Shown in pieces: positions 1 to 64,000 of a stretch of 64,000 bases of DNA. The DNA is from a virus. The DNA lies in the IMG/VR virus record IMGVR_UViG_3300037247_000810, positions 1 through 64,000 of that record; one strand, given 5' to 3'. The position numbers and the translations under genes are program-made. The notes under the pieces were generated by a model. The model was not told the DNA's origin. It saw nothing but the letters and a program-made list of their open reading frames with translations, and did no database searches. How positions within the stretch are numbered: the first letter of the stretch is position 1; every line of letters starts with the position of its first letter.

Positions 1-22
1 CGGTGCGCTCTTGTAGTCCCAT

Positions 23-490
23 CTAATTACCCTCCCTTCCAACTGCGGCCATTTCGGCCCGATCCCGATTGTTCACGGCAATGAGCGCGCTGAGCCGCTG
101 CTCAAGGGCGCGCTTGATGACACCGAGGTATGCGGCATTGCGCCGGGCCTCGATCATCGCCTCCAATGCCTCCTCATAGTCCGACTCGCGGAGAATGCGG
201 CGCGCGATGACGGGCTCCGTCACCTTCTCATCGTCGTCGCGGGCCTCTCGCCGGAGCCGGTCGTCCGCTTCGGCTTCAATGCGATCCAACCGCCGCTTCT
301 TGGTCAGCAGGATCACATCCGCCTCCTCCGAGAGCACCGACCAGTAAGAGTAGAGCGATGGCTGCTCGGTAAGCTGTTCGATGACGTGCGTCGGATCGAC
401 CTTGAGGGCGGCGTAGGCTTCGTCCAGGTCGAACGGCACGCCATCGACCGTAATCTCGCCCTCGACCGGCAGGTTCTTAGGCGCTGGCAT
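23..490 (-). CDS. UvsY-like recombination mediator (coiled-coil)
   Basis: Helical protein with QPSLYSYW...KVTE..I...DY...ALEQR pattern typical of UvsY-like phage proteins; lies in replication module. Confidence 0.55.
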   Translation of the reverse strand: MPAPKNLPVEGEITVDGVPFDLDEAYAALKVDPTHVIEQLTEQPSLYSYWSVLSEEADVILLTKKRRLDRIEAEADDRLRREARDDDEKVTEPVIARRILRESDYEEALEAMIEARRNAAYLGVIKRALEQRLSALIAVNNRDRAEMAAVGREGN

Positions 491-956
491 CGAAGTCCTC
501 CGGGTCGTCGGCAATCGTGTAGTGATGCGGATTCAGGTGCGCATACTTGTCCCTCAGGCGCTCCACTTCCGGCGTCAGGCGCGCCAAGCACTCCTGGTAG
601 CCGCCCCGGATCATGCGGTCGTCCCGCAGCTTACCAGCCTCGATAGCGTCCACAATAATGGCCAGGCAAGCCAGCGCGTGCGCCAATGGGTGGAGTCCGC
701 TGTCGGGGTCGACGTCGACGCCCTCGAACCAAGCGTCGATGTGCCGCCGAGCGGCGTCGTAGTAGATCGAAGAGCGGACGCCGATGGCCCGATAGTTGGA
801 GCGGCCGTACTGGAGTGCGCCCGATAGCATCCCCATCACGCCGTAAATGGTCGCGGTGTTGGGCCATACGTGCAGCGGCACCTTCCTAGAACCGATGGCG
901 TCCTTCGGGTTCGTCGGCTTCGTCTCCGGGCTGTATGAACAGTTGCCGCAGGTCAA
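477..956 (-). CDS. dATP/dGTP diphosphohydrolase-like protein (DUF5664 type)
   Basis: NPKDAIGSRKVPL, GALQYGRSNYR, YYDAARRHIDAW.EG.D.DPDSGLHPLAHA motifs. Confidence 0.85.
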   Translation of the reverse strand: MTCGNCSYSPETKPTNPKDAIGSRKVPLHVWPNTATIYGVMGMLSGALQYGRSNYRAIGVRSSIYYDAARRHIDAWFEGVDVDPDSGLHPLAHALACLAIIVDAIEAGKLRDDRMIRGGYQECLARLTPEVERLRDKYAHLNPHHYTIADDPEDFDASA

Positions 957-961
957 AACGG

Positions 962-1627
962 CTACCTCCCCGTCAGCAGCGTGATATATTCGGCAATGGA
1001 GTCAACCTCCTCGACCCCATAGGCACCAGCGTTCGTCATATAGTCGGCGTCCGGCTCGTCGGGGTGGAGAAGGAAGAATCGCTGGTTCCAGGGCCGCTGT
1101 AGCAAGAACACCTTCGCCCGGCTCTGGAGCGCGATGCTCGTGACATGGGCCACCGCGTCGTCCAAGTGGAAGCGGATGTCCTTCTCGCGGATGACGCCCG
1201 CCTTGTCCGGCGTCAGGATCACATGGGCCGTGTCGGCGGGCAACGCATTACGGGCGAGCCACGCCAGCGTGATCTCCGTTAGCTCCGCCGTGTGCTGCTC
1301 CCCGAAGCTATGGCCCCCGAAGAAGGAGCGGGCGCTGACCCAGAACAATTCGTAGCCCTGAGCAGCGGCGTGCTGGATGGCACGATGATCCTCCGGCCCC
1401 ACCAAGCAGCCCAGACCGCCGAAAAACTCCTCCAGGTTGTCACTGATGTACTGACGCAGCACCCGGTTGATGGCCTGCATACGCTCCTGCATAAAGGCAT
1501 CCAACGCAGCGGGCTCCAAGCCCACTGGCTGCGTGATCTTACGGATACCGAGCTTCTTCGCGGCCTCGGCGCGGGCGGCGAAGTAGTCCGCGACCACGCC
1601 GTCGATGTCAAGTGAAAAGCGTGCCAT
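962..1627 (-). CDS. HAD-family 5'(3')-deoxyribonucleotidase-like protein
   Basis: LDIDGVVAD motif I, VSAR motif II, K...HLDD motifs III/IV, C-terminal RPWNQ. Confidence 0.8.
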   Translation of the reverse strand: MARFSLDIDGVVADYFAARAEAAKKLGIRKITQPVGLEPAALDAFMQERMQAINRVLRQYISDNLEEFFGGLGCLVGPEDHRAIQHAAAQGYELFWVSARSFFGGHSFGEQHTAELTEITLAWLARNALPADTAHVILTPDKAGVIREKDIRFHLDDAVAHVTSIALQSRAKVFLLQRPWNQRFFLLHPDEPDADYMTNAGAYGVEEVDSIAEYITLLTGR

Positions 1628-1913
1628 CTGGTTTGACCCCCTTCTGCTGGCGGCTGCGTAAGAAGAAACGCCAGCACTTCACTATAATGTTACGGACTCC
1701 CCTCGTTTCAGTCAAGAACCGCTCGGCTTTTCGGCCCGCTTCTTCGGGGTCGTGGGCGGCAATTCGATTGACCCAGCACTGGACGCGGAGCGTTCCCTCG
1801 ACACTCTCCCCCGGCGGGGTGCCGGACGGGTCGTGCTCACAGAGTACATCGAAGAACACGGCCTGGTCAGGGGCGGGATGGAGAATGATGTTTGGGGTGT
1901 CCACGCTTTCCAC
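1608..1913 (-). CDS. hypothetical protein
   Basis: ORF in operon, overlaps next gene. Confidence 0.5.
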   Translation of the reverse strand: MESVDTPNIILHPAPDQAVFFDVLCEHDPSGTPPGESVEGTLRVQCWVNRIAAHDPEEAGRKAERFLTETRGVRNIIVKCWRFFLRSRQQKGVKPDGTLFT

Positions 1914-2069
1914 CTTACAGGGCCTCGCCCTCGCAGGTCAAGGGCTTTCGGGGTATTTCCGGGATGTTGAAGATGTTGATCGGTTGATGGGGGGGCCTAT
2001 ACGCACGTTAGGGGGGAATATCTGGGAAGAGAAGAGTGAGTTATAGATACGAGACCCCCCGCAACATGA

Positions 2070-2402
2070 TCAACAGTGATCAACAATCGAGTAACGTTCG
2101 CGGATAAGAGCACTCCTTGCCGCCACGAGGCCGTTCCGCTTGATCTCCTCATAGACTTCCCAGACCAGTGGCGTGTCCTGGAACCACTCACCGTGGAGGC
2201 GGAGACGGCGGAGGCGTCCGTGGATAAGCCGCTCCATCCAATGTGCCGTCTTGGAGCCGTCAGCCACGATGGTGCCCACAACTGCCAACTTGTAGGGCGA
2301 AGCCACCTGGAGATCACGGAGCCGCGATTTGATCTCACTGGTCGCCCCGATCTTGACCGGCCCGTCCTTCGTTGCCCACTGAACAAAGTATACGACCCAC
2401 AT
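2070..2402 (-). CDS. GIY-YIG superfamily T5orf172/MUG113-like nuclease
   Basis: VYFVQ...VKIG....SRLRDLQVASP...E..IH..L...R..GEWF. Confidence 0.85.
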   Translation of the reverse strand: MWVVYFVQWATKDGPVKIGATSEIKSRLRDLQVASPYKLAVVGTIVADGSKTAHWMERLIHGRLRRLRLHGEWFQDTPLVWEVYEEIKRNGLVAARSALIRERYSIVDHC

Positions 2403-2405
2403 AGC

Positions 2406-4730
2406 TCACTCCGCGAGGATATAGCCCCTCGCCACGTTCTGAACAACCCCCAGTGACTCCATCGCGTCGAGGATAATCTTCAACTGCGGGGTCGGCACGC
2501 GACGGAAGTGCTGTTGGAGATCACGCTTCTTGATGGGCTGCTGCTGGGCGATGTAGTCCTTGATTTGTTCCTGCCATCGCGCCTGCTTTTCTTCGATGAG
2601 TTGGCCCATCAGCCCCCGCGTCACGCTCTCGGCATAGCGGGCCGCCTTCCAACCCAGATCGATGTCTTCTTCAACGATGGTGTTGCGATGGCCCTCAGTC
2701 ATGAGAGCATAAATCAGGGCGAATTTCATAGCGTACTCCGGCACCCGCTCGGTAGCCGCAATCTCCTGCTCGTCGCTGCCCTCACGTCGCCCTTCCATCC
2801 ACGCGAGGTAGTTTTCGTCCCAGACCTCCTCCGCATCCGAGGCCAGGGCAAACTCGACGTTATACGTCTTGCCGTCCTCTCCCGCCACGGCCTCGAAGGC
2901 GTCACGGATGTGCTCAACGACCTTCGCCCACATTTTCGGCGCAGGCGGCCGGGTGCGCGGCAGTGGCTCGACTTGATAACCATCCACGAACAAGATACGG
3001 TTGCCGAAGCCGCTCGTCCACTCGATCTCGTCGAAGTGCTGGCTGAGCTTGCTAAGCGTGCTGTCGGAGAGGATGCTGGTACAGGAGTTGACGAGTACCA
3101 GCGGCCGCTTGCGTGTGCGGAGCCGGATGTCTTTCGGACAGTCGAAGGCGGTGAGCAGGTGCGGGATGAACCCCGCGCCGCCGCCTCCGGCGGTGGCCTT
3201 TGACAGCAGGCGGCAGAACTCGTCCTGGTGGATCAATAGACGGCGCTCCGGCTTGAGCATCAAGTCCTCTTCGTCAAGTTCGTGGCCGTCCGCCGTCTTC
3301 TCCTTCCAACCCATCATCACCTTGACGGCATCGTGCTCGTCCTGGCCCTCGGCGTCGGCGAACACGGCTGCCTCTAGCAGCCCCTCAGCGCTGCCCATTG
3401 CCTGTTCGATGGTCAATCGTGTACCAGGGAGCCGATCAATGTCCTCCTTGTCGTACAGCGCCTCCACAAGTTCGATGGCCCGTGAGTTGGCGGTGGACTT
3501 GAAGCTCGCGGTCGGGCCAATGAGTACGGTGTACTGGTTGGGGTATAGGCGGCGGCTCTGGTAGATGTAAGCGCGGCGGCCGAACACGGCCCCGATCACG
3601 TTCATCAGGGCAAAGAAATGGTACTCGCCGCAGGCGGCGGTGTTCAAGCGCAGCGACTCGCGGTAGTCCTCCCACGGCTGCACCCAACACTCCTTCGGCA
3701 GACCGGCCGGGTCGTGGTTCCGCCGCGTGCGCTCCGCCTGCTTCTTGTCGCGGGCGGGCACATCCTCGGCGGGCCAGACCCGCTTCTCGGTCTGATCTAG
3801 CGCCTGCTCGAAGGCATCCGAGTCACCCTCGACGCGCCGCCACAAGTCGGTCAGGTCGCCGCCTTTGCCCAGGTCTTCGGGTAGTTGAATCGTTGTGACC
3901 GCGAGGCCCGCCTGCGCCAACTCGATAGCCAGCTTTTCGGTCGCGTCCGCGCCGGTCGGGTCAACGTCGTAGATGACATAGACCTCTTTGATGCCTGCCT
4001 CGGTTAGCTTATTGATGGCGCGCTGGTTGGGCATATTGCCCTCGCCCGCCAAGAAGCTAATGGCCGGGAAGCCCGCACGGGTCATGATCCAAACGTCCGG
4101 CGCGCCCGCGCAGACGTACACCAACTTCTCGCGGGGTAGCTTGGGGATAACGCGCTGCAAGTTGTAGACGAGGCTCTGGCTCTTGACGCCGGACTCCGAG
4201 AGCTTTGGCTCCCAATGGTACTTAGGCCGCGAGGTAATGTTCTTGTCGTACCATGCGCCCCGCTTGATCTGTTCATGTCGCTGGCGCTTCTTGAGGCCGT
4301 CGATCTCGTAGTCAATCTCGATGTCGGGGTCGACTTCGGGGTCGTCCACGGGGATGCTGTAGCCGCCCGCGCCCGGCCCGATGCCGAACGTTTCAATGAG
4401 CCAGTCACGGGGCAGCAGCCGTCGCTCGGCCAGATCGCCCACCACATCCTTCGGCCGCTTTCCACGACGGCGGATGCTGGTGCGGTCAAGAATGAAGTCC
4501 TCCAGGCTGTTCAGGTTCGTGACCGCGCTCATGGGCGAGCAGGACGCCATACACTTGACGCCACCCTGTTCGGGGTTCACGCGCAGGGACGGCGTATCGT
4601 CATCATGCCCTGGGCAGTGGATACTGATCCAGCCATCCTCGCTCGGATCGAGGTCACAGCCATCGAGCACGGCGGGACGCAGCGCCAGGATGCTCTCCCA
4701 GACCAGCGGCCAGGGCGGGAGCTTTGCCAA
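2406..4730 (-). CDS. DNA primase (Zn finger + TOPRIM) fused to DUF3987-like P-loop domain
   Basis: CPGHDD..PSL...C...C zinc finger; YDVDPTG and GGDLTD TOPRIM motifs; GPTASFKS P-loop, SAEGL, HQDEF, GFGNR. Confidence 0.8.
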   Translation of the reverse strand: MAKLPPWPLVWESILALRPAVLDGCDLDPSEDGWISIHCPGHDDDTPSLRVNPEQGGVKCMASCSPMSAVTNLNSLEDFILDRTSIRRRGKRPKDVVGDLAERRLLPRDWLIETFGIGPGAGGYSIPVDDPEVDPDIEIDYEIDGLKKRQRHEQIKRGAWYDKNITSRPKYHWEPKLSESGVKSQSLVYNLQRVIPKLPREKLVYVCAGAPDVWIMTRAGFPAISFLAGEGNMPNQRAINKLTEAGIKEVYVIYDVDPTGADATEKLAIELAQAGLAVTTIQLPEDLGKGGDLTDLWRRVEGDSDAFEQALDQTEKRVWPAEDVPARDKKQAERTRRNHDPAGLPKECWVQPWEDYRESLRLNTAACGEYHFFALMNVIGAVFGRRAYIYQSRRLYPNQYTVLIGPTASFKSTANSRAIELVEALYDKEDIDRLPGTRLTIEQAMGSAEGLLEAAVFADAEGQDEHDAVKVMMGWKEKTADGHELDEEDLMLKPERRLLIHQDEFCRLLSKATAGGGGAGFIPHLLTAFDCPKDIRLRTRKRPLVLVNSCTSILSDSTLSKLSQHFDEIEWTSGFGNRILFVDGYQVEPLPRTRPPAPKMWAKVVEHIRDAFEAVAGEDGKTYNVEFALASDAEEVWDENYLAWMEGRREGSDEQEIAATERVPEYAMKFALIYALMTEGHRNTIVEEDIDLGWKAARYAESVTRGLMGQLIEEKQARWQEQIKDYIAQQQPIKKRDLQQHFRRVPTPQLKIILDAMESLGVVQNVARGYILAE

Positions 4731-4922
4731 TTAGTCGGCCTCCTTCAGCGCAGCGCGGGGCCTGTCCCGTGTGTGGTAATTCGTCGCTGGGCAGTCCAGT
4801 ATCTCGTCCTCAAGCGCCTTCACCTCGGCCGCTAGGGCGGTGATGCGCTTGTAGGCAACAGCGTCATAGGGCGGCTGGTATAGATGCTCAGGATGATGGG
4901 GGACTTCCGCACTCGTACCCAT
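4731..4922 (-). CDS. hypothetical protein
   Basis: Coupled small ORF with GAGGAGGAG RBS. Confidence 0.55.
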   Translation of the reverse strand: MGTSAEVPHHPEHLYQPPYDAVAYKRITALAAEVKALEDEILDCPATNYHTRDRPRAALKEAD

Positions 4923-5224
4923 TACTCCTCCTCGTGCTCCTCGCAATCGTCGATGCCTGTGTGGATGCAGACGTGAACATCGTGAGCTACTACGTCCAGG
5001 TCGAGATCGCTACCTTCGGGATTGCCCGTGACGGCCTTGACGATGGCATCCTCCGGCGACTCGGCACGCCGGACGAGGATGGTCAGGCGGGTCTCAACGT
5101 CCACCAGGTACTCGTCGCCCCCGGCGGGATCGTCGTGATCGTCGTCGTGCGGCCTCACTGGGAATTGCTCGATAACCGTAGTGCCGGGCGGCCTTGCTGC
5201 GTCTGCGGTCTGGTTGTGGTTCAT
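4922..5224 (-). CDS. hypothetical acidic protein
   Basis: ATGA-coupled to the methyltransferase gene; GGAGG RBS. Confidence 0.55.
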   Translation of the reverse strand: MNHNQTADAARPPGTTVIEQFPVRPHDDDHDDPAGGDEYLVDVETRLTILVRRAESPEDAIVKAVTGNPEGSDLDLDVVAHDVHVCIHTGIDDCEEHEEE

Positions 5225-6513
5225 GATTTCCTCCCTTTCCCTTTCAAGCGCCGTAGCGCAATTCCACAATACTCTGGACTGAAGTCGATCCCGATGAAGC
5301 CGAAGCCTTCCTTGGTGGCCGCGATCAGCGTTGAGCCGCTACCACAGAACGGGTCGAGCACTACGCCGTTTGGTGGTGTCACTAGGCGGACGAACCATCG
5401 CATCAGAGCAATGGGCTTGACCGTCGGATGATTGTTGCCCTCACCACGCTCCTTCTTCGATACCTTCGCGCGATAGAAGAAGCGGGAAGCGCCACCGAAG
5501 TCCTCGTGCCCCGGCACGCTCTCATAGGGCAGCCCGGCCGCGCCGCCGAATGGCTTCGCGCCGCCCTTCCAACGATTGATCTTACCAGATGACTTACTCT
5601 CGCCGCTCTGCGCGTCGAGTTGTGCGGCCGCTTCCTCGTCTAGCATGACATTGGCGGGCCAGCGGCCTGTGCGTGGTGTGGGATCAATTTGATCCTGGCG
5701 CGCTGTCCGTCCTGATTCCTCCACGGTAGTTTCGCCGGGCCGCTTCGGGAACGCGGAATTCTTCCCGCGACTGTGTGTTGTAATAATCTCATTACCAATC
5801 CGCGTTGCATCAATGTTGAGCGCCCCAGTACCAAATTTGAGCACGTTGGCCGCGACGTTCTTCTCGGTCAGCGGCTTGCGCGCCAGCAGGATTGGTTCGC
5901 AGGCGGGCTTGAGGGCCGTGCCCCAGCCTTCCCATTGCTGCGCCTCCTCGGTCGTCAACTCGACTTGGCCGCCGGTATTGCGGACTTCATCAGGATAGCT
6001 ATCGCCTGCATGATCATATCGACGGCCTACGCCCAGATCGCGGTCGGGTCGACGGGCCTTGCCAGTGGTGCGCAGCTTCTCAACCGCCTGGCCGACATTG
6101 TAGGACTTCGGAAATCCCTGGCCGTGCAGCCAGAGCAGCATCTCGCGTACTTCGAACCCCGCGTCCTCGATGGCGCACCACATTCGATGGTGCGTGCGGG
6201 TGCCGCCAAACACGACCATGTGGCCGCCGGGCTTCAGTACACGCAGGCACGCCTCCCAAGTCTTAGGATTGAAGGCCACGCCCGTCGCATCCCAAGCCAT
6301 ACCCATAAAGCCGCCCGTCTTCGTCCCGTGGCGGCCAGCGGGGCTGTCGGGGTTGTTCGAGCGCCCGCTTCCTTTCCGCGATCCTTGGAGCAGATCGTAG
6401 GGCGGATCGGTGACGATGGTCTCCACGGACTCATCCTCTAGCAACGCGAGGCCGTCCAAGACGTCGCCCTCGATGATGAGGCCGTCCATCTTGTCTAACC
6501 AGTGCTGCTTCAT
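5221..6513 (-). CDS. DNA methyltransferase (N4-C/N6-A, beta class)
   Basis: TDPPY catalytic motif, then HPTVKP and LDPFCGSGST SAM-binding motif. Confidence 0.92.
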   Translation of the reverse strand: MKQHWLDKMDGLIIEGDVLDGLALLEDESVETIVTDPPYDLLQGSRKGSGRSNNPDSPAGRHGTKTGGFMGMAWDATGVAFNPKTWEACLRVLKPGGHMVVFGGTRTHHRMWCAIEDAGFEVREMLLWLHGQGFPKSYNVGQAVEKLRTTGKARRPDRDLGVGRRYDHAGDSYPDEVRNTGGQVELTTEEAQQWEGWGTALKPACEPILLARKPLTEKNVAANVLKFGTGALNIDATRIGNEIITTHSRGKNSAFPKRPGETTVEESGRTARQDQIDPTPRTGRWPANVMLDEEAAAQLDAQSGESKSSGKINRWKGGAKPFGGAAGLPYESVPGHEDFGGASRFFYRAKVSKKERGEGNNHPTVKPIALMRWFVRLVTPPNGVVLDPFCGSGSTLIAATKEGFGFIGIDFSPEYCGIALRRLKGKGRKS

Positions 6514-6614
6514 CGAAGCAGTACCGCGACGATGATGGCAATGACGCAGATCACGTCGATGGCTACGCAAATCGTCATTGCCGTTAGGCACTTGGCAATC
6601 AGATCATAATTCAT
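6510..6614 (-). CDS. 34-aa single-TM peptide
   Basis: MNYDLIAKCLTAMTICVAIDVICVIAIIVAVLLR; ATGA overlaps with both neighbours. Confidence 0.55.
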   Translation of the reverse strand: MNYDLIAKCLTAMTICVAIDVICVIAIIVAVLLR

Positions 6615-7366
6615 CCGTACAACTCTCGCATACGCGGCTCTGCCACCTTGTCAATCAACTTCTTGTCGATGTCGACGCCGATGGCGTTGCGGCTTAGCTT
6701 CAAGGCAGCGACCATCGTAGTGCCGGTGCCTACCATTGGATCAAGAACCACGTCGCCCGGTAGCGTGAATAGCTCGATGTAGTGCTCCGCCTCGGCCTGG
6801 GATTGTGTCCAGCCCTCCGGGTGCTGACTCTTGTCCGGTGGCTCGCTGGTGAGCGTGTCGAAGCGCCACCAGCGCGTGTCGTGCAGGCGGCGGCAGGGAT
6901 GTCGACACTCAGCGAAGTTGGTCTCCCGCACTGGCTTCTCCCGGCCCTTCACCTTGCGCGTCTTGCCGGTGTCCGTGCGGCAGTCCTGCTTGCACTCCGG
7001 CGTACACATAACCTCATACTTGCCCTTGACGAAGATGAGCATGGGCTTCCACCGGCTCTTGACCCGCACGGGCCGCATGAGTGCGTTACCCTTCGGCGTG
7101 TGGAGCGAATCCATCCAAACGAACTTCAGGTGGCCGCCCAACTCCTCGATGACCGTCGGCAGATGGTACTGGCCGCTGTACGACACCAGCAGCCCGCCGT
7201 CCACAAGTACGCGGGCCGCTAGCTTGCTCAGTCCGCACCAGAGATCGAGGTATTGGCCCCCATAAGGCGGATCGGTGAAGATCATGTGTACGCTGTCGTC
7301 GGGGATGTGGTCAGCCGTCAGCTTATTGAAGTCCCCGCGATAGAAGTCGTACCAGGGTTTAGTCAT
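6611..7366 (-). CDS. second DNA methyltransferase (beta class)
   Basis: FTDPPY and VLDPMVGTGTT motifs; Cys-rich insertion. Confidence 0.88.
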   Translation of the reverse strand: MTKPWYDFYRGDFNKLTADHIPDDSVHMIFTDPPYGGQYLDLWCGLSKLAARVLVDGGLLVSYSGQYHLPTVIEELGGHLKFVWMDSLHTPKGNALMRPVRVKSRWKPMLIFVKGKYEVMCTPECKQDCRTDTGKTRKVKGREKPVRETNFAECRHPCRRLHDTRWWRFDTLTSEPPDKSQHPEGWTQSQAEAEHYIELFTLPGDVVLDPMVGTGTTMVAALKLSRNAIGVDIDKKLIDKVAEPRMRELYG

Positions 7367-7994
7367 CGCGCATCTTCGGCAGTGCCACACCACCCTCGTC
7401 TTTCCACTCGCTCACCAGGCGCGGCAGGTGGAATTGGAAGAAGGGGAGCGTGGACGGCTCGTCGGCTCGCCGGTGACGGAAGAACCAGGTGGCGACCTGC
7501 TTCAACGTCTCCAGCGAATACGTGCGCAGCATCTCGTCAATGAGCGCCGTATCCCGGCCCCGACCGCGCTGTGGGCGGGGGTATGGCTCTTCAATATGCC
7601 GCTCGTGTAGCTCACACCAATGGTTGACGAATTCCCAGACCGTGCGCCAGGGCGTCTTAGGTGTACCGACGCGCCTCTCGACTGGCGGCGCGTCGGGATC
7701 GACCTCCGGCACATCGTTCACGGTAATCGTCGGCGGCCGCTCTTCCGCATCAAGCCAGAGGAAGCCGTAGCCCTCTAGCTCCTGGATGACATTGCCGAAG
7801 CGCGTCTTGCTAATGCCCAAGTAGCGGGCGAAGCGGGTGATGCTAACCTCCGTCCCCGCCAGGCGGTCGTCCGCAAGCGCTTCATATACCAGCCCGGCCT
7901 CCCGCGAGACGACATGCTGCCAGTGTTCATGCCAGTGCTCAGGGAGCCGATCTAGCGGCTCGGCGTGTACGATGTTGAAAGTAGTGTCAGGCAT
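7359..7994 (-). CDS. HTH protein, replication initiator/regulator-like
   Basis: SITRFARYLGISKTRFGNVIQELEGYGFL winged-HTH pattern. Confidence 0.55.
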   Translation of the reverse strand: MPDTTFNIVHAEPLDRLPEHWHEHWQHVVSREAGLVYEALADDRLAGTEVSITRFARYLGISKTRFGNVIQELEGYGFLWLDAEERPPTITVNDVPEVDPDAPPVERRVGTPKTPWRTVWEFVNHWCELHERHIEEPYPRPQRGRGRDTALIDEMLRTYSLETLKQVATWFFRHRRADEPSTLPFFQFHLPRLVSEWKDEGGVALPKMRDD

Positions 7995-8136
7995 CTTTCG
8001 GCGGCTCGACCTCGTGCATATCGTCGTAAGTGTTACGCCGTCGGATCAAGGTTCGCGTTGGCCAAATCAGCAACATCAGATGCAGCACAGCATAGCGCGC
8101 GGCCCATTTCATATCGTCCCCCTTCGGCGTTCTTCC

Positions 8137-9720
8137 CTAGCCGGAGCGAACATCACCTGATTCCATCCTATCAAGAAGTTGCTTGGGGGTCAACGTCTCT
8201 TGCGCGAACCCGGCGTCCTGAACCGCTCGAAGGCGCTGCCTGCTGTGCCCAAGTAGATACTTTTCGGAATGGCTATCGAGGAAATCAAACACCGCGAGGT
8301 AGTCCTTGCCCTCGACTACCCGCAGCCCGCGCCCGATGCGCTGGATGACTTTGTGGTGTGCTTTGCCCCCACCGGCCAGGATCAATGCCCCGATCTCTGG
8401 TACATTAACGCCCTCATCGAAAATGGTCGTGGAGATCGCACAACCGAGACGGCCGTCCTGTAGTGCCTCCATAACGGCCAGCCGCTTTTCCGTCGAGTCG
8501 GTGCCAGAGACGAATTCGGCGCGCACCTCGATCTCCCGAAGGGCGCGCCGGATGTTGCGGCCATGTTCTGACCATGTCACCAAGATCAGCGTAGGCACGC
8601 CCCATCCCTCGGCAGTGCCCCGCGCAATCTCCGCGATCAGCCGGTTGCGCTTCGCATGGTCGGCGATGCCGTCGCGGTACACGTCGATATACCGCATCTC
8701 CTCGTCCAGCATGGCTGGGAAGCCCGAATCGACCGTGACTACGAACGGCTCCGTCAGCCAGCCCTCTTCGATGGCCTCCTTTGCCTTGAACGAGTAAAAG
8801 ATTTCGCCCGTGGCTCCAGTGAGCTTCAACTCAGTGATGGGATCGGACTTCGTGGGCGTGGCACTGTACCCGAAGCGCCAGTAAGCGGGGATGGCGTTGA
8901 CCACGGGCCACCACGTCTTGGCCGTGGAGCGGTGGCACTCGTCCAGGTGCAGGGCGTCGAATGTGGCCAACCACTCACGGGTTGCCTCTGGTTCCTCCTC
9001 TAAGCGACGTACAAGCGTTTGATAGAGGGCGGCCGTGATAAGGCCAGGTGAGTCCACATCGTCGCCTACGATACCGTACAGATGCTCTGGGTCAGCATTG
9101 GGGAAGGCGAGACGGGCCGCCTCGCGGTCGGTGCCCTGGAACCGACGGATGGTCTGCCACGCCAAGTCGCGGGAGGCGACGATAATGAGGGAGCGGCACG
9201 CCAGCCGCCGAATCATCTCCGCCATGATCTCTGTCTTGCCCGTGCCGGTCGCCGCGTCGAACACACCGCGTTTGGCCGCCTCGGCGCGATTACAGGCGTC
9301 CTCCTGATAAGGCCGGAGGTCAATGTTGGTCAATTGCCCGCCCGCTAGCTCTGGCTCAGCCAGGGGCGATTGGGAGCGATCCTCGATGTCGACGTCAACG
9401 CCTAGCTCCTGGAGCCGTGTCACGGTGCGGGCCATCAGCCCGCCAGGGAGAGTGCCGCCCTGCCGCTTGTACAGGCTAATGTAGCCATCCCACGTCCCGG
9501 CCTGGAACTTGGGCATGAACGCATAGCCTTCCGGCCGGAACCGAAGGAGCCGGTATGTTGCGTCTGCTACACCGGGATCGCTGGTGTGAAGCTTGGCCCA
9601 GACCTCGTTGTGGGCGAGGCGGGCCGTGGCCCCCGGCTGGGGCAGGATGGGCTTACTGCGCGCGGCGTGCTTCTTAGCGCGCCAGCGTTTGACGCGCCAA
9701 TAGCTGCTCTTACGGGCCAG
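8137..9720 (-). CDS. superfamily II DNA helicase (UvsW-like), probable CTG start
   Basis: LRPYQ, ATGTGKT, LDECH, SATP, FDEGVNVP, QRIGRGLR; frame open upstream to CTG at 9720, which follows AAGGAG. Confidence 0.9.
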   Translation of the reverse strand: MARKSSYWRVKRWRAKKHAARSKPILPQPGATARLAHNEVWAKLHTSDPGVADATYRLLRFRPEGYAFMPKFQAGTWDGYISLYKRQGGTLPGGLMARTVTRLQELGVDVDIEDRSQSPLAEPELAGGQLTNIDLRPYQEDACNRAEAAKRGVFDAATGTGKTEIMAEMIRRLACRSLIIVASRDLAWQTIRRFQGTDREAARLAFPNADPEHLYGIVGDDVDSPGLITAALYQTLVRRLEEEPEATREWLATFDALHLDECHRSTAKTWWPVVNAIPAYWRFGYSATPTKSDPITELKLTGATGEIFYSFKAKEAIEEGWLTEPFVVTVDSGFPAMLDEEMRYIDVYRDGIADHAKRNRLIAEIARGTAEGWGVPTLILVTWSEHGRNIRRALREIEVRAEFVSGTDSTEKRLAVMEALQDGRLGCAISTTIFDEGVNVPEIGALILAGGGKAHHKVIQRIGRGLRVVEGKDYLAVFDFLDSHSEKYLLGHSRQRLRAVQDAGFAQETLTPKQLLDRMESGDVRSG

Positions 9721-9726
9721 GGCTAG

Positions 9727-10062
9727 TTACTCCTTGGCTTCGTCCGTTGGTTCCTCTGTCTTCTTGCCGCTCTTCTTCTCGGCCAGCGCTGCCGTCAACT
9801 GCTCGATGGTCTGCCGGGCGGCTTGAAGCTGCTGGATGAGTTGATTGCACTCCGCCTCAGCGATGGTCTTCGCCACATCGGTCTCGGCGAACCGTTGCTT
9901 GAGGATGGCAATCTCAGCACGGGAGCGCTGCGCTCGGGCCTGGATAGCTGCCTGTTCCTCCGGCATAGCCGGGATGCGCTGCGGGCGCACCGGCACCGGC
10001 TGGAGAAGCGCTGGGGTCTCTGGGGCCTCTGCGCCCTTCTTCTGCTTCGGCTTTTGAGCCAT
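9727..10062 (-). CDS. hypothetical coiled-coil protein
   Basis: GGGAGG RBS; first gene after promoter. Confidence 0.65.
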   Translation of the reverse strand: MAQKPKQKKGAEAPETPALLQPVPVRPQRIPAMPEEQAAIQARAQRSRAEIAILKQRFAETDVAKTIAEAECNQLIQQLQAARQTIEQLTAALAEKKSGKKTEEPTDEAKE

Positions 10063-10093
10063 GTCAACTTTCCTCCCTTCTTGATTCGTGCTC

Positions 10094-10123
10094 AGTGTAG
10101 CACCTAGCTGACGGCGTTGGCAA
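10094..10123 (-). promoter_or_regulatory. sigma70-type promoter of the replication operon
   Basis: TTGCCA-N18-TACACT with extended TG. Confidence 0.55.
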
Positions 10124-10129
10124 GCTATT

Positions 10130-11668
10130 CTATGTCCCTCCTACCATGACGACCGTGAGTGTGACATGCTCCACCATAATATCACGATTAGTACTGTGAT
10201 TTAGAACCGCCACGCTAATGAGATCATTGGCCGCTAAGTCCACGACAGACCCGCCACTAAGACAGACTGCTGCGTTGGCTTTGACAAGTGTCGCATGACA
10301 AGCAGTAGTCGTGTCAGCCGTGTTATTGATGGCGATTGCCCCCTCAAACTCGTCATTTGCCGTGGTCGATTGAACAGCCATGCTCCAATTAATCGCATAG
10401 CGACCGGCCTTCGTAACCTTCAATTCGTGATTGTTCTGGAAGGTTACTAGATTGGTCTCGACGCTCACCAGCCCAGCCGTAAGCTCGTACCAAGTATCGA
10501 CAACCCCCACCGCGACCGTCTCGGCGATGTTGTATCCGTGCATACACCCATACGGAAGGCCAGTGCCGTCGCCCTCAAAAATGACATCGCCAATAAGCTC
10601 AATAGTAGGAGCCGTAATCTCCACCACGACATCGGCATCAATATCAAGCTGCCCATCCGCCGAGGAGAGAATCTGGAGGGCGGCATCCCTGAATTGGAGG
10701 AAGTTGTTGGTGGCGATAAGGACGTCGCTGTCGAGCATCTGAACGCCCTCGATGGTGACACCCGCCGCGCCTGTAAGTTCATCAATGACATCCACCAAGG
10801 TGCCGCCCGTACCGATCCGCACGTATTCAGTGGAGCCGATGTTGAAGCTGTAGTAGTCGCTGGCTCGCACATACAACAAGTAGTCGTTCGCATCGAATGT
10901 GATGGTTGGTTCGCCCGCCGCGTCCAGCGTGAAGTCGGCATCGTTGATGGCCAGTGTGTCGCCCGCCGCGAGCATGAGGATGCCGGGCGCGCTGCGGTAC
11001 AACTGCGTGTCGCCACCGATTAGGACACCAGCACCAGCACCGACCACAGGTAGCTGCCACTGCCCAGCAACACCGATAACGGCGACCTCGACCGTAGCGG
11101 CCGTGAGCCGGATGATGTCCTCGTCGGCCACCTGCTCGGTTTCGAACGACGTATCACTATCGTCATCAATGATGAGAGAAGCATCGTGCGAGGAACCAAT
11201 CACGGAAGCGCCGGGCAGCAAGTAGCTGCGGCGGTCGGCGATGGCCGTGATGTCCCCGGCCACGGTCGTGACTTGCGCCAGAGGCACCCCATCAGCCGGG
11301 AAGCCAGTCACGTTGTAGGCCACCGCGCCTCCGCTGTTGATGAACACGTAGTTGGTATCATTGTCGTCCATCGTCAGCAATCCGGCAACGATGGAATAGA
11401 AGCTACCGCCAGTCCAAATCTGGCCCTGCTCGTAGTCGATGTCTAAGCCGCCGCCGTCCGTGACCCGGAACGCTCGCGTGTGCTTCACGCCGTAGAGCGT
11501 GTGTGCGCCCGTCTCGACCGGGGGCGTGGTATCGCCTGAGCCCGTGCCGGTTGCAACCACGAGGCCACGACTATCAGTGACGCGGGCCAGGAGCGCCTTG
11601 ATGCGCTCAATCTCCGCGACTGCTAGCGCGAGAATGAGTTCCGGTCGGTCTAATGGTTGCCTTCGCAT
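10130..11668 (-). CDS. tail fibre / receptor-binding protein
   Basis: Last tail gene; Gly/Asp/Thr-rich beta repeats; C1q/BclA-like C-terminus (VTKAGRYAINWS...VDLAANDLISV). Confidence 0.7.
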   Translation of the reverse strand: MRRQPLDRPELILALAVAEIERIKALLARVTDSRGLVVATGTGSGDTTPPVETGAHTLYGVKHTRAFRVTDGGGLDIDYEQGQIWTGGSFYSIVAGLLTMDDNDTNYVFINSGGAVAYNVTGFPADGVPLAQVTTVAGDITAIADRRSYLLPGASVIGSSHDASLIIDDDSDTSFETEQVADEDIIRLTAATVEVAVIGVAGQWQLPVVGAGAGVLIGGDTQLYRSAPGILMLAAGDTLAINDADFTLDAAGEPTITFDANDYLLYVRASDYYSFNIGSTEYVRIGTGGTLVDVIDELTGAAGVTIEGVQMLDSDVLIATNNFLQFRDAALQILSSADGQLDIDADVVVEITAPTIELIGDVIFEGDGTGLPYGCMHGYNIAETVAVGVVDTWYELTAGLVSVETNLVTFQNNHELKVTKAGRYAINWSMAVQSTTANDEFEGAIAINNTADTTTACHATLVKANAAVCLSGGSVVDLAANDLISVAVLNHSTNRDIMVEHVTLTVVMVGGT

Positions 11669-11669
11669 A

Positions 11670-14600
11670 TTATGTAGTCCGAATCGCCAACGCGTTCTCG
11701 ACCATTGAAGCCGTGTAGCCCATTGCCGCGTCCAAACCGGCTTCCAGGCCCGTGACCCACGATCCACCGACTCGCGGTGGCGTCATCGACTTCAACTCGT
11801 CAGCACTGTCCACGTTCGTAACGAGCCTATTGATGGGCGAATCATAGACGAAACCCTGATGCTTGCCAGCATCGGCGGTCAATACGGCCCAAGTCTCGCC
11901 ATTGTCAAATGACATTCGACCAGCACGGTCAGCAGCAGCACCAATCATACCTCCACCAAAGAACATAATGTTCCCCATACGAAAGGCGTCGGAGAAGCCA
12001 TTTGTCGCACCGGCAATAGCCACCACATACTTCAGCGTCCAAGAAGAGCCATTGTTGTCCGATACCCAAATCTCAAGTTCATTGGTCGCAGCCTTTTGCT
12101 TACCAAGAATCCAACGCCCGTTCTCGCCCGCGATTAGGGCTGGCTGGTGATACCGAGCCACCGTACCCGCGAAGCCGGTCAGGCCGGTTGGTGTGACCTC
12201 TGACCACGTAGCGCTCGCGCCCAGGTGCGCGTCCTCCGTGACCAGAACACGAAGCTGTGAACCTGTGAGACGGCCGACGGCCATCAAGCGCTTATGGTTG
12301 TTTGGATCGACAGCGATATTGAAATACGAGATGCGCTCATCGACTGAGCTACGTGTGTCCTCGTGTGCCAAATCCCAAGTCGCGCCATCGTCGTCGCTGA
12401 AGTGAATGGAGTGGGGATAGCGGCGGCCCGCCAAGTGGCCACCTGCGTGATCTTCCCGTGATGCCCACAGGCGGCCATTCGGCCCGCGTGCGATAGTGCC
12501 ACAGCGCGCCAGCACATTCGCCCACGCCCCGCCCAGGTTCACACTGCGATACAAATCTTCATTGTGATCGTTAGTAGCCGACGTATATCGAACGTAGAAC
12601 AACGTCTGGTCATCGATCTGCGGGAAGTGCCAGAGCCGATGAGGGCGGTCGGAATGTCCAGTCGGCAGCGGCCCTTGATCCGTCCAAACGCCGGACGCCG
12701 TGCGGTGCCCCAGCGCGTTCTCCGTGGAACCGGCCGCATCGCGGACAATGACCAGAAGGTCGGAGGGCGACAACGGTCGCCGGTACTCGATGGCGCAATC
12801 CCAGCCGATAGCTCCGCCCGGCCAGACTGTACTGATCGGCGCACCCTGCGGCCGGAGGAAGTCCCAATTCTCGCCGTAGTCGATGCTCTTGGCGATACCC
12901 TCGTCCGTCGCCGCGATATAGATGTCTTTCCAAGCCGAGACCTGCAAGAGATCGTGCGGGCGATTTGCGCCAGTGCCGGGAAGTACGCCCGATAGCACCT
13001 CCCAGATGCCATAACCCCCCTGCGAACGGTAGAAGTTCGTATTGTCCATGACCATGCCGAACAAACGTAGCCGGTTATTATTGCCCGCTACGCCCACGCC
13101 GTCATCCGCAGGCGTGCCGCCGATCTCCACCCACGTCTCTCCGCCACCGATGTCGTCATAGTAACGTGGTGGGGCGTAAATGAACACCGGATCGCGGCCC
13201 GCGAACAGCAGGCCCAGGTCGCCAGATGTGCGGTGCGAAATCACAACATCAACGACTGTATCGGCGGCATTGCCGGTCGGATCGGCATCCCCATCCCCGT
13301 CAGCGACTTCGGACACCCAGACCCTCGGATCGTCGCCCAGGTGATGGGTGTGGAACCAGGACTCAGGGTCTTGGCCGTTGCCGCCATATACCCAAATGCG
13401 ATTCACGCTCGGCTCCGACACTTCGATACCGTTGATCGGCGTGGGATCGACGCGGAACTCAGAAGTCGGCGGCGTCGATAGGCTTCGGAATTGGTTCCGC
13501 GTTGGCCACGTGACGCTGAGGTCGGCATATAGCGCCCAGGTCGCGCCGAAGTCGTCCGAGCGCAGGATACGCCCATTCAGGCAGCAAGCCCAGATGCGTT
13601 GGCGGATGCGCTTGTCGGCCCGAATACCCGTGACCTCGGAGCCATTTGTCAGACTGGTGCCCGCAACCTCCGACAATGTTGCCATGAAGTCCACTGAGCG
13701 CAGGATACGGCCGGTGGTCGTGCCAAAGAAGATCAACGCCGGATCGTCCACCGCATTGCTGTACGTGATCTCGCACGTCTTAGCCAGTCCACTTGGTGTA
13801 GCGATGTCCGACCACGAGAGTGCGCCATCGAAGGTTGCCATACACGTGTTACCGGCCGCGCATACGACAACCGGAGCGTAGACCTCTTCGTTGCCCGTGG
13901 TGACGTCGATGGCCCTCGTGACACTGTGCGTATTGCCATCATTGTCCGTGACCGTGAGCGTCATATTGATGCTGGCGTCCACGTTCGAATCATAAGCGAA
14001 TGTGACGACACGGAATTCCTCACCTTCGCCCTGCACATCGTTCGCTCCGCCCGCGTAATCGTCGACCCAATGATAGTTGGTGATCCATCCATCTGCGTCC
14101 GTAGAGGCATCGTGGTAGGTGATGACGGCCTGGATCGCGTTACCCACAAGTTCGCGCTCAATCGTCCAATACAAGTCCGCCTGCGGGTTGGCCGCGCTCG
14201 CCGTGCCACTCTGGTCGCCACCGAACAAACTGATATGGGTTACTGCGCCGCCCGGCGTCAGCGAATGGCGATAGGCGCGAATCCACCAATTACCGCCCAG
14301 GCCCGTGACCTCGCCCTCGTAGCCCGGCCCGGTGCCTTCGTCCCGAATTTCAATAGTTGAGCCAAGATCGATGCGGGGATCGAACGGCACCTCGATCTCG
14401 ATGCTTTGAAGGATGCGATGGTACTTGTCCACTAGACGGGCCGCGACTTCATCAGCGATCACCGCTGTTTCGATCAGATCATTCTGGTAGAGTGCGGCGT
14501 AGAGCCAATAGCTGCCCTCTACCAAATCATCGCTGTCGGTGTGGCGCTCCGCCGTGATCTGCACCTGCGTTTCGTCGCCACCAAGATCATCGCCGGAGGC

Positions 14601-15890
14601 GGGTGTCGTGCTCGGCACCGTCGCGCCCCGCACGATGGCCTGCTTCTTGACCTGATCCTCGTCCTCATCGTCGGCAATGTCCAGGAGCCGCAGTGCTGGG
14701 AAGGCAGTATGTTCAACCTCGAATGCGAGGTCGCCACCGCCCGCGCCCCACGTTCCTGCACCGCTATCATAGACATTGGCGATGCCGTCCGCGTAACCCG
14801 CGCCGGTGTCTGCGCCGACCTCGTAATAATTGACGGCATCCAATCCCCCCATGCGCCCCACAACGAGATGATACACCACGCCGCTCACCAGCCGCGTCTC
14901 GGTCGTGACCGTAACGTCGATCTGCGTGTAAGCGCCAACCTGGAGGATGGAGCCAGCAATGGTATCGCCGCCACCAAGCACGGTGCCGCTTGGCGCACCA
15001 GCGCCGTCATCCTCCTCAATACGCAGCCACAACTTGTCCGTCGGCGCGGCGACCTTGCGGAGCCAGAGCGTGATGCGGATGGCGGTGCCGCTGGCGGTTG
15101 GGGTGAAGCCTTGCGCGCGGCGCGCGCTGGCGGCCACGTTACCGAAGACCAAGTTCGAGTCAATGTTCGAATCATCGAACGAGAGTGTCGTGTCGACCAG
15201 TCGATCCGTGCCCTGCGTGCCGTAGATGCGATAGCCGGTTGGGGCCGGGGCTTCAAGCAGGTCACGGATGCGGAGCGTACCACTCTTCTGTTCGTAGGCG
15301 CGGTGGCCGTACACGTCCGCAATCTTGCGAATCATATCGGACGGCGGCATCGAATCCATGCGCGCCGGGACAACCGTGCCGATGGAGAAGTCAGTGACGC
15401 CATCGTCCATAAGAATGTCGTCAATCTCGGACGGCGTAAATGCTGGTGTCAAGTCATCCAGAATGTCCTCGATGGCGAAGACTGCGGTTTGGGAAGTCCA
15501 GGACTTCACAAACGCCTCCTCCGGCGAATAGAACGGGCGAGTTAGCACCGCCGTTCGCCCAACGCAGTCAACGGTGTCGCCGCCGACCCCGTGGCGGCGG
15601 CGCTTCACGCGGCCGGTGAAAATGCGCTCCAAATGTCCATCGAAGCCCGCGTTGATTTCCACCGTGTCGCCTCGCTCAATCTTGATGTGATGCTTAGCGA
15701 TGTCCGCCAGCGTCAGTGTGGCGGTCGGCGGCATCTGCTCAATATCGAAGTCGATGTCCACGCCGGTCAAGTTGGGGATGTCGGGCACGTTACTCAGGCC
15801 GCTGGCGAGCAATTCGCCACGGATGTAGACATCGATCTCGATCCGTCGGTCGAGAGCAAGGATTGCTTGGTCAAGTGGGTTGAGGGCCAT
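11670..15890 (-). CDS. large tail tip/hub protein with PKD-like and Asp-box beta-propeller domains
   Basis: N-terminal IFTGRV hub motif; STDADG.ITNY.W / LTVTDNDG PKD-like motif; repeated S.D.G.TW Asp-boxes. Confidence 0.8.
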   Translation of the reverse strand: MALNPLDQAILALDRRIEIDVYIRGELLASGLSNVPDIPNLTGVDIDFDIEQMPPTATLTLADIAKHHIKIERGDTVEINAGFDGHLERIFTGRVKRRRHGVGGDTVDCVGRTAVLTRPFYSPEEAFVKSWTSQTAVFAIEDILDDLTPAFTPSEIDDILMDDGVTDFSIGTVVPARMDSMPPSDMIRKIADVYGHRAYEQKSGTLRIRDLLEAPAPTGYRIYGTQGTDRLVDTTLSFDDSNIDSNLVFGNVAASARRAQGFTPTASGTAIRITLWLRKVAAPTDKLWLRIEEDDGAGAPSGTVLGGGDTIAGSILQVGAYTQIDVTVTTETRLVSGVVYHLVVGRMGGLDAVNYYEVGADTGAGYADGIANVYDSGAGTWGAGGGDLAFEVEHTAFPALRLLDIADDEDEDQVKKQAIVRGATVPSTTPASGDDLGGDETQVQITAERHTDSDDLVEGSYWLYAALYQNDLIETAVIADEVAARLVDKYHRILQSIEIEVPFDPRIDLGSTIEIRDEGTGPGYEGEVTGLGGNWWIRAYRHSLTPGGAVTHISLFGGDQSGTASAANPQADLYWTIERELVGNAIQAVITYHDASTDADGWITNYHWVDDYAGGANDVQGEGEEFRVVTFAYDSNVDASINMTLTVTDNDGNTHSVTRAIDVTTGNEEVYAPVVVCAAGNTCMATFDGALSWSDIATPSGLAKTCEITYSNAVDDPALIFFGTTTGRILRSVDFMATLSEVAGTSLTNGSEVTGIRADKRIRQRIWACCLNGRILRSDDFGATWALYADLSVTWPTRNQFRSLSTPPTSEFRVDPTPINGIEVSEPSVNRIWVYGGNGQDPESWFHTHHLGDDPRVWVSEVADGDGDADPTGNAADTVVDVVISHRTSGDLGLLFAGRDPVFIYAPPRYYDDIGGGETWVEIGGTPADDGVGVAGNNNRLRLFGMVMDNTNFYRSQGGYGIWEVLSGVLPGTGANRPHDLLQVSAWKDIYIAATDEGIAKSIDYGENWDFLRPQGAPISTVWPGGAIGWDCAIEYRRPLSPSDLLVIVRDAAGSTENALGHRTASGVWTDQGPLPTGHSDRPHRLWHFPQIDDQTLFYVRYTSATNDHNEDLYRSVNLGGAWANVLARCGTIARGPNGRLWASREDHAGGHLAGRRYPHSIHFSDDDGATWDLAHEDTRSSVDERISYFNIAVDPNNHKRLMAVGRLTGSQLRVLVTEDAHLGASATWSEVTPTGLTGFAGTVARYHQPALIAGENGRWILGKQKAATNELEIWVSDNNGSSWTLKYVVAIAGATNGFSDAFRMGNIMFFGGGMIGAAADRAGRMSFDNGETWAVLTADAGKHQGFVYDSPINRLVTNVDSADELKSMTPPRVGGSWVTGLEAGLDAAMGYTASMVENALAIRTT

Positions 15891-15898
15891 TATTACCC

Positions 15899-16252
15899 CT
15901 AACGCTGAAGGAATTCGAGCGTGTATTGATAGCGCCTGCTTGGGATGATTGTCTGGAATTCAGCACGGACAAGCCGTGCCGTGATGCTACGGTTCTCGGA
16001 GTCGCGGAGCGTGCCGACCGTGCCGTTCTGTTGAAATGTCCGCATCTGATCACGAGTGGTCTGATTGCAGATGCCTGTAATGGTGCGGCGGCCACTGCGG
16101 AAGCCCCAGGACGTGATGATGGTCACATTCGCCATCAGCGGGTCTTGTTCGATTAGCTTTTCTTCGACGTTCACGTCGTCGCCACCGCCGCGCGGCGGTG
16201 AGTCAGCGATGGGGAAGTCATAGCCCACGAAGCTCCATTGTGGCCAAGGCAT
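15899..16252 (-). CDS. distal tail (Dit-like) protein
   Basis: Position directly after tape measure; size. Confidence 0.55.
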   Translation of the reverse strand: MPWPQWSFVGYDFPIADSPPRGGGDDVNVEEKLIEQDPLMANVTIITSWGFRSGRRTITGICNQTTRDQMRTFQQNGTVGTLRDSENRSITARLVRAEFQTIIPSRRYQYTLEFLQR

Positions 16253-16262
16253 ATCCTACCTC

Positions 16263-19200
16263 CTAAATCCGGGGCATCCCAGCGCCCCACGTACCGAAAC
16301 GCGGCCTGGCCAGCCCTGTACGAGCGGCCGCGCTGTCTAGCTGCTCCTCGACCGCCTGCAACACCCGCTCCTTCAACTCCTGGAAATCCTTGAGCAACGA
16401 AGTTGTGATGTTCACCTCGGCGTTAGCTGTGATTCCGCCAACGCCCGTGCCTCGAAGCGCCTGGCCCATATCCTCGCGGCGGATAACGTCAGCCCCGCGC
16501 GGCAAGCGAACAAGCTCAGCGCCGCGTTCTCCCACCAGTGCTAGGCCGCCCATGAAGTTACGAAGCCCCCGTGCAGCGCCGATAATACCTGGTTGACGTC
16601 GCGGAGCAGCGGCACCTTCGCCGCCCTCCAGCCAGTTAAGGACATCCCGCATACCAGGAAGGATTCCGCCAATGAAGTCAAGAACGAAGCCCGGAATAAT
16701 GTCAACTGCACCTCGAATCGCGTCCATGAGAAATCCACCAAGTCCGCTGAAGGCGGTTGTGATGCCGCTCTTGATGCCCTCAGCAATGGCCGTGCCGATG
16801 CCCACGAGGAGCGGCACTACCTTCTCGGTCACGATGTCAACGAAATCCTCGACGAGAGTCTTGAACAGCTTCCACCACTCCGTCGGGTCGACCAGGAACA
16901 TGATGATGTCCTTCCAGTGATCGCCGATGAACGAGGCGATCTCACCCGGAATCCCTGCGACGAAGGTGATGATCTTCCCATAGAATTCGGCCACTTTCAG
17001 TTCGAAGTGAATGACCCATTTGGCGACATCGACCAACCAATTGAGGACATCCTTCCAATGATCGCCGATGAACTTAGCGATCCGGCCTGGAAGCTCCGCG
17101 ACAAACGCGACAATCTTTAGCTCGAACTCAGTTACTTTCGTCTCAAATTGAACGGCCCATTTGGCCGCGTCGATCAACCAATCGAGGATGATCTTAGCGG
17201 CATCACCGATCTTCTCGGCAATCTTGCCTGGAAGTTCGGCCAGGAACCCGGCGATGCTTGTAACGAAAGCGGATAGCTTATCACGGAACTTGTAGGCGAG
17301 TGTGACGGGCCAGAAGACGAGCAGGATGGCGGCCATAAGGAATCGACCGAACCAGCGACCCATGTTCTCACCCGTGAATTGCCGCTTGGCCCACGCCGGT
17401 AGTGTCTGGGTGAAGAATTCTTGTAGTGGCTCCAGGAAGTAGCGCTTCATGAAGTCCGGTAGCTGCGTCGTGAAGAACTCCTTCAGCACACGGCCTAGGG
17501 TCTTGAGTCCCGCCCAGATTTCCTTGCGGTACTTGTAGATCAGGAAACCAGCGATGATGGCACCAATGAGCACTAGAACAATAGCGGCGACAGCCACCGC
17601 GACCGTCACTCCCAACGTCGCGGCGAGAATAGCGAGGCCCGTCATAATGGCGGAGCCGACAGCAGCACCGATGGCCTTCGGCAGTCCCGAAATGAGCCCC
17701 TGGACAAGCTGACTCTGGAGCGTCTTCTTAGCGCCTGCGACACCGACTTTTCCCACCTCGGCTGCGGCCGCACCTGCCTTTTGGACAGTCGTTACCGTTA
17801 CCGTGCGGGCAATGTTGACCGGCTTCATCAGGATGTCACCGAGTGCCCGCGCCGCGCTCCATGCTGCGCCTGCGGCATTCTGTGCCGAGCGGAAAAGGGT
17901 GTTGTAGAAGTTGGCGATAGGCGCAACGGCATCGAGTGCCATACGCGAGAGATTCATGATGGCCCGCCAGAGCAGGTTAGTCCCGGCGGTCACACCCTTG
18001 AGGTTGGTGTTGAACAAAGTCATCGCCAAGCGGGAGGCCAGAAATGCATTCCAGAGCAAATTGAAAGCAATCACCGCCAGCAGCACGGCCGCCGTGGTGC
18101 CGCCAATCTTAACCCGCCAGTCGCCCCAATTCTTCTCCATGTAACCGACGAGGATAAGAAGGGCCTGGAACACCGCCAGCAATGGATGTGCGGAGATGAA
18201 CATAGCGGCAAACGCCAGCGCAATAGCAATCAGCACTGGCTTGTTGCGCATCGCCCACGCGCCCACACGCAGGAGAATCGCCAGAAGTTCGAACAGGACG
18301 GGGATGCCCTCGCGCAAGGTGACGAACATGCCACGGAACATGAGGCCAAAGCGATTGCCTGATCCCTCTGCGAACATATCCCGGAGGGCCTGGGTGAAAT
18401 CATTCCAGGCGTCGGATAGGCCCGTAACCTCCGTCGCAGTGTCCTTCAACCACTTGAAGAGGCCCATCTCGTCGGCGATCATACGGCTCATCCAATCGAC
18501 GACGACCCCCAAGCCTTCGGACAATGGCTGGAGTCCCCGTACAACGACCGCCAGCACCTGTGCTCGCAGAACGCCCATGCGAACGGTGAGTGCCTTCGAA
18601 CGCTCATCCCATGCCGCAGTAAGTGCACCAGCGTCGGCCTGGGCACCATTCATCGCCACCAGGATTTCCGCCCAATCCTCGCCGCCGTCGGCCAGCAAGG
18701 AGAACGCACCGATCAGGGCGCGCTGGCGGTCGAAGACGTCAGCCAGAAGCTCCTCGTTGCCTCCCGTAGCCTCGTTCAGCAATTGCATCGCGCCCAGCAA
18801 GCCGTGCGTCTTGACCGTTTGAGCATCGAGCGCGAAGCCCATATCCGCTGCGGCCTTGAACGCCTTATCCGACGGATCGAGGAACGCGAACAGGATTCGT
18901 GTCAGGGAAGTCATGGCCCGGTTGGCCGGGATACCCTTTCGCGTCATAAGCGCAACGGCCGCACCCAATTCCTCCAGTGATACGTTCAGCAGCGCGGCCG
19001 GGGACATGGCGACACCGAGACCCTGAGCCAATTGCTCGAAGGTAACGACACCAGTGTCGACCGTCTGGAAGAGAGTGTTTGCGACTTCACGCGCGTGGGC
19101 GGCAGTTCTATCGAAAGCGAGCAGCGCGCCGGTGATGACCTTACCGGCAGTAGCCGCGTCAGTGAATCCTGCCGTGGCGGCCTGCGCGGCGACCGTGGCA

Positions 19201-19679
19201 ATCTCGAACGCCTCGGCAGTGTTGAAGCCTGCCTGGACGATCTCGAACATACCCACGGCAACCTCAGCGGCCGTCTGGCCGAAGAGTTTACCCTCGCGGG
19301 CCGCCTTGATCAACTGATCCCGGAGAGCTTCAATCGTATCGTCGGCATCCTTGCTGATCGACTGAACTTTGCGAAGCGCCTCGTCCAAATTGAATAGCTC
19401 GGCGACCGCCGCCCCGATAGTCTGCCGGAACGTGATGAGGGCCTGATACAGCGTGGCGAACATGATGCCCGCTTTGATCTGGGTAGCGATGTTGCTTCGA
19501 ATGGTCTGGAAGAAGGACTGGCTGGCTTTGTTGGCGTTGTTCAGCCCGGCTCCGACATTCCCGACCTGCCGGTCGAGGCCGCCCAACGCCGTGCGCGCCT
19601 GCTGCGCACCGCGTTGCAGGTTGCGGGTGAAATCACGGATGTCCGCGATCAGCCGGAGACGGGCGGTTAGTTCAGGCAT
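16263..19679 (-). CDS. tail tape measure protein (TP901-type core)
   Basis: 1138 aa, Ala/Leu-rich; TP901 core (FQTVDTGVVTFEQLAQG); Trp-periodic repeats; LVGERGAELV. Confidence 0.92.
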   Translation of the reverse strand: MPELTARLRLIADIRDFTRNLQRGAQQARTALGGLDRQVGNVGAGLNNANKASQSFFQTIRSNIATQIKAGIMFATLYQALITFRQTIGAAVAELFNLDEALRKVQSISKDADDTIEALRDQLIKAAREGKLFGQTAAEVAVGMFEIVQAGFNTAEAFEIATVAAQAATAGFTDAATAGKVITGALLAFDRTAAHAREVANTLFQTVDTGVVTFEQLAQGLGVAMSPAALLNVSLEELGAAVALMTRKGIPANRAMTSLTRILFAFLDPSDKAFKAAADMGFALDAQTVKTHGLLGAMQLLNEATGGNEELLADVFDRQRALIGAFSLLADGGEDWAEILVAMNGAQADAGALTAAWDERSKALTVRMGVLRAQVLAVVVRGLQPLSEGLGVVVDWMSRMIADEMGLFKWLKDTATEVTGLSDAWNDFTQALRDMFAEGSGNRFGLMFRGMFVTLREGIPVLFELLAILLRVGAWAMRNKPVLIAIALAFAAMFISAHPLLAVFQALLILVGYMEKNWGDWRVKIGGTTAAVLLAVIAFNLLWNAFLASRLAMTLFNTNLKGVTAGTNLLWRAIMNLSRMALDAVAPIANFYNTLFRSAQNAAGAAWSAARALGDILMKPVNIARTVTVTTVQKAGAAAAEVGKVGVAGAKKTLQSQLVQGLISGLPKAIGAAVGSAIMTGLAILAATLGVTVAVAVAAIVLVLIGAIIAGFLIYKYRKEIWAGLKTLGRVLKEFFTTQLPDFMKRYFLEPLQEFFTQTLPAWAKRQFTGENMGRWFGRFLMAAILLVFWPVTLAYKFRDKLSAFVTSIAGFLAELPGKIAEKIGDAAKIILDWLIDAAKWAVQFETKVTEFELKIVAFVAELPGRIAKFIGDHWKDVLNWLVDVAKWVIHFELKVAEFYGKIITFVAGIPGEIASFIGDHWKDIIMFLVDPTEWWKLFKTLVEDFVDIVTEKVVPLLVGIGTAIAEGIKSGITTAFSGLGGFLMDAIRGAVDIIPGFVLDFIGGILPGMRDVLNWLEGGEGAAAPRRQPGIIGAARGLRNFMGGLALVGERGAELVRLPRGADVIRREDMGQALRGTGVGGITANAEVNITTSLLKDFQELKERVLQAVEEQLDSAAARTGLARPRFGTWGAGMPRI

Positions 19680-20061
19680 CTTCGTCCTTCTGCTTGCTCT
19701 TGTCGATAAAGGTAATCGGAATCAAATCGGGGGCTACGGCTTTGCCCAATGCAATGTCCGAGAGCAACGGCGCGCCGCGCGCGACAACGTTGCCCTTCGC
19801 ATCCACCGGACGAGATCGATGGCCACTACCAGTACCGCCGGTGGCATCCGATGACACCACTCCGCTGTACTCGCCGCCCTCGTCATCCGATAGCTGCTCC
19901 CATAGCGTTTCCGCTGCCTCCTCAGACATCGTGCCACTAGCCAGCGCCAGTTGCCACCGGCGCTCGTTGCGCTCGCGTATATCTCGGTAGCGAGCTAGGA
20001 GACGGAGTTGGGGCATCGTCCAGACCATGATCTGGGGGATGTCTTGGCCATAGGCGACCAT
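19672..20061 (-). CDS. tail assembly chaperone, frameshift (gpT-like) segment
   Basis: In the -1 frame of the upstream chaperone via slippery T TTT TTC at 20145-20151. Confidence 0.7.
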   Translation of the reverse strand: MVAYGQDIPQIMVWTMPQLRLLARYRDIRERNERRWQLALASGTMSEEAAETLWEQLSDDEGGEYSGVVSSDATGGTGSGHRSRPVDAKGNVVARGAPLLSDIALGKAVAPDLIPITFIDKSKQKDEDA

Positions 20062-20087
20062 GGCCGCCTCGACGTCCGCGCCAATCC

Positions 20088-20594
20088 CTAGCTGCTGTCG
20101 CTTTCGTCCGTCGCCAGGCTCGCCTTCAACTCCTGGAACAGTGCGAAAAAATCCTGGATGATGCTACCTACATCGTTCTGCTGTACGAAGACGCGAAGAA
20201 TGCCGGAGGCTTCCTTCGGCCGTAGATTTGCTCGGAGGTAATCCTCCGGTGCGCCCAGGATTGCCGCTGCGATTCGCGGCAGGGCGCGCGGTAGCGTAGC
20301 AATGATACGGACGAAGCTCATCAGCATCTCCCGATCCGAAGTGATGCCGCTCTTCGCTGCCTCTACTGCCGCTTCGGGACTATCGTCCTTCCCGACTGCC
20401 GTGGCGGTATCCATGAGCTTGTCGAGAAGATCGCCCTTGCCACCAGCCAGCACTTCGTCGACGATGACATCCATAATGTCAGCCAGCCGGTCGAGCGTGG
20501 CCGGGGCCTGTTCGAAGGCCAGATCGCCGATTTCCCAGGTCACGGTTGCGGGAGCCAGCACCTTCAGGTCATTCTCTGCTGCTTTCCTGGTCAT
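20088..20594 (-). CDS. tail assembly chaperone (gpG-like)
   Basis: Upstream of tape measure; slippery site near 3' end. Confidence 0.7.
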   Translation of the reverse strand: MTRKAAENDLKVLAPATVTWEIGDLAFEQAPATLDRLADIMDVIVDEVLAGGKGDLLDKLMDTATAVGKDDSPEAAVEAAKSGITSDREMLMSFVRIIATLPRALPRIAAAILGAPEDYLRANLRPKEASGILRVFVQQNDVGSIIQDFFALFQELKASLATDESDSS

Positions 20595-20628
20595 TGTTCT
20601 TTCCTCCCTCTCTCTAACTAGCTGCGCC

Positions 20629-21129
20629 TCACCCATGTGGGGCCTTAGCGAATTCCTTTAGGATTGCCGCCATGATTTCCCCCTCCAAGGCAGCCTCCGC
20701 CGCTGGGATACCAGTGGAAACGAATGGGCGCGGCTGCGGTTGGTTAATACCATTGTGCACGAGTGCTGCGTAGCTGATCCAAGAACCGGCCTCCGCCTCC
20801 AGTACGCCGCCTGACGCCTCCACAACCGCCTCCGGCGACGTGGCCGCCAAGTCTGCACCCGCGTGGGTACGGCCTTCATCGGCACTATGATCGGCGGATG
20901 GAGGAGCCGCGTGTACAGAGCGCATCAACGTGTAGGTGCGCTGATAGCCGGATGCGGCGGATGGTTGAGCGTAGACCATATGCTCTAAAAGGCCCCGGAT
21001 AATGTCTTGGGTGCGAATAGCAGCACGGCCCACGCCTTGCCCTATAACCTTCTCAGCGGACGCACCGAGCCGGTCGAGGAAGTCTAGGCTCTCCTTCAAG
21101 CCAGACCATTCAGCACGGAATACGGGCAT
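20629..21129 (-). CDS. HK97 gp10-like neck/tail completion protein
   Basis: YQRTYTLMRS, YAALVHNG, QPRPFV motifs. Confidence 0.75.
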   Translation of the reverse strand: MPVFRAEWSGLKESLDFLDRLGASAEKVIGQGVGRAAIRTQDIIRGLLEHMVYAQPSAASGYQRTYTLMRSVHAAPPSADHSADEGRTHAGADLAATSPEAVVEASGGVLEAEAGSWISYAALVHNGINQPQPRPFVSTGIPAAEAALEGEIMAAILKEFAKAPHG

Positions 21130-21197
21130 TTGGGGGAATCCTTGTTGTGTGACCGACAGGGGCGGGGATGCCCCTGTCGGATATTGACGACGAAGGG

Positions 21198-21578
21198 TTA
21201 GTGAACCGGGCCGAGATCAGGCCAGTTGTGGGCCTCGCCGTCCGTGGCAAGGCGCTCGTTATCCGTCGGCGCGTCCGCCACGATGCGAAGCTCCTGACGG
21301 AGATGGTTAGCCCGGCTTCCGATCCAGGTCAGCAACTCCGCGATGTTCGGGGCGACCTGGACATTAGCACCCCCCGGCCCGACGGCGGCCACCAGCCGCT
21401 CGGCCAGCCGGTTTCGCGCGACACCGCTATTCTGGGCCTGCCAGACGGCCTCGATCAGACCGGACAGGTAGCCCAGGAAGAGGGCTTCCGCCGCATCGTC
21501 AATGTCGGCGGCGGGCTCAAATTGATCTGCGCACGCGCTTACCTCGTCTTCGCCAGTGTATGGTGCTGCAAGTCCCAT
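21198..21578 (-). CDS. hypothetical protein
   Basis: AAAGGAG RBS; within tail operon. Confidence 0.6.
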   Translation of the reverse strand: MGLAAPYTGEDEVSACADQFEPAADIDDAAEALFLGYLSGLIEAVWQAQNSGVARNRLAERLVAAVGPGGANVQVAPNIAELLTWIGSRANHLRQELRIVADAPTDNERLATDGEAHNWPDLGPVH

Positions 21579-21628
21579 GATATTTCTCCTTTACAGGGCA
21601 GTTGGCCCGCCCCAACTATCCGCTTAGA

Positions 21629-22243
21629 TTAGTTAAGTTCAATGCCCACTTGGAACAGCGTACCGAAGTCGCCGCGCGTTAGATCAGCAATGGCCTTGAA
21701 CGTCACCTTGAGCAGCGTGTCGCCAGCCTTCGTATATCGCGCTGCTGCCGCCTCGCTCTGGTACGCCTGGTGCAGAAGCACGTAGGTGTACCGCTGGTCG
21801 ACGCCCGACGTGTTCGGGATTGGGGCGACCAGGACGATGGCCTGGAGCGTTACCTCACCGGCCCCAGCGGCGATGCCGAGGATGCGACCACCCTCGTGAA
21901 TATCCATCGTAGCAGCGTCACCCGGAGCGGCGACGTTCGCCGTCTGCACCATCGCGGCCAGGAAGTCGTTGATGTTCGCCTGGCTGTACTCCTTCATCGT
22001 GAACTCAAGCTGTGCCGACTCCTCCGTGGCGAATACGCCCACGGGGGCGAGCGACTGTTCGGCTCCGACCTCGAAATACGTGACCTCGTAGGTGAAGACA
22101 GCCTCACCTTCGGTCAATCCAACCTCGACGCCCGTGGTTGGTACACCGTTGGCGATGTTGAGAGCTACACCCTGCGCTGGCGGCGTAACGCCCATATAGA
22201 TGCGGCCTGCGCCGACGCGAATGTTTGCTGCGGTAAGAGCCAT
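21629..22243 (-). CDS. major tail (tube) protein
   Basis: NIRVGAGRIY, VGLTEG.A.FTY, LKVTFKA pattern; position. Confidence 0.8.
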   Translation of the reverse strand: MALTAANIRVGAGRIYMGVTPPAQGVALNIANGVPTTGVEVGLTEGEAVFTYEVTYFEVGAEQSLAPVGVFATEESAQLEFTMKEYSQANINDFLAAMVQTANVAAPGDAATMDIHEGGRILGIAAGAGEVTLQAIVLVAPIPNTSGVDQRYTYVLLHQAYQSEAAAARYTKAGDTLLKVTFKAIADLTRGDFGTLFQVGIELN

Positions 22244-22248
22244 GACTT

Positions 22249-22770
22249 TTACTCCTTATCTTCGTTGTCGCCGTCGCCAACCTCAACTGGATCGGGATCG
22301 GGTTCAATGCTTTCCTTCGGCTCCGCAATGGGCTCCGGCTCCGCAATGGGCTCCGGCTCCGCAATGGGCTCCGGCTCCGCAATGGGCTCCGGCTCCGCAA
22401 TGGGCTCCGGCTCCGTGGCGCGGCGAGCGTCACGACTCGCCCTACCATTATCGAATTGTGCTCGCCTTGGCTGATACTCGTCTTCGCGGGATAGGCACTG
22501 GCGATGCTGCGCCTCCCACTCATGGAAGAACCAGTCGACGTCTTCGGCCGCAATCTTGAACGGGGTGCGCGGGGCAATCTCATACGCATTGCCGCTTGGT
22601 GCAACGGCCCGGACATGAATATCACCCGCCGGGTCGAAGATCGCCCAAACCACCGACGACCTGCGGGCCATTGGCGGTGCTGCACCCATCGTCCTCTTGC
22701 GTCGAGCCACGATTAACTCCTCCCTTTGATCGTATTCGGCCAAGCGCAAGTGCGCAACGGTTTGGGCCAC
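22249..22770 (-). CDS. hypothetical protein with EPIAEP repeats (true start may be ATG 22690)
   Basis: ORF with acidic proline-rich tail. Confidence 0.6.
22318..22415. repeat. 18-bp tandem repeat, about 5 copies (CGGCTCCGCAATGGGCTC)
   Basis: Seen directly; encodes EPIAEP. Confidence 0.95.
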
Positions 22771-22773
22771 TTC
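22757..22773 (-). promoter_or_regulatory. late-region motif GAAGTGGCCCAAACCGT
   Basis: One of six copies in the structural operon. Confidence 0.55.
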
Positions 22774-22774
22774 G

Positions 22775-23221
22775 CTAGGCGGGCAGCAGGGCGACTGCTG
22801 CTACTTTGCAATGATAGACGGAGATTGTGTGCCACACCTTCTGATCGACTTCATAGCTACGGGTCGAGGGGCCTTCTTGGAGGAAGAACCACGCCAGCAT
22901 ATTCGCCGTGGCAACATCCGCCCCATCCAGGAGGTTCCGAACCCGATCCTCGATCTGGTCGAGTCGGTCGCTGTCTGTGTCTCGGCCGAATACGTGAATC
23001 TCTAGGCGAATCTCGCGGATCGCCTGGGTCTGCTCCGTACCATCTGACACATCGCTGAGCTTATTCTGAGTTACCCAATAGTGGTTCCGCAGTGCCGCCT
23101 CACTATGAAACTGCACGTAACTTTGATATACATGAGGATCATCTAGATCGCCGCCCAGCAGCCCACGGAGCGTATCGTCTGCGGTAAGGATTGCGTGGAT
23201 GCTCTCGTAGAGAACAAGCAT
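22775..23221 (-). CDS. tail terminator-like protein
   Basis: [13 protein letters not shown]...LEIHVF...[10 protein letters not shown] pattern; directly upstream of tail genes. Confidence 0.7.
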
Positions 23222-23294
23222 TAGGCCGTCCCCCCTTCACCATCTACCAACCCGGCCGTATAGACCCAATCGTCGTGTGACGGATACATCAGCC

Positions 23295-23651
23295 CTACAG
23301 CACGTGCACGGCGCACACGCGAGCGTTCGCGCTCACAGCGTCGTAATCAATCTGCACCGTACCGTCGGTCTGGTTATACAGCAGTGGCGGGAACGGGCCG
23401 AATACGCCTGGGTTGTCGACTGTCACGGTGAACGCGGCGTCGTTCTCGGTGCGGCCATACGGGTCAGCGACCTGTTGGATGGTGACTGCGGTCGCTTGGA
23501 CGGAAGCCGCGCCCAGACCGTTGATGAACAGAACGATGACGCGGCCGTTGGCGTTGGCCACCTCTGCGCCATTACCCGCGTTTGGGGTAGTCAATGCTGG
23601 GAGGACGCCTGCGCGCACCGTGTTGGTAACTGTGATGGTGTCTCGTGCCAT
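23295..23651 (-). CDS. virion decoration-like protein, paralog 2
   Basis: Close paralog of 23683-24039. Confidence 0.6.
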   Translation of the reverse strand: MARDTITVTNTVRAGVLPALTTPNAGNGAEVANANGRVIVLFINGLGAASVQATAVTIQQVADPYGRTENDAAFTVTVDNPGVFGPFPPLLYNQTDGTVQIDYDAVSANARVCAVHVL

Positions 23652-23682
23652 GATTGATTACTCCTTCTTTTCCGTCGCGCCG

Positions 23683-24039
23683 CTAGAGCACGGCCAGGCC
23701 GAATACCCGGATATTGGCTGCGGTAGCGTCGTAGTCGAACTGAATGGTGCCGTCACTCTGGCTGTACAGCAGTGGCGGGAACGGGCCGAGCACGCCCACT
23801 GTGTTAGCGGTGACAGAGAACGCGGCGTCGTTCTCGGTGCGGCCATACGGGTCAGCGATCTGCTGGATGGTGACTTCCGTGGCTCCGGCTCCGGCTCCGC
23901 CCAGACCGTTCACTACCACGAGGAGAACGTTACCGCCGCCATTGGCCATTTCCCCGTTGTTCGCCGCGACCGGGGCAGTGTGCGCCGGAAGAACGCCTGT
24001 GCGAACAGTGCTGGTGACTGTAATGGTATCTCGTGCCAT
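23683..24039 (-). CDS. virion decoration-like protein, paralog 1
   Basis: MARDTITVT...GPFPPLLY.Q.DGT shared with neighbour. Confidence 0.6.
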   Translation of the reverse strand: MARDTITVTSTVRTGVLPAHTAPVAANNGEMANGGGNVLLVVVNGLGGAGAGATEVTIQQIADPYGRTENDAAFSVTANTVGVLGPFPPLLYSQSDGTIQFDYDATAANIRVFGLAVL

Positions 24040-24042
24040 AAT

Positions 24043-24180
24043 CTACTCCTTCTCGACCTTGGTCGTCTTCAGCGGCAGGCCCTCACCATTCGACTTGGCC
24101 TGGCCACGGTCAAACGTGACGCGCTTGCCATCAGGCGTGCGCCCACTTCCAACCTTGTGATCATTGAGCTTGGTCGCCAT
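24043..24180 (-). CDS. 45-aa basic hypothetical protein
   Basis: AAGGAGGAG RBS; MATKLNDHKVGSG...VEKE. Confidence 0.6.
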   Translation of the reverse strand: MATKLNDHKVGSGRTPDGKRVTFDRGQAKSNGEGLPLKTTKVEKE

Positions 24181-24225
24181 TGATGTTCTCCTCCTTCAGT
24201 TTACGCGGCCAGCCAGCAGCCCGCT

Positions 24226-24242
24226 ACGGTTTGGGCCACTTC
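24226..24242 (-). promoter_or_regulatory. late-region motif GAAGTGGCCCAAACCGT
   Basis: Intergenic copy right after a stop codon. Confidence 0.55.
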
Positions 24243-24649
24243 TACGGCTCGCCGCCTCGGTTCGCCCACGGCTCGCTCTCCTGACTGTAGGATTCTACCC
24301 GCAGGTACTGGTGGTGGCCGCGCCCTGCCTCGTCCAGCACCGCCATAACGCGGTAGACCCGCAGAGGATCAGTGCCTTCTTCCTCGATAAGATCGTCAAG
24401 TTGTGCGTTTGCACTGTTCACGGGATCGCCCAGCCAGAGTCGATATTCGTCCACCCGCACCAAGCCGCCCGGCTTCGGGCGCTGCGGCGGCGGCGGTAGA
24501 TTTGAGAGCACGTGCGGCTGAATGGTGCCGGGCACACCAGTAGCCACGACCGCAGCATCGGCCTCGGAGACCGAGCCGGAGCCGGTCACGGCCCGTTGCC
24601 TGCGGCGAATGGTGAACGTTGTGTTAAAACCGAGCAATCGTCGCGGCAT
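24242..24649 (-). CDS. head closure / head-tail adaptor
   Basis: FNTTFTIRR...YRVMAVLDEAGRGHH pattern; follows connector. Confidence 0.7.
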   Translation of the reverse strand: MPRRLLGFNTTFTIRRRQRAVTGSGSVSEADAAVVATGVPGTIQPHVLSNLPPPPQRPKPGGLVRVDEYRLWLGDPVNSANAQLDDLIEEEGTDPLRVYRVMAVLDEAGRGHHQYLRVESYSQESEPWANRGGEP

Positions 24650-24651
24650 AG

Positions 24652-25554
24652 CTACCTCAGCGTGACCATCCTATAAGGCTCAAGGAGCATCTGAGCCACG
24701 TCAGGGATGAAGGGGTAGCCCGAACCGCTGCCGCCCTGCGTCTTGGCCCCGTAGCTCACACTGTACGCGCCAATCATGAAGCTGCGGACGCCGGTCACAC
24801 CTTCCTCGTTCTGGCGGCGGGCCGCGATCAGTGAGGCCACAACCACTGCCACCGCTAGCTCAATTTCCTCATCGAGTGCCAGTGTCAGCAAGGAAACGGC
24901 TGCGCCATTCAAATGTGTGTCCGCGACCGCGTTCATCTGCGCCGCCCGTACCACGGTCAGCGTAATACCGACGATGGCGTCAATCCACATGGACTCCGCG
25001 CCCACCTGAATCACATCACCGACGGCGAGGGCCGCGGCACTGGCCACGTCGACGTTCGTCTGCGATTCATCTAGGGCCGCGGTGAGAGTCGTGTTTGCCA
25101 CATAGGACACACCACTCGGCTCACCGCTCCGGCGGCCGCCACCCGTCTTGTACGTTAGCTCAGCGACAATCTCAGTCAGGCCAAGGGAGACAAGCTCCGC
25201 TGATAGGCCCACAGCCGTCGCCAGGGACACGACCTCGATGTAGCCACCCTGATTGTTCGGGAACAGGTCGGGCGGGTTGATGTCCGCCGTCTGGCCACCG
25301 CCGATGTGGAGCCGCAGAAGGCGGGCCGCGTGCACCGGCAATGATGTGGGGTAGAAGCGGCGGGCCTGCGTCCAGCGCTGTCGCTCGTTCATCGTGATGA
25401 CCCCGAAGCTGCCGTGGATGTAGCTGTCCACCAGCCGACTGGCCTGACGGATGTAGTCAAGAAGCTGGGCGTCGGTAATGCCGGTCAAATCCAAGCCAGT
25501 CAAGTGATCTTGAAATTCGACGGCGGTCAAATATGCGGTGCCCGTGAGTGCGAT
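24652..25554 (-). CDS. head-tail connector with inserted domain, probable ATC start
   Basis: YLT..EF...ASRLVDSYI, SFMIGAYSVSY, LLEPYR motifs; GGAGG 6 nt before ATC. Confidence 0.75.
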   Translation of the reverse strand: MALTGTAYLTAVEFQDHLTGLDLTGITDAQLLDYIRQASRLVDSYIHGSFGVITMNERQRWTQARRFYPTSLPVHAARLLRLHIGGGQTADINPPDLFPNNQGGYIEVVSLATAVGLSAELVSLGLTEIVAELTYKTGGGRRSGEPSGVSYVANTTLTAALDESQTNVDVASAAALAVGDVIQVGAESMWIDAIVGITLTVVRAAQMNAVADTHLNGAAVSLLTLALDEEIELAVAVVVASLIAARRQNEEGVTGVRSFMIGAYSVSYGAKTQGGSGSGYPFIPDVAQMLLEPYRMVTLR

Positions 25555-25555
25555 G

Positions 25556-26131
25556 TTACACCTCCATCGAGATTTTTTCTTGAGCGCGTTCTCGATAGCG
25601 CTTCTGGCCCTCACTCAAGCAGACTTTGCACTTCCGCTTGCCGGAGCCAGGATAAACATACGTCGCGCCCTCACCTTGAAGATGCCCATTGTAGCATCGC
25701 GTTCGATTCGGGCCTTTGGCATCGAGTAGCCATCGTTCCGGTGAAATGTCCTTGCGCCTTCGATTGCCAGCAAGCTCGCACAAGCGACAAGTGCGCGTAT
25801 ACCCGTTTCCCCGTGGTCGAATGCGCGTATTCAATTCGCTGTAAGGGTGTCCCTGCGGGCAATGGGTTTTTCGACTGCTGCCGTTAGCGCTAATGTTGCA
25901 CCGTAGATGACTGAAGGCGATGTTCTCTAGGTCAAAGAAGCTCGCCTTCGGATCGCTGGCTCCTTGCCACGGCTCCTTGTGCTCGATGGACAGATCGTCG
26001 ACGTCTTCGATCTGCTGGCCGCATTGGAAACAACTGTCCTGGCCCGTATCTTGAATCAGCTTCATAATAATCATCCGATCCAAGCGATGATTCAATGCGC
26101 CCTTGCCCAAAATCCTGCGAATTGCGTTCAT
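25556..26131 (-). CDS. HNH homing endonuclease-like protein
   Basis: CFQCG...SIEHKEP...N....HLRCN, plus THCPQGHPY...CRLC type zinc repeats. Confidence 0.8.
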   Translation of the reverse strand: MNAIRRILGKGALNHRLDRMIIMKLIQDTGQDSCFQCGQQIEDVDDLSIEHKEPWQGASDPKASFFDLENIAFSHLRCNISANGSSRKTHCPQGHPYSELNTRIRPRGNGYTRTCRLCELAGNRRRKDISPERWLLDAKGPNRTRCYNGHLQGEGATYVYPGSGKRKCKVCLSEGQKRYRERAQEKISMEV

Positions 26132-26222
26132 ATCATAGCTCTCCTGGGGCCAGTATAGCAAATGAGGCAGGGCGTTTGATGCCCTGCCCCATGAGGTTTC
26201 CACTACGGCCTAGCCGTTAGGT

Positions 26223-27506
26223 CTAGGTCACGCGGAGCTTGCTGATGAAGTTCGGGACGCGGACGGCCACGCCGAACATGCCAACTAGGATATAGAGCTT
26301 GGTTAGCGCGCCGGTGACACCGAGCGGAAGCTCGATGACGGTTGGCGTGTCGCTGCCGAGATACGGCATCGACACTACGCTCTCGTCGATGACGAAGGCG
26401 TCGCTGATACCCGCGTCACCACCGACCGTGTACACCGTCGCGTCAGCGCCCGGAATCTTGATGACCGGGACTACGCCGGAACCAGACAGGTTCACGCCGG
26501 TGACGTTCGGCAGACCCGGAACGACCTCGACCCGCTCGCTCTCGATGAAGCGACGGAACGGCTGAAGCTCGTTCTCGAACTGAACGGCGTCGGTGACTCG
26601 CAGCAGGACGACGCTGGACAGTCCACCAAGGTTGACGGCCAATGCGTCAGCCTGGTTCAGACCTTCCAGAATGGTGTCCGCACCGAGGGCGCGGATGTTA
26701 GCCGCCGGAACCGTGCGACGGAGACCGTCGAACGAGTTGGCGTCGTACAGTCCATCGACCGTGTTCAGGGTGCCCGCAACAATGGTCGCGTTGCCCTGAA
26801 GGTAGGTCTGCTGAAGCTGCGCGGCGATGGCCTCGATACCGAAGGTGATCTCCTGCTGCTCCGTGTTCCACGGCATTCCGCCAGCAGCCACCGAGAGGGA
26901 CTGCTTGAGGGATGTACCGACTCGCAGGGCCAGCACAGCGATGTTGCTGGTTGCCCGCGTGTACACGCTCTGGCTGTCTGGGACGGCTGCCGTCTCAGCG
27001 ATGAAGGTCGCTGCCGGTCGCTGATCCACACGCTGATACGAGTGAACGAGACCGTTCGCCGGAACCTTGTCGACTCGCGCGAACGCCGGGAAGCGCCGCA
27101 CGAACGCCGCGTGAATCAGCGGCTCCAAGTCCTGACGGATCAGAACGTTGCCGCTCACGGTGTCGATGAACTTGGCGAGTTCTGGATCGGCAACCATCTT
27201 AGCTGCCGTTTCCTTGTTCGCCCAGGCCGCGAAGGGGATGCCCGCGCCCTGTTCCGAGCCGTACTCAAGCTGGTCGCGGATTGCGGCCTTTAGCTGAGCC
27301 GGAGGTAGGCGAAGCGCCTGCGCGCGCATCTTCTCGATCTCCAGAGCACGAACGCGCTGGACACCGCGAACGGTGCCGCCTTCCTTGTGGGTCTCGTCGT
27401 CCGGCGTCTCGGATGCAGACGGCGGCTGGCTGAGGCCAACTAGGCCCGCCTTGATTTCATCCAGACGTTCGACGACGCCATTGATGTCTAGTTCGCCGGT
27501 AGCCAT
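26223..27506 (-). CDS. major capsid protein
   Basis: Follows protease/scaffold; LIRQDLEP, LQGN...FDGL motifs; 427 aa. Confidence 0.85.
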   Translation of the reverse strand: MATGELDINGVVERLDEIKAGLVGLSQPPSASETPDDETHKEGGTVRGVQRVRALEIEKMRAQALRLPPAQLKAAIRDQLEYGSEQGAGIPFAAWANKETAAKMVADPELAKFIDTVSGNVLIRQDLEPLIHAAFVRRFPAFARVDKVPANGLVHSYQRVDQRPAATFIAETAAVPDSQSVYTRATSNIAVLALRVGTSLKQSLSVAAGGMPWNTEQQEITFGIEAIAAQLQQTYLQGNATIVAGTLNTVDGLYDANSFDGLRRTVPAANIRALGADTILEGLNQADALAVNLGGLSSVVLLRVTDAVQFENELQPFRRFIESERVEVVPGLPNVTGVNLSGSGVVPVIKIPGADATVYTVGGDAGISDAFVIDESVVSMPYLGSDTPTVIELPLGVTGALTKLYILVGMFGVAVRVPNFISKLRVT

Positions 27507-27521
27507 GATTATTTACTCCTT

Positions 27522-29546
27522 CTACTGGGGATCGGTTGGCGCGAAACGAGCCATCCGCTCCACTACTCTAGTATCCAACAGCGGGAACCTGGCCGCAAGG
27601 CTTTGGGCCACTTCCCCATCGCGTGTGGTCACAGTCTGGAGCGGAAGCTGCATCAGCGTCTCCATCACCTGCTCCATATACTTGATGGCCTTGGCGTACT
27701 GCTCGTTCTTTTCACGGAGCTTCGTGTTGTCCTCAGCAATAGCCTCGCCAGCGTCACCGATCTCCTTGACCTTTGCCGCAACATCCTCGAAGCCCGCCAC
27801 GTTGCACTCTACCCCATCCTCCTCGGCGATGAGGTCGTGCAGGTGAGCGCTCACGTTGAAGCTCTCATCGGGCTCGACGTCCTTGCTCTCATCCAGATGC
27901 TCGATGGTCTCGCCCCAAGACTCTTCGATGTAGTCCTTCCAGGAGTCGATGACCTCGGCTCCTGCCTTGGCGCGCTCACCAGAGTTCAGATCGGTGTTCA
28001 GGATGATTCCGATCAAGTTGCTGAGCGCGACGCGGAAGCCGGTGTACATCTTGTCGATGAGCAGGTCGGCAGCCTCATCAGCGGCCACGTCATCCTCGAA
28101 GTCGTCCTTCTTTTCGCCCTCGGTCTTGGACTCATCGGCCTCGGTCTCGTCGACGTTCTCGTCCTTCTCCTCGTCCTCGGACTTGGCCGCGTCCTTCTCC
28201 TCGTCGTCCTCTTCGGACTCGGACTCCACCTCATCCGCAGACTTGGACTCATCCTTGTTGTCGTCCTCGGACTTGGATTCGTCTGTCTCATCCGTCTGGG
28301 TGTCATCGGTGTCAGTCGAGTCCTCGACCTTCTCCTCGGACGCCTCAGCCTTGGTTTCGTCTTGCTCAGCCATATCGGCCTCCTTTTCGTCTTCCGGCCA
28401 GGTCGCCTCGGTGAAGTCTGGCAGGTCGATCTGTAGGTCTGCGGCGGCCTCTAGCTCAATGTCGAGCCAGCCCGCGCTCTTTTCACGCTCCCACGGAGCC
28501 TTTTCGTCAAACTGGTGGTAGTGCTTGGCAATGTGGGCCTTCACACTGCCCATATCGCCCTCTGGGATATTGACGCCGCCCCGGCCGCCCTGGATAACTA
28601 CTGCGGCAGCCACCGCGCCTCGGAACACCACTACGAGGCTACTGTTCACGATGTCGTGATGCGGGAGCTTGTATGCACCGAAGCCCTCCTTGTTGGGAGC
28701 ATCGAACCAGGTGAAGCCTGTCTTGTACTTGCCCCAGTTGATGTCCTCCTTAGCCGGGCCACCTGCCCAGGAGCGCAGGCGCTTCACGGCCGGGCCAGAC
28801 TGCCAGCTACGCGCTCGCGGGGCCTTCGCCGTGCTGTGAGAGCCAACTGCGCCCCTGCCGACGATCTCAAGTTCCTCGTAGGGAGCATCGGCGGCCTCCT
28901 TGGCCTGGACGACCGTCTTGAGCCACGGACGGGCTTCGACCTCGGTGTCGTCCAGATCGAGCGCGCCGCGCTCGAACAGTGACTTGATAGCCTGCCGCGT
29001 CCAAGCGGTCTGATTTGCCGGGATGCCGACCACCGATGCCTCCAGCGGAATCACCCCGCTAATGTCGAAGATGGTCTTGCCATACTCGTCCTCTTCCTCA
29101 GACTTCTCGGCCTCAGTGACGATCACGCCAACCGAAACGCCCATCCGGGTGCCGTTGACGACGTACTGGTACGTCTGGACGGCCAACGGGTTGTTCATCT
29201 CCACCCCGATTACCATATCGAGGTCGAGGCGACCCTCCCGCTTGACTAGCTCGGCGCTCTGTACCAGGCCGAAGACGTCTTGGGGCACCTTGTAGGAATG
29301 GTTCAGGAAAATCAGCTTGCCGACGAAGCCCTCCTTCATTTGCTTGAGAGCGTTCGCGGTGAAGCGGTCGGCCTCTAGGTCGACAGCCGTGCTGGATGCG
29401 GTGGCGAGCACTGTCGGTCGGCCGTCGCCATTATCCTCGTGTGCCTTCATCGCGTCGGTGTACACGAAAAAGTCTGGCACACGCACATCAGGTGCGTCAG
29501 CCCGACGCTCGGCCACGGCGGTCGGATTCTTCGTTGCCATAATCAT
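27522..29546 (-). CDS. prohead protease fused to acidic scaffold region
   Basis: VDLEADRF, FLNH, GVSVG, EASVVGIPANQ (HK97-type protease). Confidence 0.88.
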   Translation of the reverse strand: MIMATKNPTAVAERRADAPDVRVPDFFVYTDAMKAHEDNGDGRPTVLATASSTAVDLEADRFTANALKQMKEGFVGKLIFLNHSYKVPQDVFGLVQSAELVKREGRLDLDMVIGVEMNNPLAVQTYQYVVNGTRMGVSVGVIVTEAEKSEEEDEYGKTIFDISGVIPLEASVVGIPANQTAWTRQAIKSLFERGALDLDDTEVEARPWLKTVVQAKEAADAPYEELEIVGRGAVGSHSTAKAPRARSWQSGPAVKRLRSWAGGPAKEDINWGKYKTGFTWFDAPNKEGFGAYKLPHHDIVNSSLVVVFRGAVAAAVVIQGGRGGVNIPEGDMGSVKAHIAKHYHQFDEKAPWEREKSAGWLDIELEAAADLQIDLPDFTEATWPEDEKEADMAEQDETKAEASEEKVEDSTDTDDTQTDETDESKSEDDNKDESKSADEVESESEEDDEEKDAAKSEDEEKDENVDETEADESKTEGEKKDDFEDDVAADEAADLLIDKMYTGFRVALSNLIGIILNTDLNSGERAKAGAEVIDSWKDYIEESWGETIEHLDESKDVEPDESFNVSAHLHDLIAEEDGVECNVAGFEDVAAKVKEIGDAGEAIAEDNTKLREKNEQYAKAIKYMEQVMETLMQLPLQTVTTRDGEVAQSLAARFPLLDTRVVERMARFAPTDPQ

Positions 29547-29582
29547 TCTCCTTCAGTGTAGGGGCGTAGGCCCTGCTGCGCT

Positions 29583-29599
29583 ACGGTTTGGGCCACTTC
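29583..29599 (-). promoter_or_regulatory. late-region motif GAAGTGGCCCAAACCGT
   Basis: Intergenic copy between portal and protease. Confidence 0.55.
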
Positions 29600-29603
29600 G
29601 CTC

Positions 29604-31154
29604 CTAGTCCTCAACCTCGTCGCCGTCCTCATCGACCTCTACGGTCTGTGTGACGACAACGGGCTCCGGCGCGCGTTCTTGCGTACCAGCTACTGCGACT
29701 GGCGGCGTACCAGCGACAGCGGAGCCGCGGCCAAGAACCAGCGGCGCGTTCTGGAACAGGCCGTCCAAGTAACGCTTCTGATCCTCGGTCTGAGGCACCA
29801 TCGAACCGCCAATCATGTCCAGCGGCATCGCGCCGATTGGCGTCATCACAATAATTGTGTCGCCGCCCTCAACCGGGCCTTTACCGTCCTCGGCACGAAC
29901 CTCATTGACCGTATCCCACGGGATGCCTCCCAAGGCCCAGCGGTTGTAGTCTGCCTGATCGCGGGTGTTCTTGGCCGACCGCAACCGATACTTGAATGCG
30001 AGGTTCAGGACGTTCGCCGCGTGCAGCTTGCGGAAGACGTCAGCGTGGTCTCGCGGGCTGATGTGCGTCAGGGCGATAGCCAGGCGCATTGTCGTCACGT
30101 CGATCTCGCCCGCGTGCCATGCTTGCTTGGCCTTGGTGCGGGCGAAGTCCGCAATCACCTTAGCGTTGATCTCTTCCTCGATCAGCCGGAGGAGCGGCTT
30201 GAGACCGCGATCCTCGCTCAACTCCTGCTGGGTCGTGGCGTTAGCACGGTTCACGTCGAAAGTGATGCCCAAGTCCTGCGGGGCGATACCGAACACGGCC
30301 GCGATCTTGCGCAAGAGGTAGACCTGCCACTGCATGTACTGCATATCGCGGGCCGTTTGGCCGAGCTTGATGAAATCAGGGTTCTTGACGCCACCGATGA
30401 TGCCCATCTGCTTTTTACCGGCGACCTCGGCGTCCCAGTACACGCGGAATGAGTCCACGACGTTCGCACCCACGTTCTCGCCCAAATTCAGGATGCCGTT
30501 CGGCGAGGTCTGTCGCACCATGCGCGTATTGAAGTCGCGGGCGGCCAGGTCGGCGTCAATGGTGGCCTTCAGAGCCTCCAATGGCGAGAAGCCATCCACG
30601 CGGTGTGAGGTTGGGTTTGCCATCATCAGCACGATTTGCGTATCAAGCAGATTGGAGACGAATACGTTGTTGGGCCACCATGAATAGCGCGGATCGTTAG
30701 GATCACCGCTCCAGCGCGGGTTTGTGCGGATGCTCGCGCCATCCACCAGATACAACGCCACTGGGGAGCCGCCAACCGTGATCTCCTTCTCGATCACGCC
30801 CCGGTCGAGCACCAGGATGTCCTCAATTACTGGCTCGATCAGGGCGCGGAAGGACTTCTGCTTGTTATTCGGGTGCAGGAGCAGCAACTCGATGGTCGCC
30901 TGCAACTTCGGGTCGAATTTGGCCTTGTCGTCAATAGGCACGATGCCCCAGGACGACTGGGAAACTTGGACGCGCCGGTGGTTGATGGCCGCACGTACCC
31001 ACTCGGAAGTGTCCGCCCAATGTCGTAACTGGACAGCCTGTACCTTGACAACAGGTCGCGCCGAGGCAAGGCCACCGAATGGGTGAATGCGGTCGGGAGC
31101 CGTGACCTGATCCTTGACCACAATCTCCGCTGGTGCTGGGCCAACATTGAACAT
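29604..31154 (-). CDS. portal protein (HK97 family)
   Basis: HPN, GFSPLE, P.GIL, IAAVFGIAP, TVNEVRA..G..PVEGGD. Confidence 0.92.
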   Translation of the reverse strand: MFNVGPAPAEIVVKDQVTAPDRIHPFGGLASARPVVKVQAVQLRHWADTSEWVRAAINHRRVQVSQSSWGIVPIDDKAKFDPKLQATIELLLLHPNNKQKSFRALIEPVIEDILVLDRGVIEKEITVGGSPVALYLVDGASIRTNPRWSGDPNDPRYSWWPNNVFVSNLLDTQIVLMMANPTSHRVDGFSPLEALKATIDADLAARDFNTRMVRQTSPNGILNLGENVGANVVDSFRVYWDAEVAGKKQMGIIGGVKNPDFIKLGQTARDMQYMQWQVYLLRKIAAVFGIAPQDLGITFDVNRANATTQQELSEDRGLKPLLRLIEEEINAKVIADFARTKAKQAWHAGEIDVTTMRLAIALTHISPRDHADVFRKLHAANVLNLAFKYRLRSAKNTRDQADYNRWALGGIPWDTVNEVRAEDGKGPVEGGDTIIVMTPIGAMPLDMIGGSMVPQTEDQKRYLDGLFQNAPLVLGRGSAVAGTPPVAVAGTQERAPEPVVVTQTVEVDEDGDEVED

Positions 31155-31168
31155 GAGAGATTCCTTCT

Positions 31169-31894
31169 TTACCTTCCAACCCCAATCTTCAGGCGCTGTG
31201 ATGTGATAGCGGCGACCGCCGCACCGGGCGGCATAATGAGCGAAGGCGGCGGCGGAAGGAGAACGCGAGGATGATCTCCCACAGTGCTTCCGGTATTTGT
31301 TAGGGACACACCGCCAACCACGTCCAGAATCTCACGGACGAGTGGAGCGTAAAAGACGAGATTCTGCGGGCGCACCAGCAGCGGGGAATAACCCGCCGCG
31401 AGAACAGCGACCTCGGCGTCCGTTAGGGCCACATCCCAGATACCTACTTCGGCAACGCGGCCGCTCGTGCCACCAGATACGCCGATTCCTAGCTGCACTC
31501 CAATTGCTGTTTGGTCGAGACTAGCAGGTGTAACGCTTGTGGCATTCGTTCCCTTACCCCCCCCGTCAATGAATACAGCGCGTGAATCTACAGCGTCAAA
31601 AACAGCGGCGGCATGATGCCATGTGTTAGCCGAATATCCAGATGAAGTTGCCGCAGCAGCAAATGCAATACCATCCTCCGTGAGACATCCAACAGGGTCT
31701 CCCCCAACGCCTCCACGGGCCATTAATACAAAGTAATGGGCATCATTATCTGACCTACCAATATTAACAAGCACTTGCTCCGCAGTTAGGTCATCACTGT
31801 TGAACCGACAGGCCATCGTGATTGGCACGCCGGAGAGCACAGCCGAAGCAGCCGAGATATAGTGGGGAACGGCGTCGTCAAAGAGCCTAGCCAC
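31169..31894 (-). CDS. LamG/concanavalin A-like virion protein
   Basis: NTWHHAAAVFD...VFIDG...GRVAEVGIWDVALTDAEV. Confidence 0.8.
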   Translation of the reverse strand: MARLFDDAVPHYISAASAVLSGVPITMACRFNSDDLTAEQVLVNIGRSDNDAHYFVLMARGGVGGDPVGCLTEDGIAFAAAATSSGYSANTWHHAAAVFDAVDSRAVFIDGGGKGTNATSVTPASLDQTAIGVQLGIGVSGGTSGRVAEVGIWDVALTDAEVAVLAAGYSPLLVRPQNLVFYAPLVREILDVVGGVSLTNTGSTVGDHPRVLLPPPPSLIMPPGAAVAAITSQRLKIGVGR

Positions 31895-31896
31895 GG

Positions 31897-32391
31897 CTAC
31901 GTCTCCCGGATTTCCACACGGAGGAGTTGGGCATCGGCGTCGAGATCATCAGCGCCATTGTCAGCATCACGTCGAATCTTCAACCGGAAGGACTCACCGG
32001 CCGCCACGCTATCCATTTCAACACCGTCCGTGAAGGCAATATCGTCGTAACTGACCTCCCCATCAACAGAAGGTGCTGTAGCAGTTACGGACTGGACGGC
32101 CGCGAAGCCGTCACCGTCCAGGTCGAAGGCGTCGTCCTCGTGGCGCTCAAACTGAGCATCCCAGACTACCTCGTTTACGACAACGCCATCCGCCAGCCAA
32201 ACCAACATGACAGTCACGCCACCGCCGCCATAGTGACGCGGCAACACCCCAGGGAACACGGCCTCCTCGTCCGCATCCTTATCGAAGTCTAGGACAGGAT
32301 GGGAGTTCCGCGTGTCGAGGGTCGCGTAGTTTGCGGCCGGAGGATCGTTATTCTTGGACTCAAAGACGCAAAGAGAATCGCCAGAGGCCAT
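31897..32391 (-). CDS. putative virion protein
   Basis: Acidic beta-rich ORF in late operon. Confidence 0.55.
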   Translation of the reverse strand: MASGDSLCVFESKNNDPPAANYATLDTRNSHPVLDFDKDADEEAVFPGVLPRHYGGGGVTVMLVWLADGVVVNEVVWDAQFERHEDDAFDLDGDGFAAVQSVTATAPSVDGEVSYDDIAFTDGVEMDSVAAGESFRLKIRRDADNGADDLDADAQLLRVEIRET

Positions 32392-32601
32392 CTAAATCCA
32401 CCCCCTCCAGCCACAGTCGCCACAAATGGCCCGCGCAAGCTCCTTTAGCTGCGGGTGCTTCTTGCGGGGCTCATTCCACATCATCTCCCCATCGCACCAC
32501 GTTTCCGTGCAGGCCACGCCAGTTGGCGTAGCGGGCTTCCGCGCGGCCGTTTCCCGCACGGTCTTCTTGGCCTGTTCCTCTGTGTAGTCCTTCAGAGCCA
32601 T
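32392..32601 (-). CDS. small zinc-ribbon protein
   Basis: CTETWC...CGDCGW; AGGAG RBS. Confidence 0.6.
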   Translation of the reverse strand: MALKDYTEEQAKKTVRETAARKPATPTGVACTETWCDGEMMWNEPRKKHPQLKELARAICGDCGWRGWI

Positions 32602-32611
32602 TAGATTACTC

Positions 32612-34216
32612 CTAGTCATCCATCACAGTAAACGACACACCGCCGTGTACCTGAATGGCTGCACTGAGTTCCATGTTAAAGGTCTGGGCCGCGCTGCCCA
32701 CGAAGAGCGGTACGAGACCACCAGCAGGCCAGGTGTATCCCTCACGCTCTTGGAGGGGCACCTGTCCAGTGAGGGCGGTGCCGCCCGCGCCATCCTCGAA
32801 GCGGACATCGACTGTCCCGTCCGAGATGACGAAAAGCGACCAGACCGCGATACGCTTACCTGCGGGCTGAGCACCGATGATACTGTTGTCACCGGCGGCA
32901 CCGGCGTTGATGGCCATGTACTGGGGCTCGAAGTCACCCCGCACTCGCAGATAGCCATTTCGGTCGAAGAGAGCATCCACGCGGTCGTTGTCGGCGACCT
33001 CTTCCGGTTGGGCTTCCGGCTCTTGCGCGCGACCACCAATCTTCATCGGAGCGCCGTCATCGGCAGTGCCGTGTTCGACGGTTCCTGTCACGTACAGCGC
33101 ACCATCTGCGTCAACCTGAAGAGGAGCTAGTTCATTATCAGTGTCGGCCAACGCAGCAAGAATATCGTTCCTTACTGCCGCCATTACCAGCCCGCTGCTG
33201 GCAGCCTCTGTGTAGGTCGCGGTTCCGAGCACGGCAACGGTATTGTCTAGTAGTTGCAGAGCGGCGAGCATCGCGTCGGAGTTGAAGTCCTGCGTCCAGA
33301 GCGCACCTTCTTCAGTCCCCCGCAAGTTTGTCCAATCAGCCTCGGCCTCCGCGACAGTTGTGATAATGTCATCACGCTCGACAACGATGGCCTTGCCCAC
33401 CGGGTCGGCTGGTACAACCGCATTCACCGTGTACTCAACACCCCCGCCGATGCCCACGGAGTCCGCCTCAATAGTAATCTTGAGGTAGCCAGAAGCATCC
33501 TGCTGAAGTGGATGGGCGTCAGCGCCGTCATCGCCAGCTACCACCATGAATACGCCAGGAAGGGCGGCACCCTCGGCAGCGGTGGCGGGCATACGGGTGA
33601 CATCGACCTGAAGGCCGTTGGCGATGCTAGAGACCAGTCTATCCCAGAAGCCCCCATTCCACCCCAGTAGAGCGGCACCGACGGTTGGCGTCGTCGGATT
33701 ACCCGCACCGTCCGCTAGAGCGGCCGCCGCCGGAAGCTCGGTGGTAACATCGTTGTTGTCACCAAGGTTGACTAGAAGGCCATCAGCCGATGTACCACGG
33801 AGCATATCCCATGTCCCGCCATCATACATCATGCCGAATGAGGCAACGGCCGGAGCGTCTGGGGTAACAAAGTCGTCAGAAATACCAATCGCAGCACCGA
33901 GTTCGGTATCCACCAGAAGGCCGTCAGCCGCCGTCCCACGCGCACGATCCCACGTCCCGCCGTCGTAGAGCATCAAGTTCGAGAGCACTTGAGGCACGGT
34001 CGGGTTGCCCATATTATCGGCTGCGAGGATTGCTGGAGCCAACTCCGTGTCCACGGCCATAGCGCCGCCCACACCTCGAACGCGATCCCAATTATCACCG
34101 ATGTTATCGTAGATGTACTGGTGGGCGAGCACCTGCGCGCCGTCGAGGTCAACATCGAGATTGTCGACGTTAAGCTCTACTTGCGTTGCGGGTTCCGGCA
34201 GACGTACTGTAGCCAT
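32612..34216 (-). CDS. repeat-containing virion/fibre protein
   Basis: Four (Y/W)(D/N)...WD(R/M) repeats. Confidence 0.6.
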   Translation of the reverse strand: MATVRLPEPATQVELNVDNLDVDLDGAQVLAHQYIYDNIGDNWDRVRGVGGAMAVDTELAPAILAADNMGNPTVPQVLSNLMLYDGGTWDRARGTAADGLLVDTELGAAIGISDDFVTPDAPAVASFGMMYDGGTWDMLRGTSADGLLVNLGDNNDVTTELPAAAALADGAGNPTTPTVGAALLGWNGGFWDRLVSSIANGLQVDVTRMPATAAEGAALPGVFMVVAGDDGADAHPLQQDASGYLKITIEADSVGIGGGVEYTVNAVVPADPVGKAIVVERDDIITTVAEAEADWTNLRGTEEGALWTQDFNSDAMLAALQLLDNTVAVLGTATYTEAASSGLVMAAVRNDILAALADTDNELAPLQVDADGALYVTGTVEHGTADDGAPMKIGGRAQEPEAQPEEVADNDRVDALFDRNGYLRVRGDFEPQYMAINAGAAGDNSIIGAQPAGKRIAVWSLFVISDGTVDVRFEDGAGGTALTGQVPLQEREGYTWPAGGLVPLFVGSAAQTFNMELSAAIQVHGGVSFTVMDD

Positions 34217-34228
34217 TATTCATTCCCT

Positions 34229-34939
34229 CTAATTCTGGAGCGACACTCGCGCACTGTAGTTGTAGGTCGGGGCCGTCGCACCAACAACCGCGACTCGCAG
34301 CCGCAAGCGGTCGCCGAGCGGGGCCGCCAGGATCGTGTCATCGGTAAGGGCTTCATCCAAGTCGTCCAAGATGACGGGCGAAGTATCCGTTGAACCAAGA
34401 ACCACCACGGCCGCCGGTGTGGTGCCGTTGTCGGCCAGAACATAGGTGACATTCGCCACCGTAATCCAGTCCACGTCCTGGATGAAGATGTCGGTAGCTG
34501 TTGTGTGGTTCTGTACCGAGTCGCCCTTGTGGCCACGGCGTGCGCGAACGAAGTTCGCACCACCGAACGCGACTCCGACACCGACTACGAGCATCTGCTC
34601 CTGATCCACCCGGATGATGTCGCCGACAACAAACTGCGTGCCGTCCGTCGTCTCCAGGTTTAGCTCGGTCTCGTGCTCGATGCCTGCATCCGGCCATACG
34701 CCCACAGTGTTCGCCGTGGAATCGACGAAATCGCCCGCGCCATAGGCGGTCTCCAGAAGGAATCGCACACGATCATCGCCCGCGTCCATAACAAGGGCTG
34801 CCTCCTGCATAATGTGGACGATGGCACGGCGGTGGCCTTCGAGGTCGAAGAGAGGTAAGGGCCTATCAGCGGCAGTCAGTGCGCCGGATGTTGCCCGCAG
34901 TACGATTCCGTGACGTGCCTTGAGCGTTTGGGTGGGCAT
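34229..34939 (-). CDS. putative virion protein
   Basis: Shares VGD(I/V)I.V..E.M domain with the connector insertion. Confidence 0.55.
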   Translation of the reverse strand: MPTQTLKARHGIVLRATSGALTAADRPLPLFDLEGHRRAIVHIMQEAALVMDAGDDRVRFLLETAYGAGDFVDSTANTVGVWPDAGIEHETELNLETTDGTQFVVGDIIRVDQEQMLVVGVGVAFGGANFVRARRGHKGDSVQNHTTATDIFIQDVDWITVANVTYVLADNGTTPAAVVVLGSTDTSPVILDDLDEALTDDTILAAPLGDRLRLRVAVVGATAPTYNYSARVSLQN

Positions 34940-35052
34940 GGTTTACTCCTGAAATTACAACAGCGGCGGTAGAAGGCTCCGTCTACCTTCCCCCGCCGCT
35001 ATGATGCGTCGTTAGGCTATTGGAACCTACGGCGACGGGGCCACACTCACGG

Positions 35053-35421
35053 TTAGTGAGCCGGTGCGAGGAGCGCCACGTCGTACTCGTCGCCCTCCCA
35101 AGCGTCCTCGTTCTCCTGGGCGGTCGGGCCTGGCCCGGCGACCTGCGCAAGCTCGCCTCGCATGATGTGCGCCTTCGTCGACAAGTCCATGATGACGCTG
35201 GAAACCACCGGCGCGCAGCGATCACCGTTAGCGTCCACCAGAAGCTCGGCCCAGCGCGTGCGTGCGTTAGCACTCTCCTGCGCCTGGAACAGAGCCTCGA
35301 TGAGCGCACTGAAGAGAGCCGCGACAACGGCCTCTTGGGCATCGCCCGCGAAGGCGGCCGTGGTCTCCCACGCAGTGATGACAGTGTCGACCTCGCCCTC
35401 ACCTGTCCATGTAAGTCCCAT
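35053..35421 (-). CDS. hypothetical protein
   Basis: AGGAGG RBS. Confidence 0.6.
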   Translation of the reverse strand: MGLTWTGEGEVDTVITAWETTAAFAGDAQEAVVAALFSALIEALFQAQESANARTRWAELLVDANGDRCAPVVSSVIMDLSTKAHIMRGELAQVAGPGPTAQENEDAWEGDEYDVALLAPAH

Positions 35422-35482
35422 TTTGTGTGCCTCCTGTTCGTTTGGCGGGTCGGGCCAATTGCCCGCCCCAGATTACCCTATG

Positions 35483-35701
35483 TTATTCGGGCTCGTGCGG
35501 TGGGTTGTTTCCTACCCATTCCGTGAGCGTTTCACCAAGTGTTTCCAGCAACTCCTCAAGCTCCTCCACAGTGTAGAGGCCCAAGTCGTGTGACTTGCGC
35601 AACTCCTGCATCTGCGGAATCTCCGGCGGCGTCCCTGCGGGGTCTACGATGCCAGTAGCACGGATGTAGAAGTCCACGTGTGGGTCAACGTACCGTGCCA
35701 T
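35483..35701 (-). CDS. hypothetical protein
   Basis: Coupled ORF. Confidence 0.55.
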   Translation of the reverse strand: MARYVDPHVDFYIRATGIVDPAGTPPEIPQMQELRKSHDLGLYTVEELEELLETLGETLTEWVGNNPPHEPE

Positions 35702-35703
35702 CC

Positions 35704-36045
35704 TTAGACCTCTTCCTCTTCCTCTTCCTCCTCCGGGCAGAACTTCTCGTACAAGTTAAGCTGCTGGAGCGTCAACGTCTTGCTGACGCTTGCCTTCTTT
35801 AGCTGCTCCACGATGATGCGCAGAGCAGCGGGCTTGAACTCGAATTCCTTGGTCTGTGGAGCCTCCGTATTCCACTTGATCTGGCCATTCTCCGTGGCTT
35901 CGAATTTCAACTCCTCGGATTCCTCATCGGAGAAGCCAAGCTCCGCTTGCAAGTCTCGAACGATCCGCAGCGTCACTACGTCCGCTGCGATTGGCCCTAG
36001 CAGCATCCCTAGCATGAGCCGTTCGCCGATTGTCAACTCCATCAT
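35704..36045 (-). CDS. hypothetical protein (possible fibre chaperone)
   Basis: GGAGGAG RBS; follows fibre-like gene. Confidence 0.55.
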   Translation of the reverse strand: MMELTIGERLMLGMLLGPIAADVVTLRIVRDLQAELGFSDEESEELKFEATENGQIKWNTEAPQTKEFEFKPAALRIIVEQLKKASVSKTLTLQQLNLYEKFCPEEEEEEEEV

Positions 36046-36103
36046 CTGACTACTCCTCCCTTTAAGCGACGCGAACGTCGCTCTCCCTCTTACCCTATGT
36101 CAT

Positions 36104-37309
36104 TTATCCCTTCACCGCGTACAGCGGAAGATAGCGCACGGTCGATCCAATTAGCACTTTAATCCAACCCGCGTTGGCGGTGCTGCTAATGTCGTTAAGG
36201 TCGCTACCATTGGTAAGACTTGCTGGCTCGCCGATGTCATCGGCAATCTCGTACAGATAGTGTGCCCCAGCAGCGCCCGACACCTTCAGGTAGAAGACCG
36301 CCCGAAGCCTACCGCTGGCGATTTCAAGATTGAAGATGGACGAGTTCTCCGCGCTGACATCAACGGTGTTCACCTGAACGCTGAGCATGATGGCTGCAAC
36401 CACGCCGCCGGGGTTGAAGGTTGAGCCCGTGTTGATAGTGGTCTTGGCGTACAGCGCGAAGATACCGATGGTCGGTGCCCCCGCCGCCGTAAGAACCGTT
36501 GCACCGCTGGCCACAGAAGCGGAAAATTGAGCGCCCCACAGGGTCTTGCACGAAGCGCCGTTCGACATATCCATGAAGATACCAATGCCCAGAATCTCAG
36601 CCACTCCGATGGTGTCAAGCTGGAGGAAGAGGGGATAGCACACGGCGGGCGTGTTCTCGATTGTCCCCTGGAAGGCAACCCAACCAGAGGTGCGCGTTGG
36701 CGCGAGACCAACACCGCGAATGACGTTCGTGTCCGCAGGCAATACGAGAGTATCAAAGAGGATCGGAGTGGCGGTGAACGTGCCAGCCAGGTTCAGAGCG
36801 ACTGCCGTTAGCGTAACGCAGACATTTCCCACATCGAAAAGGGCGCTCTGCCCAGCGGCACCGAGGAACACCTGGAGATCGATGTCGTCCGTGCCGTCAC
36901 CGATTTCAATTGCTCCCGTGTCATTGTTAAGGGGCATGATGTTCAGCGAGTTGCCGTCCCACGTCATCGTCACGTCGGCGTCATCACCGAACTCAAGGAT
37001 GTCGGTGTCCATGAGGCGTAGGTCAGTCTGCTCAAAGATCACGCGCGCCACGTTATTGTCAAACAGCACCGAAGCGGCTGCCGCGCCCATGACCACACGG
37101 AAGTCCATGTCCAGCGTACCGTTACCGATACGGACTTCGCCCACGTTATCGGTCGCAGGCAGGAACTCCAACACCGAGTCAGTGGAGTTCCAGCGGACAA
37201 TAACGTCGGTGCCGCCACCGAATTCAAGGTCTTCGTCATCCAGCCATTGGACTTCGGCAGGGCCAGTACCCATTCCTGGGTAATACTTTCGTCCTCCTAC
37301 GTGGGTCAT
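36104..37309 (-). CDS. fibre-like virion protein
   Basis: Internal repeats (LEFG..TDV...W / LEFGDDADV..W); C-terminal GWIKVLIGSTVRYLPLY. Confidence 0.6.
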   Translation of the reverse strand: MTHVGGRKYYPGMGTGPAEVQWLDDEDLEFGGGTDVIVRWNSTDSVLEFLPATDNVGEVRIGNGTLDMDFRVVMGAAAASVLFDNNVARVIFEQTDLRLMDTDILEFGDDADVTMTWDGNSLNIMPLNNDTGAIEIGDGTDDIDLQVFLGAAGQSALFDVGNVCVTLTAVALNLAGTFTATPILFDTLVLPADTNVIRGVGLAPTRTSGWVAFQGTIENTPAVCYPLFLQLDTIGVAEILGIGIFMDMSNGASCKTLWGAQFSASVASGATVLTAAGAPTIGIFALYAKTTINTGSTFNPGGVVAAIMLSVQVNTVDVSAENSSIFNLEIASGRLRAVFYLKVSGAAGAHYLYEIADDIGEPASLTNGSDLNDISSTANAGWIKVLIGSTVRYLPLYAVKG

Positions 37310-37333
37310 GTCGTTTCTCCTTCAATCAGCGGC

Positions 37334-37903
37334 TTAGGTAAAGGCCGCCATGTCGACGATGTGATAGTAAACTCGGACGCTCAGCGAGTTCAACACATCA
37401 CCGGCTCCGAAGTTCGCGTTGTCGTTGTTCAGTTGGACGGCCGTATTCACTACCGGTGTCACTACCATCGGCCCATCATCCACGTAATCGTATGGGCTGC
37501 CGTAGAACCGCTCAACGGTGGTAGCATTACCATTATCGACAACGCCCGTCATCTCCATTTCGAATCCTGCCGAGCCGTCCGCACCGCCCGCGTAGATCAG
37601 GGTCAAGTTGTCATCGGCCTCCGTGTAGTCCGTACCGGCCAAGTCCCAGAACGTGAACACTGCGTCGACGACAATGGCGCGGAGCGCGCCTGGCGCAGCC
37701 ACCAATTGGATTGGCGTACCGGCCAAGGCAAGGATTTCCGCATTGGTCAACTGCACATCGACGAAGCTGCCGCCAATGCGCTCGTTAAGGCCCTGCGGAT
37801 CGACCGCCGGGTCGTCACCATCAACCTCTGGCTGGGTGAACACCATGCCCGGACTGCCGTACCGGAATGGGAAATACTTAGATGCTGGTTGTCGAGCAGG
37901 CAT
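37334..37903 (-). CDS. putative virion protein
   Basis: AAGGAG RBS; beta-rich. Confidence 0.55.
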   Translation of the reverse strand: MPARQPASKYFPFRYGSPGMVFTQPEVDGDDPAVDPQGLNERIGGSFVDVQLTNAEILALAGTPIQLVAAPGALRAIVVDAVFTFWDLAGTDYTEADDNLTLIYAGGADGSAGFEMEMTGVVDNGNATTVERFYGSPYDYVDDGPMVVTPVVNTAVQLNNDNANFGAGDVLNSLSVRVYYHIVDMAAFT

Positions 37904-37915
37904 TACAAATGCTCC

Positions 37916-38155
37916 TTATCGTCCGAAGTGCGCAGTTCGCAGTAGGCCCAATGCCTGCTCCACGACTTGGCTCTCCATCTGCTTGTTGGCCACCTTGTTC
38001 ACCCATTCCTGAAACGTCAGGTCAGGGTACGCATCGGCCGTGACGAACTTCGCCAGATAATCCGGCACCAGCATCGGGCCGTCGCGGAAGGTCACGATAT
38101 GCCCTTCCTGCGACGTCACACTAGGATGGATGCGTGCTGGCTGTCGTCCGGTCAC
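37916..38155 (-). CDS. hypothetical protein
   Basis: ORF after late motif. Confidence 0.5.
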   Translation of the reverse strand: MTGRQPARIHPSVTSQEGHIVTFRDGPMLVPDYLAKFVTADAYPDLTFQEWVNKVANKQMESQVVEQALGLLRTAHFGR

Positions 38156-38189
38156 ACCCTCAGCTTACGACGGCCAGGGTGGCGGCGCA

Positions 38190-38206
38190 ACGGTTTGGGC
38201 CACTTC
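38190..38206 (-). promoter_or_regulatory. late-region motif GAAGTGGCCCAAACCGT
   Basis: Intergenic copy. Confidence 0.55.
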
Positions 38207-38215
38207 GGATCGGGG

Positions 38216-38395
38216 TTAGTCAGCCTCGACGTGCTCGGCGATCTTGTCCGCCAGCCCCTTTTTGATCTCACGGGCGGCGGTCGCTTTCAATGCGTCCACG
38301 ATCCGCGTCTTCTGGCGCGGTGACGGGGTGGCGGCCCGGCGGAGTTGCCGGGCGCTGAGTGTGCGACGGTTAGCGTATGGATTATGTCGGCGCAT
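38216..38395 (-). CDS. 59-aa basic hypothetical protein
   Basis: MRRHNPYANRR...HVEAD, with RBS. Confidence 0.5.
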   Translation of the reverse strand: MRRHNPYANRRTLSARQLRRAATPSPRQKTRIVDALKATAAREIKKGLADKIAEHVEAD

Positions 38396-38407
38396 ATTCT
38401 TCTCCCT

Positions 38408-39874
38408 CTACCCGAAGCTCGGCTCCGCGAGACTCCGTGCGTCATCGCATTGCCTGACTGCATAGCGAGTTGCGTCCATCAAGTGATTATGCCTATCCAT
38501 CGGCACCTCGCCGATGGCCTCGCCGAACTCGTCGAATGGGTAAATGTATTGGCCCTGCTCGAACGCCCAGTGGATGAGATTATTGAAGGGGAGCAGGTGG
38601 GCAGACTTCAGCAATGAGCCGACTTCGATCAGACCGGCGAGTTTGGCGTCGGCCGCGTAGACCTGGGCCTCGGTAAACCGTGCCTGCACATCATACAAGG
38701 TCTCCTTCTTGGACGGGTCGACGAAGATGCGGCCGATGTTCTCACGCTCCTCCGTGGCCACGAACGCGCCCTCGTCCTCATCCCATTTCTCGACCATCGA
38801 CATCGCGTAGATCGCGTCCAACATCTCATGCGGTGAGCGCCAGCGTTGATCGGGCGAGGTGATGTCCGGTGTGCAGGCCAGATAGAATTCTCGGTAGACG
38901 TACCAGACCTCCGGCTCGAACGGGTCGTAGGTAAGCCAGACGGCCGCGAACTTGTCCTTGCCGCCGTGCGTCGGGTCGACGCCGATGAAGCGTGGCCAGT
39001 GCGCCGGAATCTCGACTGGATCGATGTACGTCACGTCTGGGTAGACCTGACCCTGCGGCTTCTCGAACTCCGCATTGTACATCATGTTGAAGTACCAACG
39101 CGGGAGCAGCCGTGCCAGGCGCGCCTCCTCCTCCAACGAGAAATATGGGTTGACGATGGAAGGGAAACGAACGACCAGGGTATCCTCATCCTCGCCCTTC
39201 TCGGCCTTCTTGATGATCTCCGTCAGCCACGACGCGCCAGCCATATAGGGCGTGGTAGTGACCAGGAGGCGGCCTTCGCCGTGGAGTCGCTGTTGGGTGA
39301 TGAGGTAGATCGCAGGGTCGCGCACCTGTCCGCCCTCATCGATCCAGGCAGCCTCCAGCCGCGCTCCTTGCAGGCGGTGGCGGCGTTCGGCGGAGCCCGC
39401 ATAGATTTGCACATTGTAGCCAACGGGCCGGAGGTCAATCCGCAAGTCCTGCTTGTTGAGGATTGTCTCCTCAGAGCAGCCGAACTTCGCGCAGAGGAAC
39501 CGCACCATGCGGGCAATCCCGACCGTGGCCTGGCGCATCATCTGGAGCGTCGGCCCCACGATGCCGAACAGGTATTCGGTGCCGGGTGGGCCTTCGTCAA
39601 CCTTCTTCTGAATCTCCCGCCAGAGCCAGTGGGGGCCAACGTGCGACTTGCCGCCCTGAGACCCCGCCAAGAGGATTGTGTTTAGGGTCTCCCTATCATA
39701 CCAGACAGGCTTCTGACCCCAGTGCGGGGTAAAAGTTGCGGCCATAGGGCCAACCTTCTTGACATCGCCCAGTACACGGCGTGGGCGACGCACCTCGACG
39801 ACGTTGCCCGTGACCTTGTACGCGGTCGTGGGCAGTCGAAGGTTGCCGTTGGCGGTGGAGATGTAAGTGGTCAT
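38408..39874 (-). CDS. terL: terminase large subunit
   Basis: GSQGGKS Walker A, WIDEG Walker B, TTTP motif C, FIGVDP and NHLMDATRY nuclease motifs. Confidence 0.92.
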   Translation of the reverse strand: MTTYISTANGNLRLPTTAYKVTGNVVEVRRPRRVLGDVKKVGPMAATFTPHWGQKPVWYDRETLNTILLAGSQGGKSHVGPHWLWREIQKKVDEGPPGTEYLFGIVGPTLQMMRQATVGIARMVRFLCAKFGCSEETILNKQDLRIDLRPVGYNVQIYAGSAERRHRLQGARLEAAWIDEGGQVRDPAIYLITQQRLHGEGRLLVTTTPYMAGASWLTEIIKKAEKGEDEDTLVVRFPSIVNPYFSLEEEARLARLLPRWYFNMMYNAEFEKPQGQVYPDVTYIDPVEIPAHWPRFIGVDPTHGGKDKFAAVWLTYDPFEPEVWYVYREFYLACTPDITSPDQRWRSPHEMLDAIYAMSMVEKWDEDEGAFVATEERENIGRIFVDPSKKETLYDVQARFTEAQVYAADAKLAGLIEVGSLLKSAHLLPFNNLIHWAFEQGQYIYPFDEFGEAIGEVPMDRHNHLMDATRYAVRQCDDARSLAEPSFG

Positions 39875-39946
39875 ACCGATCAAGTTTCTTATCCTTGATC
39901 AATTGTAACCGCTGGCCTCCTAGCGGTCTAGGATTTGGGCCACTTC

Positions 39947-40180
39947 TCATTCGGACGGGGTGCGGGTGCCAAACAGCGCGCCGACCACGATGCCGAATGT
40001 GGTCGTGATCGATCCCAAGACGACGGGCAGCAAGTCCTTGATGACGCCGCCATCCTCCAAGCCCAGGTACGTGAACAGCGCGTGTAGGCCCAGCAGCGAA
40101 GCCGCCAGGAACAGAACGCCGCCGAAGGCCCCGAATGCGATGGTGCGTGCCGTCAACGTCAGTGGTTGTCCGTTAGCCAT
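39947..40180 (-). CDS. two-TM membrane protein, holin-like
   Basis: Two hydrophobic helices. Confidence 0.45.
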   Translation of the reverse strand: MANGQPLTLTARTIAFGAFGGVLFLAASLLGLHALFTYLGLEDGGVIKDLLPVVLGSITTTFGIVVGALFGTRTPSE

Positions 40181-40382
40181 TGTCTTCCCCCTTCTCAATA
40201 GTGATGCCGCCCTCCTGCTGGAGTACGATCACGTCGCCTTCCTGGAGGTGCAAGCTCAAAGTACTCATGGGTGGCACCGTGTCGGGTGCCGCACTGAGAC
40301 TCGCCGTTGTCACCTCGACTGGGCGATCCGTGATCGTGAACGGCACGGGTTGGATACGGTCGTTCCTAATCGTGATCTTCAT
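40173..40382 (-). CDS. hypothetical protein
   Basis: GGAGGAGG RBS. Confidence 0.5.
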   Translation of the reverse strand: MKITIRNDRIQPVPFTITDRPVEVTTASLSAAPDTVPPMSTLSLHLQEGDVIVLQQEGGITIEKGEDNG

Positions 40383-41001
40383 CAGCCTCGAATACCTCCT
40401 CCCATTTGGGATCATCCCCATTTTCGCCAGCCGGGGCCTTCTCCTCGTCCTCCGACTGCTTTTCTGGTTCTACGGGCGGCTGCTTGGTGCTCCCGCGCCC
40501 AGCGCGGACGAGTCGGATACCTTCCGCCTCGGCGATGGCCCGGTTCCACCCGTCGATGGCATCCAGCAGTGACTTGTGATGGGCCGCGCCCACCTCATCC
40601 AGCGTAATCCAAGTCGCGTCAATGAGCCGATGAAGGCGCTGGATGTACTCGTCACGGGCCGCCTCCGAGCCTTTCTTCCCGCGCTCCTCCTTGACCTCCC
40701 TGATGATTACCCGAACAGTGTCGTGGACATTCCCCAGACCCTCAATGAGAATGCTGTATGGCGACTCTGGGTCGGCGAGTGCCATAAAGATTTCCTCGCT
40801 CAGATAGCCCGCCACAACCATCTCTCCAATTGCTTGGCCGCGCAACTTATTGAGCCCGCCGCGCCCTTTGTTAGAGAAGACCACGGCGGCAGCGGCGCGC
40901 TGGGCATCACTCAACCCGTCCTTGGAATCCCATAGCCCCTTGAGACGGCGTAGCTGATTGAGCCGAGCATAGGCACTAATCGGTAGGTGTGGCTTAGTCA
41001 T
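40366..41001 (-). CDS. candidate terminase small subunit
   Basis: Helical protein at the head of the late operon; position only. Confidence 0.4.
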   Translation of the reverse strand: MTKPHLPISAYARLNQLRRLKGLWDSKDGLSDAQRAAAAVVFSNKGRGGLNKLRGQAIGEMVVAGYLSEEIFMALADPESPYSILIEGLGNVHDTVRVIIREVKEERGKKGSEAARDEYIQRLHRLIDATWITLDEVGAAHHKSLLDAIDGWNRAIAEAEGIRLVRAGRGSTKQPPVEPEKQSEDEEKAPAGENGDDPKWEEVFEADEDHD

Positions 41002-41032
41002 ACACTGATAGCCTACCACAGTCGCAGGCGAG

Positions 41033-41062
41033 TTGACAAGGGCGGGCCAGAACAGGTACTAT
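41033..41062 (+). promoter_or_regulatory. sigma70-type promoter
   Basis: TTGACA-N18-TACTAT. Confidence 0.65.
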
Positions 41063-41068
41063 GGCCCT

Positions 41069-41476
41069 GTGACTAGCTCATCTACAAAACGGGGGCATTC
41101 CGTCGAGGCGCGCCGTGCGGAGTTAGACCGAGCGCTCCGCAGGCCCCGTCGGGTTCTGTGGTCGTACTGTCCGCATCACGAAGGCGGATATTACTTCTTC
41201 GGCATCAGCATCCAATCATGGGGCGGCGGTGAGGAAGAACGCTGGAGTGCTGACCCGGATATGCGGAAGATCAGGGGCACCTGTATGTGGTGCGGGAAGC
41301 GCACGATCTTCTTTGTCAATGCTGATGAACTAGAGAAACACCGATACACACCCATTGAACTCTGCCTATGTGGGCTCCCGGACTATCACAAGGCCCCTTC
41401 CGTCACCTTCCTTCAAGAATACAACGCTATGGGCGTAGTTTGCCGACCCAATGGCCGTCAAGAAGCCAACGTTTGA
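41069..41476 (+). CDS. Cys-rich hypothetical protein (possibly leaderless)
   Basis: CPHH...CMWC; GTG near predicted transcription start. Confidence 0.55.
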   Translation: MTSSSTKRGHSVEARRAELDRALRRPRRVLWSYCPHHEGGYYFFGISIQSWGGGEEERWSADPDMRKIRGTCMWCGKRTIFFVNADELEKHRYTPIELCLCGLPDYHKAPSVTFLQEYNAMGVVCRPNGRQEANV

Positions 41477-42116
41477 CGAACTCACGGAGGAGAGCCGCTA
41501 CGCCGGGCCGCGCCGGACGCCAGTACTCGATCACGCAGCAGTCACTAAGGCCGTAATCGAATGGTTCCAGAACAAGAGCCAATGGCGGGCAGCCGAGACC
41601 GAGATGGCGCTGCCGACGAGCCCCCGTCGAAAGGCGACTCCGAAGTCTGCCCCATCTACCATCGTGCGGCGGGCCGATGTCATCGCGTTCAATTCCGCCG
41701 ACCACGAATTCTACATCATCGAAGTCAAGGCCCAGTGGAACGACTTCCACCAAGACCGCAAGTTCTTCGACTATCGCAAGTGGTGTAACTGGTTCGCCTT
41801 CGCCGTGCCGGAGGAGCTAGCCGTATGCGCCCGGCGACGGATGGATGACATCCCTGGCTGGTACGAGGGTGTGGGCCTGCTCGTGATCCCCAATGACTAC
41901 AGTGATCGGCGAATGGTGCGACGGCCGAAGAAGTACGAAATGTCAGACGAGGACTACCGCTCGATGGCCGAGCGGTGGGGGCTGTCTTGTTGGGGACGGC
42001 TGATCGGGACGCGCACGAAGATCGCCGAGCTAGAGTGGCAGCTAAAGAATATCCGGTCAGATGTCCGCCAATTGCAGAAGAAGCTAGGCGACTCGAATCC
42101 TACCCTCTACCCGTAA
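41451..42116 (+). CDS. MmcB-like PD-(D/E)XK nuclease
   Basis: RRADV....IIEVK....DF..D.K...Y..WC..F.FAVP. Confidence 0.85.
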   Translation: MAVKKPTFDELTEESRYAGPRRTPVLDHAAVTKAVIEWFQNKSQWRAAETEMALPTSPRRKATPKSAPSTIVRRADVIAFNSADHEFYIIEVKAQWNDFHQDRKFFDYRKWCNWFAFAVPEELAVCARRRMDDIPGWYEGVGLLVIPNDYSDRRMVRRPKKYEMSDEDYRSMAERWGLSCWGRLIGTRTKIAELEWQLKNIRSDVRQLQKKLGDSNPTLYP

Positions 42117-42121
42117 CGCCA

Positions 42122-42433
42122 ATGTATCCAATTCTGCCGGGGCCAAAGGATTACAGCCTAGAGGACGCGGAGTGCGAGAAGCCCTTCGCCATTTACGTTT
42201 GGGAATCGCCGCTCTGCCCGCGATGCGGGCAATGGCTTCGGCCCGTGGATATGCGGCCAGTTGGACAACCGTTCCAGGCAACCGCTGCCTGCCCGTCCTA
42301 TCACGGACTACTCATTCACAACCAAACGGTCTGGGCTGATCTCCGTCCCCCGAAGGCCCAGAGGGGAGGCGACGGGGCCTGGTGTTCGAGTCTCACCGCC
42401 GAACAATTACGGGTGATGGCCGCGGAGTATTAA
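42122..42433 (+). CDS. small zinc-finger protein
   Basis: CPRCG...CPSYH. Confidence 0.5.
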   Translation: MYPILPGPKDYSLEDAECEKPFAIYVWESPLCPRCGQWLRPVDMRPVGQPFQATAACPSYHGLLIHNQTVWADLRPPKAQRGGDGAWCSSLTAEQLRVMAAEY

Positions 42434-42440
42434 ATGCGAA

Positions 42441-42467
42441 CACCGCGCCCCAATTAGAGGCGCGGTG
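42441..42467. terminator. hairpin between convergent transcripts
   Basis: CACCGCGCC-N9-GGCGCGGTG. Confidence 0.6.
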
Positions 42468-42474
42468 CTGATAT

Positions 42475-42699
42475 GTGACGGGTGACTTGGGGGCGGCCGG
42501 TGTGGGCAACTCAGACCCGCAAGTCTTCGATTCCTCTCAGACCTTGGCACTTGCTTCCGGTCTGGATTATTTCAACGCCGCCCGTCCGACGTTAGCCCAC
42601 GGGATCACACACCTGACCCGTGGGGAAACGCAGTGGCCCGCGCGGGTGCTACCACTGTCCACGTCTTCGGGCAAGCCCTACTGGTGAACTTACGCAGGC
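42475..42699 (-). ncRNA. unknown structured RNA, about 220 nt
   Basis: Nested helices; last element of the RNA operon. Confidence 0.5.
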
Positions 42700-42745
42700 C
42701 GGTGCCGGTGGAGGGAGTCGAACCCTCTTCTTACCCTTGACCGGC
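42700..42745 (-). ncRNA. mini-tRNA 1 (acceptor + T arm only)
   Basis: GCCGGU/ACCGGC stem, GAGGG-UUCGACU-CCCUC T arm, ends ACCG. Confidence 0.75.
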
Positions 42746-42820
42746 TGGAGCCATCGGAGGGAATCGAACCCTCTCCTGCGGTTTACGAAACCGCTGCACA
42801 GCCACTTGTGCTTCGATGGC
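42746..42820 (-). tRNA. tRNA-Thr(CGT)
   Basis: Cloverleaf, loop TTCGTAA, CCA. Confidence 0.9.
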
Positions 42821-42906
42821 TGGTAGCCTCGGCGAGAGTCGAACTCGCACGCCGTTTCCGGCCGGGGCTTCTAAGACCCCTACGTCTACCATTCCGTCAC
42901 GAGGCT
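42821..42906 (-). tRNA. tRNA-Leu(TAG)
   Basis: Loop CTTAGAA, long variable arm; A1 overlaps upstream CCA. Confidence 0.9.
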
Positions 42907-42981
42907 GGTACACCTGGTAGGAGTCGAACCTACAATCTCTCGGATGTGAACCGAGCGCCTTAGCCTTTGGGCCACAGGTGC
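42906..42981 (-). tRNA. tRNA-Val(CAC)
   Basis: Loop TTCACAT. Confidence 0.9.
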
Positions 42982-43056
42982 TGGTGCTTCGGGACGGATT
43001 TGAACCGCCGACGCCGCGCTCTTCAGGCGCGCGCTCTACCCCTGAGCTACCGAAGC
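42982..43056 (-). tRNA. tRNA-Phe(GAA)
   Basis: Loop CTGAAGA. Confidence 0.92.
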
Positions 43057-43057
43057 G

Positions 43058-43134
<77 letters not shown>

Positions 43135-43209
43135 TGGAGCGGAAGAAGGGACTCGAACCCTCGACATTCTCGTTGGCAACGAGACATTCTACCACTGAAT
43201 TACTTCCGC
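43135..43209 (-). tRNA. tRNA-Gly(GCC)
   Basis: Loop TTGCCAA. Confidence 0.92.
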
Positions 43210-43296
43210 TGGTGTCACCGGCGAGAGTCGAACTCGCACCCCCTTGCGGGGACAAGGCTCTCAACCTTGCATGTCTACCTGTTCCATCACGGTGAC
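43210..43296 (-). tRNA. tRNA-Leu(GAG)
   Basis: Loop TTGAGAG, long variable arm. Confidence 0.92.
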
Positions 43297-43372
43297 TGGT
43301 GAACTCGGTAGGAATCGAACCTACGACATCCGACGTATCAGATCGGCGCTCTAACCCCTGAGCTACGAGTCC
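43297..43372 (-). tRNA. tRNA-Ile(GAT)
   Basis: Loop CTGATAC. Confidence 0.92.
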
Positions 43373-43448
43373 TGGTGACAGCGGGTGGACTTGAACCACC
43401 GGCCTTCGCCTTATGAGGGCGCTGCTCTACCAACTGAGCTACGCTGCC
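43373..43448 (-). tRNA. tRNA-Met/Ile2(CAT), elongator type
   Basis: Loop CTCATAA, paired G1:C72. Confidence 0.88.
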
Positions 43449-43526
43449 TGGTAGCCCCAGCAGGATTCGAACCTGCGACGTTCCGCTTAAGAGGCGGCTG
43501 CTCTGGCCGGACTGAGCTATGGGGCC
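43449..43526 (-). tRNA. tRNA-Lys(CTT)
   Basis: Loop CTCTTAA. Confidence 0.92.
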
Positions 43527-43612
43527 TGGTGCGCAAGGAGGGAATCGAACCCTCAAACCCTAGTGGGCACACGGTTCTGAGCCGTGCGTGTTTACCGTTT
43601 CACCACTCGCGC
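43527..43612 (-). tRNA. tRNA-Leu(CAG)
   Basis: Loop CTCAGAA. Confidence 0.92.
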
Positions 43613-43700
43613 TGGTGGGGCAGGTAGGACTCGAACCTACGGAGACCGTTAAGGCCAGCAGGGTTACAGCCTGCCGCAATTGCCGCTATGCGACTACCCC
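43613..43700 (-). tRNA. tRNA-Tyr(GTA)
   Basis: Loop CTGTAAC, long variable arm (bacterial type). Confidence 0.92.
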
Positions 43701-43702
43701 TT

Positions 43703-43776
43703 TGGAGACCCCGGCCGGATTCGAACCGACGATAACCGGGTTGCAGCCGGTTGCCTTACCACTTGGCCACGGGGTC
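43703..43776 (-). tRNA. tRNA-Cys(GCA)
   Basis: Loop CTGCAAC, U73. Confidence 0.92.
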
Positions 43777-43849
43777 TGGCACACCTGGTAGGAGTCGAAC
43801 CTACTCTCACGGGTTTGGAGTCCGGTCGGCGCATCCCGCGCTCAGGTGC
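43777..43849 (-). tRNA. tRNA-Trp(CCA)
   Basis: Loop CTCCAAA; short D loop. Confidence 0.85.
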
Positions 43850-43924
43850 TGGCTGTCGGACTAGGATTCGAACCTAGAACTTCCTGATTCAGAGTCAGGC
43901 GTCATACCGTTAGACCATCCGACA
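43850..43924 (-). tRNA. tRNA-Gln(CTG)
   Basis: Loop CTCTGAA, U1:A72. Confidence 0.92.
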
Positions 43925-43998
43925 TGGATGCGGGAGCAGGAATCGAACCTGCATTCACGGGTTCAAAGTCCGACGTCCGACCTTTAGACGATCCCGCA
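43925..43998 (-). tRNA. tRNA-Gln(TTG)
   Basis: Loop CTTTGAA, U1:A72. Confidence 0.9.
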
Positions 43999-44085
43999 TG
44001 GTGCGCCGGGAGGGAGTCGAACCCTCATGCCCCTGGAAGCACACGGGTTTGAGCCGTGCGTGTCTACCAATTTCACCACCGACGC
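43999..44085 (-). tRNA. tRNA-Leu(CAA)
   Basis: Loop CTCAAAC. Confidence 0.92.
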
Positions 44086-44163
44086 TGGTGGGCCAGGTGG
44101 GAGTCGAACCCACAAGAGACACGGGGTTTAAGCCCGCCGCATATACCATTCTGCTACTGGCCT
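44086..44163 (-). tRNA. tRNA-Leu(TAA), short variable region
   Basis: Loop CTTAAAC. Confidence 0.88.
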
Positions 44164-44239
44164 TGGCACCAGAGGTAGGACTCGAACCTACAACCAACCG
44201 CTTAACAGGCGGCCGCGCTACCTATTGCGCCACTCTGGT
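44164..44239 (-). tRNA. tRNA-Asn(GTT)
   Basis: Loop CTGTTAA. Confidence 0.92.
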
Positions 44240-44308
44240 TGGAGCCAGGGGCGGGATTCGAACCCGCGTCTACAGACTTACAAGGCCCTAGACAACCTGT
44301 TACCTGGC
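44240..44308 (-). tRNA. tRNA-Thr(TGT), D-arm degenerate
   Basis: Loop CTTGTAA, intact T arm, 69 nt. Confidence 0.7.
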
Positions 44309-44398
44309 TGGCGAAGCGAGCAGGATTCGAACCTGCGAGACCTTACGGCCCACCGCGTTAGCAGCGCGGCGCATTCAACCTGACTCTGCCACCGCTTC
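44309..44398 (-). tRNA. tRNA-Ser(GCT)
   Basis: Loop CTGCTAA, long variable arm. Confidence 0.92.
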
Positions 44399-44410
44399 TG
44401 GCACCGCTTC

Positions 44411-44486
44411 TGGCACCCTCGGCAGGAGTTGAACCCGCGACATCCTGGTTCGAAGCCAGGCACTCTGTCCACTGAGCTACGAGGGC
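44411..44486 (-). tRNA. tRNA-Arg(TCG)
   Basis: Loop CTTCGAA. Confidence 0.92.
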
Positions 44487-44564
44487 TGGTATCCGTGAGA
44501 GGGCTCGAACCTCCGGCCTCAGCCTTCGCAGGGCTGCGCTCTTATCCAACTGAGCTACACGGAC
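44487..44564 (-). tRNA. tRNA-Arg(GCG)
   Basis: Loop CTGCGAA. Confidence 0.9.
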
Positions 44565-44651
44565 TGGCGGAAGGTGAGGGATTCGAACCCCCAAGGCCCA
44601 TCACGCCCAACCGCTTTCAAGGCGGTGTACCACACCAATGGCAGACCTTCC
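44565..44651 (-). tRNA. tRNA-Ser(TGA)
   Basis: Loop CTTGAAA. Confidence 0.9.
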
Positions 44652-44739
44652 TGGAGGAGACGGTGGGATTCGAACCCACGAGACCTTGCAGCCCACTCGC
44701 TTTCGAGGCGAGCGCTTTCATCCACTCAGCCACATCTCC
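44652..44739 (-). tRNA. tRNA-Ser(CGA)
   Basis: Loop CTCGAAA. Confidence 0.92.
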
Positions 44740-44827
44740 TGGCGGACGCTGTAGGATTCGAACCTACGGTGCCTTGCGACACACACGCTTTCCAGACGTG
44801 CCCGTTAAACCACTCCGGCAAGCATCC
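44740..44827 (-). tRNA. tRNA-Ser(GGA)
   Basis: Loop CTGGAAA. Confidence 0.92.
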
Positions 44828-44913
44828 GTGTGCGGCGGCCTGCATCACAGTGTGCCTACTAACATATAGGGTGGAGCCCAATGTTTCGGCACACGCCGCC
44901 GCCATCCACATTC
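44828..44913 (-). ncRNA. unknown hairpin RNA with loop-E-like motif
   Basis: GCGGCGGC/GCCGCCGC, GUGUGCC/GGCACAC and ACAU/AUGU helices. Confidence 0.5.
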
Positions 44914-44960
44914 TGTGTCGGCTGCGGGAATCGAACCCACCTAACACCAGTTTAGCCGAC
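44914..44960 (-). ncRNA. mini-tRNA 2 (acceptor + T arm only)
   Basis: Perfect 7-bp GUCGGCU/AGCCGAC; GUGGG-UUCGAUU-CCCGC. Confidence 0.78.
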
Positions 44961-45037
44961 TGGCGACCCCTACGGGATTTGAACCCGTGACCTCCGCCTT
45001 GACAGGGCGGCGAGCACAACCACTGCTCCAAGGGGCC
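44961..45037 (-). tRNA. tRNA-Asp(GTC)
   Basis: Loop CTGTCAA. Confidence 0.92.
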
Positions 45038-45122
45038 TCGTTGCTAGCGCAGGTGCCCTTGGCCTTGGCTCCCCGACCGACCCGCTAGCTAGTCGACCGG
45101 ATCAACGCTGTACCGAAGGGCT

Positions 45123-45198
45123 TGGTGGCGGAGGCAGGATTCGAACCGACGTTCTCTTGCTTATGAGGCAAGCGAGATGACCACTTCTCCACTCCGCT
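45123..45198 (-). tRNA. tRNA-Met(CAT), initiator-like
   Basis: A1:C72 mismatch, fMet-like body, lacks 3 G:C anticodon-stem pairs. Confidence 0.85.
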
Positions 45199-45273
45199 TG
45201 GCGGCCCATCAGGGAATCGAACCCTGCTCTGATGCTTGAGGGGCATCTATCCTATCCGATAGACGAATGGGCC
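45199..45273 (-). tRNA. tRNA-Glu(CTC)
   Basis: Loop CCCTCAA (C33). Confidence 0.85.
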
Positions 45274-45349
45274 TGGTCGGGACGGCAGGATTCTAACCTG
45301 CGATTCCGTGCTCCCAAAGCACGTGTGTTGAACACTACACTACGCCCCG
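45274..45349 (-). tRNA. tRNA-Pro(TGG)
   Basis: Loop TTTGGGA; T loop TTAGAAT. Confidence 0.88.
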
Positions 45350-45426
45350 TGGTCGGAGTTGCAAGACTCGAACTTGCGGCCCCCGCGTCCCGAACGCGGT
45401 GCTCTTCCTGGCTGAGCTAAACTCCG
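45350..45426 (-). tRNA. tRNA-Pro(CGG)
   Basis: Loop TTCGGGA. Confidence 0.92.
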
Positions 45427-45502
45427 TGGGGTGATCGAGGAGATTTGAACTCCCGCTAAGAGGGCCACAACCTCTTGTGCTAACCACTACACTACGACCA
45501 CC
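45427..45502 (-). tRNA. tRNA-His(GTG)
   Basis: Loop TTGTGGC; encoded G-1:C73. Confidence 0.92.
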
Positions 45503-45503
45503 T

Positions 45504-45577
45504 TGGAGCGCCTAGCGGGAATCGAACCCGCGAACTCTGCTTGGAAGGCAGATATGTTGCCCCTACATCACAGGCGC
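45504..45577 (-). tRNA. tRNA-Gly(TCC)
   Basis: Loop CTTCCAA. Confidence 0.92.
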
Positions 45578-45652
45578 TGGTACGGGCGGTGGGACTCGAA
45601 CCCACACCGAACGGTTTAAAAGACCGCTGCTCTGCCTTCGAGCTACACCCGC
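45578..45652 (-). tRNA. tRNA-Lys(TTT)
   Basis: Loop CTTTTAA. Confidence 0.92.
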
Positions 45653-45728
45653 TGGTAGCGTCGACGGGATTCGAACCCGCTCCGTCCGGTTTGAAAGACC
45701 GGCGACCTATCCTGTAGTCGACGACGCT
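45653..45728 (-). tRNA. tRNA-Glu(TTC)
   Basis: Loop CTTTCAA. Confidence 0.92.
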
Positions 45729-45804
45729 TGGAGCCTTCGGCGAGATTCGAACTCGCTGCCTCGTTCTTACCAAGAACGCGCTCTACCAATTGAGCTACGA
45801 AGGC
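45729..45804 (-). tRNA. tRNA-Thr(GGT)
   Basis: Loop TTGGTAA. Confidence 0.92.
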
Positions 45805-45812
45805 TTGTTATC

Positions 45813-46142
45813 GAGCAATCGGGTCGTAAGCCGCTTTCTGTTTCTCTGCCTACATCTCTCTAGCTGTCACGCGGTCGCTGCCAAACTACCCGCCGCGCCT
45901 CCGGCCCCCTAACGCAATCCGTCTTTTCACACGACCTCCGTGTCTCCGGGTCTCGGCAGGCTCGGTGGCCCGCTACCCGTAGTCGCTGTTCGTGACATCT
46001 CGCCGGTCTCTTGCCCGACGGCCCGCCTTATTAGGGACGGGTAGGTTGTTTGGCGGCCGAGCGGACTTTCCTCAAGGGCCTCGTGGTGCAAACGCCTCGC
46101 GGCTCCCACCAGACGATCCTGCGTAGGCACGTCCGATTGCTC
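45813..46142 (-). ncRNA. rnpB: RNase P RNA (ribozyme), reduced architecture
   Basis: P1 GAGCAAUCGG/CCGAUUGCUC; P2 UGCCUAC/GUAGGCA; CR-I GAGGAAAGUCC; CR-IV AGAGAGAU; CR-V ACAGAAAGCGGCUUA; P4 CCGCU/AGCGG. Confidence 0.9.
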
Positions 46143-46145
46143 TCT

Positions 46146-46196
46146 TGGCAGCCGGTCGCGGAATCGAACCGCACGGAGGTCAACCAGACCCCGGCT
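46146..46196 (-). ncRNA. mini-tRNA 3 (acceptor + T arm, GCCA end)
   Basis: AGCCGG/CCGGCU; UGCGG-UUCGAUU-CCGCG; directly 5' of the RNase P RNA. Confidence 0.78.
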
Positions 46197-46271
46197 TGGT
46201 GCCCTGAGCGGGAATCGAACCCGCATCTGCCGCTTAGGAGGCGGCTGCGCTATCCATTACGCCATCAGGGT
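46197..46271 (-). tRNA. tRNA-Arg(CCT)
   Basis: Loop CTCCTAA. Confidence 0.9.
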
Positions 46272-46346
46272 TCAATAGGCATCCGTGCCGATGGCCTTCC
46301 TGGCCCCAATACCACGGCCCGCCTGAGTTAAGGCACACGGGCCGGA

Positions 46347-46395
46347 CGGTCGACTGCGCGGGGATTTGACCCCATAGCGCCAAGCGCCGCAGCCG
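46347..46395 (-). ncRNA. mini-tRNA 4 (degenerate T arm)
   Basis: CGGCUGC/GCAGUCG + ACCG; GGGG-UCAAAU-CCCC. Confidence 0.55.
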
Positions 46396-46396
46396 T

Positions 46397-46466
46397 TGGC
46401 ACCCTCGGTGGGAGTCGAACCCACGTTTGGCCGCTTAGAAGGCGGCGCATCGTCCCCGACGAGGGC
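46397..46466 (-). tRNA. tRNA-Arg(TCT), truncated D arm
   Basis: Loop CTTCTAA; 70 nt. Confidence 0.8.
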
Positions 46467-46542
46467 TGGTGAGCGATGAGGGAGTCGAACCCCCGGCACC
46501 CTGGATGTAAGCCAGGTGCTCTGGCCTCTGAGCTAATCGCCC
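46467..46542 (-). tRNA. tRNA-Val(TAC)
   Basis: Loop CTTACAT. Confidence 0.92.
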
Positions 46543-46617
46543 TGGTGGAGATGACAGGATTCGAACCTGCGACTTTCAGTCTGCCAGACTGACACTCTCC
46601 CGCTGAGTTACATCCCC
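46543..46617 (-). tRNA. tRNA-Ala(GGC)
   Basis: Loop CTGGCAG; G3:U70. Confidence 0.92.
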
Positions 46618-46693
46618 TGGTGGAGCACGCGGGACTCGAACCCGCAACCTCCTGCGTGCAAGGCAGGCGCACTCCCAATTGTGCTAGCACCCC
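46618..46693 (-). tRNA. tRNA-Ala(TGC)
   Basis: Loop CTTGCAC; G3:U70. Confidence 0.92.
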
Positions 46694-46769
46694 TGGTGGA
46701 GACGACAGGACTCGAACCTGCTACCTCGTCGTTGCGAACGACGCACTCTCCCTGCTGAGCTACGCCCCC
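46694..46769 (-). tRNA. tRNA-Ala(CGC)
   Basis: Loop TTCGCAA; G3:U70. Confidence 0.92.
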
Positions 46770-46818
46770 TAGTCTATTCTAGCAAAGAACGGGCCGCCTC
46801 TATGGGCGGTCGATCCTC

Positions 46819-46847
46819 AATATACCGGATCGCGGAATACTTGTCAA
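46819..46847 (-). promoter_or_regulatory. strong sigma70-type promoter of the tRNA/RNase P operon
   Basis: TTGACA-N17-TATATT, about 50 nt upstream of the first tRNA; AT-rich upstream. Confidence 0.85.
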
Positions 46848-46989
46848 GGGCAAAACGAACTTTCTTCGAAAATATTTCAGGAGCCGTATCCGCATGTGAC
46901 GGCGTAGAGACACCATGACCGACCATTCGGCTCGATCTGAAGACTCTGGCGGTGACATCGTGGACAGTACACAAGAAGTCCTAGCATCA

Positions 46990-47229
46990 TTACCTCCTCA
47001 CCCGGCCCTCGGCGACGGCTACCGTAAGAATCTCGACTACCTGTTCCAAGTTGTCTAACACCCTCTGAAATGGGATACCGCGCCTAGTCAGATCGACGAG
47101 TTGGAACTTGAGCGGGCCAGGGCCATAGGCTTCCAGTAGCGCGCAGATGCGGGGCAACTCGGCCCCGAACTCGCGCTCGCTAATGCAACCGTCCCGGATG
47201 ATCTCGAAGGCCCAGACCTCAAGGTTCAT
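46990..47229 (-). CDS. hypothetical protein
   Basis: ATGA-coupled; GGAGG RBS. Confidence 0.55.
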   Translation of the reverse strand: MNLEVWAFEIIRDGCISEREFGAELPRICALLEAYGPGPLKFQLVDLTRRGIPFQRVLDNLEQVVEILTVAVAEGRVRR

Positions 47230-47819
47230 CGCTTGTTCCTCCCCCGCCGTCGAAGTCGTTTCGGCACCTCGCCCCGGGTCTGGTAATCCCTAATCTCCTG
47301 TGGCGTCATCTCCTCGATGTGCTCGTTCAGGAAGAAATTGTAGGACGGCAGCGGCGGCTCCTCGTCGGCCCCGTACAACGCGGGCCGGAGCACCATCTTG
47401 CCCTTGGCCATCACATCCTTACCAGACACGCCCTGCTCTCCCTCGAACTTGCCCTTCTCGTACCAGAGCACGAATGCTTGGTTCTCCTTGGCCTCTTCCA
47501 AGCAGGAGAAGTGACGGCCGCACCAATCGAAGCCGTCCTCCCGCACCTCGCTATGCTGGCCACCGTGGCCGGGATTGGAGCAGTGCGGCGGGACACATGG
47601 GTCAGCGGTCGTGTGCAAGTCGGCCGAGCCATACCAAGAGTAGACGCGGAAGCACGGCCGATACCAGACCCGCGCCTTCGTTGGATCATGGCGAGGCGGC
47701 TTCCGCCCGCCGAAGCGCCGCCAGAGATTGCGGAGGCCGGGGAAGGATGGCTGAAGGAGACCCGCAACCGCACGCGGGATCGGCCCGCTGGTCTGCTGCT
47801 CCTCTTCTTCGTTAGCCAT
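47226..47819 (-). CDS. hypothetical Cys/His-rich protein
   Basis: GAGGAG RBS. Confidence 0.55.
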   Translation of the reverse strand: MANEEEEQQTSGPIPRAVAGLLQPSFPGLRNLWRRFGGRKPPRHDPTKARVWYRPCFRVYSWYGSADLHTTADPCVPPHCSNPGHGGQHSEVREDGFDWCGRHFSCLEEAKENQAFVLWYEKGKFEGEQGVSGKDVMAKGKMVLRPALYGADEEPPLPSYNFFLNEHIEEMTPQEIRDYQTRGEVPKRLRRRGRNKR

Positions 47820-48171
47820 CGCACTCCTCACTGCCCGCGAGACATTCCTTGCAGGTCACGGCCTCCCTGTAGTTGGCAATGCGGTAGCGCTCCCGTCGCT
47901 TGTGCGCGGCGTCGGGCGAGAAATCACAAACAATCTGCCCGGCGCGGCAGTAGTGGACATCGGGCTTAGCCATTACGCTTGGCTTTCTCATAGAATTGAA
48001 TGGCGCGGTGAAATCTAGTTGTCGCCCGGCGGTTCGGCGGGCAGATACCATAGCTGCAAGTCTTAATGGGTTCGGGGTGCCCCTGGCCCTCGTGCATAGA
48101 CCACCGCATTGTCCCTAACAGAGCAGCCATAAAATCTGCACTTGACAACACTTCATCGATCAGATCGTCCA

Positions 48172-48885
48172 TCATCGCCTTTTCCCCCTCTTTGCTTTGC
48201 CCTTCTTGCGTTTCTTCGGCTGAGGGCGCGCGGGCTGCGCCACCACTAACTGGCCGCGTTTGACGGGCTGGAACTTGTAGGTGCAGAAGTCCAGGCCGTC
48301 CACGTCCGTCGGATGCTGGGGATAGGACGCGCACATCTTCGGACGTTGCGCCGTACCGGAAACACCACACAGCCCATCTTTGGTCAATTGGGTACAGCGG
48401 ACAGGCACGTAAGCCGCCAGTTGTTGGCCAAACCGCCGGAGCATCGTGATCCCGTGCTGCTCCAACCAGACCACCCAGGCATCGAAGTCCCATGTGGGCG
48501 GCTCGCTCTTCACCTCAACGGGAATAGCCGCCGTCAACAGGCCGCTCGGCAACTGATACAGGTAGGCATCATGCTGCGCGAGCCAGTATTCCCAATCCTC
48601 GAATCCCGCTTTGCCGCGCGTGACGGGATCGATAGGTAAAATGATCTGCTCGTGGACGACTAGGGCGAAGTCTTCATCCGCCAACCCTTCGACCTGAATC
48701 GGTACGACGAATGCGGTGCAACAGGCCCCGCAGCCCGCCGTGCAACCGCCCATCCGCAAATAGCCAACAAGGTCTTCCAACTCCGCAACGAGGGGCTTGA
48801 ACAGCTTGATCTCATCGGCCTGGAGCCGCGAGGGATTGAAATGGGCAGGCTTATCAATTGTCGGATAGCGATCAAGAACCGGCAT
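48172..48885 (-). CDS. YkgJ-family Cys-cluster (Zn/Fe-chelating) protein
   Basis: C...CGACC ... C..L...LC......RP.MC..YP. Confidence 0.75.
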   Translation of the reverse strand: MPVLDRYPTIDKPAHFNPSRLQADEIKLFKPLVAELEDLVGYLRMGGCTAGCGACCTAFVVPIQVEGLADEDFALVVHEQIILPIDPVTRGKAGFEDWEYWLAQHDAYLYQLPSGLLTAAIPVEVKSEPPTWDFDAWVVWLEQHGITMLRRFGQQLAAYVPVRCTQLTKDGLCGVSGTAQRPKMCASYPQHPTDVDGLDFCTYKFQPVKRGQLVVAQPARPQPKKRKKGKAKRGKRR

Positions 48886-49333
48886 CTACGCCGACCATTC
48901 TGGACAGTAACCGGGCTTGTGTTCCCCGACGCAGCCATCTGAGAATTGCTCCGTCGATAGGTCGCCGGGCAGCGGCATCGGATCGGACAACACGGCCACG
49001 TGCACCTCACCCAACTCATCCAGCACGCGATGGCCCGCCTCGTCTAAATGCATCTTTTCGACTTCGAATCCGGGCCGGATGGCGAGCTTGCCCTGGCGCA
49101 GCAATTCGACCAGATCAACATCGTCGAAGTACGCCTGCACGTACAGGTCGTGGTCGTCAATCCACGCCTGGTCGATTTGCCCAACCGGCCGCCGGAAATT
49201 GAAGTCGCGTGTGATAATGGAGCCAGTCCACAGTGCATCGACCATATCCATCAGCGCCTCGGCGGTGACGATTTCACCTCGTACATCTACCTGTTCGCTC
49301 CGCCAGACCAGTGCATCGATATTCTCTCCCATA
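48886..49333 (-). CDS. prohead-protease-like protein (divergent)
   Basis: VDVRGEIVTAEAL...RPVG...LYVQA...LRQGKL pattern. Confidence 0.5.
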
Positions 49334-49397
49334 TCTACCTCCCTAATGGGCGCAATTCCTTGCCAAGTTCTTGGCCGCATGGCATAATGAGAATGTC

Positions 49398-49760
49398 ATG
49401 GCCACCAAGAAGAACTCCACGAAGTCCGTGAACAGCGGCCGCGCCACCACCCGCGATGTGCTGTCGGCTGTCCTCGGCCTGAATGAGCGGATCGACGACA
49501 CAAACGAGCGGGTCGACCGCACGCTCGAAGGCCAAGTACGCCTCTCGGAGCAAATGACCGGCCTTCATAACTCGATGCACGATCTCCGTGAAGCAACCAA
49601 TGACCGCCTGCACGAGATGAAGGCGGATATTATCACGCTCAAGCGCCCGTGGCTGATCCTGGCCTCCGGTTGGTCGAAGGCCCTGGCCGTCGGTGGCTTC
49701 GCGGCCGCCCTTACCGGCACCATCGTCAAGCTGGAGTTGTGGCGCTACCTGCCGTTCTAG
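49398..49760 (+). CDS. coiled-coil protein with C-terminal TM helix
   Basis: Heptad region followed by hydrophobic helix. Confidence 0.55.
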   Translation: MATKKNSTKSVNSGRATTRDVLSAVLGLNERIDDTNERVDRTLEGQVRLSEQMTGLHNSMHDLREATNDRLHEMKADIITLKRPWLILASGWSKALAVGGFAAALTGTIVKLELWRYLPF

Positions 49761-50188
49761 CACGCGATCAACCACTCCCCCTCAACCTTTTCCAACATAG
49801 CGGTGCTCGGCAAGCCGGACGGCGTGTTCAGGCCCAAGATCGCTTCGGTGCTGTCCTCACTGATCCAGACCTCCTCCACATCGAATGTCCGGCGGAAAGA
49901 GAAGCCGGAAGCTAGTGTCTCGTCCAACACCTCCTGCGGGTTGTCCTCGGCCCCGGCCAGGAACCCGATGGTGCATTCCCCCTTGACATAGATGTCGGAC
50001 AACTCCCAGTCCCCAGCGTCGAGCGCCGCGAGATGCGCTTCGAAGACATCACGCGGGCCAATCTCCGAATCGTGAGTGGCGATCCCGCCGAAGATCAGAA
50101 GGGCGGTGATGAATAGGCCCCCGAAGACTACTCCGGCTCCCATTACAACCAGCCGCAGCAGCCATCCTTGTTCTTGTTCGAGTCCCAT
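49757..50188 (-). CDS. membrane-anchored protein
   Basis: N-terminal TM helix; C-terminal LEKVEGEWLI (NTF2-like end). Confidence 0.55.
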   Translation of the reverse strand: MGLEQEQGWLLRLVVMGAGVVFGGLFITALLIFGGIATHDSEIGPRDVFEAHLAALDAGDWELSDIYVKGECTIGFLAGAEDNPQEVLDETLASGFSFRRTFDVEEVWISEDSTEAILGLNTPSGLPSTAMLEKVEGEWLIAC

Positions 50189-50222
50189 AGTTCCTTCACC
50201 CCCTCGTACCCATCATAGCGAC

Positions 50223-50251
50223 TTGACACATTCGGCGCAACATCTTATGCT
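50223..50251 (+). promoter_or_regulatory. sigma70-type promoter
   Basis: TTGACA-N17-TATGCT. Confidence 0.75.
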
Positions 50252-50270
50252 GGAAGTCGAGGAGGAAATT

Positions 50271-50495
50271 ATGAGCAGCAATATCTCGAAGCGCGGGGCC
50301 ATCCGAATACTCCGGCGGGCGGGCTATCAACAGGAGTCCACGAGTAAGAGACATGAGCTTTGGACGAACGGGAAGCACCGAATATCACTACCCCATAAGC
50401 CGATCAGCGGTGTGCTGTACGGCTGGTTGGCGAACCAGATTCTAAGGATCGAGGCCGGGGCAGACCCGGCCAAACTCTTCAAAAGGGAGGTGTAA
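50271..50495 (+). CDS. HicA-like RNase
   Basis: IRILRRAGY......RHELW.......SLPH; 74 aa; GAGGAGG RBS. Confidence 0.6.
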   Translation: MSSNISKRGAIRILRRAGYQQESTSKRHELWTNGKHRISLPHKPISGVLYGWLANQILRIEAGADPAKLFKREV

Positions 50496-50749
50496 TGCGT
50501 AACCTGACCAGCGCACAGATTGCCCGGCGGAGCGCCCTGTTGGAGCGGCTAAGGGTGCAGGGGTGCCAGACCGCCGATATGCTCCGCAGCTACCTCGTGC
50601 ACCGCAAACGCATCATCGTGACGGTTGACACGGTTCAACGAGACCTCCGGGCGATGGAGGCCGTGGGCACCTTGAGGCGACGTGGGCTCTCATCCGCCGG
50701 ACGCGCATGGGGAAACGGGCGCAGCATCATCTGGAGCATGGCCGAATGA
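50495..50749 (+). CDS. winged-HTH protein
   Basis: VTVDTVQRDLRAME..G.L. Confidence 0.65.
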   Translation: MRNLTSAQIARRSALLERLRVQGCQTADMLRSYLVHRKRIIVTVDTVQRDLRAMEAVGTLRRRGLSSAGRAWGNGRSIIWSMAE

Positions 50750-51087
50750 GCGAACAACGTCACGAAGTCGCGCGCATCACAATTGCATTCGTCCGCGAGA
50801 CGGCCCGCCTGCGGCACGACCGCGGCCTCGATTATATGCCGTGGTGCCGGGGCAAGAAGCATAAAGGTGTCGGCTGGCCGTGGTGGAACATCCGGTTCTC
50901 GTACAAGACCCTCTCGGTTAGGGCCGCCAACCAGTCCTTCTACTGGTGCGACGTGTGCCTGCCCGCCCGCTACCGAACGGTTGCGGACTCCATGATTAGG
51001 GGCAGCGAGAAGGCCCGCGTTCTCCAGGGCGAGGCGCTGGAGAACGTTGCGCGCCGAGCCGCGCCGCAAGGAGCCGATGGGCACTGA
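50746..51087 (+). CDS. hypothetical protein
   Basis: ATGA-coupled; Cys motifs. Confidence 0.5.
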   Translation: MSEQRHEVARITIAFVRETARLRHDRGLDYMPWCRGKKHKGVGWPWWNIRFSYKTLSVRAANQSFYWCDVCLPARYRTVADSMIRGSEKARVLQGEALENVARRAAPQGADGH

Positions 51088-51106
51088 CCGCATCCCGTGG
51101 AAGCAA

Positions 51107-51265
51107 TTACTGTTGTAGCTCATCCTTGATCTCTCGCCAGAGGTTCTTGAGCGTTTCCTTATCAACGTCACGATGGAGCCGCATCTCCGCCCAGGCGACA
51201 AGGATAAGAGCGGCGACCAGATCGGCCGTCGCTTCTTTATCCTTGTACGCTGGGTGAATAGGCAT
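51107..51265 (-). CDS. 52-aa hypothetical protein
   Basis: MPIHPAYKDKE...ELQQ, follows 51269-51601. Confidence 0.5.
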   Translation of the reverse strand: MPIHPAYKDKEATADLVAALILVAWAEMRLHRDVDKETLKNLWREIKDELQQ

Positions 51266-51268
51266 CCG

Positions 51269-51601
51269 TTACTGTGGATCGCCGCTCCAGAGAATACCAC
51301 GCACGCGAGGATTCTGGCCCGTCGTCACATTAATGAACGACAGCTTGGTATCGATCTCCAGGTCGTGCTCATCGTAAGCATCGCCCTCCTCCAGTAGCAG
51401 GTCGGTGATCACGGCCGTGGCATCGAAGGCGATGGCCACATCACCCGGCCCCGCGTTGACGAAGGACACAGCGCGGCCCTTCTTGCCGCCGGGCACTGTC
51501 ACCAAGTCTTCGGCAGTCGCTGGCGTGGTCAGCGTTTCGTCGAAGGGTGTCGGAGTATCGGCGACTGGAGTCTTGAAAACGGGACGTGGGTTAAGAGCCA
51601 T
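51269..51601 (-). CDS. hypothetical beta-rich (virion-like) protein
   Basis: AAAGGAG RBS; upstream TGCTATAAT extended -10. Confidence 0.6.
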   Translation of the reverse strand: MALNPRPVFKTPVADTPTPFDETLTTPATAEDLVTVPGGKKGRAVSFVNAGPGDVAIAFDATAVITDLLLEEGDAYDEHDLEIDTKLSFINVTTGQNPRVRGILWSGDPQ

Positions 51602-51772
51602 TTGGGTATCTCCTTTCGATGGTCTCCTCGCATTATAGCACATCGTCGGCCCGGCAACTAGGCGAAGAACACACCCTTTACTTGTAGAACGGCCCCCAGT
51701 ACTATGAGAGTAAGCCTGGCTCGGAGCGACGCAACAGCGCGCCCGAAGCAATCAAGAGAGGAGAACACCCCT

Positions 51773-52279
51773 ATGTCCGAAGAACTCACCTTGATCACGG
51801 CCACTCCGGTTGTGAAACTTCTGAAGGTCTACCCGTACAGTACCCGTGAGAGGATCGAGGTACGCGCGGCGTCGGAAGACGGCCCACGCGGCCTGAGCCT
51901 TTATTACACTACCGAGAGCGATGAAGCCCCATCAGCCAACGAGAAGCTACTGGTCGCGGTGCTGGCGGGCGTCTATCCTTCATGGCTTACCCCTACCGCT
52001 GCGGAGTCACTGGCGGCGGCCGCCCGCGATGAGCCGGTGCCCATCCGTTTCGAGGGCGTGAGCGCAATCCCCCACGGGGGCAGTGATCCATCCCGCTCCA
52101 TCCAACACGATGCGTTGCATATCGACGCTGTCGCTGGCAATGGTATGACCCGCCTGCATATGTCGATGGCGAATGAGGCTGGTAGCATCCACCTCGCGCG
52201 TGTCATGTTTAGCAAGGGGCAGGTCACGTCGATGATCGCGGCCCTGTTGGCGATCTACCCACGCCTGCGAGAGAACTAG
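51773..52279 (+). CDS. hypothetical protein
   Basis: GAGGAG RBS; followed by terminator. Confidence 0.6.
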   Translation: MSEELTLITATPVVKLLKVYPYSTRERIEVRAASEDGPRGLSLYYTTESDEAPSANEKLLVAVLAGVYPSWLTPTAAESLAAAARDEPVPIRFEGVSAIPHGGSDPSRSIQHDALHIDAVAGNGMTRLHMSMANEAGSIHLARVMFSKGQVTSMIAALLAIYPRLREN

Positions 52280-52295
52280 GAAAAAGGAGTGCACT

Positions 52296-52337
52296 GGGGA
52301 GCGACTAGGGGGCCAGGCCCGTCGCTCCCCTCTTTTT
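52296..52337 (+). terminator. intrinsic terminator
   Basis: GGGGAGCGAC/GTCGCTCCCC stem followed by TCTTTTT. Confidence 0.7.
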
Positions 52338-52341
52338 ATCT

Positions 52342-52399
52342 CGGCCCCTAATATGGCCCGGCCCCTAATATGGCCCGGCCCCTAATATGGCCCGGCCCC
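52342..52399. repeat. 17-bp tandem repeat x3 (CGGCCCCTAATATGGCC)
   Basis: Seen directly. Confidence 0.9.
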
Positions 52400-52859
52400 C
52401 GATATTGCTGCTCCCTTGCCGTATCCGTAAGAGCGGCCCCCGATGATGTCCCCGGCTAGGTACTCGCCGGGACTTTCGACCAGGGGGGTGGGTGGGGAGG
52501 TTCGCCCGCGTGTCGGGGCGGTCGGTGCCCACGCTACCTAGACCCTGCTGATCCCGCCTGCTCGGTCGCCGCACCCTTCGGCTGCCATCCCTACCATCCC
52601 CCGCCGGATGCCGTGGCTCCTACCGCGCGCCCTTCGGGTGGCGTGGGTGCTGGCGACTCCCGCTTCGATGCCGTGCTGTGCTCCCGCTCGGCTCCCGCCG
52701 CCCCACCTAATGCCCCTCGGTCAACGCCACCCAATGCCCGTGTCGCCCATGCCAGGGACACAAAAATAGCCCCTACCACCAGCATCCCGCTAGCGGTAGG
52801 GGTTGGGAGTTAGGAGCCGAGAGCCCCGATAGGCTCCGAGCGTTGCCGTCGTCGTTTCC

Positions 52860-53477
52860 TTACGGCGTGGCTGTGGGCGTGATCACGGGCGATAGGGGAG
52901 CGACGGGACACACACCATAGGCATTGATCTCGCTGGTGCCGTCCTGATAGGTGCGCTCAGTAGTGACACACTCCGTACCGTCGGCGTTGACGTTGACGGC
53001 TGGACGAGGCGAGCCATCGCCGCCATACTTCGATGCGCAGTCAGCGTCACTGCCGCACAGGGCGGTCGTGGGAGCTAGTGAGCATGTGGGCGAACCACCC
53101 TCGATTTCATACTCAAGGCGCGTCGCTCCCATGCACTCGGCGGACAGGATACGATCCACGTGGATACACTCATTGCTCACGTGGTCGAACACTGCATCCT
53201 CCTCGCAAGACGTTTCGCCCGGCACGTAGTCACCGAGCGTCAAGGTGATTGTGCCATCGCGCTCGGCGTCCGTCGTCTCAGGCGGCGCAAACACGATTGC
53301 CAGCGCCACAAGCCCGATCAGCGCCAGGGCTATCGGGTACGGCAGCATCCGCCAGGGCATGAGCACGTTGCGCCAGTTGCGCACCAGGATTGACGGCAGC
53401 CCACGCGTTAGCTGCCCGAAGGCGCGCCCGAAGGCTGCCCGCGTCTTCTCTGATTCGGTCTTTCTTGGTGTTACCAT
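52860..53477 (-). CDS. membrane-anchored Cys-rich protein
   Basis: One TM helix followed by Cys-rich domain. Confidence 0.55.
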   Translation of the reverse strand: MVTPRKTESEKTRAAFGRAFGQLTRGLPSILVRNWRNVLMPWRMLPYPIALALIGLVALAIVFAPPETTDAERDGTITLTLGDYVPGETSCEEDAVFDHVSNECIHVDRILSAECMGATRLEYEIEGGSPTCSLAPTTALCGSDADCASKYGGDGSPRPAVNVNADGTECVTTERTYQDGTSEINAYGVCPVAPLSPVITPTATP

Positions 53478-53666
53478 GTATGACCTTCCTTTCTCAGAAT
53501 GCCAGGGATATGATAGCGACGATGATTAGCACCAGCAGCCCCATGCCGAACAGTGGCACGATGCCACTGGTGCTGTCGTCCATCATGCTCTGCTGAACCG
53601 ATGCCTTCACAGGGCGGCGGGCGGCATCCTTGCCCTTGCCCCCAGCGCTGTCGCTACAGCCACCCA

Positions 53667-53858
53667 TTAGGCGACCTTCCTAAGCGTCTCTGCGCTTGCT
53701 GGTAGGCAGCCCGCCTCCACCAGTAGGCGTATGACCGCGTGCGTGCCGCCCTTGCTGTGCTCGTATCGCAGCCCGCGCACCGTGTCGGTGCGGAGCTCGC
53801 TGAGCTCCTTCTCAGCGGCGCGGTCGTTCATAGCGATTAGGTCTCTTAGTCCATGCAC
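53667..53858 (-). CDS. hypothetical protein
   Basis: AAGGGAG RBS. Confidence 0.5.
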   Translation of the reverse strand: MHGLRDLIAMNDRAAEKELSELRTDTVRGLRYEHSKGGTHAVIRLLVEAGCLPASAETLRKVA

Positions 53859-53942
53859 GGTTATGCTCCCTTCTTGGCGATGATTTGCTTGCCGCTCTTG
53901 CGGACGGCAGCGCGGATGGCGAGTGCTAGCGTGCCGCCCATA

Positions 53943-54269
53943 CTACGCTGCCTTCGCCGCCTTCCTAGCGGCTACCTGCGCTTCCTTCGCTTCCTCGCGC
54001 TGTAGCTGTGCCAGCGCCTCTGCCAGCCGCTTCACCTGTGACCGCTTGCGGGACAACGCCCGGCACCGCTTGCACCATATCCGCTCTAGCGGTGCTGGCG
54101 TCGCCTTCGTCGCCTTCGCCGTGTACCGGAAGATGTTGTCGTCGTCCATGCGGTGCGTGGGCTTGTTGTAGCACACCTTCCGCTGACCGAGCGACAGGAC
54201 GCGCCCCTTACCGGGACGACCCTTGACGATCCCGTTGACCGTCGGCTTGTGTTCTCCGTTCTGGGTCAT
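53943..54269 (-). CDS. basic hypothetical protein with CxxC
   Basis: ATGA-coupled. Confidence 0.55.
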   Translation of the reverse strand: MTQNGEHKPTVNGIVKGRPGKGRVLSLGQRKVCYNKPTHRMDDDNIFRYTAKATKATPAPLERIWCKRCRALSRKRSQVKRLAEALAQLQREEAKEAQVAARKAAKAA

Positions 54270-54499
54270 GATCCGCTCTCCTTCTCTAGTGGCGCATCAT
54301 AGGCACCCCTTATCTCAGCGAGCCGTGCTTGACAGGCAGCGATGTGATGCTCTAGCCCTTTAGCTCCGAGCGTCACTTGCCGATCACCCCGACCGCTGAT
54401 GATAAGCTTTGCGAAGTACGCGCCGTACTTGTTCACTTCGATATGATTCTGCGAGACCGCCCCTGCGAATGTCTGCTCGTAAGTCTCGTGGCTTGTCAT
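54266..54499 (-). CDS. hypothetical protein
   Basis: RBS and coupling. Confidence 0.55.
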   Translation of the reverse strand: MTSHETYEQTFAGAVSQNHIEVNKYGAYFAKLIISGRGDRQVTLGAKGLEHHIAACQARLAEIRGAYDAPLEKESGS

Positions 54500-54744
54500 A
54501 GGTGCCTTCCCCTACGCCGCTCTGTACCGACGCGGCATGTAGCGGGCGATCCGTGTCGGGACGTAGCCTAGACCGTCCGCAGCCCCTAGGCTGCGTGCTA
54601 GCATCCTTGCGCGGACGGTGGACTTGCTGTCGCCGGAGCAGGCGACGGAGCAGGCGACACACCCGGCGACCATGCCGCCGATAGAATGTGTCGCCCGATT
54701 GCGGACACTGATCTTGCGCCCGCATGCGTGGCAGCCTTTGCCGT

Positions 54745-55164
54745 TCATGATATGGGCACAATCAGCCGCGCACGGCAACGAACGCAAGAGTAGCGCCAGT
54801 TGCCGTGCGCCGCATCGTCAGCGTCGATGATGCGCGTCTCTTCTGCCTCAGTAGTGACGCCTTGGCGCACATCTGAGGAGAACGCGAGCAACATTTCGAT
54901 ACCTGTGGTGCTTGCCATGCGCCCGCCGCAATTGGGGCACCTGGCACCAGCCTCTCGAAGCTCGCACATCTTGTGATCCTCTGCCGCCATTTCCAGGGCA
55001 GCGTCGATGCGCCAGTCTTCACCGCGTGCCTCGCACGCGCCGCCATCGGAGCACCAGCAGTCAGGATTGTATCGCCCTTCCCAATCGCAATTGGCGCAGC
55101 CGACAACGGTATCAAGTGTACCGTCGTCAACAATGTGGAGCCGTCTGATCTTCTCGCCAGCCAT
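54745..55164 (-). CDS. Cys-rich hypothetical protein
   Basis: Several CxxC motifs; GGAGG-like RBS before MAGEKIRR. Confidence 0.45.
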   Translation of the reverse strand: MAGEKIRRLHIVDDGTLDTVVGCANCDWEGRYNPDCWCSDGGACEARGEDWRIDAALEMAAEDHKMCELREAGARCPNCGGRMASTTGIEMLLAFSSDVRQGVTTEAEETRIIDADDAAHGNWRYSCVRCRARLIVPIS

Positions 55165-55680
55165 AGCGCCGCCTACGCTTCCTCGCCTGCGCCACGGGCT
55201 AGCAGACGGGCTACCAATGCTTCCGCCTCGCCCATTGGCGACGGGTTGCCGAAGCAGTACAGGCAGCCGAGGATGTGATATTCTGACCGAACAATCTCGG
55301 TCAGCTTGACTTGCTTGTGACAGAATGGGCACTCCATTTGACCTTCCTCTCTTCAGCGGGAGATGTTTACCGTGGCGGGCAGATGTGCGGACGCCCTGAG
55401 AATTCCACCAGCTTGTCGCTGAGGGTCTTCAGCACGGACGTCCCACAAGGGCAGCGCCACGCCTTGATCGTGAACGTGTCTTTACGTTTCATTCCGAGAG
55501 CCTTCCTTTAATGGTGTGGTGAGTGTTGCCCTTCGGCTTGTGCGGCTCACTCTTGCCGCTTGCCGTCCGCCCTATCGACGGCTCCCGCTTGCTACCTCGC
55601 TTGTGCCAGGTGGGGCTTTGGGGGTGGAGTCCGGCGCGTGTAGCGCGTTGGGTGTGTTGTGTGCTGTACCTCTCATCATT

Positions 55681-55839
55681 AGTATCGGCATCCTGAGGGA
55701 TTCCTGAAGGCTGGCCGGACTTTATTTCCGAGAATCTTTTGAGCCCTGGCCAGGTGTTCCTACACCCTAGAACGTGTTGGCGGGCGGAACGTTACTCCCT
55801 GCTCCTACCCCTTCAGGAATCCCTCAGGATGCCGATACT
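55681..55839. promoter_or_regulatory. perfect 30-bp inverted repeat pair, probable divergent promoters
   Basis: CCTTCAGGAATCCCTCAGGATGCCGATACT at 55810-55839 (+) and 55681-55710 (-). Confidence 0.65.
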
Positions 55840-56206
55840 TAGAGTGGAAGGGCTGGTACGCTGGTATCGCCCGCCAGGGCTCTACGGAGCTCTGGTACGC
55901 CGACCGCCACCCGTCAGCCCCTTCCACCTTGACAAACGAATAGCGGTCAACGCGGGCGATGGGCGCGGGAGATTCCTTCCCGTAGGCGGTTCGGTAGGTG
56001 TGTTCCCTCTCTCCTCTCCCGCCCCCATCGCTCCCGTTGACCGTAGCGCAGGCGTCCGGCGCATCGAACGGACGCGAGCCAGCGACCGCCCACGGCGGCG
56101 TCGGGAAGACCGGGAGCTTCTAAGGGAGCCCGCCCCCCCCCCGCGCGACTAGAACAGGTGAGCTACAGGGGCCAAATACACTATTGCACTAGAGCGGTCA
56201 CAATTT

Positions 56207-56250
56207 CACTATGGGGCCAGCGGTCACTATGGGGCCAGCGGTCACTATCA
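56207..56250. repeat. 18-bp tandem repeat (TCACTATGGGGCCAGCGG)
   Basis: Seen directly, within a GGGCCA-rich tract. Confidence 0.85.
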
Positions 56251-57278
56251 ACGAGGCGGGCCAACTATGGCCGCTATCGCTCGCCAGGGCCAGCGATGGC
56301 CTACAAGGGAGCAGGGAGCGGAGCCGGGGCCAGGAATGGCCCGTGGGCCAAACTTGCGGCGCGGGGCCAGGGAGCAGGGAGCTCGGCCAGGGAGCCCATA
56401 CCGGAGCAGGGAGCCGGGCCAAGGGGAAGGAAGCGGCCGCCGGTACGTCGCCGGGCCAGACACTCGGCCGCCGGGCCGGGGCCAGTCCTCCGCTCCCTGC
56501 TCCCTGCTCCCTTGGCGGGCCAGAACGTGGCAGTGATTTCGCCAGCACTATCGTTCAACGTAGACGTCCCCGGCGGGCCAGGGAGCTTTGGGGGCGGGCA
56601 GATTCTGAGGTGGCGGCCGGGCCAGGGAGCAGGATCACCCACCGTTCCCCATTTTCCCCCACGCTCACCCTTGCACCCCGTCCCAGACTACCGGGCCAGG
56701 ATCGGGCCAGTAGCTCTCGCCTGTGACCCTCCAAAGCCCCTTCCCTGGAAAGGCTCCAAAGCCCCTCAAAGGGGCCAGTGAGTGGAAAGCCCCTCGAAAG
56801 GCTGTCCGGCGCAGGCGGAAAGCCCCTGGTATGCTGGCATCGGGCAATCCCCCTTCAGGAATGGGGCAACGTGCCGATACTTATGGTAGACCAATGGTGC
56901 GGGCTAAGGCGGTAGTCTGCGCCCATATAGCTTGTACTGAGAGGAGGGGCCAATATGAGACAGACGGGACAGGGCCACAAGTGCGCGAGGTACATCAATG
57001 CACGGGGCGAGATGATCGACCCCGCGAAGCAGAACGGTATCGGCTGTCGGGTCTGCTGCGCGCCGGACGGCAGAGTGAGCTAGGAAGGAGGGCCACAAGA
57101 TGCTAATCATCTACCAGGCAACGCTAACCATCACTTAGAGGGCTTCAGATTCCCGGCGGGCGGTCGATACTACCAGTGAAGGGGTGTAACGCTAGGGGTG
57201 CTACCGCGTTCCACATTATAGAGGGATCGGCAGTCCGGTCGAAGGATTGACCCAAGCAGAAGGAGGGCCAAAAAAAAT

Positions 57279-57611
57279 ATGGTGAAGATCGGGACAACCA
57301 ATAAGCCTACGATCATAAGCAAGGGCGGAACCCATTACATCCAATGCAACGGGCGGACACACGTGGTGTTACCCTATGACGGGTACACGCGGATTGATGG
57401 CCCCTGCAAGGGCGCTGGCGATTCGCGGCATCACGATGACTATCTCACCATGATGCTGGCCGCAGACCGGCTAATGACTGGTCTAACCCAGGATCACGCG
57501 GACGCGGCGCAACGTGCGCTTGATCTGTTCGAGGAAACGATAGGCTGCCCGACAGGTGGCAAGTGCGTGGACGCGGAAGCGGAAGTCTGCAACCGCTGCC
57601 AGGGAGCCTAG
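57279..57611 (+). CDS. hypothetical early protein
   Basis: AGGAGGGCC RBS motif. Confidence 0.6.
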   Translation: MVKIGTTNKPTIISKGGTHYIQCNGRTHVVLPYDGYTRIDGPCKGAGDSRHHDDYLTMMLAADRLMTGLTQDHADAAQRALDLFEETIGCPTGGKCVDAEAEVCNRCQGA

Positions 57612-58038
57612 TATGCGGCACCTGGCTGTAAAAGAAGGGCCAAGCATGAGACATAACCCGAAGGCGATGGCACAGGTTCTCACAGTCGAAGGCTTCCTTC
57701 GCTGGTGCGAGGGCAAACCACTGAACGCGCAGGACTTCAAGAGCCAAGTATGAAGTACAGCAATAAGGTTGACATGGGGACTCTCTGCGAATGCGGTGCC
57801 CCACTACGTGAGCATCGAGGTACGGCGGCTCAATGTCCACCTCTCAACGACTTTGGGCAGACGTTCCGGCCAGCCGACAAGGGCATCGCCCAGAAGGAGG
57901 GCCAAGCACGAGCATGAGCAATCAATTATGGATAGCCGAGACACGGAATGGGGCCACGGTGGGCTGGCTCGTCATAGACAAGCGGACGGGCCAAATCGTG
58001 CGCGCCATTCGCTACGCAGATCGATAGGAGGGCCAAGC

Positions 58039-58422
58039 ATGAGAACATACGAGCAACTGGCAGAAACCGAGCCGGAGCACGACTTCCGACTCGAAGGCGA
58101 AGGGCCAATGACCTCGGTATTCCGGCTGATCCCGCTGACCACCGTGGCCAAGGTGTGGGTCGCGCTGAACGTGGGCGAGGGCGGAGAAGACTTCCAGCCC
58201 GACTACCCTACGCTCTACGTGGAGCACAGGTATATCGAGCCCCTGCTAGAAGGCATCGGCGAGGCGGGCTTGACCGTCAATGTCATAGAGCGGGCGGTAG
58301 CCGCTAGCACGCCGGGCAGCGCACGCTTGTGCCAGCACTGTAACGAGCCGGTCGCTGGTGCTGGCACCTGCCCACATTGCGGGCTACAGGCGGCGCGTGA
58401 AACTTACCACGGAAGGGCCTAG
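58039..58422 (+). CDS. hypothetical early protein with C-terminal zinc ribbon
   Basis: GGAGGGCCAAGCATG; CQHC...CPHC. Confidence 0.55.
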   Translation: MRTYEQLAETEPEHDFRLEGEGPMTSVFRLIPLTTVAKVWVALNVGEGGEDFQPDYPTLYVEHRYIEPLLEGIGEAGLTVNVIERAVAASTPGSARLCQHCNEPVAGAGTCPHCGLQAARETYHGRA

Positions 58423-58423
58423 C

Positions 58424-58630
58424 ATGACGGTACATTCACACGCCCCATGCCAGGACTGCGGAGAGATGCGGGCGATCATGCCCACGACGGGCCAAGACGG
58501 CACCAAGAAGGCCAAGCGGTGTGCGCCCTGCCTGCGGAAACTGCGCGGGCGACCGCCCATCGTAAGCCAAGATGATCGCCGCCTGCAAAAACTAGCGGAG
58601 AAGCACAAGAGAGAGGAGGCCAAGGCGTGA
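58424..58630 (+). CDS. small zinc-binding early protein
   Basis: CQDC...CAPC; RBS motif. Confidence 0.5.
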   Translation: MTVHSHAPCQDCGEMRAIMPTTGQDGTKKAKRCAPCLRKLRGRPPIVSQDDRRLQKLAEKHKREEAKA

Positions 58631-58785
58631 CGTACAAGATCATCCGGTTCCGGCTCAATAGCAGCTCGCGCACCATCAAGCGGGGCCTGAGTCTGGAAGA
58701 GGCACAGGCACACTGCAAGCGGGAAGACACCCACGGGCCAGGTTGGTTCGACGGGTATGACCAGGAATAGGGAGGAGGGCCAAGA

Positions 58786-59859
58786 ATGAGTAAAACCAAC
58801 GCACAGGTGCAAGAGGCATTCGGCCAGGGTAAGGCGGCCAGCAACAGTCGGGCCACGCTAGAGAGCAGGGCTCCATTCAACGAGCCTAACTATACGTTCC
58901 TAACGTCCTACCAAACCACTATCGCCATCCGTCGGGCCAAAGATGGGGCTGAATTCCACGATGCCCATCACTACAGCCCGACAACGAGCCAGCATCAGCG
59001 GGGCCACTATGACCAGCCCAACTTCAGTTTCGATTGCGTTGCGGAGCTAATAGGGCCTCGCTGGTATGAGACGGCGCACATCCTGGACTGGGGGCCAAGG
59101 CAGTGCTCCAACCCTGAGTGCCAACGGGAGCGCGACGTCCAAGGCGAAGCCTTCCGCGTTGGCCTTATGAAGTGGTACGGCGACATCTTCAGCAAATGCT
59201 GGGGCCTGGGCGACCCGCAGGATCGGCACGATGTCACGATCCCCGCCTACACCAACGGGCATTGGCCTCACGTCGCCGCCGTCCTGCTGTCGTTTGACAG
59301 CAGGGGCCAGCAGGTGCTCTGCGGCTTCGAGCGGGGCAAGGCACTACCGCCCTTCGGCCGCACTGACCAGTTGTGGGCGACCATCCTGCCGTTCCGCGTA
59401 CATGACGTGGTGCAGGCGTTCGAGGCGCTAAAGCCCTCTTACGTGCGGAACGCCGAGCACAGCAACGCCATCGGCCAAACCGCCGAACCGCGCATACGCG
59501 CCGAAGAGGTGCCCACAGTGGCCATCCATCGGCAAGGCGACCTGTACTTTGTCGAATGCCCCAACGGGCACGGGCCACCGAAGGCAGCCGTCAAGCTGGA
59601 CGGGGCAACGCTCCCGCCGGGGGAGCGCGCCAGTCACCAGGCCAACCAAGTGCGCGTAGTATTCGGTGATGACGCGGCGCAAGCATTTCACGCGGGCACG
59701 GGTGTATGGCGCATCTGGGCCAAGGGCAACGTCGATCACCCTGAGCACGCCCGCCTGCGCCTGAAGGGATGGCACCGCGTCCTACAGTCGGCGGCGGTAC
59801 GCGGCGCGTCTAGCGCCTACAGGCACCCAATGGGCGGTGGAAGCGTAGGCATCGACTGA
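58786..59859 (+). CDS. phage protein with RQGD...H...H.EH motif
   Basis: Long ORF with RBS motif; putative metal-binding His cluster. Confidence 0.65.
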   Translation: MSKTNAQVQEAFGQGKAASNSRATLESRAPFNEPNYTFLTSYQTTIAIRRAKDGAEFHDAHHYSPTTSQHQRGHYDQPNFSFDCVAELIGPRWYETAHILDWGPRQCSNPECQRERDVQGEAFRVGLMKWYGDIFSKCWGLGDPQDRHDVTIPAYTNGHWPHVAAVLLSFDSRGQQVLCGFERGKALPPFGRTDQLWATILPFRVHDVVQAFEALKPSYVRNAEHSNAIGQTAEPRIRAEEVPTVAIHRQGDLYFVECPNGHGPPKAAVKLDGATLPPGERASHQANQVRVVFGDDAAQAFHAGTGVWRIWAKGNVDHPEHARLRLKGWHRVLQSAAVRGASSAYRHPMGGGSVGID

Positions 59860-60104
59860 TGGCTAGTGATGAGCACATGGTCAAGTTCGGTACGCTACAC
59901 CCTGACGAGTCGCTAACGAACGTCCGGCACATCCCCCAAGCGGACATCGGGGCCTGCCCGCACGCGATCTTCCATCCCGATCATTACCGGCTTGACGGTA
60001 CATGCAGGTGCGACGACCCCGACGAGAGGGCCAAGATGATCGCGGAGTGGGGTTATGAAGCCAGCGACTTCGAGGGGCCAACAAGAGAGGAGGCCAAGGC
60101 ATGA
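59859..60104 (+). CDS. hypothetical early protein
   Basis: TGATG-coupled. Confidence 0.55.
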   Translation: MASDEHMVKFGTLHPDESLTNVRHIPQADIGACPHAIFHPDHYRLDGTCRCDDPDERAKMIAEWGYEASDFEGPTREEAKA

Positions 60105-60808
60105 CAAACAGGAGCTATCTCAAAAACATGCTGCGCTGTATTGAGGCATGGCTCGGCACGGCGGAGCGTTACTGCGGCGATGAGCGAACCCTCGGTAACG
60201 TCCTAGAGCACATCAAGGCGGCCCAGAGACAAGTACACGCCGCCGAGGAGGCCGAGGTCAGCGACTTCGAGGGGCCAACGAGAGAGGAGGCCAAGGTAAG
60301 AGAATACTACACGCTAGTCGACCGGGACGTCGGGAAGAATTGGCTGTTGGCCTTCGAGCAGACGTGGTTGGTCAGCGACTTCATGGGCCGAATACTGCCG
60401 ACCGATGTGGGCAAGCGGGTCTACCAACAGGGCGACGTACTCCAAATCGAGAGCAATAATCAACGCTCACGCCGCTTTGGGATATGGCCTTGGTGCGAGT
60501 GTATGGACACACTCTGTCGCGCAACGATCGCGGATACTGGCCATCATCCGGCGAGCGGACGCCCACCAGCGGTCGGCTGCGGCCAGCCTGCGGTCATGCG
60601 CCTATTCCAAGTGACCATGCTCCAAGTGACTATAATGGTGCATAGGACACTGCTCGTGGAAGGCAAGCCAATCGCCTTCTGCGAGCCATGCGGGGACAAT
60701 GCTCTGCAATCGGGCGCGTTCGCCACCAGTGAGGACACGGCGGCTGCGCTGCGGGCAGAAGAAGTCCATTACATCACACACGGCTACCCGCCGGAAGAGG
60801 GCCAGTGA
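60101..60808 (+). CDS. hypothetical early protein (apparent fusion)
   Basis: Contains an internal copy of the 38-bp RBS cassette. Confidence 0.5.
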   Translation: MTNRSYLKNMLRCIEAWLGTAERYCGDERTLGNVLEHIKAAQRQVHAAEEAEVSDFEGPTREEAKVREYYTLVDRDVGKNWLLAFEQTWLVSDFMGRILPTDVGKRVYQQGDVLQIESNNQRSRRFGIWPWCECMDTLCRATIADTGHHPASGRPPAVGCGQPAVMRLFQVTMLQVTIMVHRTLLVEGKPIAFCEPCGDNALQSGAFATSEDTAAALRAEEVHYITHGYPPEEGQ

Positions 60809-61140
60809 TGGACGGGGCACCGCAGATTATGAGGCTGGCCGAAGCGGTACTTCGCTCCGGTGACGTTGAGGAAGCAGAGCGGGCTTTCGCCGCATTGGCC
60901 GCCGCCGATATTCACGCAGCGAACGACCTGGCCCGCGTCCTAATTCGAGCCATACCTCAGTCGGGGCCAATGTGGACGGCCATCTTACGTCAAGCGATGA
61001 CCAGCCAACTGGTCGATCAGTACAACCAGGAACAAGAGCAGCCCAAGCCAATAGACTGGGGTCAAACGGACGCGGCGGACACTGCCGATGGGATAGCCGC
61101 TCGGATGGGATGGCGGGATGTGGAGCGCCAAGGGGCATGA
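60808..61140 (+). CDS. hypothetical early protein
   Basis: Coupled ORF. Confidence 0.5.
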   Translation: MDGAPQIMRLAEAVLRSGDVEEAERAFAALAAADIHAANDLARVLIRAIPQSGPMWTAILRQAMTSQLVDQYNQEQEQPKPIDWGQTDAADTADGIAARMGWRDVERQGA

Positions 61141-61616
61141 GGAAGCTGATCTACGCCGTAACACTGGCGCTAGCACTCTGTGCCATCGCCCAGGAGCTAG
61201 CAAGGGCGGGGGCATGAGAGCTTGTAACGTTTGGGACGGTGGCGGCGTTATACAGTTGAGGGTGCAGCGCAGGCAGTGGGCTGCTGCCCGCCGCTCCCCT
61301 CACTCCTACCGAGCGGCACGGATGCCGCGACGGGGCCAAGAGCGGGGTGCCCCGTCGCCGGTCAGCAGTTTCGTGGCCAAGTCGTCTCAGCTTGGCCCGC
61401 CTTCCTTCCTGCTGATCGGCGACAGGCCACCCGGCCCGAATCTTACAGAAGGGGGTGATCAGTATGGGCATAACGGAGTACACGCGCTGGTGGATTACGC
61501 ATCCCTGGCACGTGACGGGCACGCCAGAGAGCGGTAAGGTGCCGCCGGACTGTGATTGTGATACCTGCACGGAGAAGCGAGCCAGGGCTGCTAGGCCCTA
61601 GAGAGGAGGCCAAGAT

Positions 61617-61979
61617 ATGACGGAGTACCTAGACCTGCTGGATTTGGCCGAGGAATTGGCCGATCTGAAGGAACGAACGGAGTCGGAGGATGATCCGCTG
61701 GACGATGCCGATAAGGAACGGCTGGCCGCCTTGGTCGAGCTAGAGGGCCAACTGTGCACCGACATAGCGGATTACGCCTCGAACGAGCAGATGTTGATCC
61801 CCGAAGAGGAGTTCGAGGACTACGCCCAGGAGTTTGCTTACGACGTGGACTTCGCGTCGCGGGCCGATGATAACCCGTTGCACGCATTCATCGACTGGGC
61901 GGGGTGGGCCAACTACATCAAGGACGACTACACCGAGGTCACGTTTGAGGGCCAGACCTACCTGATTCGAGCTTACTAG
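61617..61979 (+). CDS. ArdA-like acidic anti-restriction / DNA-mimic protein
   Basis: Very Asp/Glu-rich; FEDYAQE...FIDW..WA.....DY pattern. Confidence 0.6.
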   Translation: MTEYLDLLDLAEELADLKERTESEDDPLDDADKERLAALVELEGQLCTDIADYASNEQMLIPEEEFEDYAQEFAYDVDFASRADDNPLHAFIDWAGWANYIKDDYTEVTFEGQTYLIRAY

Positions 61980-61993
61980 AGAGGAGGCCAGAT

Positions 61994-62536
61994 ATGGCAA
62001 GACAGCAGTTTGAACGAGGCCAGACGGTCTACGTACACCGCTACAGTGGCCGTTGGCAGAAGGCAATCGTGGCCGACCCGGACATCGTGAAGATGTCCCC
62101 CGGCTGGCACGGCAAGAAGCGGGCCATCAACTACGTCGGGGTCAACTACGTTGATATGGTCGGCGTCGACCGCCAGTGGGACATACTGAACAACCGGCTG
62201 CGTATCATCACCGAAGAGGAGAACGCGAAGCTCGACCGGGCCAAGGACATCGGCAAGCTGCACCAGATCATCGCCGACTACCGCGCCTTCGAGACGAATT
62301 TCGCCAAGTACGTCGAGCAGGCCAGAATCATCCTTGAGGAACAAGTCACCAAGGCTGGCCTGGACGACATCGACGAGTTGGCCCACTACCTGCGCGGGAC
62401 GTTCAGCTTCCGAGGCGACTACAGCCGCTTGACGCGGGGCGAGGTGCGGAAGGTGCGTGCCGACAAGCGGACGGAAGCGCAGGCGGCACAGGTGACGCTA
62501 CAGGTGCTAGGCGAGCCGCCGCCGGAGCTACCCTAG
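61994..62536 (+). CDS. hypothetical early protein
   Basis: GAGGAGGCC RBS motif. Confidence 0.6.
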   Translation: MARQQFERGQTVYVHRYSGRWQKAIVADPDIVKMSPGWHGKKRAINYVGVNYVDMVGVDRQWDILNNRLRIITEEENAKLDRAKDIGKLHQIIADYRAFETNFAKYVEQARIILEEQVTKAGLDDIDELAHYLRGTFSFRGDYSRLTRGEVRKVRADKRTEAQAAQVTLQVLGEPPPELP

Positions 62537-62794
62537 ATGTCTATCGATGATGACGACACCTGCGTAACACTAACTCAAGAAGAGTTGGATGCTCTGATTG
62601 AGAAAGAGTGTCAGCGGTCGCTAGGTATCTCCCGTGAGACGTTCATCCAGCGATACAATGATGGGACGTTCAGACGCGAGGGCAACGGCTGCATATGCTG
62701 TGCTCGTGATGGCAAGGTGCGAAGCATCTCAATATGGTTCGGCATAAGCGGACGAGAAGAGTTGAACGAGGAGGCCCGCACCCATGACCAATGA
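62537..62794 (+). CDS. hypothetical early protein
   Basis: Adjacent ORF. Confidence 0.5.
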   Translation: MSIDDDDTCVTLTQEELDALIEKECQRSLGISRETFIQRYNDGTFRREGNGCICCARDGKVRSISIWFGISGREELNEEARTHDQ

Positions 62795-63209
62795 AATCGA
62801 GCGGATGTTCGAGCAAGAGGGCCATCGGCTGAAGGCGGCCATAGGACGGCTGAATGAGATCGGGGCCTTTGGTGGCCAGGTCTGCGAGGCGGTGGACGAA
62901 TACGGGTGGGAGCTAATGTGCGATACCTGGGCCGCGTCGGCGAACTTCAGCGACGCCTATGGAGCGGGCGACGCGGACGAGCCGGGCCAAAAAGCCAACG
63001 TCACGGTGTTCTGCGCCGCACTCGGCGGACGACTATTGCCCACGTTCGTCCCCCATAACTATACGGCAGAATGCTGGTGCGATCTGACCAACGGCGAGGG
63101 TAAGGAAGAGCTACTTATGCGGCTGGACGATCTGGAAGAGTGCCTAGAATCCTTCGCCGAGGCCATCAAGGAAAACCTGGCCGCGCTAGAGCGGGAAGGG
63201 GCCTTGTAG
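62784..63209 (+). CDS. acidic hypothetical early protein
   Basis: GAGGAGG RBS. Confidence 0.6.
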   Translation: MTNEIERMFEQEGHRLKAAIGRLNEIGAFGGQVCEAVDEYGWELMCDTWAASANFSDAYGAGDADEPGQKANVTVFCAALGGRLLPTFVPHNYTAECWCDLTNGEGKEELLMRLDDLEECLESFAEAIKENLAALEREGAL

Positions 63210-63213
63210 TCCG

Positions 63214-63510
63214 ATGGAATCGCCTGCCCCTGCTGACTGCCTGCCGATCCGCATCGGGGCCTTCATGTCGAAGGGCGCAATGCTGTGTGGGGGCTGCGGG
63301 ATAGTACACCAACAAGAGCCACACCCGCAGCCTAACTGCCGGTTCCTGATGTTGATCTATATGCCAGTTATGGAACGGGCCGCGCCCGCGATGGCCCGTT
63401 CTATGCCATTCATCGGTGGCCCGCGCACACCGCCGGTCGAGATCGCCCACGTGTCGATGGCCAGCCACCCAGCGGTACAGCATCTCATGAGATTCCTGCA
63501 TTGGAATTAG
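63214..63510 (+). CDS. hypothetical protein
   Basis: ORF with CGGC motif. Confidence 0.4.
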   Translation: MESPAPADCLPIRIGAFMSKGAMLCGGCGIVHQQEPHPQPNCRFLMLIYMPVMERAAPAMARSMPFIGGPRTPPVEIAHVSMASHPAVQHLMRFLHWN

Positions 63511-64000
63511 CGGTCGTGGTCGTGAATCTGATTCACTATTGGGGGTTCAGGGCCAGAAATTGCTGCCGATACTATCACTGAAAGGGGGTCGATGACTATG
63601 CCACGAAAGTCGTCAAAGGGTTCAAAGTACCCACAGCCAAGCCTGCCAATCGTCAAACTGGACAATGTGCCAGGGCCGGAAGATGACGTCGGTGCACTCA
63701 GAGCCCACTACCAGCAAGTGCAAAACGCTTTCGCCACACATCGATACGATGATGTGATCCAGGCTTGCCATTGGTGCCTCGATATGGAAGCGGGCCTAGG
63801 CTACTCCAAGACGGATGAGACCAGGGGCACGCGGATGTTCTGTTCGGGCCGATGCGCCAGCGCCTACTGCGCCTATCAGGTGAAGGTGTTGCACTGCGAC
63901 AAGAAGGCGCAGCAGCAAGCTCGCCCACCGGAGGACGAGGGCGACGATCCAGCAGACGACGCCAGCGAGGCCCCACCAGAACCAGCACCGGAGCCGGAGG

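Follow-up and report, generated by a model that had tools for sequence, protein, structure and literature searches.

The last element of a tRNA operon in an uncultured marine-sediment phage is very probably a real structured non-coding RNA (ncRNA) that recurs as a family. It constitutes a new family within a known kind, the structured RNAs encoded beside phage tRNA genes, and neither a catalogued family nor a published description of it was found. The original prediction had described a multi-helix RNA of about 220 nt and had proposed a new ncRNA class or a ribozyme; the observation was partly confirmed and the interpretation partly supported. Read from the aligned homologs, the unit is better described as a conserved core of 155 nt preceded by a lineage-specific 5′ domain of 70 nt. 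On balance, we favour the view that it is a stand-alone structured ncRNA, the last cistron of an operon for tRNAs and RNase P RNA, with its biogenesis and its action in trans taken as one package.

The window analysed here is a stretch of 64,000 nt with a G+C content of 60%, and covers positions 1-64,000 of a 103,459-bp IMG/VR virus record that CheckV estimates to be 82% complete. The phage genome encodes a large terminase (TerL) and a portal protein, and the terminase gene is 2.6 kb away from the RNA locus. Marine sediment and marine metagenomes were the main source of the TerL relatives and of the runs holding the stretch, with cold-seep and hydrothermal-vent samples present among them at a low share only. 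ARAGORN and Rfam identified 40 tRNA genes, all on the minus strand and arranged in one operon with almost no spacers. Reading the gaps by eye revealed two odd tRNAs missed by ARAGORN, four mini-tRNAs consisting of an acceptor stem and a T arm, and three short RNAs. The operon also carries a divergent, full-length RNase P RNA (RF00010, 26 bits vs a 100-bit threshold, E = 7e-6), and the mascRNA model gave a weak match (27.9 bits) on another minihelix of the operon, at 46352-46394. The RNA studied here is the last operon element and lies between a mini-tRNA and an intrinsic terminator, a location given in the original prediction and confirmed by sequence reading. No second good promoter was found between the operon promoter and the RNA, and this layout of one promoter, one terminator and no internal promoter fits co-transcription with the tRNA cluster. 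Plus-strand ORFs at 41033-42433, one of them MmcB-like, converge on the terminator, which also faces the end of the last of them at 42433. The next credible minus-strand gene begins at 41019; with no sense-strand gene downstream of the terminator as a regulatory target, the locus does not have the layout of a riboswitch or T-box-type cis-regulator. The 82%-complete record has no gene for a TROVE protein, SmpB, RnpA or a CCA-adding enzyme.

Homologs were collected through a TerL alignment, which yielded 39 metagenomic loci and one IMG/VR locus (L002). Eleven loci reach far enough upstream of TerL and, after merging two duplicate or near-identical pairs, nine were compared. Clear homologs were present in four (L005, L018, L017 and L013), in each case immediately downstream of the last tRNA-like element (nhmmer E = 1e-40 to 1e-50), and the TerL proteins of these phages are 60-81% identical to that of the window phage. 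Covariance model R1 scored 119-147 bits on the homologs and found a single copy in the window phage genome. L008 holds a remnant, the first hairpin (H1) only (18 bits with R1). The remaining four loci (L002, L019, L021 and L022) have no homolog, and their tRNA arrays end in the terminator alone. RNase P RNA is retained in L002, L008, L019 and L022. Because sister phages that keep their tRNAs and RNase P RNA have lost the RNA, it is, to judge from these genomes, an accessory and dispensable element lost more than once. Variants about 90% identical were found in two other marine runs, X2 and X3, whose Logan contigs span the RNA in full and differ, over about 370-390 bases, by about 30-35 substitutions and 26-27 gapped positions each.

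Wider searches gave no further members. A blastn search of the region against phage (50,697 records) and plasmid collections returned no match, a single-protein scan of IMG/VR with TerL found no relative, and three IMG/VR motif scans together with one GTDB-contig scan produced at least 400 pattern matches, all of which, among the matches listed, were chance by nhmmer. As far as these collections reach, the family is so far confined to one clade of uncultured marine phages, and it may exceed the five full sequences known. The proposal of a new ncRNA class therefore held up, on a position and sequence conserved in four phages, on covariation among the homologs and on Rfam 15, which gave the RNA no match at E ≤ 10 in the window, L018 or L017 and none at the gathering threshold in the window.

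As modelled from the five full sequences, the core fold is made of four hairpins, H1, S1, the variable H3 and P4, tied by two covarying long-range pairings (Table 1). A conserved pyrimidine-rich leader, GUUUCC (42629-42624), precedes H1, which has 8 pairs, 97.5% of cells paired and 3 pairs changed on both sides. It reads CCAUCAGGU/ACCUGAUGG in L005, and in run X2 it shows the compensatory change G42617A together with C42603U. The first long-range pairing is a kiss between the loops of H1 and P4, with six of six Watson-Crick pairs in all five sequences formed by four different hexamer pairs (GGUGUG/CACACC in the window and L017, GGUGAG/CUCACC in L005, GAUGAG/CUCAUC in L018 and GGUACA/UGUACC in L013). 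Non-cognate loop combinations mostly form only 2-4 pairs, which makes the kiss cognate-specific, and a shuffled loop reached six pairs in 2-6% of trials per sequence. S1 has 8-9 contiguous pairs in all five sequences, one A-U pair being gone from both strands together in L013 and L017. Its 6-nt loop, GACGGG (42586-42581), is the 5′ strand of the second long-range pairing, pseudoknot P2, which has 100% of cells paired and 2 pairs changed on both sides (GACGGG/CCCGUC in the window, AGUGGG/CCCACU in L005, UGCGGG/CCCGCA in L017 and AGUGGG/CCCAUU in L013). P4 has 11 pairs, 5 of them changed on both sides, and the pair before GGU/GCC is G-C, U-A or A-U. Its apical loop of 20 nt (42514-42495) has a conserved 5′ half, YUGWGUGCYC. 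Runs X2 and X3 both carry the compensatory change G42518A with C42491U in P4, and in X3 the mismatch C42519.C42490 becomes a U-A pair (C42519U with C42490A).

Table 1. Features of the RNA locus, listed from the operon promoter to the terminator.
Feature	Position	Strand	Details
Operon promoter (sigma70)	46819..46847	-	TTGACA-17-TATATT; 11/12 consensus matches; 50 nt upstream of first tRNA
Mini-tRNA	42701..42745	-	7-bp acceptor stem and T arm GAGGG-UUCGACU-CCCUC, 11-nt linker; read from sequence
Lineage-specific 5′ domain	42630..42700	-	about 70 nt; holds CAGUGG/CCACUG hairpin and 5′ strands of the predicted outer and closing helices
Conserved core	42475..42629	-	155 nt; 151-159 nt in homologs; mean column identity 71% (alignment A3)
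Hairpin H1	42596..42624	-	CCCACGGG (42624-42617) with CCCGUGGG (42603-42596); 13-nt loop
Kiss, 5′ half	42608..42613	-	GGUGUG in H1 loop; pairs with CACACC 42499-42504
Hairpin S1	42573..42594	-	UAACGUCG (42594-42587) with CGGCGUUG (42580-42573)
Variable hairpin H3	42538..42564	-	CAGACC(GG)/(CC)AAGGUCUG; loop AAGCAAGUG
Hairpin P4	42484..42525	-	GACUUGCGGGU (42525-42515) with GCCCCCAAGUC (42494-42484); paired as GACUUG.GGGU/GCCC.CAAGUC
Kiss, 3′ half	42499..42504	-	CACACC in P4 apical loop; 3/6 pairs changed on both sides
Pseudoknot P2, 3′ strand	42477..42482	-	CCCGUC; pairs with S1 loop; 9 nt upstream of terminator stem
Intrinsic terminator	42432..42467 (hairpin 42467-42441)	-	CACCGCGCC, 9-nt loop, GGCGCGGUG, then UUCGCAUUU

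We compared the model with slid and shuffled controls. Over its 38 pairs, 92% of cells were paired vs 36-48% with partners slid by 1-3 columns, and 14 pairs were changed on both sides vs 0-3 in the slid controls, a number that none of 500 shuffles reached; these statistics are fragile because they come from five full sequences of one clade and the shuffle control ignores kinship. The X2 and X3 contigs contribute independent compensatory changes from outside the five aligned sequences. In this alignment, five pairings are supported by covariation: H1, the H1-P4 kiss, S1, P2 and P4. S1 is less certain than H1, P2 and P4 because of a competing helix, CGGCGUUG/CAAGUGCCG. That alternative, P3, was weak: 85 of 500 shuffles were as good, and it is missing in L013. 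The base of P4 has two possible registers on a GCCGCC repeat, both of which covary. Given the competitor of S1 and these two registers, the fold may be dynamic or partly mis-drawn. Folding energy alone was not above chance (z-scores of -1.36 for 42475-42699, -2.0 for the 155-nt core and -0.2 for the L018 homolog), and a sequence of 60% G+C allows many alternative helices.

The secondary structure originally predicted from the window fared differently from helix to helix. All of its complementary segments lie on the minus strand where it had placed them, but only H1 carries over to the conserved fold, where it is the one conserved helix of the prediction and shows compensatory changes; elsewhere the model was mostly wrong. 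The predicted hairpin CAGACC/GGUCUG exists in the window as H3 but is variable: L018 has CUCGG/CCGAG there around AGCAAGUG, L005 has a weaker stem with the same loop, and L017 and L013 have unrelated hairpins. The hairpin CAGUGG/CCACUG, the closing helices GACGU/ACGUC and GCCCG/CGGGC and the outer pairing GGCCUGCG.AAGU/ACUUGCGGGUC all depend on segment 42630-42700. This segment is missing in L005, L018 and L017, where the tRNA-like element joins the core directly, and L013 has an unrelated 9-bp hairpin at the site; without a counterpart of the segment in the homologs, these helices are lineage-specific at best. In all homologs the 3′ strands of these helices have other partners, with which they covary (ACGUC in S1, CGGGC in P2 and ACUUGCGGGU in P4). 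The 5′ domain is present in the contigs of runs X2 and X3, and there the predicted partner U42696 is C where G42518 is A, which would give a C.A mismatch in the outer pairing. The proposed GGGCGGC/GCCGCCC pairing clashes with the covarying S1, P2 and P4, and it lies outside the reach of covariation since both of its strands are invariant. A pseudoknot does exist, as had been suspected, but it joins the S1 loop to the 3′ tail and not the partners proposed.

The absence of a credible ORF, also part of the prediction, was borne out. On neither strand is a reading frame open in all five homologs, whose indels are not multiples of three, and the antisense ORF at 42475-42687 (70 aa) was rejected, since no frame is conserved. 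The idea that the RNA serves the phage RNase P RNA in trans, as its guide or as part of a split RNase P, was discarded, as the complementary runs are not at homologous places in the three genomes with both RNAs. A tRNA-shaped scaffold was likewise rejected, since the two ends of the RNA do not close in the manner of an acceptor stem. ROOL and GOLLD gave no covariance-model match at the gathering threshold or E ≤ 10, and the RNA shares their setting in that it adjoins a tRNA island in a phage with TerL and portal.

We then considered the elements on either side of the RNA. The mini-tRNA upstream was not called as a tRNA by ARAGORN or Rfam; it begins right after the CCA of tRNA-Thr(CGU), and its own 3′ end is ACC-G, not CCA. 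An equivalent minihelix or tRNA-like element lies immediately upstream of the RNA in every homolog (L005 2640-2674, L018 6992-7034, L017 3863-3966 and L013 1651-1709), and the ACC-G junction with the RNA is kept in three of the five homologs. Downstream, the terminator stem is up to 12 bp long and keeps its place in all five sequences; it has 9 contiguous pairs in the window and is followed by a U-rich tail in the four homologs. A simple scan had missed it in the window because of its 9-nt loop and interrupted tail.

This anatomy suggests how the RNA could be made. Transcription would start from the operon promoter at 46847. With each tRNA CCA directly abutting the tRNA that follows, cleavage by RNase P at one 5′ end would finish the preceding 3′ end. 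A non-tRNA cistron would break this chain of RNase P cuts, and a minihelix placed in front of it would restore the chain. An acceptor/T-arm minihelix is the classical minimal substrate of RNase P (reviewed in PMC11143913). In the window, the minihelix would be the RNase P cleavage site ahead of the RNA, and the cut would free the CCA end of tRNA-Thr and set the 5′ boundary of the RNA unit. As the minihelix ends in ACC-G and nothing tRNA-like follows, it may stay on as a 5′ handle of the RNA. The intrinsic terminator would make the 3′ end. We infer these ends from anatomy only. As read here, an operon in which tRNAs follow one another without spacers, minihelices act as punctuation and an RNase P RNA is included appears built for processing by RNase P only.

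Once released, the RNA would probably act in trans, as a stable and compact scaffold or decoy that binds a protein or RNA of the tRNA and translation sphere. The bound factor could belong to the host or to the phage, and any specific partner would be a far less secure proposal than the reading as a whole. Its function would be accessory, and it would correspond in function to the small stable RNAs encoded beside the tRNA genes of other phages.

An explanation in cis deserves the most serious hearing among the alternatives, though we consider it unlikely. Here, the fold and the terminator would shield the tRNA precursor from 3′-to-5′ exonucleases or tune termination opposite the convergent genes, and the RNA would have no function in trans. 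It always lies directly upstream of the terminator, as a cis-acting 3′ element would; the 3′ strand of the pseudoknot ends 7-14 nt before the terminator stem; four of the five sequences show complementarity of 7-8 bp, G-U included, between J1/2 and the terminator's 3′ half; and the RNA is dispensable. However, a terminator hairpin alone normally suffices, and the arrays of L019, L021 and L022 end in just this way. A 3′ barrier would need far less than a 155-nt fold in which two tertiary contacts covary and loop nucleotides are conserved, and there is no sense-strand gene downstream to control. The J1/2-terminator complementarity shows no covariation and follows from the likeness of GC-rich sequences.

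The kissing loops invite a second alternative, to which we give a low probability, namely that the loops of H1 and P4 pair between molecules, head to tail, to form a closed ring or small cage. These loops are complementary, non-palindromic and covarying, and covariation cannot separate intramolecular from intermolecular pairing. For ROOL, covariation had suggested a tertiary kissing loop that turned out to be quaternary (PMC12286853). The locus, moreover, adjoins tRNAs and lies close to the terminase gene. Against self-assembly, an intramolecular kiss looks sterically easy, as about 100 nt and two hairpins separate the two loops, and the phage has an ordinary TerL/portal packaging set, with no Rfam match to pRNA, ROOL or GOLLD. 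If the intermolecular kiss were true, the RNA would be a small and minimal equivalent of the ROOL/GOLLD nanocages or the phi29 pRNA ring, produced from a tRNA operon, and the minihelix would be displayed outside the ring or cage as a tRNA-like handle.

It is very improbable that the RNA is instead a highly divergent housekeeping RNA (tmRNA, SRP/4.5S, 6S or Y RNA) beside the divergent RNase P RNA. The RNase P RNA of the same operon, at 26 vs 100 bits, implies that divergence alone could hide a family. The window also offers two resemblances: GCU AAC GUC ... reads ANVGRAALK*, in the manner of a tmRNA tag, and GGAAGCAAGUGCCAAGG resembles what we take to be the tip of SRP helix 8 (compared with E. 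coli 4.5S). The tag-like frame, however, is confined to the window and is broken by indels and missing stops in L005, L018 and L017, running 40 codons in L005 and meeting no stop before the terminator in L018 and L017. The minihelix at 42701-42745 is self-contained and wholly upstream, the 3′ end of the RNA is the terminator and carries no CCA, ARAGORN found no tmRNA, and no SmpB gene lies in the record. Among the five sequences, only the window has the GGAA tetraloop and three have the AGCAAGUG loop; L017 and L013, which lack the SRP-like loop, have unrelated sequence there. Rfam gave the RNA no SRP match, and no weak match to any of these families, at E ≤ 10 in the window, L018 or L017. For a Y RNA (YrlA), no TROVE match was found in the 103-kb record, and weak YrlA matches fell on genuine tRNAs and not on the RNA.

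The ribozyme suggested by the original prediction, which would cut the minihelix/RNA junction and free both products, fits a compact pseudoknotted fold at a junction in need of processing that keeps ACC-G in three of five homologs, but we find it hardly credible, since Rfam gave the RNA no match to a self-cleaving family (HDV-like, twister, hatchet, pistol or hammerhead) in the window, L018 or L017, the strand order is unlike the nested double pseudoknot of HDV-like ribozymes, no HDV-like P1 complement follows H1 (by eye, GCUAACG after H1 is not complementary to the leader GUUCUUC), the 50-70 nt between junction and core in the window and L013 would displace the presumed cleavage site, and the anatomy needs no catalysis.

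Phages with large tRNA sets have repeatedly been found to carry enigmatic structured RNAs beside their tRNAs: RNAC and RNAD of T4 for 50 years, then GOLLD and ROOL. To our knowledge, none of these has an assigned function. The RNA described here is a small and tractable example of about 155 nt, with a tertiary architecture defined by covariation, and sister phages that have the tRNAs and RNase P RNA and lack this RNA offer natural presence/absence pairs. It is moderately interesting in itself, and more so within an operon that combines a phage RNase P RNA with minihelix punctuation: its release and binding would test the logic of RNase P-only processing, and it could begin to explain why phages combine RNAs of this kind with tRNA islands.

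Several known systems share features with the RNA. The pRNA of phi29 (RF00044) is alike in size (about 120-170 nt), in having two complementary covarying loops and in its gene near the packaging genes. In protein-primed phages with the gp16 ATPase, pairing of these loops from one pRNA molecule to the next builds a ring on the portal. The phage studied here differs in that it has an ordinary TerL and portal, its RNA shows no Rfam match, and the gene lies inside a tRNA operon. In MALAT1 with its mascRNA, and in the tRNA-miRNA TMER transcripts of MHV68, a tRNA-like element is a handle for RNase P/RNase Z and defines the end of its neighbour, which is the arrangement we propose by analogy. Those are eukaryotic or herpesviral systems, whereas the putative handle here would be a bare acceptor/T-arm minihelix in a bacterial-type operon, with cleavage predicted.

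The stable non-tRNA RNAs RNAC and RNAD (species 1 and 2) come from the tRNA region of T4, and their roles are unknown (PMC3014915, PMC9697503). They are alike in adjoining or following tRNAs in one transcription unit, which for the RNA described here is read from the gene layout. They differ in sequence, with no similarity detected by blastn among the 50,697 phage records, and the fold described here is larger and contains both a kiss and a pseudoknot. Unlike in T4, an acceptor/T-arm minihelix stands as punctuation before the RNA, and the operon also carries RNase P RNA. ROOL (RF03087) and GOLLD (RF01998) are structured RNAs of phages and prophages, without an assigned function and often located near tRNA islands, and they too have an architecture of kissing loops and pseudoknots found by covariation (PMC12286853, PMC5737381). 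They are far longer (about 580 and more than 800 nt, vs 155 nt), their models do not match the RNA in Rfam, and the family described here belongs to one small phage clade; ROOL and GOLLD are cages, whereas multimers of this RNA would be a reading of low probability. By this comparison, the RNA stands closest in setting to T4 RNAC and RNAD and to ROOL and GOLLD.

A divergent, compact RNase P RNA lay within the tRNA operon and matched the Rfam model over its full length at 26 bits, against a threshold of 100 bits. Its CR-I was GAGGAAAGUCCG, its CR-V was ACAGAAAGCGGCUUA, and its P1 helix was formed by GAGCAAUCGG/CCGAUUGCUC. Homologs were present in six related phage loci (L002, L008, L017, L018, L019 and L022).

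Three further mini-tRNAs were located in the operon, each directly preceded on its 5' side by a tRNA CCA and followed by a non-tRNA segment, and their 3' ends were unlike one another. The hairpin of the 85-nt RNA was GGCGGCGGCGUGUGCC...GGCACAC...GGCCGCCGC. An nhmmer search of the related loci detected no homolog at E<1e-3 for this or the two other short gap RNAs.

Features of the operon, the facing ORFs and a related locus
Feature	Position	Strand	Remarks
MmcB-like ORF (PF06319)	41451-42116	plus	
152-aa ORF	41975-42433	plus	ends 8 nt from shared terminator
tRNA-sized element	43777-43849	minus	acceptor stem, T arm, CCA end
tRNA-sized element	44240-44308	minus	acceptor stem, T arm, CCA end
sole sizeable tRNA-tRNA spacer	44399-44410	minus	GAAGCGGUGCCA
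85-nt RNA behind mini-tRNA 44914-44960	44828-44913	minus	long GC-rich hairpin
mini-tRNA (acceptor/T-arm)	44914-44960	minus	85-nt RNA next; 3' end ACAC-A
RNase P RNA	45811-46140	minus	RF00010
mini-tRNA (acceptor/T-arm)	46146-46196	minus	RNase P RNA next; 3' end GCCA-A
mini-tRNA (acceptor/T-arm)	46347-46395	minus	75-nt RNA next; 3' end GACC-G
decayed copy of target RNA	L008 7350-7500		UUCUUCC leader and hairpin H1 retained

In the decayed copy of the target RNA, the leader and H1 nearly abutted the terminator, while the kissing partner of the H1 loop, hairpins S1 and P4 and pseudoknot P2 were missing, and the CM score was 18 bits. The two plus-strand ORFs overlapped in different frames and may represent a frameshifted or two-part gene. 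By eye, the C-terminal coding sequence of this putative gene (41451-42433) appears to be conserved, in antisense, in L005, L008 and L018.

Neither ARAGORN nor Rfam called the two tRNA-sized elements, which have the appearance of aberrant tRNAs whose D and anticodon regions are unusual. The spacer ended in CCA and resembled a stranded 3' acceptor fragment. Rfam assigned 44569-44651 (minus strand) to tRNA-Sec at 49.1 bits (threshold 47 bits), and ARAGORN called it tRNA-Ser with anticodon UGA; it is probably a tRNA-Ser with a long variable arm rather than a selenocysteine tRNA.

Follow-up and report, generated by a model that had tools for sequence, protein, structure and literature searches.

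The window, meaning the whole 64-kb stretch of DNA that was analyzed, covers the opening 64 kb of an IMG/VR virus record of 103,459 bp, whose completeness was estimated by CheckV at 82%. The record encodes a tape measure protein, a portal, a large terminase (TerL), a primase/helicase, and a DNA methyltransferase, and on this predicted gene content it is clearly that of a tailed phage. G+C content is uniform, at ~0.60. Because its TerL has an identity of 30% or less to any of 50,697 GenBank phage records, this marine-sediment phage is considered part of an uncultured lineage with no named host.

The minus strand of the window carries a long tRNA operon (Table 1), in which neighboring tRNAs are separated by no spacer at all at 28 of the 39 tRNA junctions and lie within 2 nt of each other at 4 more. 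The operon is headed by a sigma-70-type promoter-like site, which suggests a bacterial host. A gap of 392 nt, from tRNA-Arg(CCT) to tRNA-Thr(GGT), is mostly taken up by the element examined here, an RNase P RNA homolog that has tRNA-Arg(CCT) and a mini-tRNA on its 5' side. Mini-tRNAs sit ahead of non-tRNA inserts in the array; a second one, at 46347-46395 (minus strand) and likewise without D and anticodon arms, matched the mascRNA model RF01684 with 27.9 bits.

Table 1. Features of the tRNA operon and of the RNase P RNA gene in the window
Feature	Position	Strand	Remarks
Sigma-70-type promoter-like site, TTGACA-17-TATATT	46819..46847	(-)	11/12 consensus match only; ~50 nt upstream of first tRNA
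tRNA operon	42746..46769	(-)	40 tRNA genes (ARAGORN, Rfam), all with encoded CCA
Mini-tRNA (acceptor stem and T arm, CCA end)	46146..46196	(-)	3 nt upstream of RNase P RNA; without D/anticodon arm
RNase P RNA gene, P1 5' strand to P1 3' strand	45813..46142	(-)	330 nt; RF00010 global match, six homologs, covariation
P1, GAGCAAUCGG (46142-46133)/CCGAUUGCUC (45822-45813)	46142-46133 with 45813-45823	(-)	10 perfect pairs joining the ends; 5 double-sided changes, n = 7
P2, UGCCUAC (46129-46123)/GUAGGCA (45853-45847)	46122-46129 with 45847-45854	(-)	7-8 pairs
P3, extended hairpin with inner GCC-GCGA-GGC tetraloop hairpin	46073..46121	(-)	Helices 3-6 of the fold
CR-I GAGGAAAGUCC (46073-46063), after P3, and P4 5' strand	46060..46073	(-)	Pairs with 45828-45835
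P5 5' strand	46055..46059	(-)	Pairs with 45902-45906; 4/5 pairs with double-sided changes
P6 5' strand, CAAAC, in J5/7	46048..46052	(-)	Pseudoknot with GUUUG 45882-45886 in P15 loop
P7 5' strand	46042-46045	(-)	Pairs with 45908-45911; within 46001..46045
P8 hairpin	46022-46041	(-)	Placed here by Rfam alignment
P9 hairpin	46001-46020	(-)	Placed here by Rfam alignment
Specificity-domain core	45923..45991	(-)	CR-II-like, P12-like hairpin, extra hairpin, CR-III-like
CR-II-like GAACAGCGACUAC	45979-45991	(-)	9/13 columns invariant; conserved block AACAGCGAC
P12-like hairpin	45956-45973	(-)	Length varies among 7 sequences
Extra hairpin, between P12 and CR-III	45931-45954	(-)	
CR-III-like GUGUGAAAAG	45923-45932	(-)	8/10 columns invariant; conserved block GUGAAAAG
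P15 hairpin	45869..45898	(-)	Stem: 6/8 pairs with double-sided changes
CR-IV CAGCUAGAGAGAU (also CUAGAGAGAUG)	45854..45866	(-)	Runs into P2 3' strand; without P18
CR-V ACAGAAAGCGGCUUAC, containing P4 3' strand AGCGGCUU	45826..45841	(-)	Rfam alignment, covariation, column conservation
tRNA-Thr(GGT)	45729..45804	(-)	8 nt downstream of RNase P RNA

The array also contains elements that the tRNA searches left out. Between tRNA-Gln(CTG) and tRNA-Cys, at 43777-43849 of the minus strand, lies a 73-nt tRNA-shaped element with a GCCA end that was missed by ARAGORN and at the Rfam cut-off. Its anticodon loop, CUCCAAA, is that of Trp(CCA), and the set of called tRNAs is otherwise without Trp; a matching gap of 70-74 nt is retained in six related arrays. 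In related contigs, elements of ~80 nt (L039:3467-3550, L028:6762-6841, and L040:5865-5944) exceeded the Rfam tmRNA cut-off, with 57-66 versus 47 bits; they are tRNA-sized and look like the tRNA-like domain only. Longer non-tRNA gaps of 355, 536, 531, and 475 nt were observed in the array of L040, as were non-tRNA stretches in L038:942-1422, L042:510-979, L034:403-805, and L025:2200-2563. These stretches of 350-540 nt could represent additional structured RNAs or ORFs of small size.

Motifs, covariance-model match, and assembly of the RNA gene

RNase P RNA, which trims new tRNAs, is counted among the housekeeping ribozymes of the cell. An earlier note on this DNA had read the element as a phage-encoded member of this class, and the motifs on which that reading was built (P1, P2, CR-I, CR-IV, CR-V, and P4) were all recovered on the minus strand at the positions that it had assigned to them. 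The CR-I motif GAGGAAAGUCC, CR-IV motif CUAGAGAGAUG, and CR-V motif ACAGAAAGCGGCUUA match the consensus of the bacterial class A model RF00010 (RNaseP_bact_a) and occur in the right order. CR-IV aligns to the Rfam consensus CuAGAugAAUG, with AGAGAGAU immediately 5' of the P2 3' strand, and P4 is formed by AAG(U)CCGCU with AGCGGCUU, including the usual bulged U.

At curated cut-offs, Rfam reported only tRNAs. Under relaxed thresholds, RF00010 gave an end-to-end match (model positions 1-367) to 45811-46140, with an E-value of 3.4e-6 on 781 nt and, on the 103-kb record as a whole, of 1.1e-7, which is beyond what chance would give. The covariance-model search that had been proposed as a check therefore yielded a full-length match, but one that, at 26 bits, missed the gathering cut-off of 100. 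RF00010 was the best RNase P clan member for the window RNA, and its alignment covers P1, P2, P3, CR-I/P4, P5, P8, P9, CR-IV, and CR-V, with most of the specificity domain skipped. In relatives of this phage the RF00010 scores were weaker still, with 19 bits for L042 and 12.7 bits, over the 3' part only, for L038; the archaeal model RF00373 was seen solely as a local match of 65 nt in L041 (24.9 bits). The stability of the single-sequence fold was not unusual (z = -1.35) and is uninformative.

The earlier note had also left room for a host fragment joined to the phage by misassembly. A Logan contig from a marine-sediment run spans 45780-45941 and bridges tRNA-Thr into the RNA, and another, spanning 45923-46426, runs through the RNA, the mini-tRNA, tRNA-Arg, and beyond with zero differences. 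Depth across these bridging contigs is even and like that of the flanks. Both junctions are thus bridged by independent contigs, and the element is not a misassembly. Diverged copies were detected by Logan in cold-seep and other sediment runs. No RNA-seq run holding this stretch was found among public runs, which says nothing on its expression.

Homologs, covariation, and architecture

A protein-database search returned 36 close terminase homologs, and relatives of the phage were located by scanning metagenome contigs with an alignment of these homologs (A1); a search of viral contigs with TerL alone had found no relative. Six distinct contigs (L028, L039, L041, L038, L040, and L042) span the matching array region; L055 and L056 of IMG/VR lie on the contig of L041. 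Their TerL proteins are 47-85% identical to that of the window, and their arrays hold 17-39 called tRNAs per contig, all on one strand, with encoded CCA ends and mostly zero spacers as in the window. In all six, a homolog of the RNA lies directly 5' of tRNA-Thr(GGT), the neighbor common to all seven members. The search for homologs beside tRNA arrays, suggested as a check in the earlier note, thus gave a positive result, at the same array position in each related contig.

The homologous RNAs are 60-80% identical to the window RNA, the lowest value coming from the phage whose terminase diverges most. Their lengths are 325-330 nt, or 387-390 nt in two insert-bearing relatives. L040 has a 38-nt insertion in P3. 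Because the indels among homologs measure 1, 2, 22, and 38 nt, and are not multiples of three, a protein-coding reading of the element was ruled out.

On the 5' side of the RNA, a mini-tRNA lies 3 nt away in five of the seven members (window, L028, L039, L041, and L038). L040 has no mini-tRNA there; a G+C-rich hairpin and an A+T-rich stretch (L040:4323-4401) precede the RNA instead. A promoter of its own, read by eye ahead of the L040 RNA, was not confirmed by a consensus scan. In L041, the RNase P RNA is separated from tRNA-Thr by an insert (L041:6484-7086) with a second mini-tRNA and a 170-aa ORF (6574-7083). No Pfam family was identified in this ORF, and the insert may be mobile.

The window RNA and its six relatives were aligned (A2, seven sequences from related phages, which are not independent samples) and scored against a class A fold consisting of P1-P9, a short P11, the P12-like hairpin, one extra hairpin, and P15. 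Standard pairs occupied 96.1% of the cells, compared with 35-41% when pairing partners were slid by 1-3 columns. Double-sided changes were present in 39 of the 89 pairs, versus 4-8 in the slid controls and a mean of 16.5 after shuffling, and the observed pairing values were reached by none of 500 shuffles. P1, P2, P3, P5, P7, P8, P9, and P15 follow the canonical order with 88-100% of cells paired, and P4, P5, P6, P7, and P15 are each 100% paired; in P2, double-sided changes affect 3 of the 8 pairs.

Both pseudoknots contributed to this signal. In P4, 3 of the 8 pairs have double-sided changes, the bulged U is invariant in all seven sequences, and L041 replaces G-C with A-U at an otherwise almost universal position. 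Of the 5 pairs of the P6 pseudoknot, which joins J5/7 to the P15 loop, 4 have double-sided changes; as P16/17 is absent, the P6 3' strand falls within that loop. Conservation is concentrated outside the helices: invariant columns number 8 of 13 in CR-I, 11 of 13 in CR-IV, 10 of 14 in CR-V, and 5 of 6 in the L15-type GGGUAG, within which GGUAG is invariant, as opposed to 2 of 10 in P1 and 1 of 6 in the P15 stem. In the P15 loop this GGGUAG motif (GGU at 45888-45890) is followed by the P6 3' strand. The covariation supports a predicted fold that is specific to RNase P RNA and includes the P4 and P6 pseudoknots.

From the catalytic domain, only P16/P17 and P18 are missing. For P13/14, P16/17, and P18, the seven-sequence alignment offers neither room nor pairing. 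Approximately 190 nt between the two strands of P5 hold P7-P9, two further hairpins, and two conserved blocks, AACAGCGAC and GUGAAAAG, which flank the P12-like and extra hairpins in the region that Infernal left unaligned. Similar motifs, AACAGNGACGA (CR-II) and GUGAAACG (CR-III), occur in compact RNase P RNAs with Rfam scores above 150 bits. P10/P11 amounts to just 2-3 short pairs, one of which covaries (alignment columns 216 and 311). The two blocks flanking the hairpins are, by inference, likely CR-II and CR-III, and the assignment of the specificity-domain helices to named type A helices is likewise inferred, resting on motif likeness and this one covarying pair. The earlier identification of the conserved regions of the catalytic domain was sound, and what it had overlooked is the inferred specificity-domain core (P7-P12 with the CR-II/CR-III-like blocks) and the P6 pseudoknot.

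Compared with known RNase P RNAs, the closest likeness is to bacterial class A (RF00010), represented by E. coli M1 RNA (rnpB) and the Thermotoga maritima P RNA, with which the window RNA shares the helices P1-P9 and P15 in their order and pairing and, by inference, P10-P12, as well as the P4 pseudoknot with its bulged U, the P6 pseudoknot, CR-I, CR-IV, CR-V, and likely CR-II and CR-III, the L15 GGU, and a two-domain layout. The P6 pseudoknot is a hallmark of type A, in which P13/P14, P16/P17, and P18 are common but not universal. Unlike the bacterial RNAs, the window RNA is phage-encoded and sits in a tRNA operon of a record without rnpA, lacks P13/14, P16/17, and P18, has an extra hairpin between P12 and CR-III, and forms P15 as a simple hairpin whose loop bears both the GGU and the P6 strand. 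Archaeal type A RNAs (RF00373) also lack P13, P14, and P18 while keeping P6 and two domains, but they retain P16/17 and partner with 4-5 proteins, and the best match of the window RNA is bacterial. Type T RNA of Pyrobaculum (RF02357) is likewise reduced in size while its catalytic core is intact; its specificity domain is almost entirely gone, whereas the window RNA keeps P7-P9, an inferred P10-P12, and the CR-II/CR-III-like motifs. Phage tmRNAs, GOLLD, and ROOL are, like the window RNA, structured non-tRNA RNAs within phage tRNA clusters, but they are not RNase P RNAs, and it is the window RNA that has the RNase P-specific motifs and pseudoknots.

RNase P RNA-like loci in other viral contigs

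To our knowledge, no phage RNase P RNA has been reported, and a full-text literature search, with incomplete coverage, found no report of one. When the window RNA, the L042 RNA, and two other phage RNase P RNAs were compared by blastn with the 50,697 GenBank phage records, they returned tRNA matches or nothing.

IMG/VR was scanned for GGAAAGTCC followed by ACAGAANNNGGCTTA in three gap classes, with approximately one chance match expected per scan by our own estimate. The three scans recovered 7, 15, and 25 contigs, giving 47 contigs with the CR-I to CR-V pattern (loci L067-L127). RF00010 was run on 25 of these records and matched all 25, with 22-264 bits. In ~26 of the 47, the motif lies inside a tRNA array and on the same strand, and the downstream tRNA begins 14-24 nt past the motif in most of these array cases and 75-80 nt past it in a few. 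The array cases include a complete genome of 96.9 kb with terminal repeats, 37 tRNAs, and a tmRNA (G006), as well as complete huge-phage genomes of 215 kb (G008) and 463 kb (G022). In a 527-kb genome (G014) the pattern match lies away from tRNAs. Another ~10 of the 47 contigs share one size, have the match at a contig end, and are without tRNAs; these look like host rnpB beside proviruses.

A first pattern, GAGGAAAGTCC N205-235 ACAGAAA, had given 20 matches that were rejected as chance occurrences in coding DNA, with the exception of L014. At that locus (record G026, 96434-96878), RF00010 scored 58.2 bits over 445 nt right after two tRNAs; the record is a complete phage genome of 127.9 kb with terminal repeats, and an apparent ORF-bearing insertion lies inside the match.

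Two family-specific patterns were also scanned against the genomes of 185,579 prokaryote species, one genome each, and gave 0 and then 10 matches, with no true counterpart of the window RNA among them. The 10 matches were attributed to chance, as none fits the A2 profile (nhmmer) and a tRNA is present at only one of the loci. Judged from these surveys, putative RNase P RNA genes are recurrent in phage tRNA arrays, and the window family is one strongly diverged lineage among them. A general link between carriage of an RNase P RNA and zero-spacer CCA arrays was considered and dropped, as it holds in some lineages only.

Putative function and alternative readings

Taken together, the motifs, the RF00010 match, the six syntenic homologs, the covariation, and the tailed-phage record uphold the reading of the element as a phage-encoded RNase P RNA, although its catalysis remains an inference. 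We regard it as close to certain that the window RNA is truly homologous to RNase P RNA and is kept under selection by a phage lineage. That it acts as a tRNA 5'-maturation ribozyme during infection is, in our judgment, probable. The explanation that we favor as a whole, function included, and hold with good but not full confidence, is that the element is a genuine phage gene, inherited vertically, and that it encodes a compact RNase P RNA of the bacterial type (class A-like).

Under this explanation, the RNA would probably share a transcript with the 40 tRNAs, started at the promoter-like site (46847-46819), and an RNase P cut at the 5' end of tRNA-Thr(GGT), 8 nt downstream, would free its 3' end. 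In E. coli, the GGU of L15 binds the 3'-CCA of tRNA. The L15-type GGU loop kept in the window RNA could pair with tRNA 3'-CCA in the same manner, for which there are no binding data, and the reduced specificity domain (P7-P12 and the CR-II/CR-III-like blocks) could read the tRNA elbow. The most likely job of the RNA, inferred and not demonstrated, would be to cut the phage tRNA precursors during infection, adding to or replacing the RNase P capacity of the host. Its protein partner is probably host RnpA, again by inference: the earlier note had seen no rnpA-like ORF, and a search for the Pfam family Ribonuclease_P (PF00825) in the 103-kb record, which is 82% complete, agreed in finding no match.

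The arrangement of the array gives this putative activity a particular reach. With CCA encoded and no spacer, a single RNase P cut at a junction would produce the mature 5' end of one tRNA together with the CCA 3' end of the tRNA preceding it, and therefore finish two ends. Such junctions would then require RNase P as their main endonuclease.

A ribozyme with shifted specificity or autonomy is an alternative to which we give only a small chance. The RNA would be truly catalytic but would work protein-free or with an unrecognized phage protein, and its targets would be CCA|+1 junctions or non-tRNA RNAs, whether mini-tRNA-flanked or from the host. Its unusual architecture, without P13/14, P16/17, and P18 and with the extra hairpin between P12 and CR-III, is compatible with such a shift, as are the mini-tRNAs ahead of non-tRNA inserts, the lack of rnpA in the record, and the J5/15 sequence, which is UAU, UAG, or GAG in this family (GAG in the window) and CAA in the compact RNAs that score above 150 bits. 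An idea that a U of J5/15 pairs with A(-1) of CCA junctions was dropped, since J5/15 of the window is GAG. However, nothing in the sequence demands a changed specificity, as the core and L15 are canonical, and known bacterial RNase P RNAs require protein in vivo, which speaks against autonomy.

We also considered, as quite improbable, that the RNA does not cut at all and is a look-alike, a decoy that sequesters RnpA of the host, or other factors binding RNase P, and thereby disables the maturation of host tRNAs. Such a role has reportedly been discussed for the RNase P-like RNA of camelpox virus. That RNA, the only viral precedent that we found, showed no pre-tRNA cleavage in vitro (PMC3001073), and a decoy would also fit a record that is without rnpA and conserves the protein-contacting regions CR-IV, CR-V, and P2/P3. 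The two RNAs are alike in being virus-encoded and in resembling RNase P RNA; the camelpox RNA, however, comes from a eukaryotic virus and has no tRNA array, whereas the window RNA conserves the full core, with covariation, and lies beside 40 putative substrates. These 40 tRNAs themselves need RNase P, mostly for zero-spacer precursors, so that blocking the enzyme would harm the phage, and the L15 GGU, the P6 pseudoknot, and the CR-II/CR-III-like elbow motifs are conserved even though a protein decoy would not need them. Given this dependence of the phage on RNase P, and its conservation of elements that bind substrate, we consider a decoy role unlikely.

A functionless, decaying fragment of host rnpB, or a host piece misassembled into the contig, has next to nothing left in its favor beyond the low Rfam score and the ~10 contig-end matches resembling host rnpB in other records, and is already contradicted by the single syntenic spot in seven phage contigs from several samples, the compensatory changes and invariant catalytic motifs, the unitig-level contigs bridging both flanks at even depth, the uniform G+C content, and the lack of a true family-pattern match in the 185,579 species genomes.

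If the preferred reading, that of a phage gene for a tRNA-maturing RNase P RNA, is extended beyond this locus, phage tRNA operons would commonly carry their own RNase P ribozyme, with the window family as one deep, highly diverged lineage, in which ribozyme and zero-spacer CCA array would together form a self-contained maturation module. In such a module, one endonuclease RNA made by the phage would generate both ends of 40 tRNAs, perhaps independently of the RNase P RNA of the host and possibly with no dedicated protein. We put this extension forward only tentatively.

With a conserved and structurally complete RNase P RNA in phages, the translation-related functions encoded by viruses would come to include a catalytic RNA, and this would suggest that tRNA 5' maturation is limiting for phages expressing large tRNA sets. 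Genes of this kind are missed at curated covariance-model cut-offs, as illustrated here by 26 bits versus a required 100. They provide natural compact RNase P RNAs, of ~330 nt in this family and 200-300 nt elsewhere, for studies of minimal catalysis and substrate reading, and the zero-spacer CCA arrays provide a model, open to direct testing, of one enzyme generating the two ends of a tRNA. Should the self-contained module prove true, a class of viral ribozyme genes without a published description would have been found.
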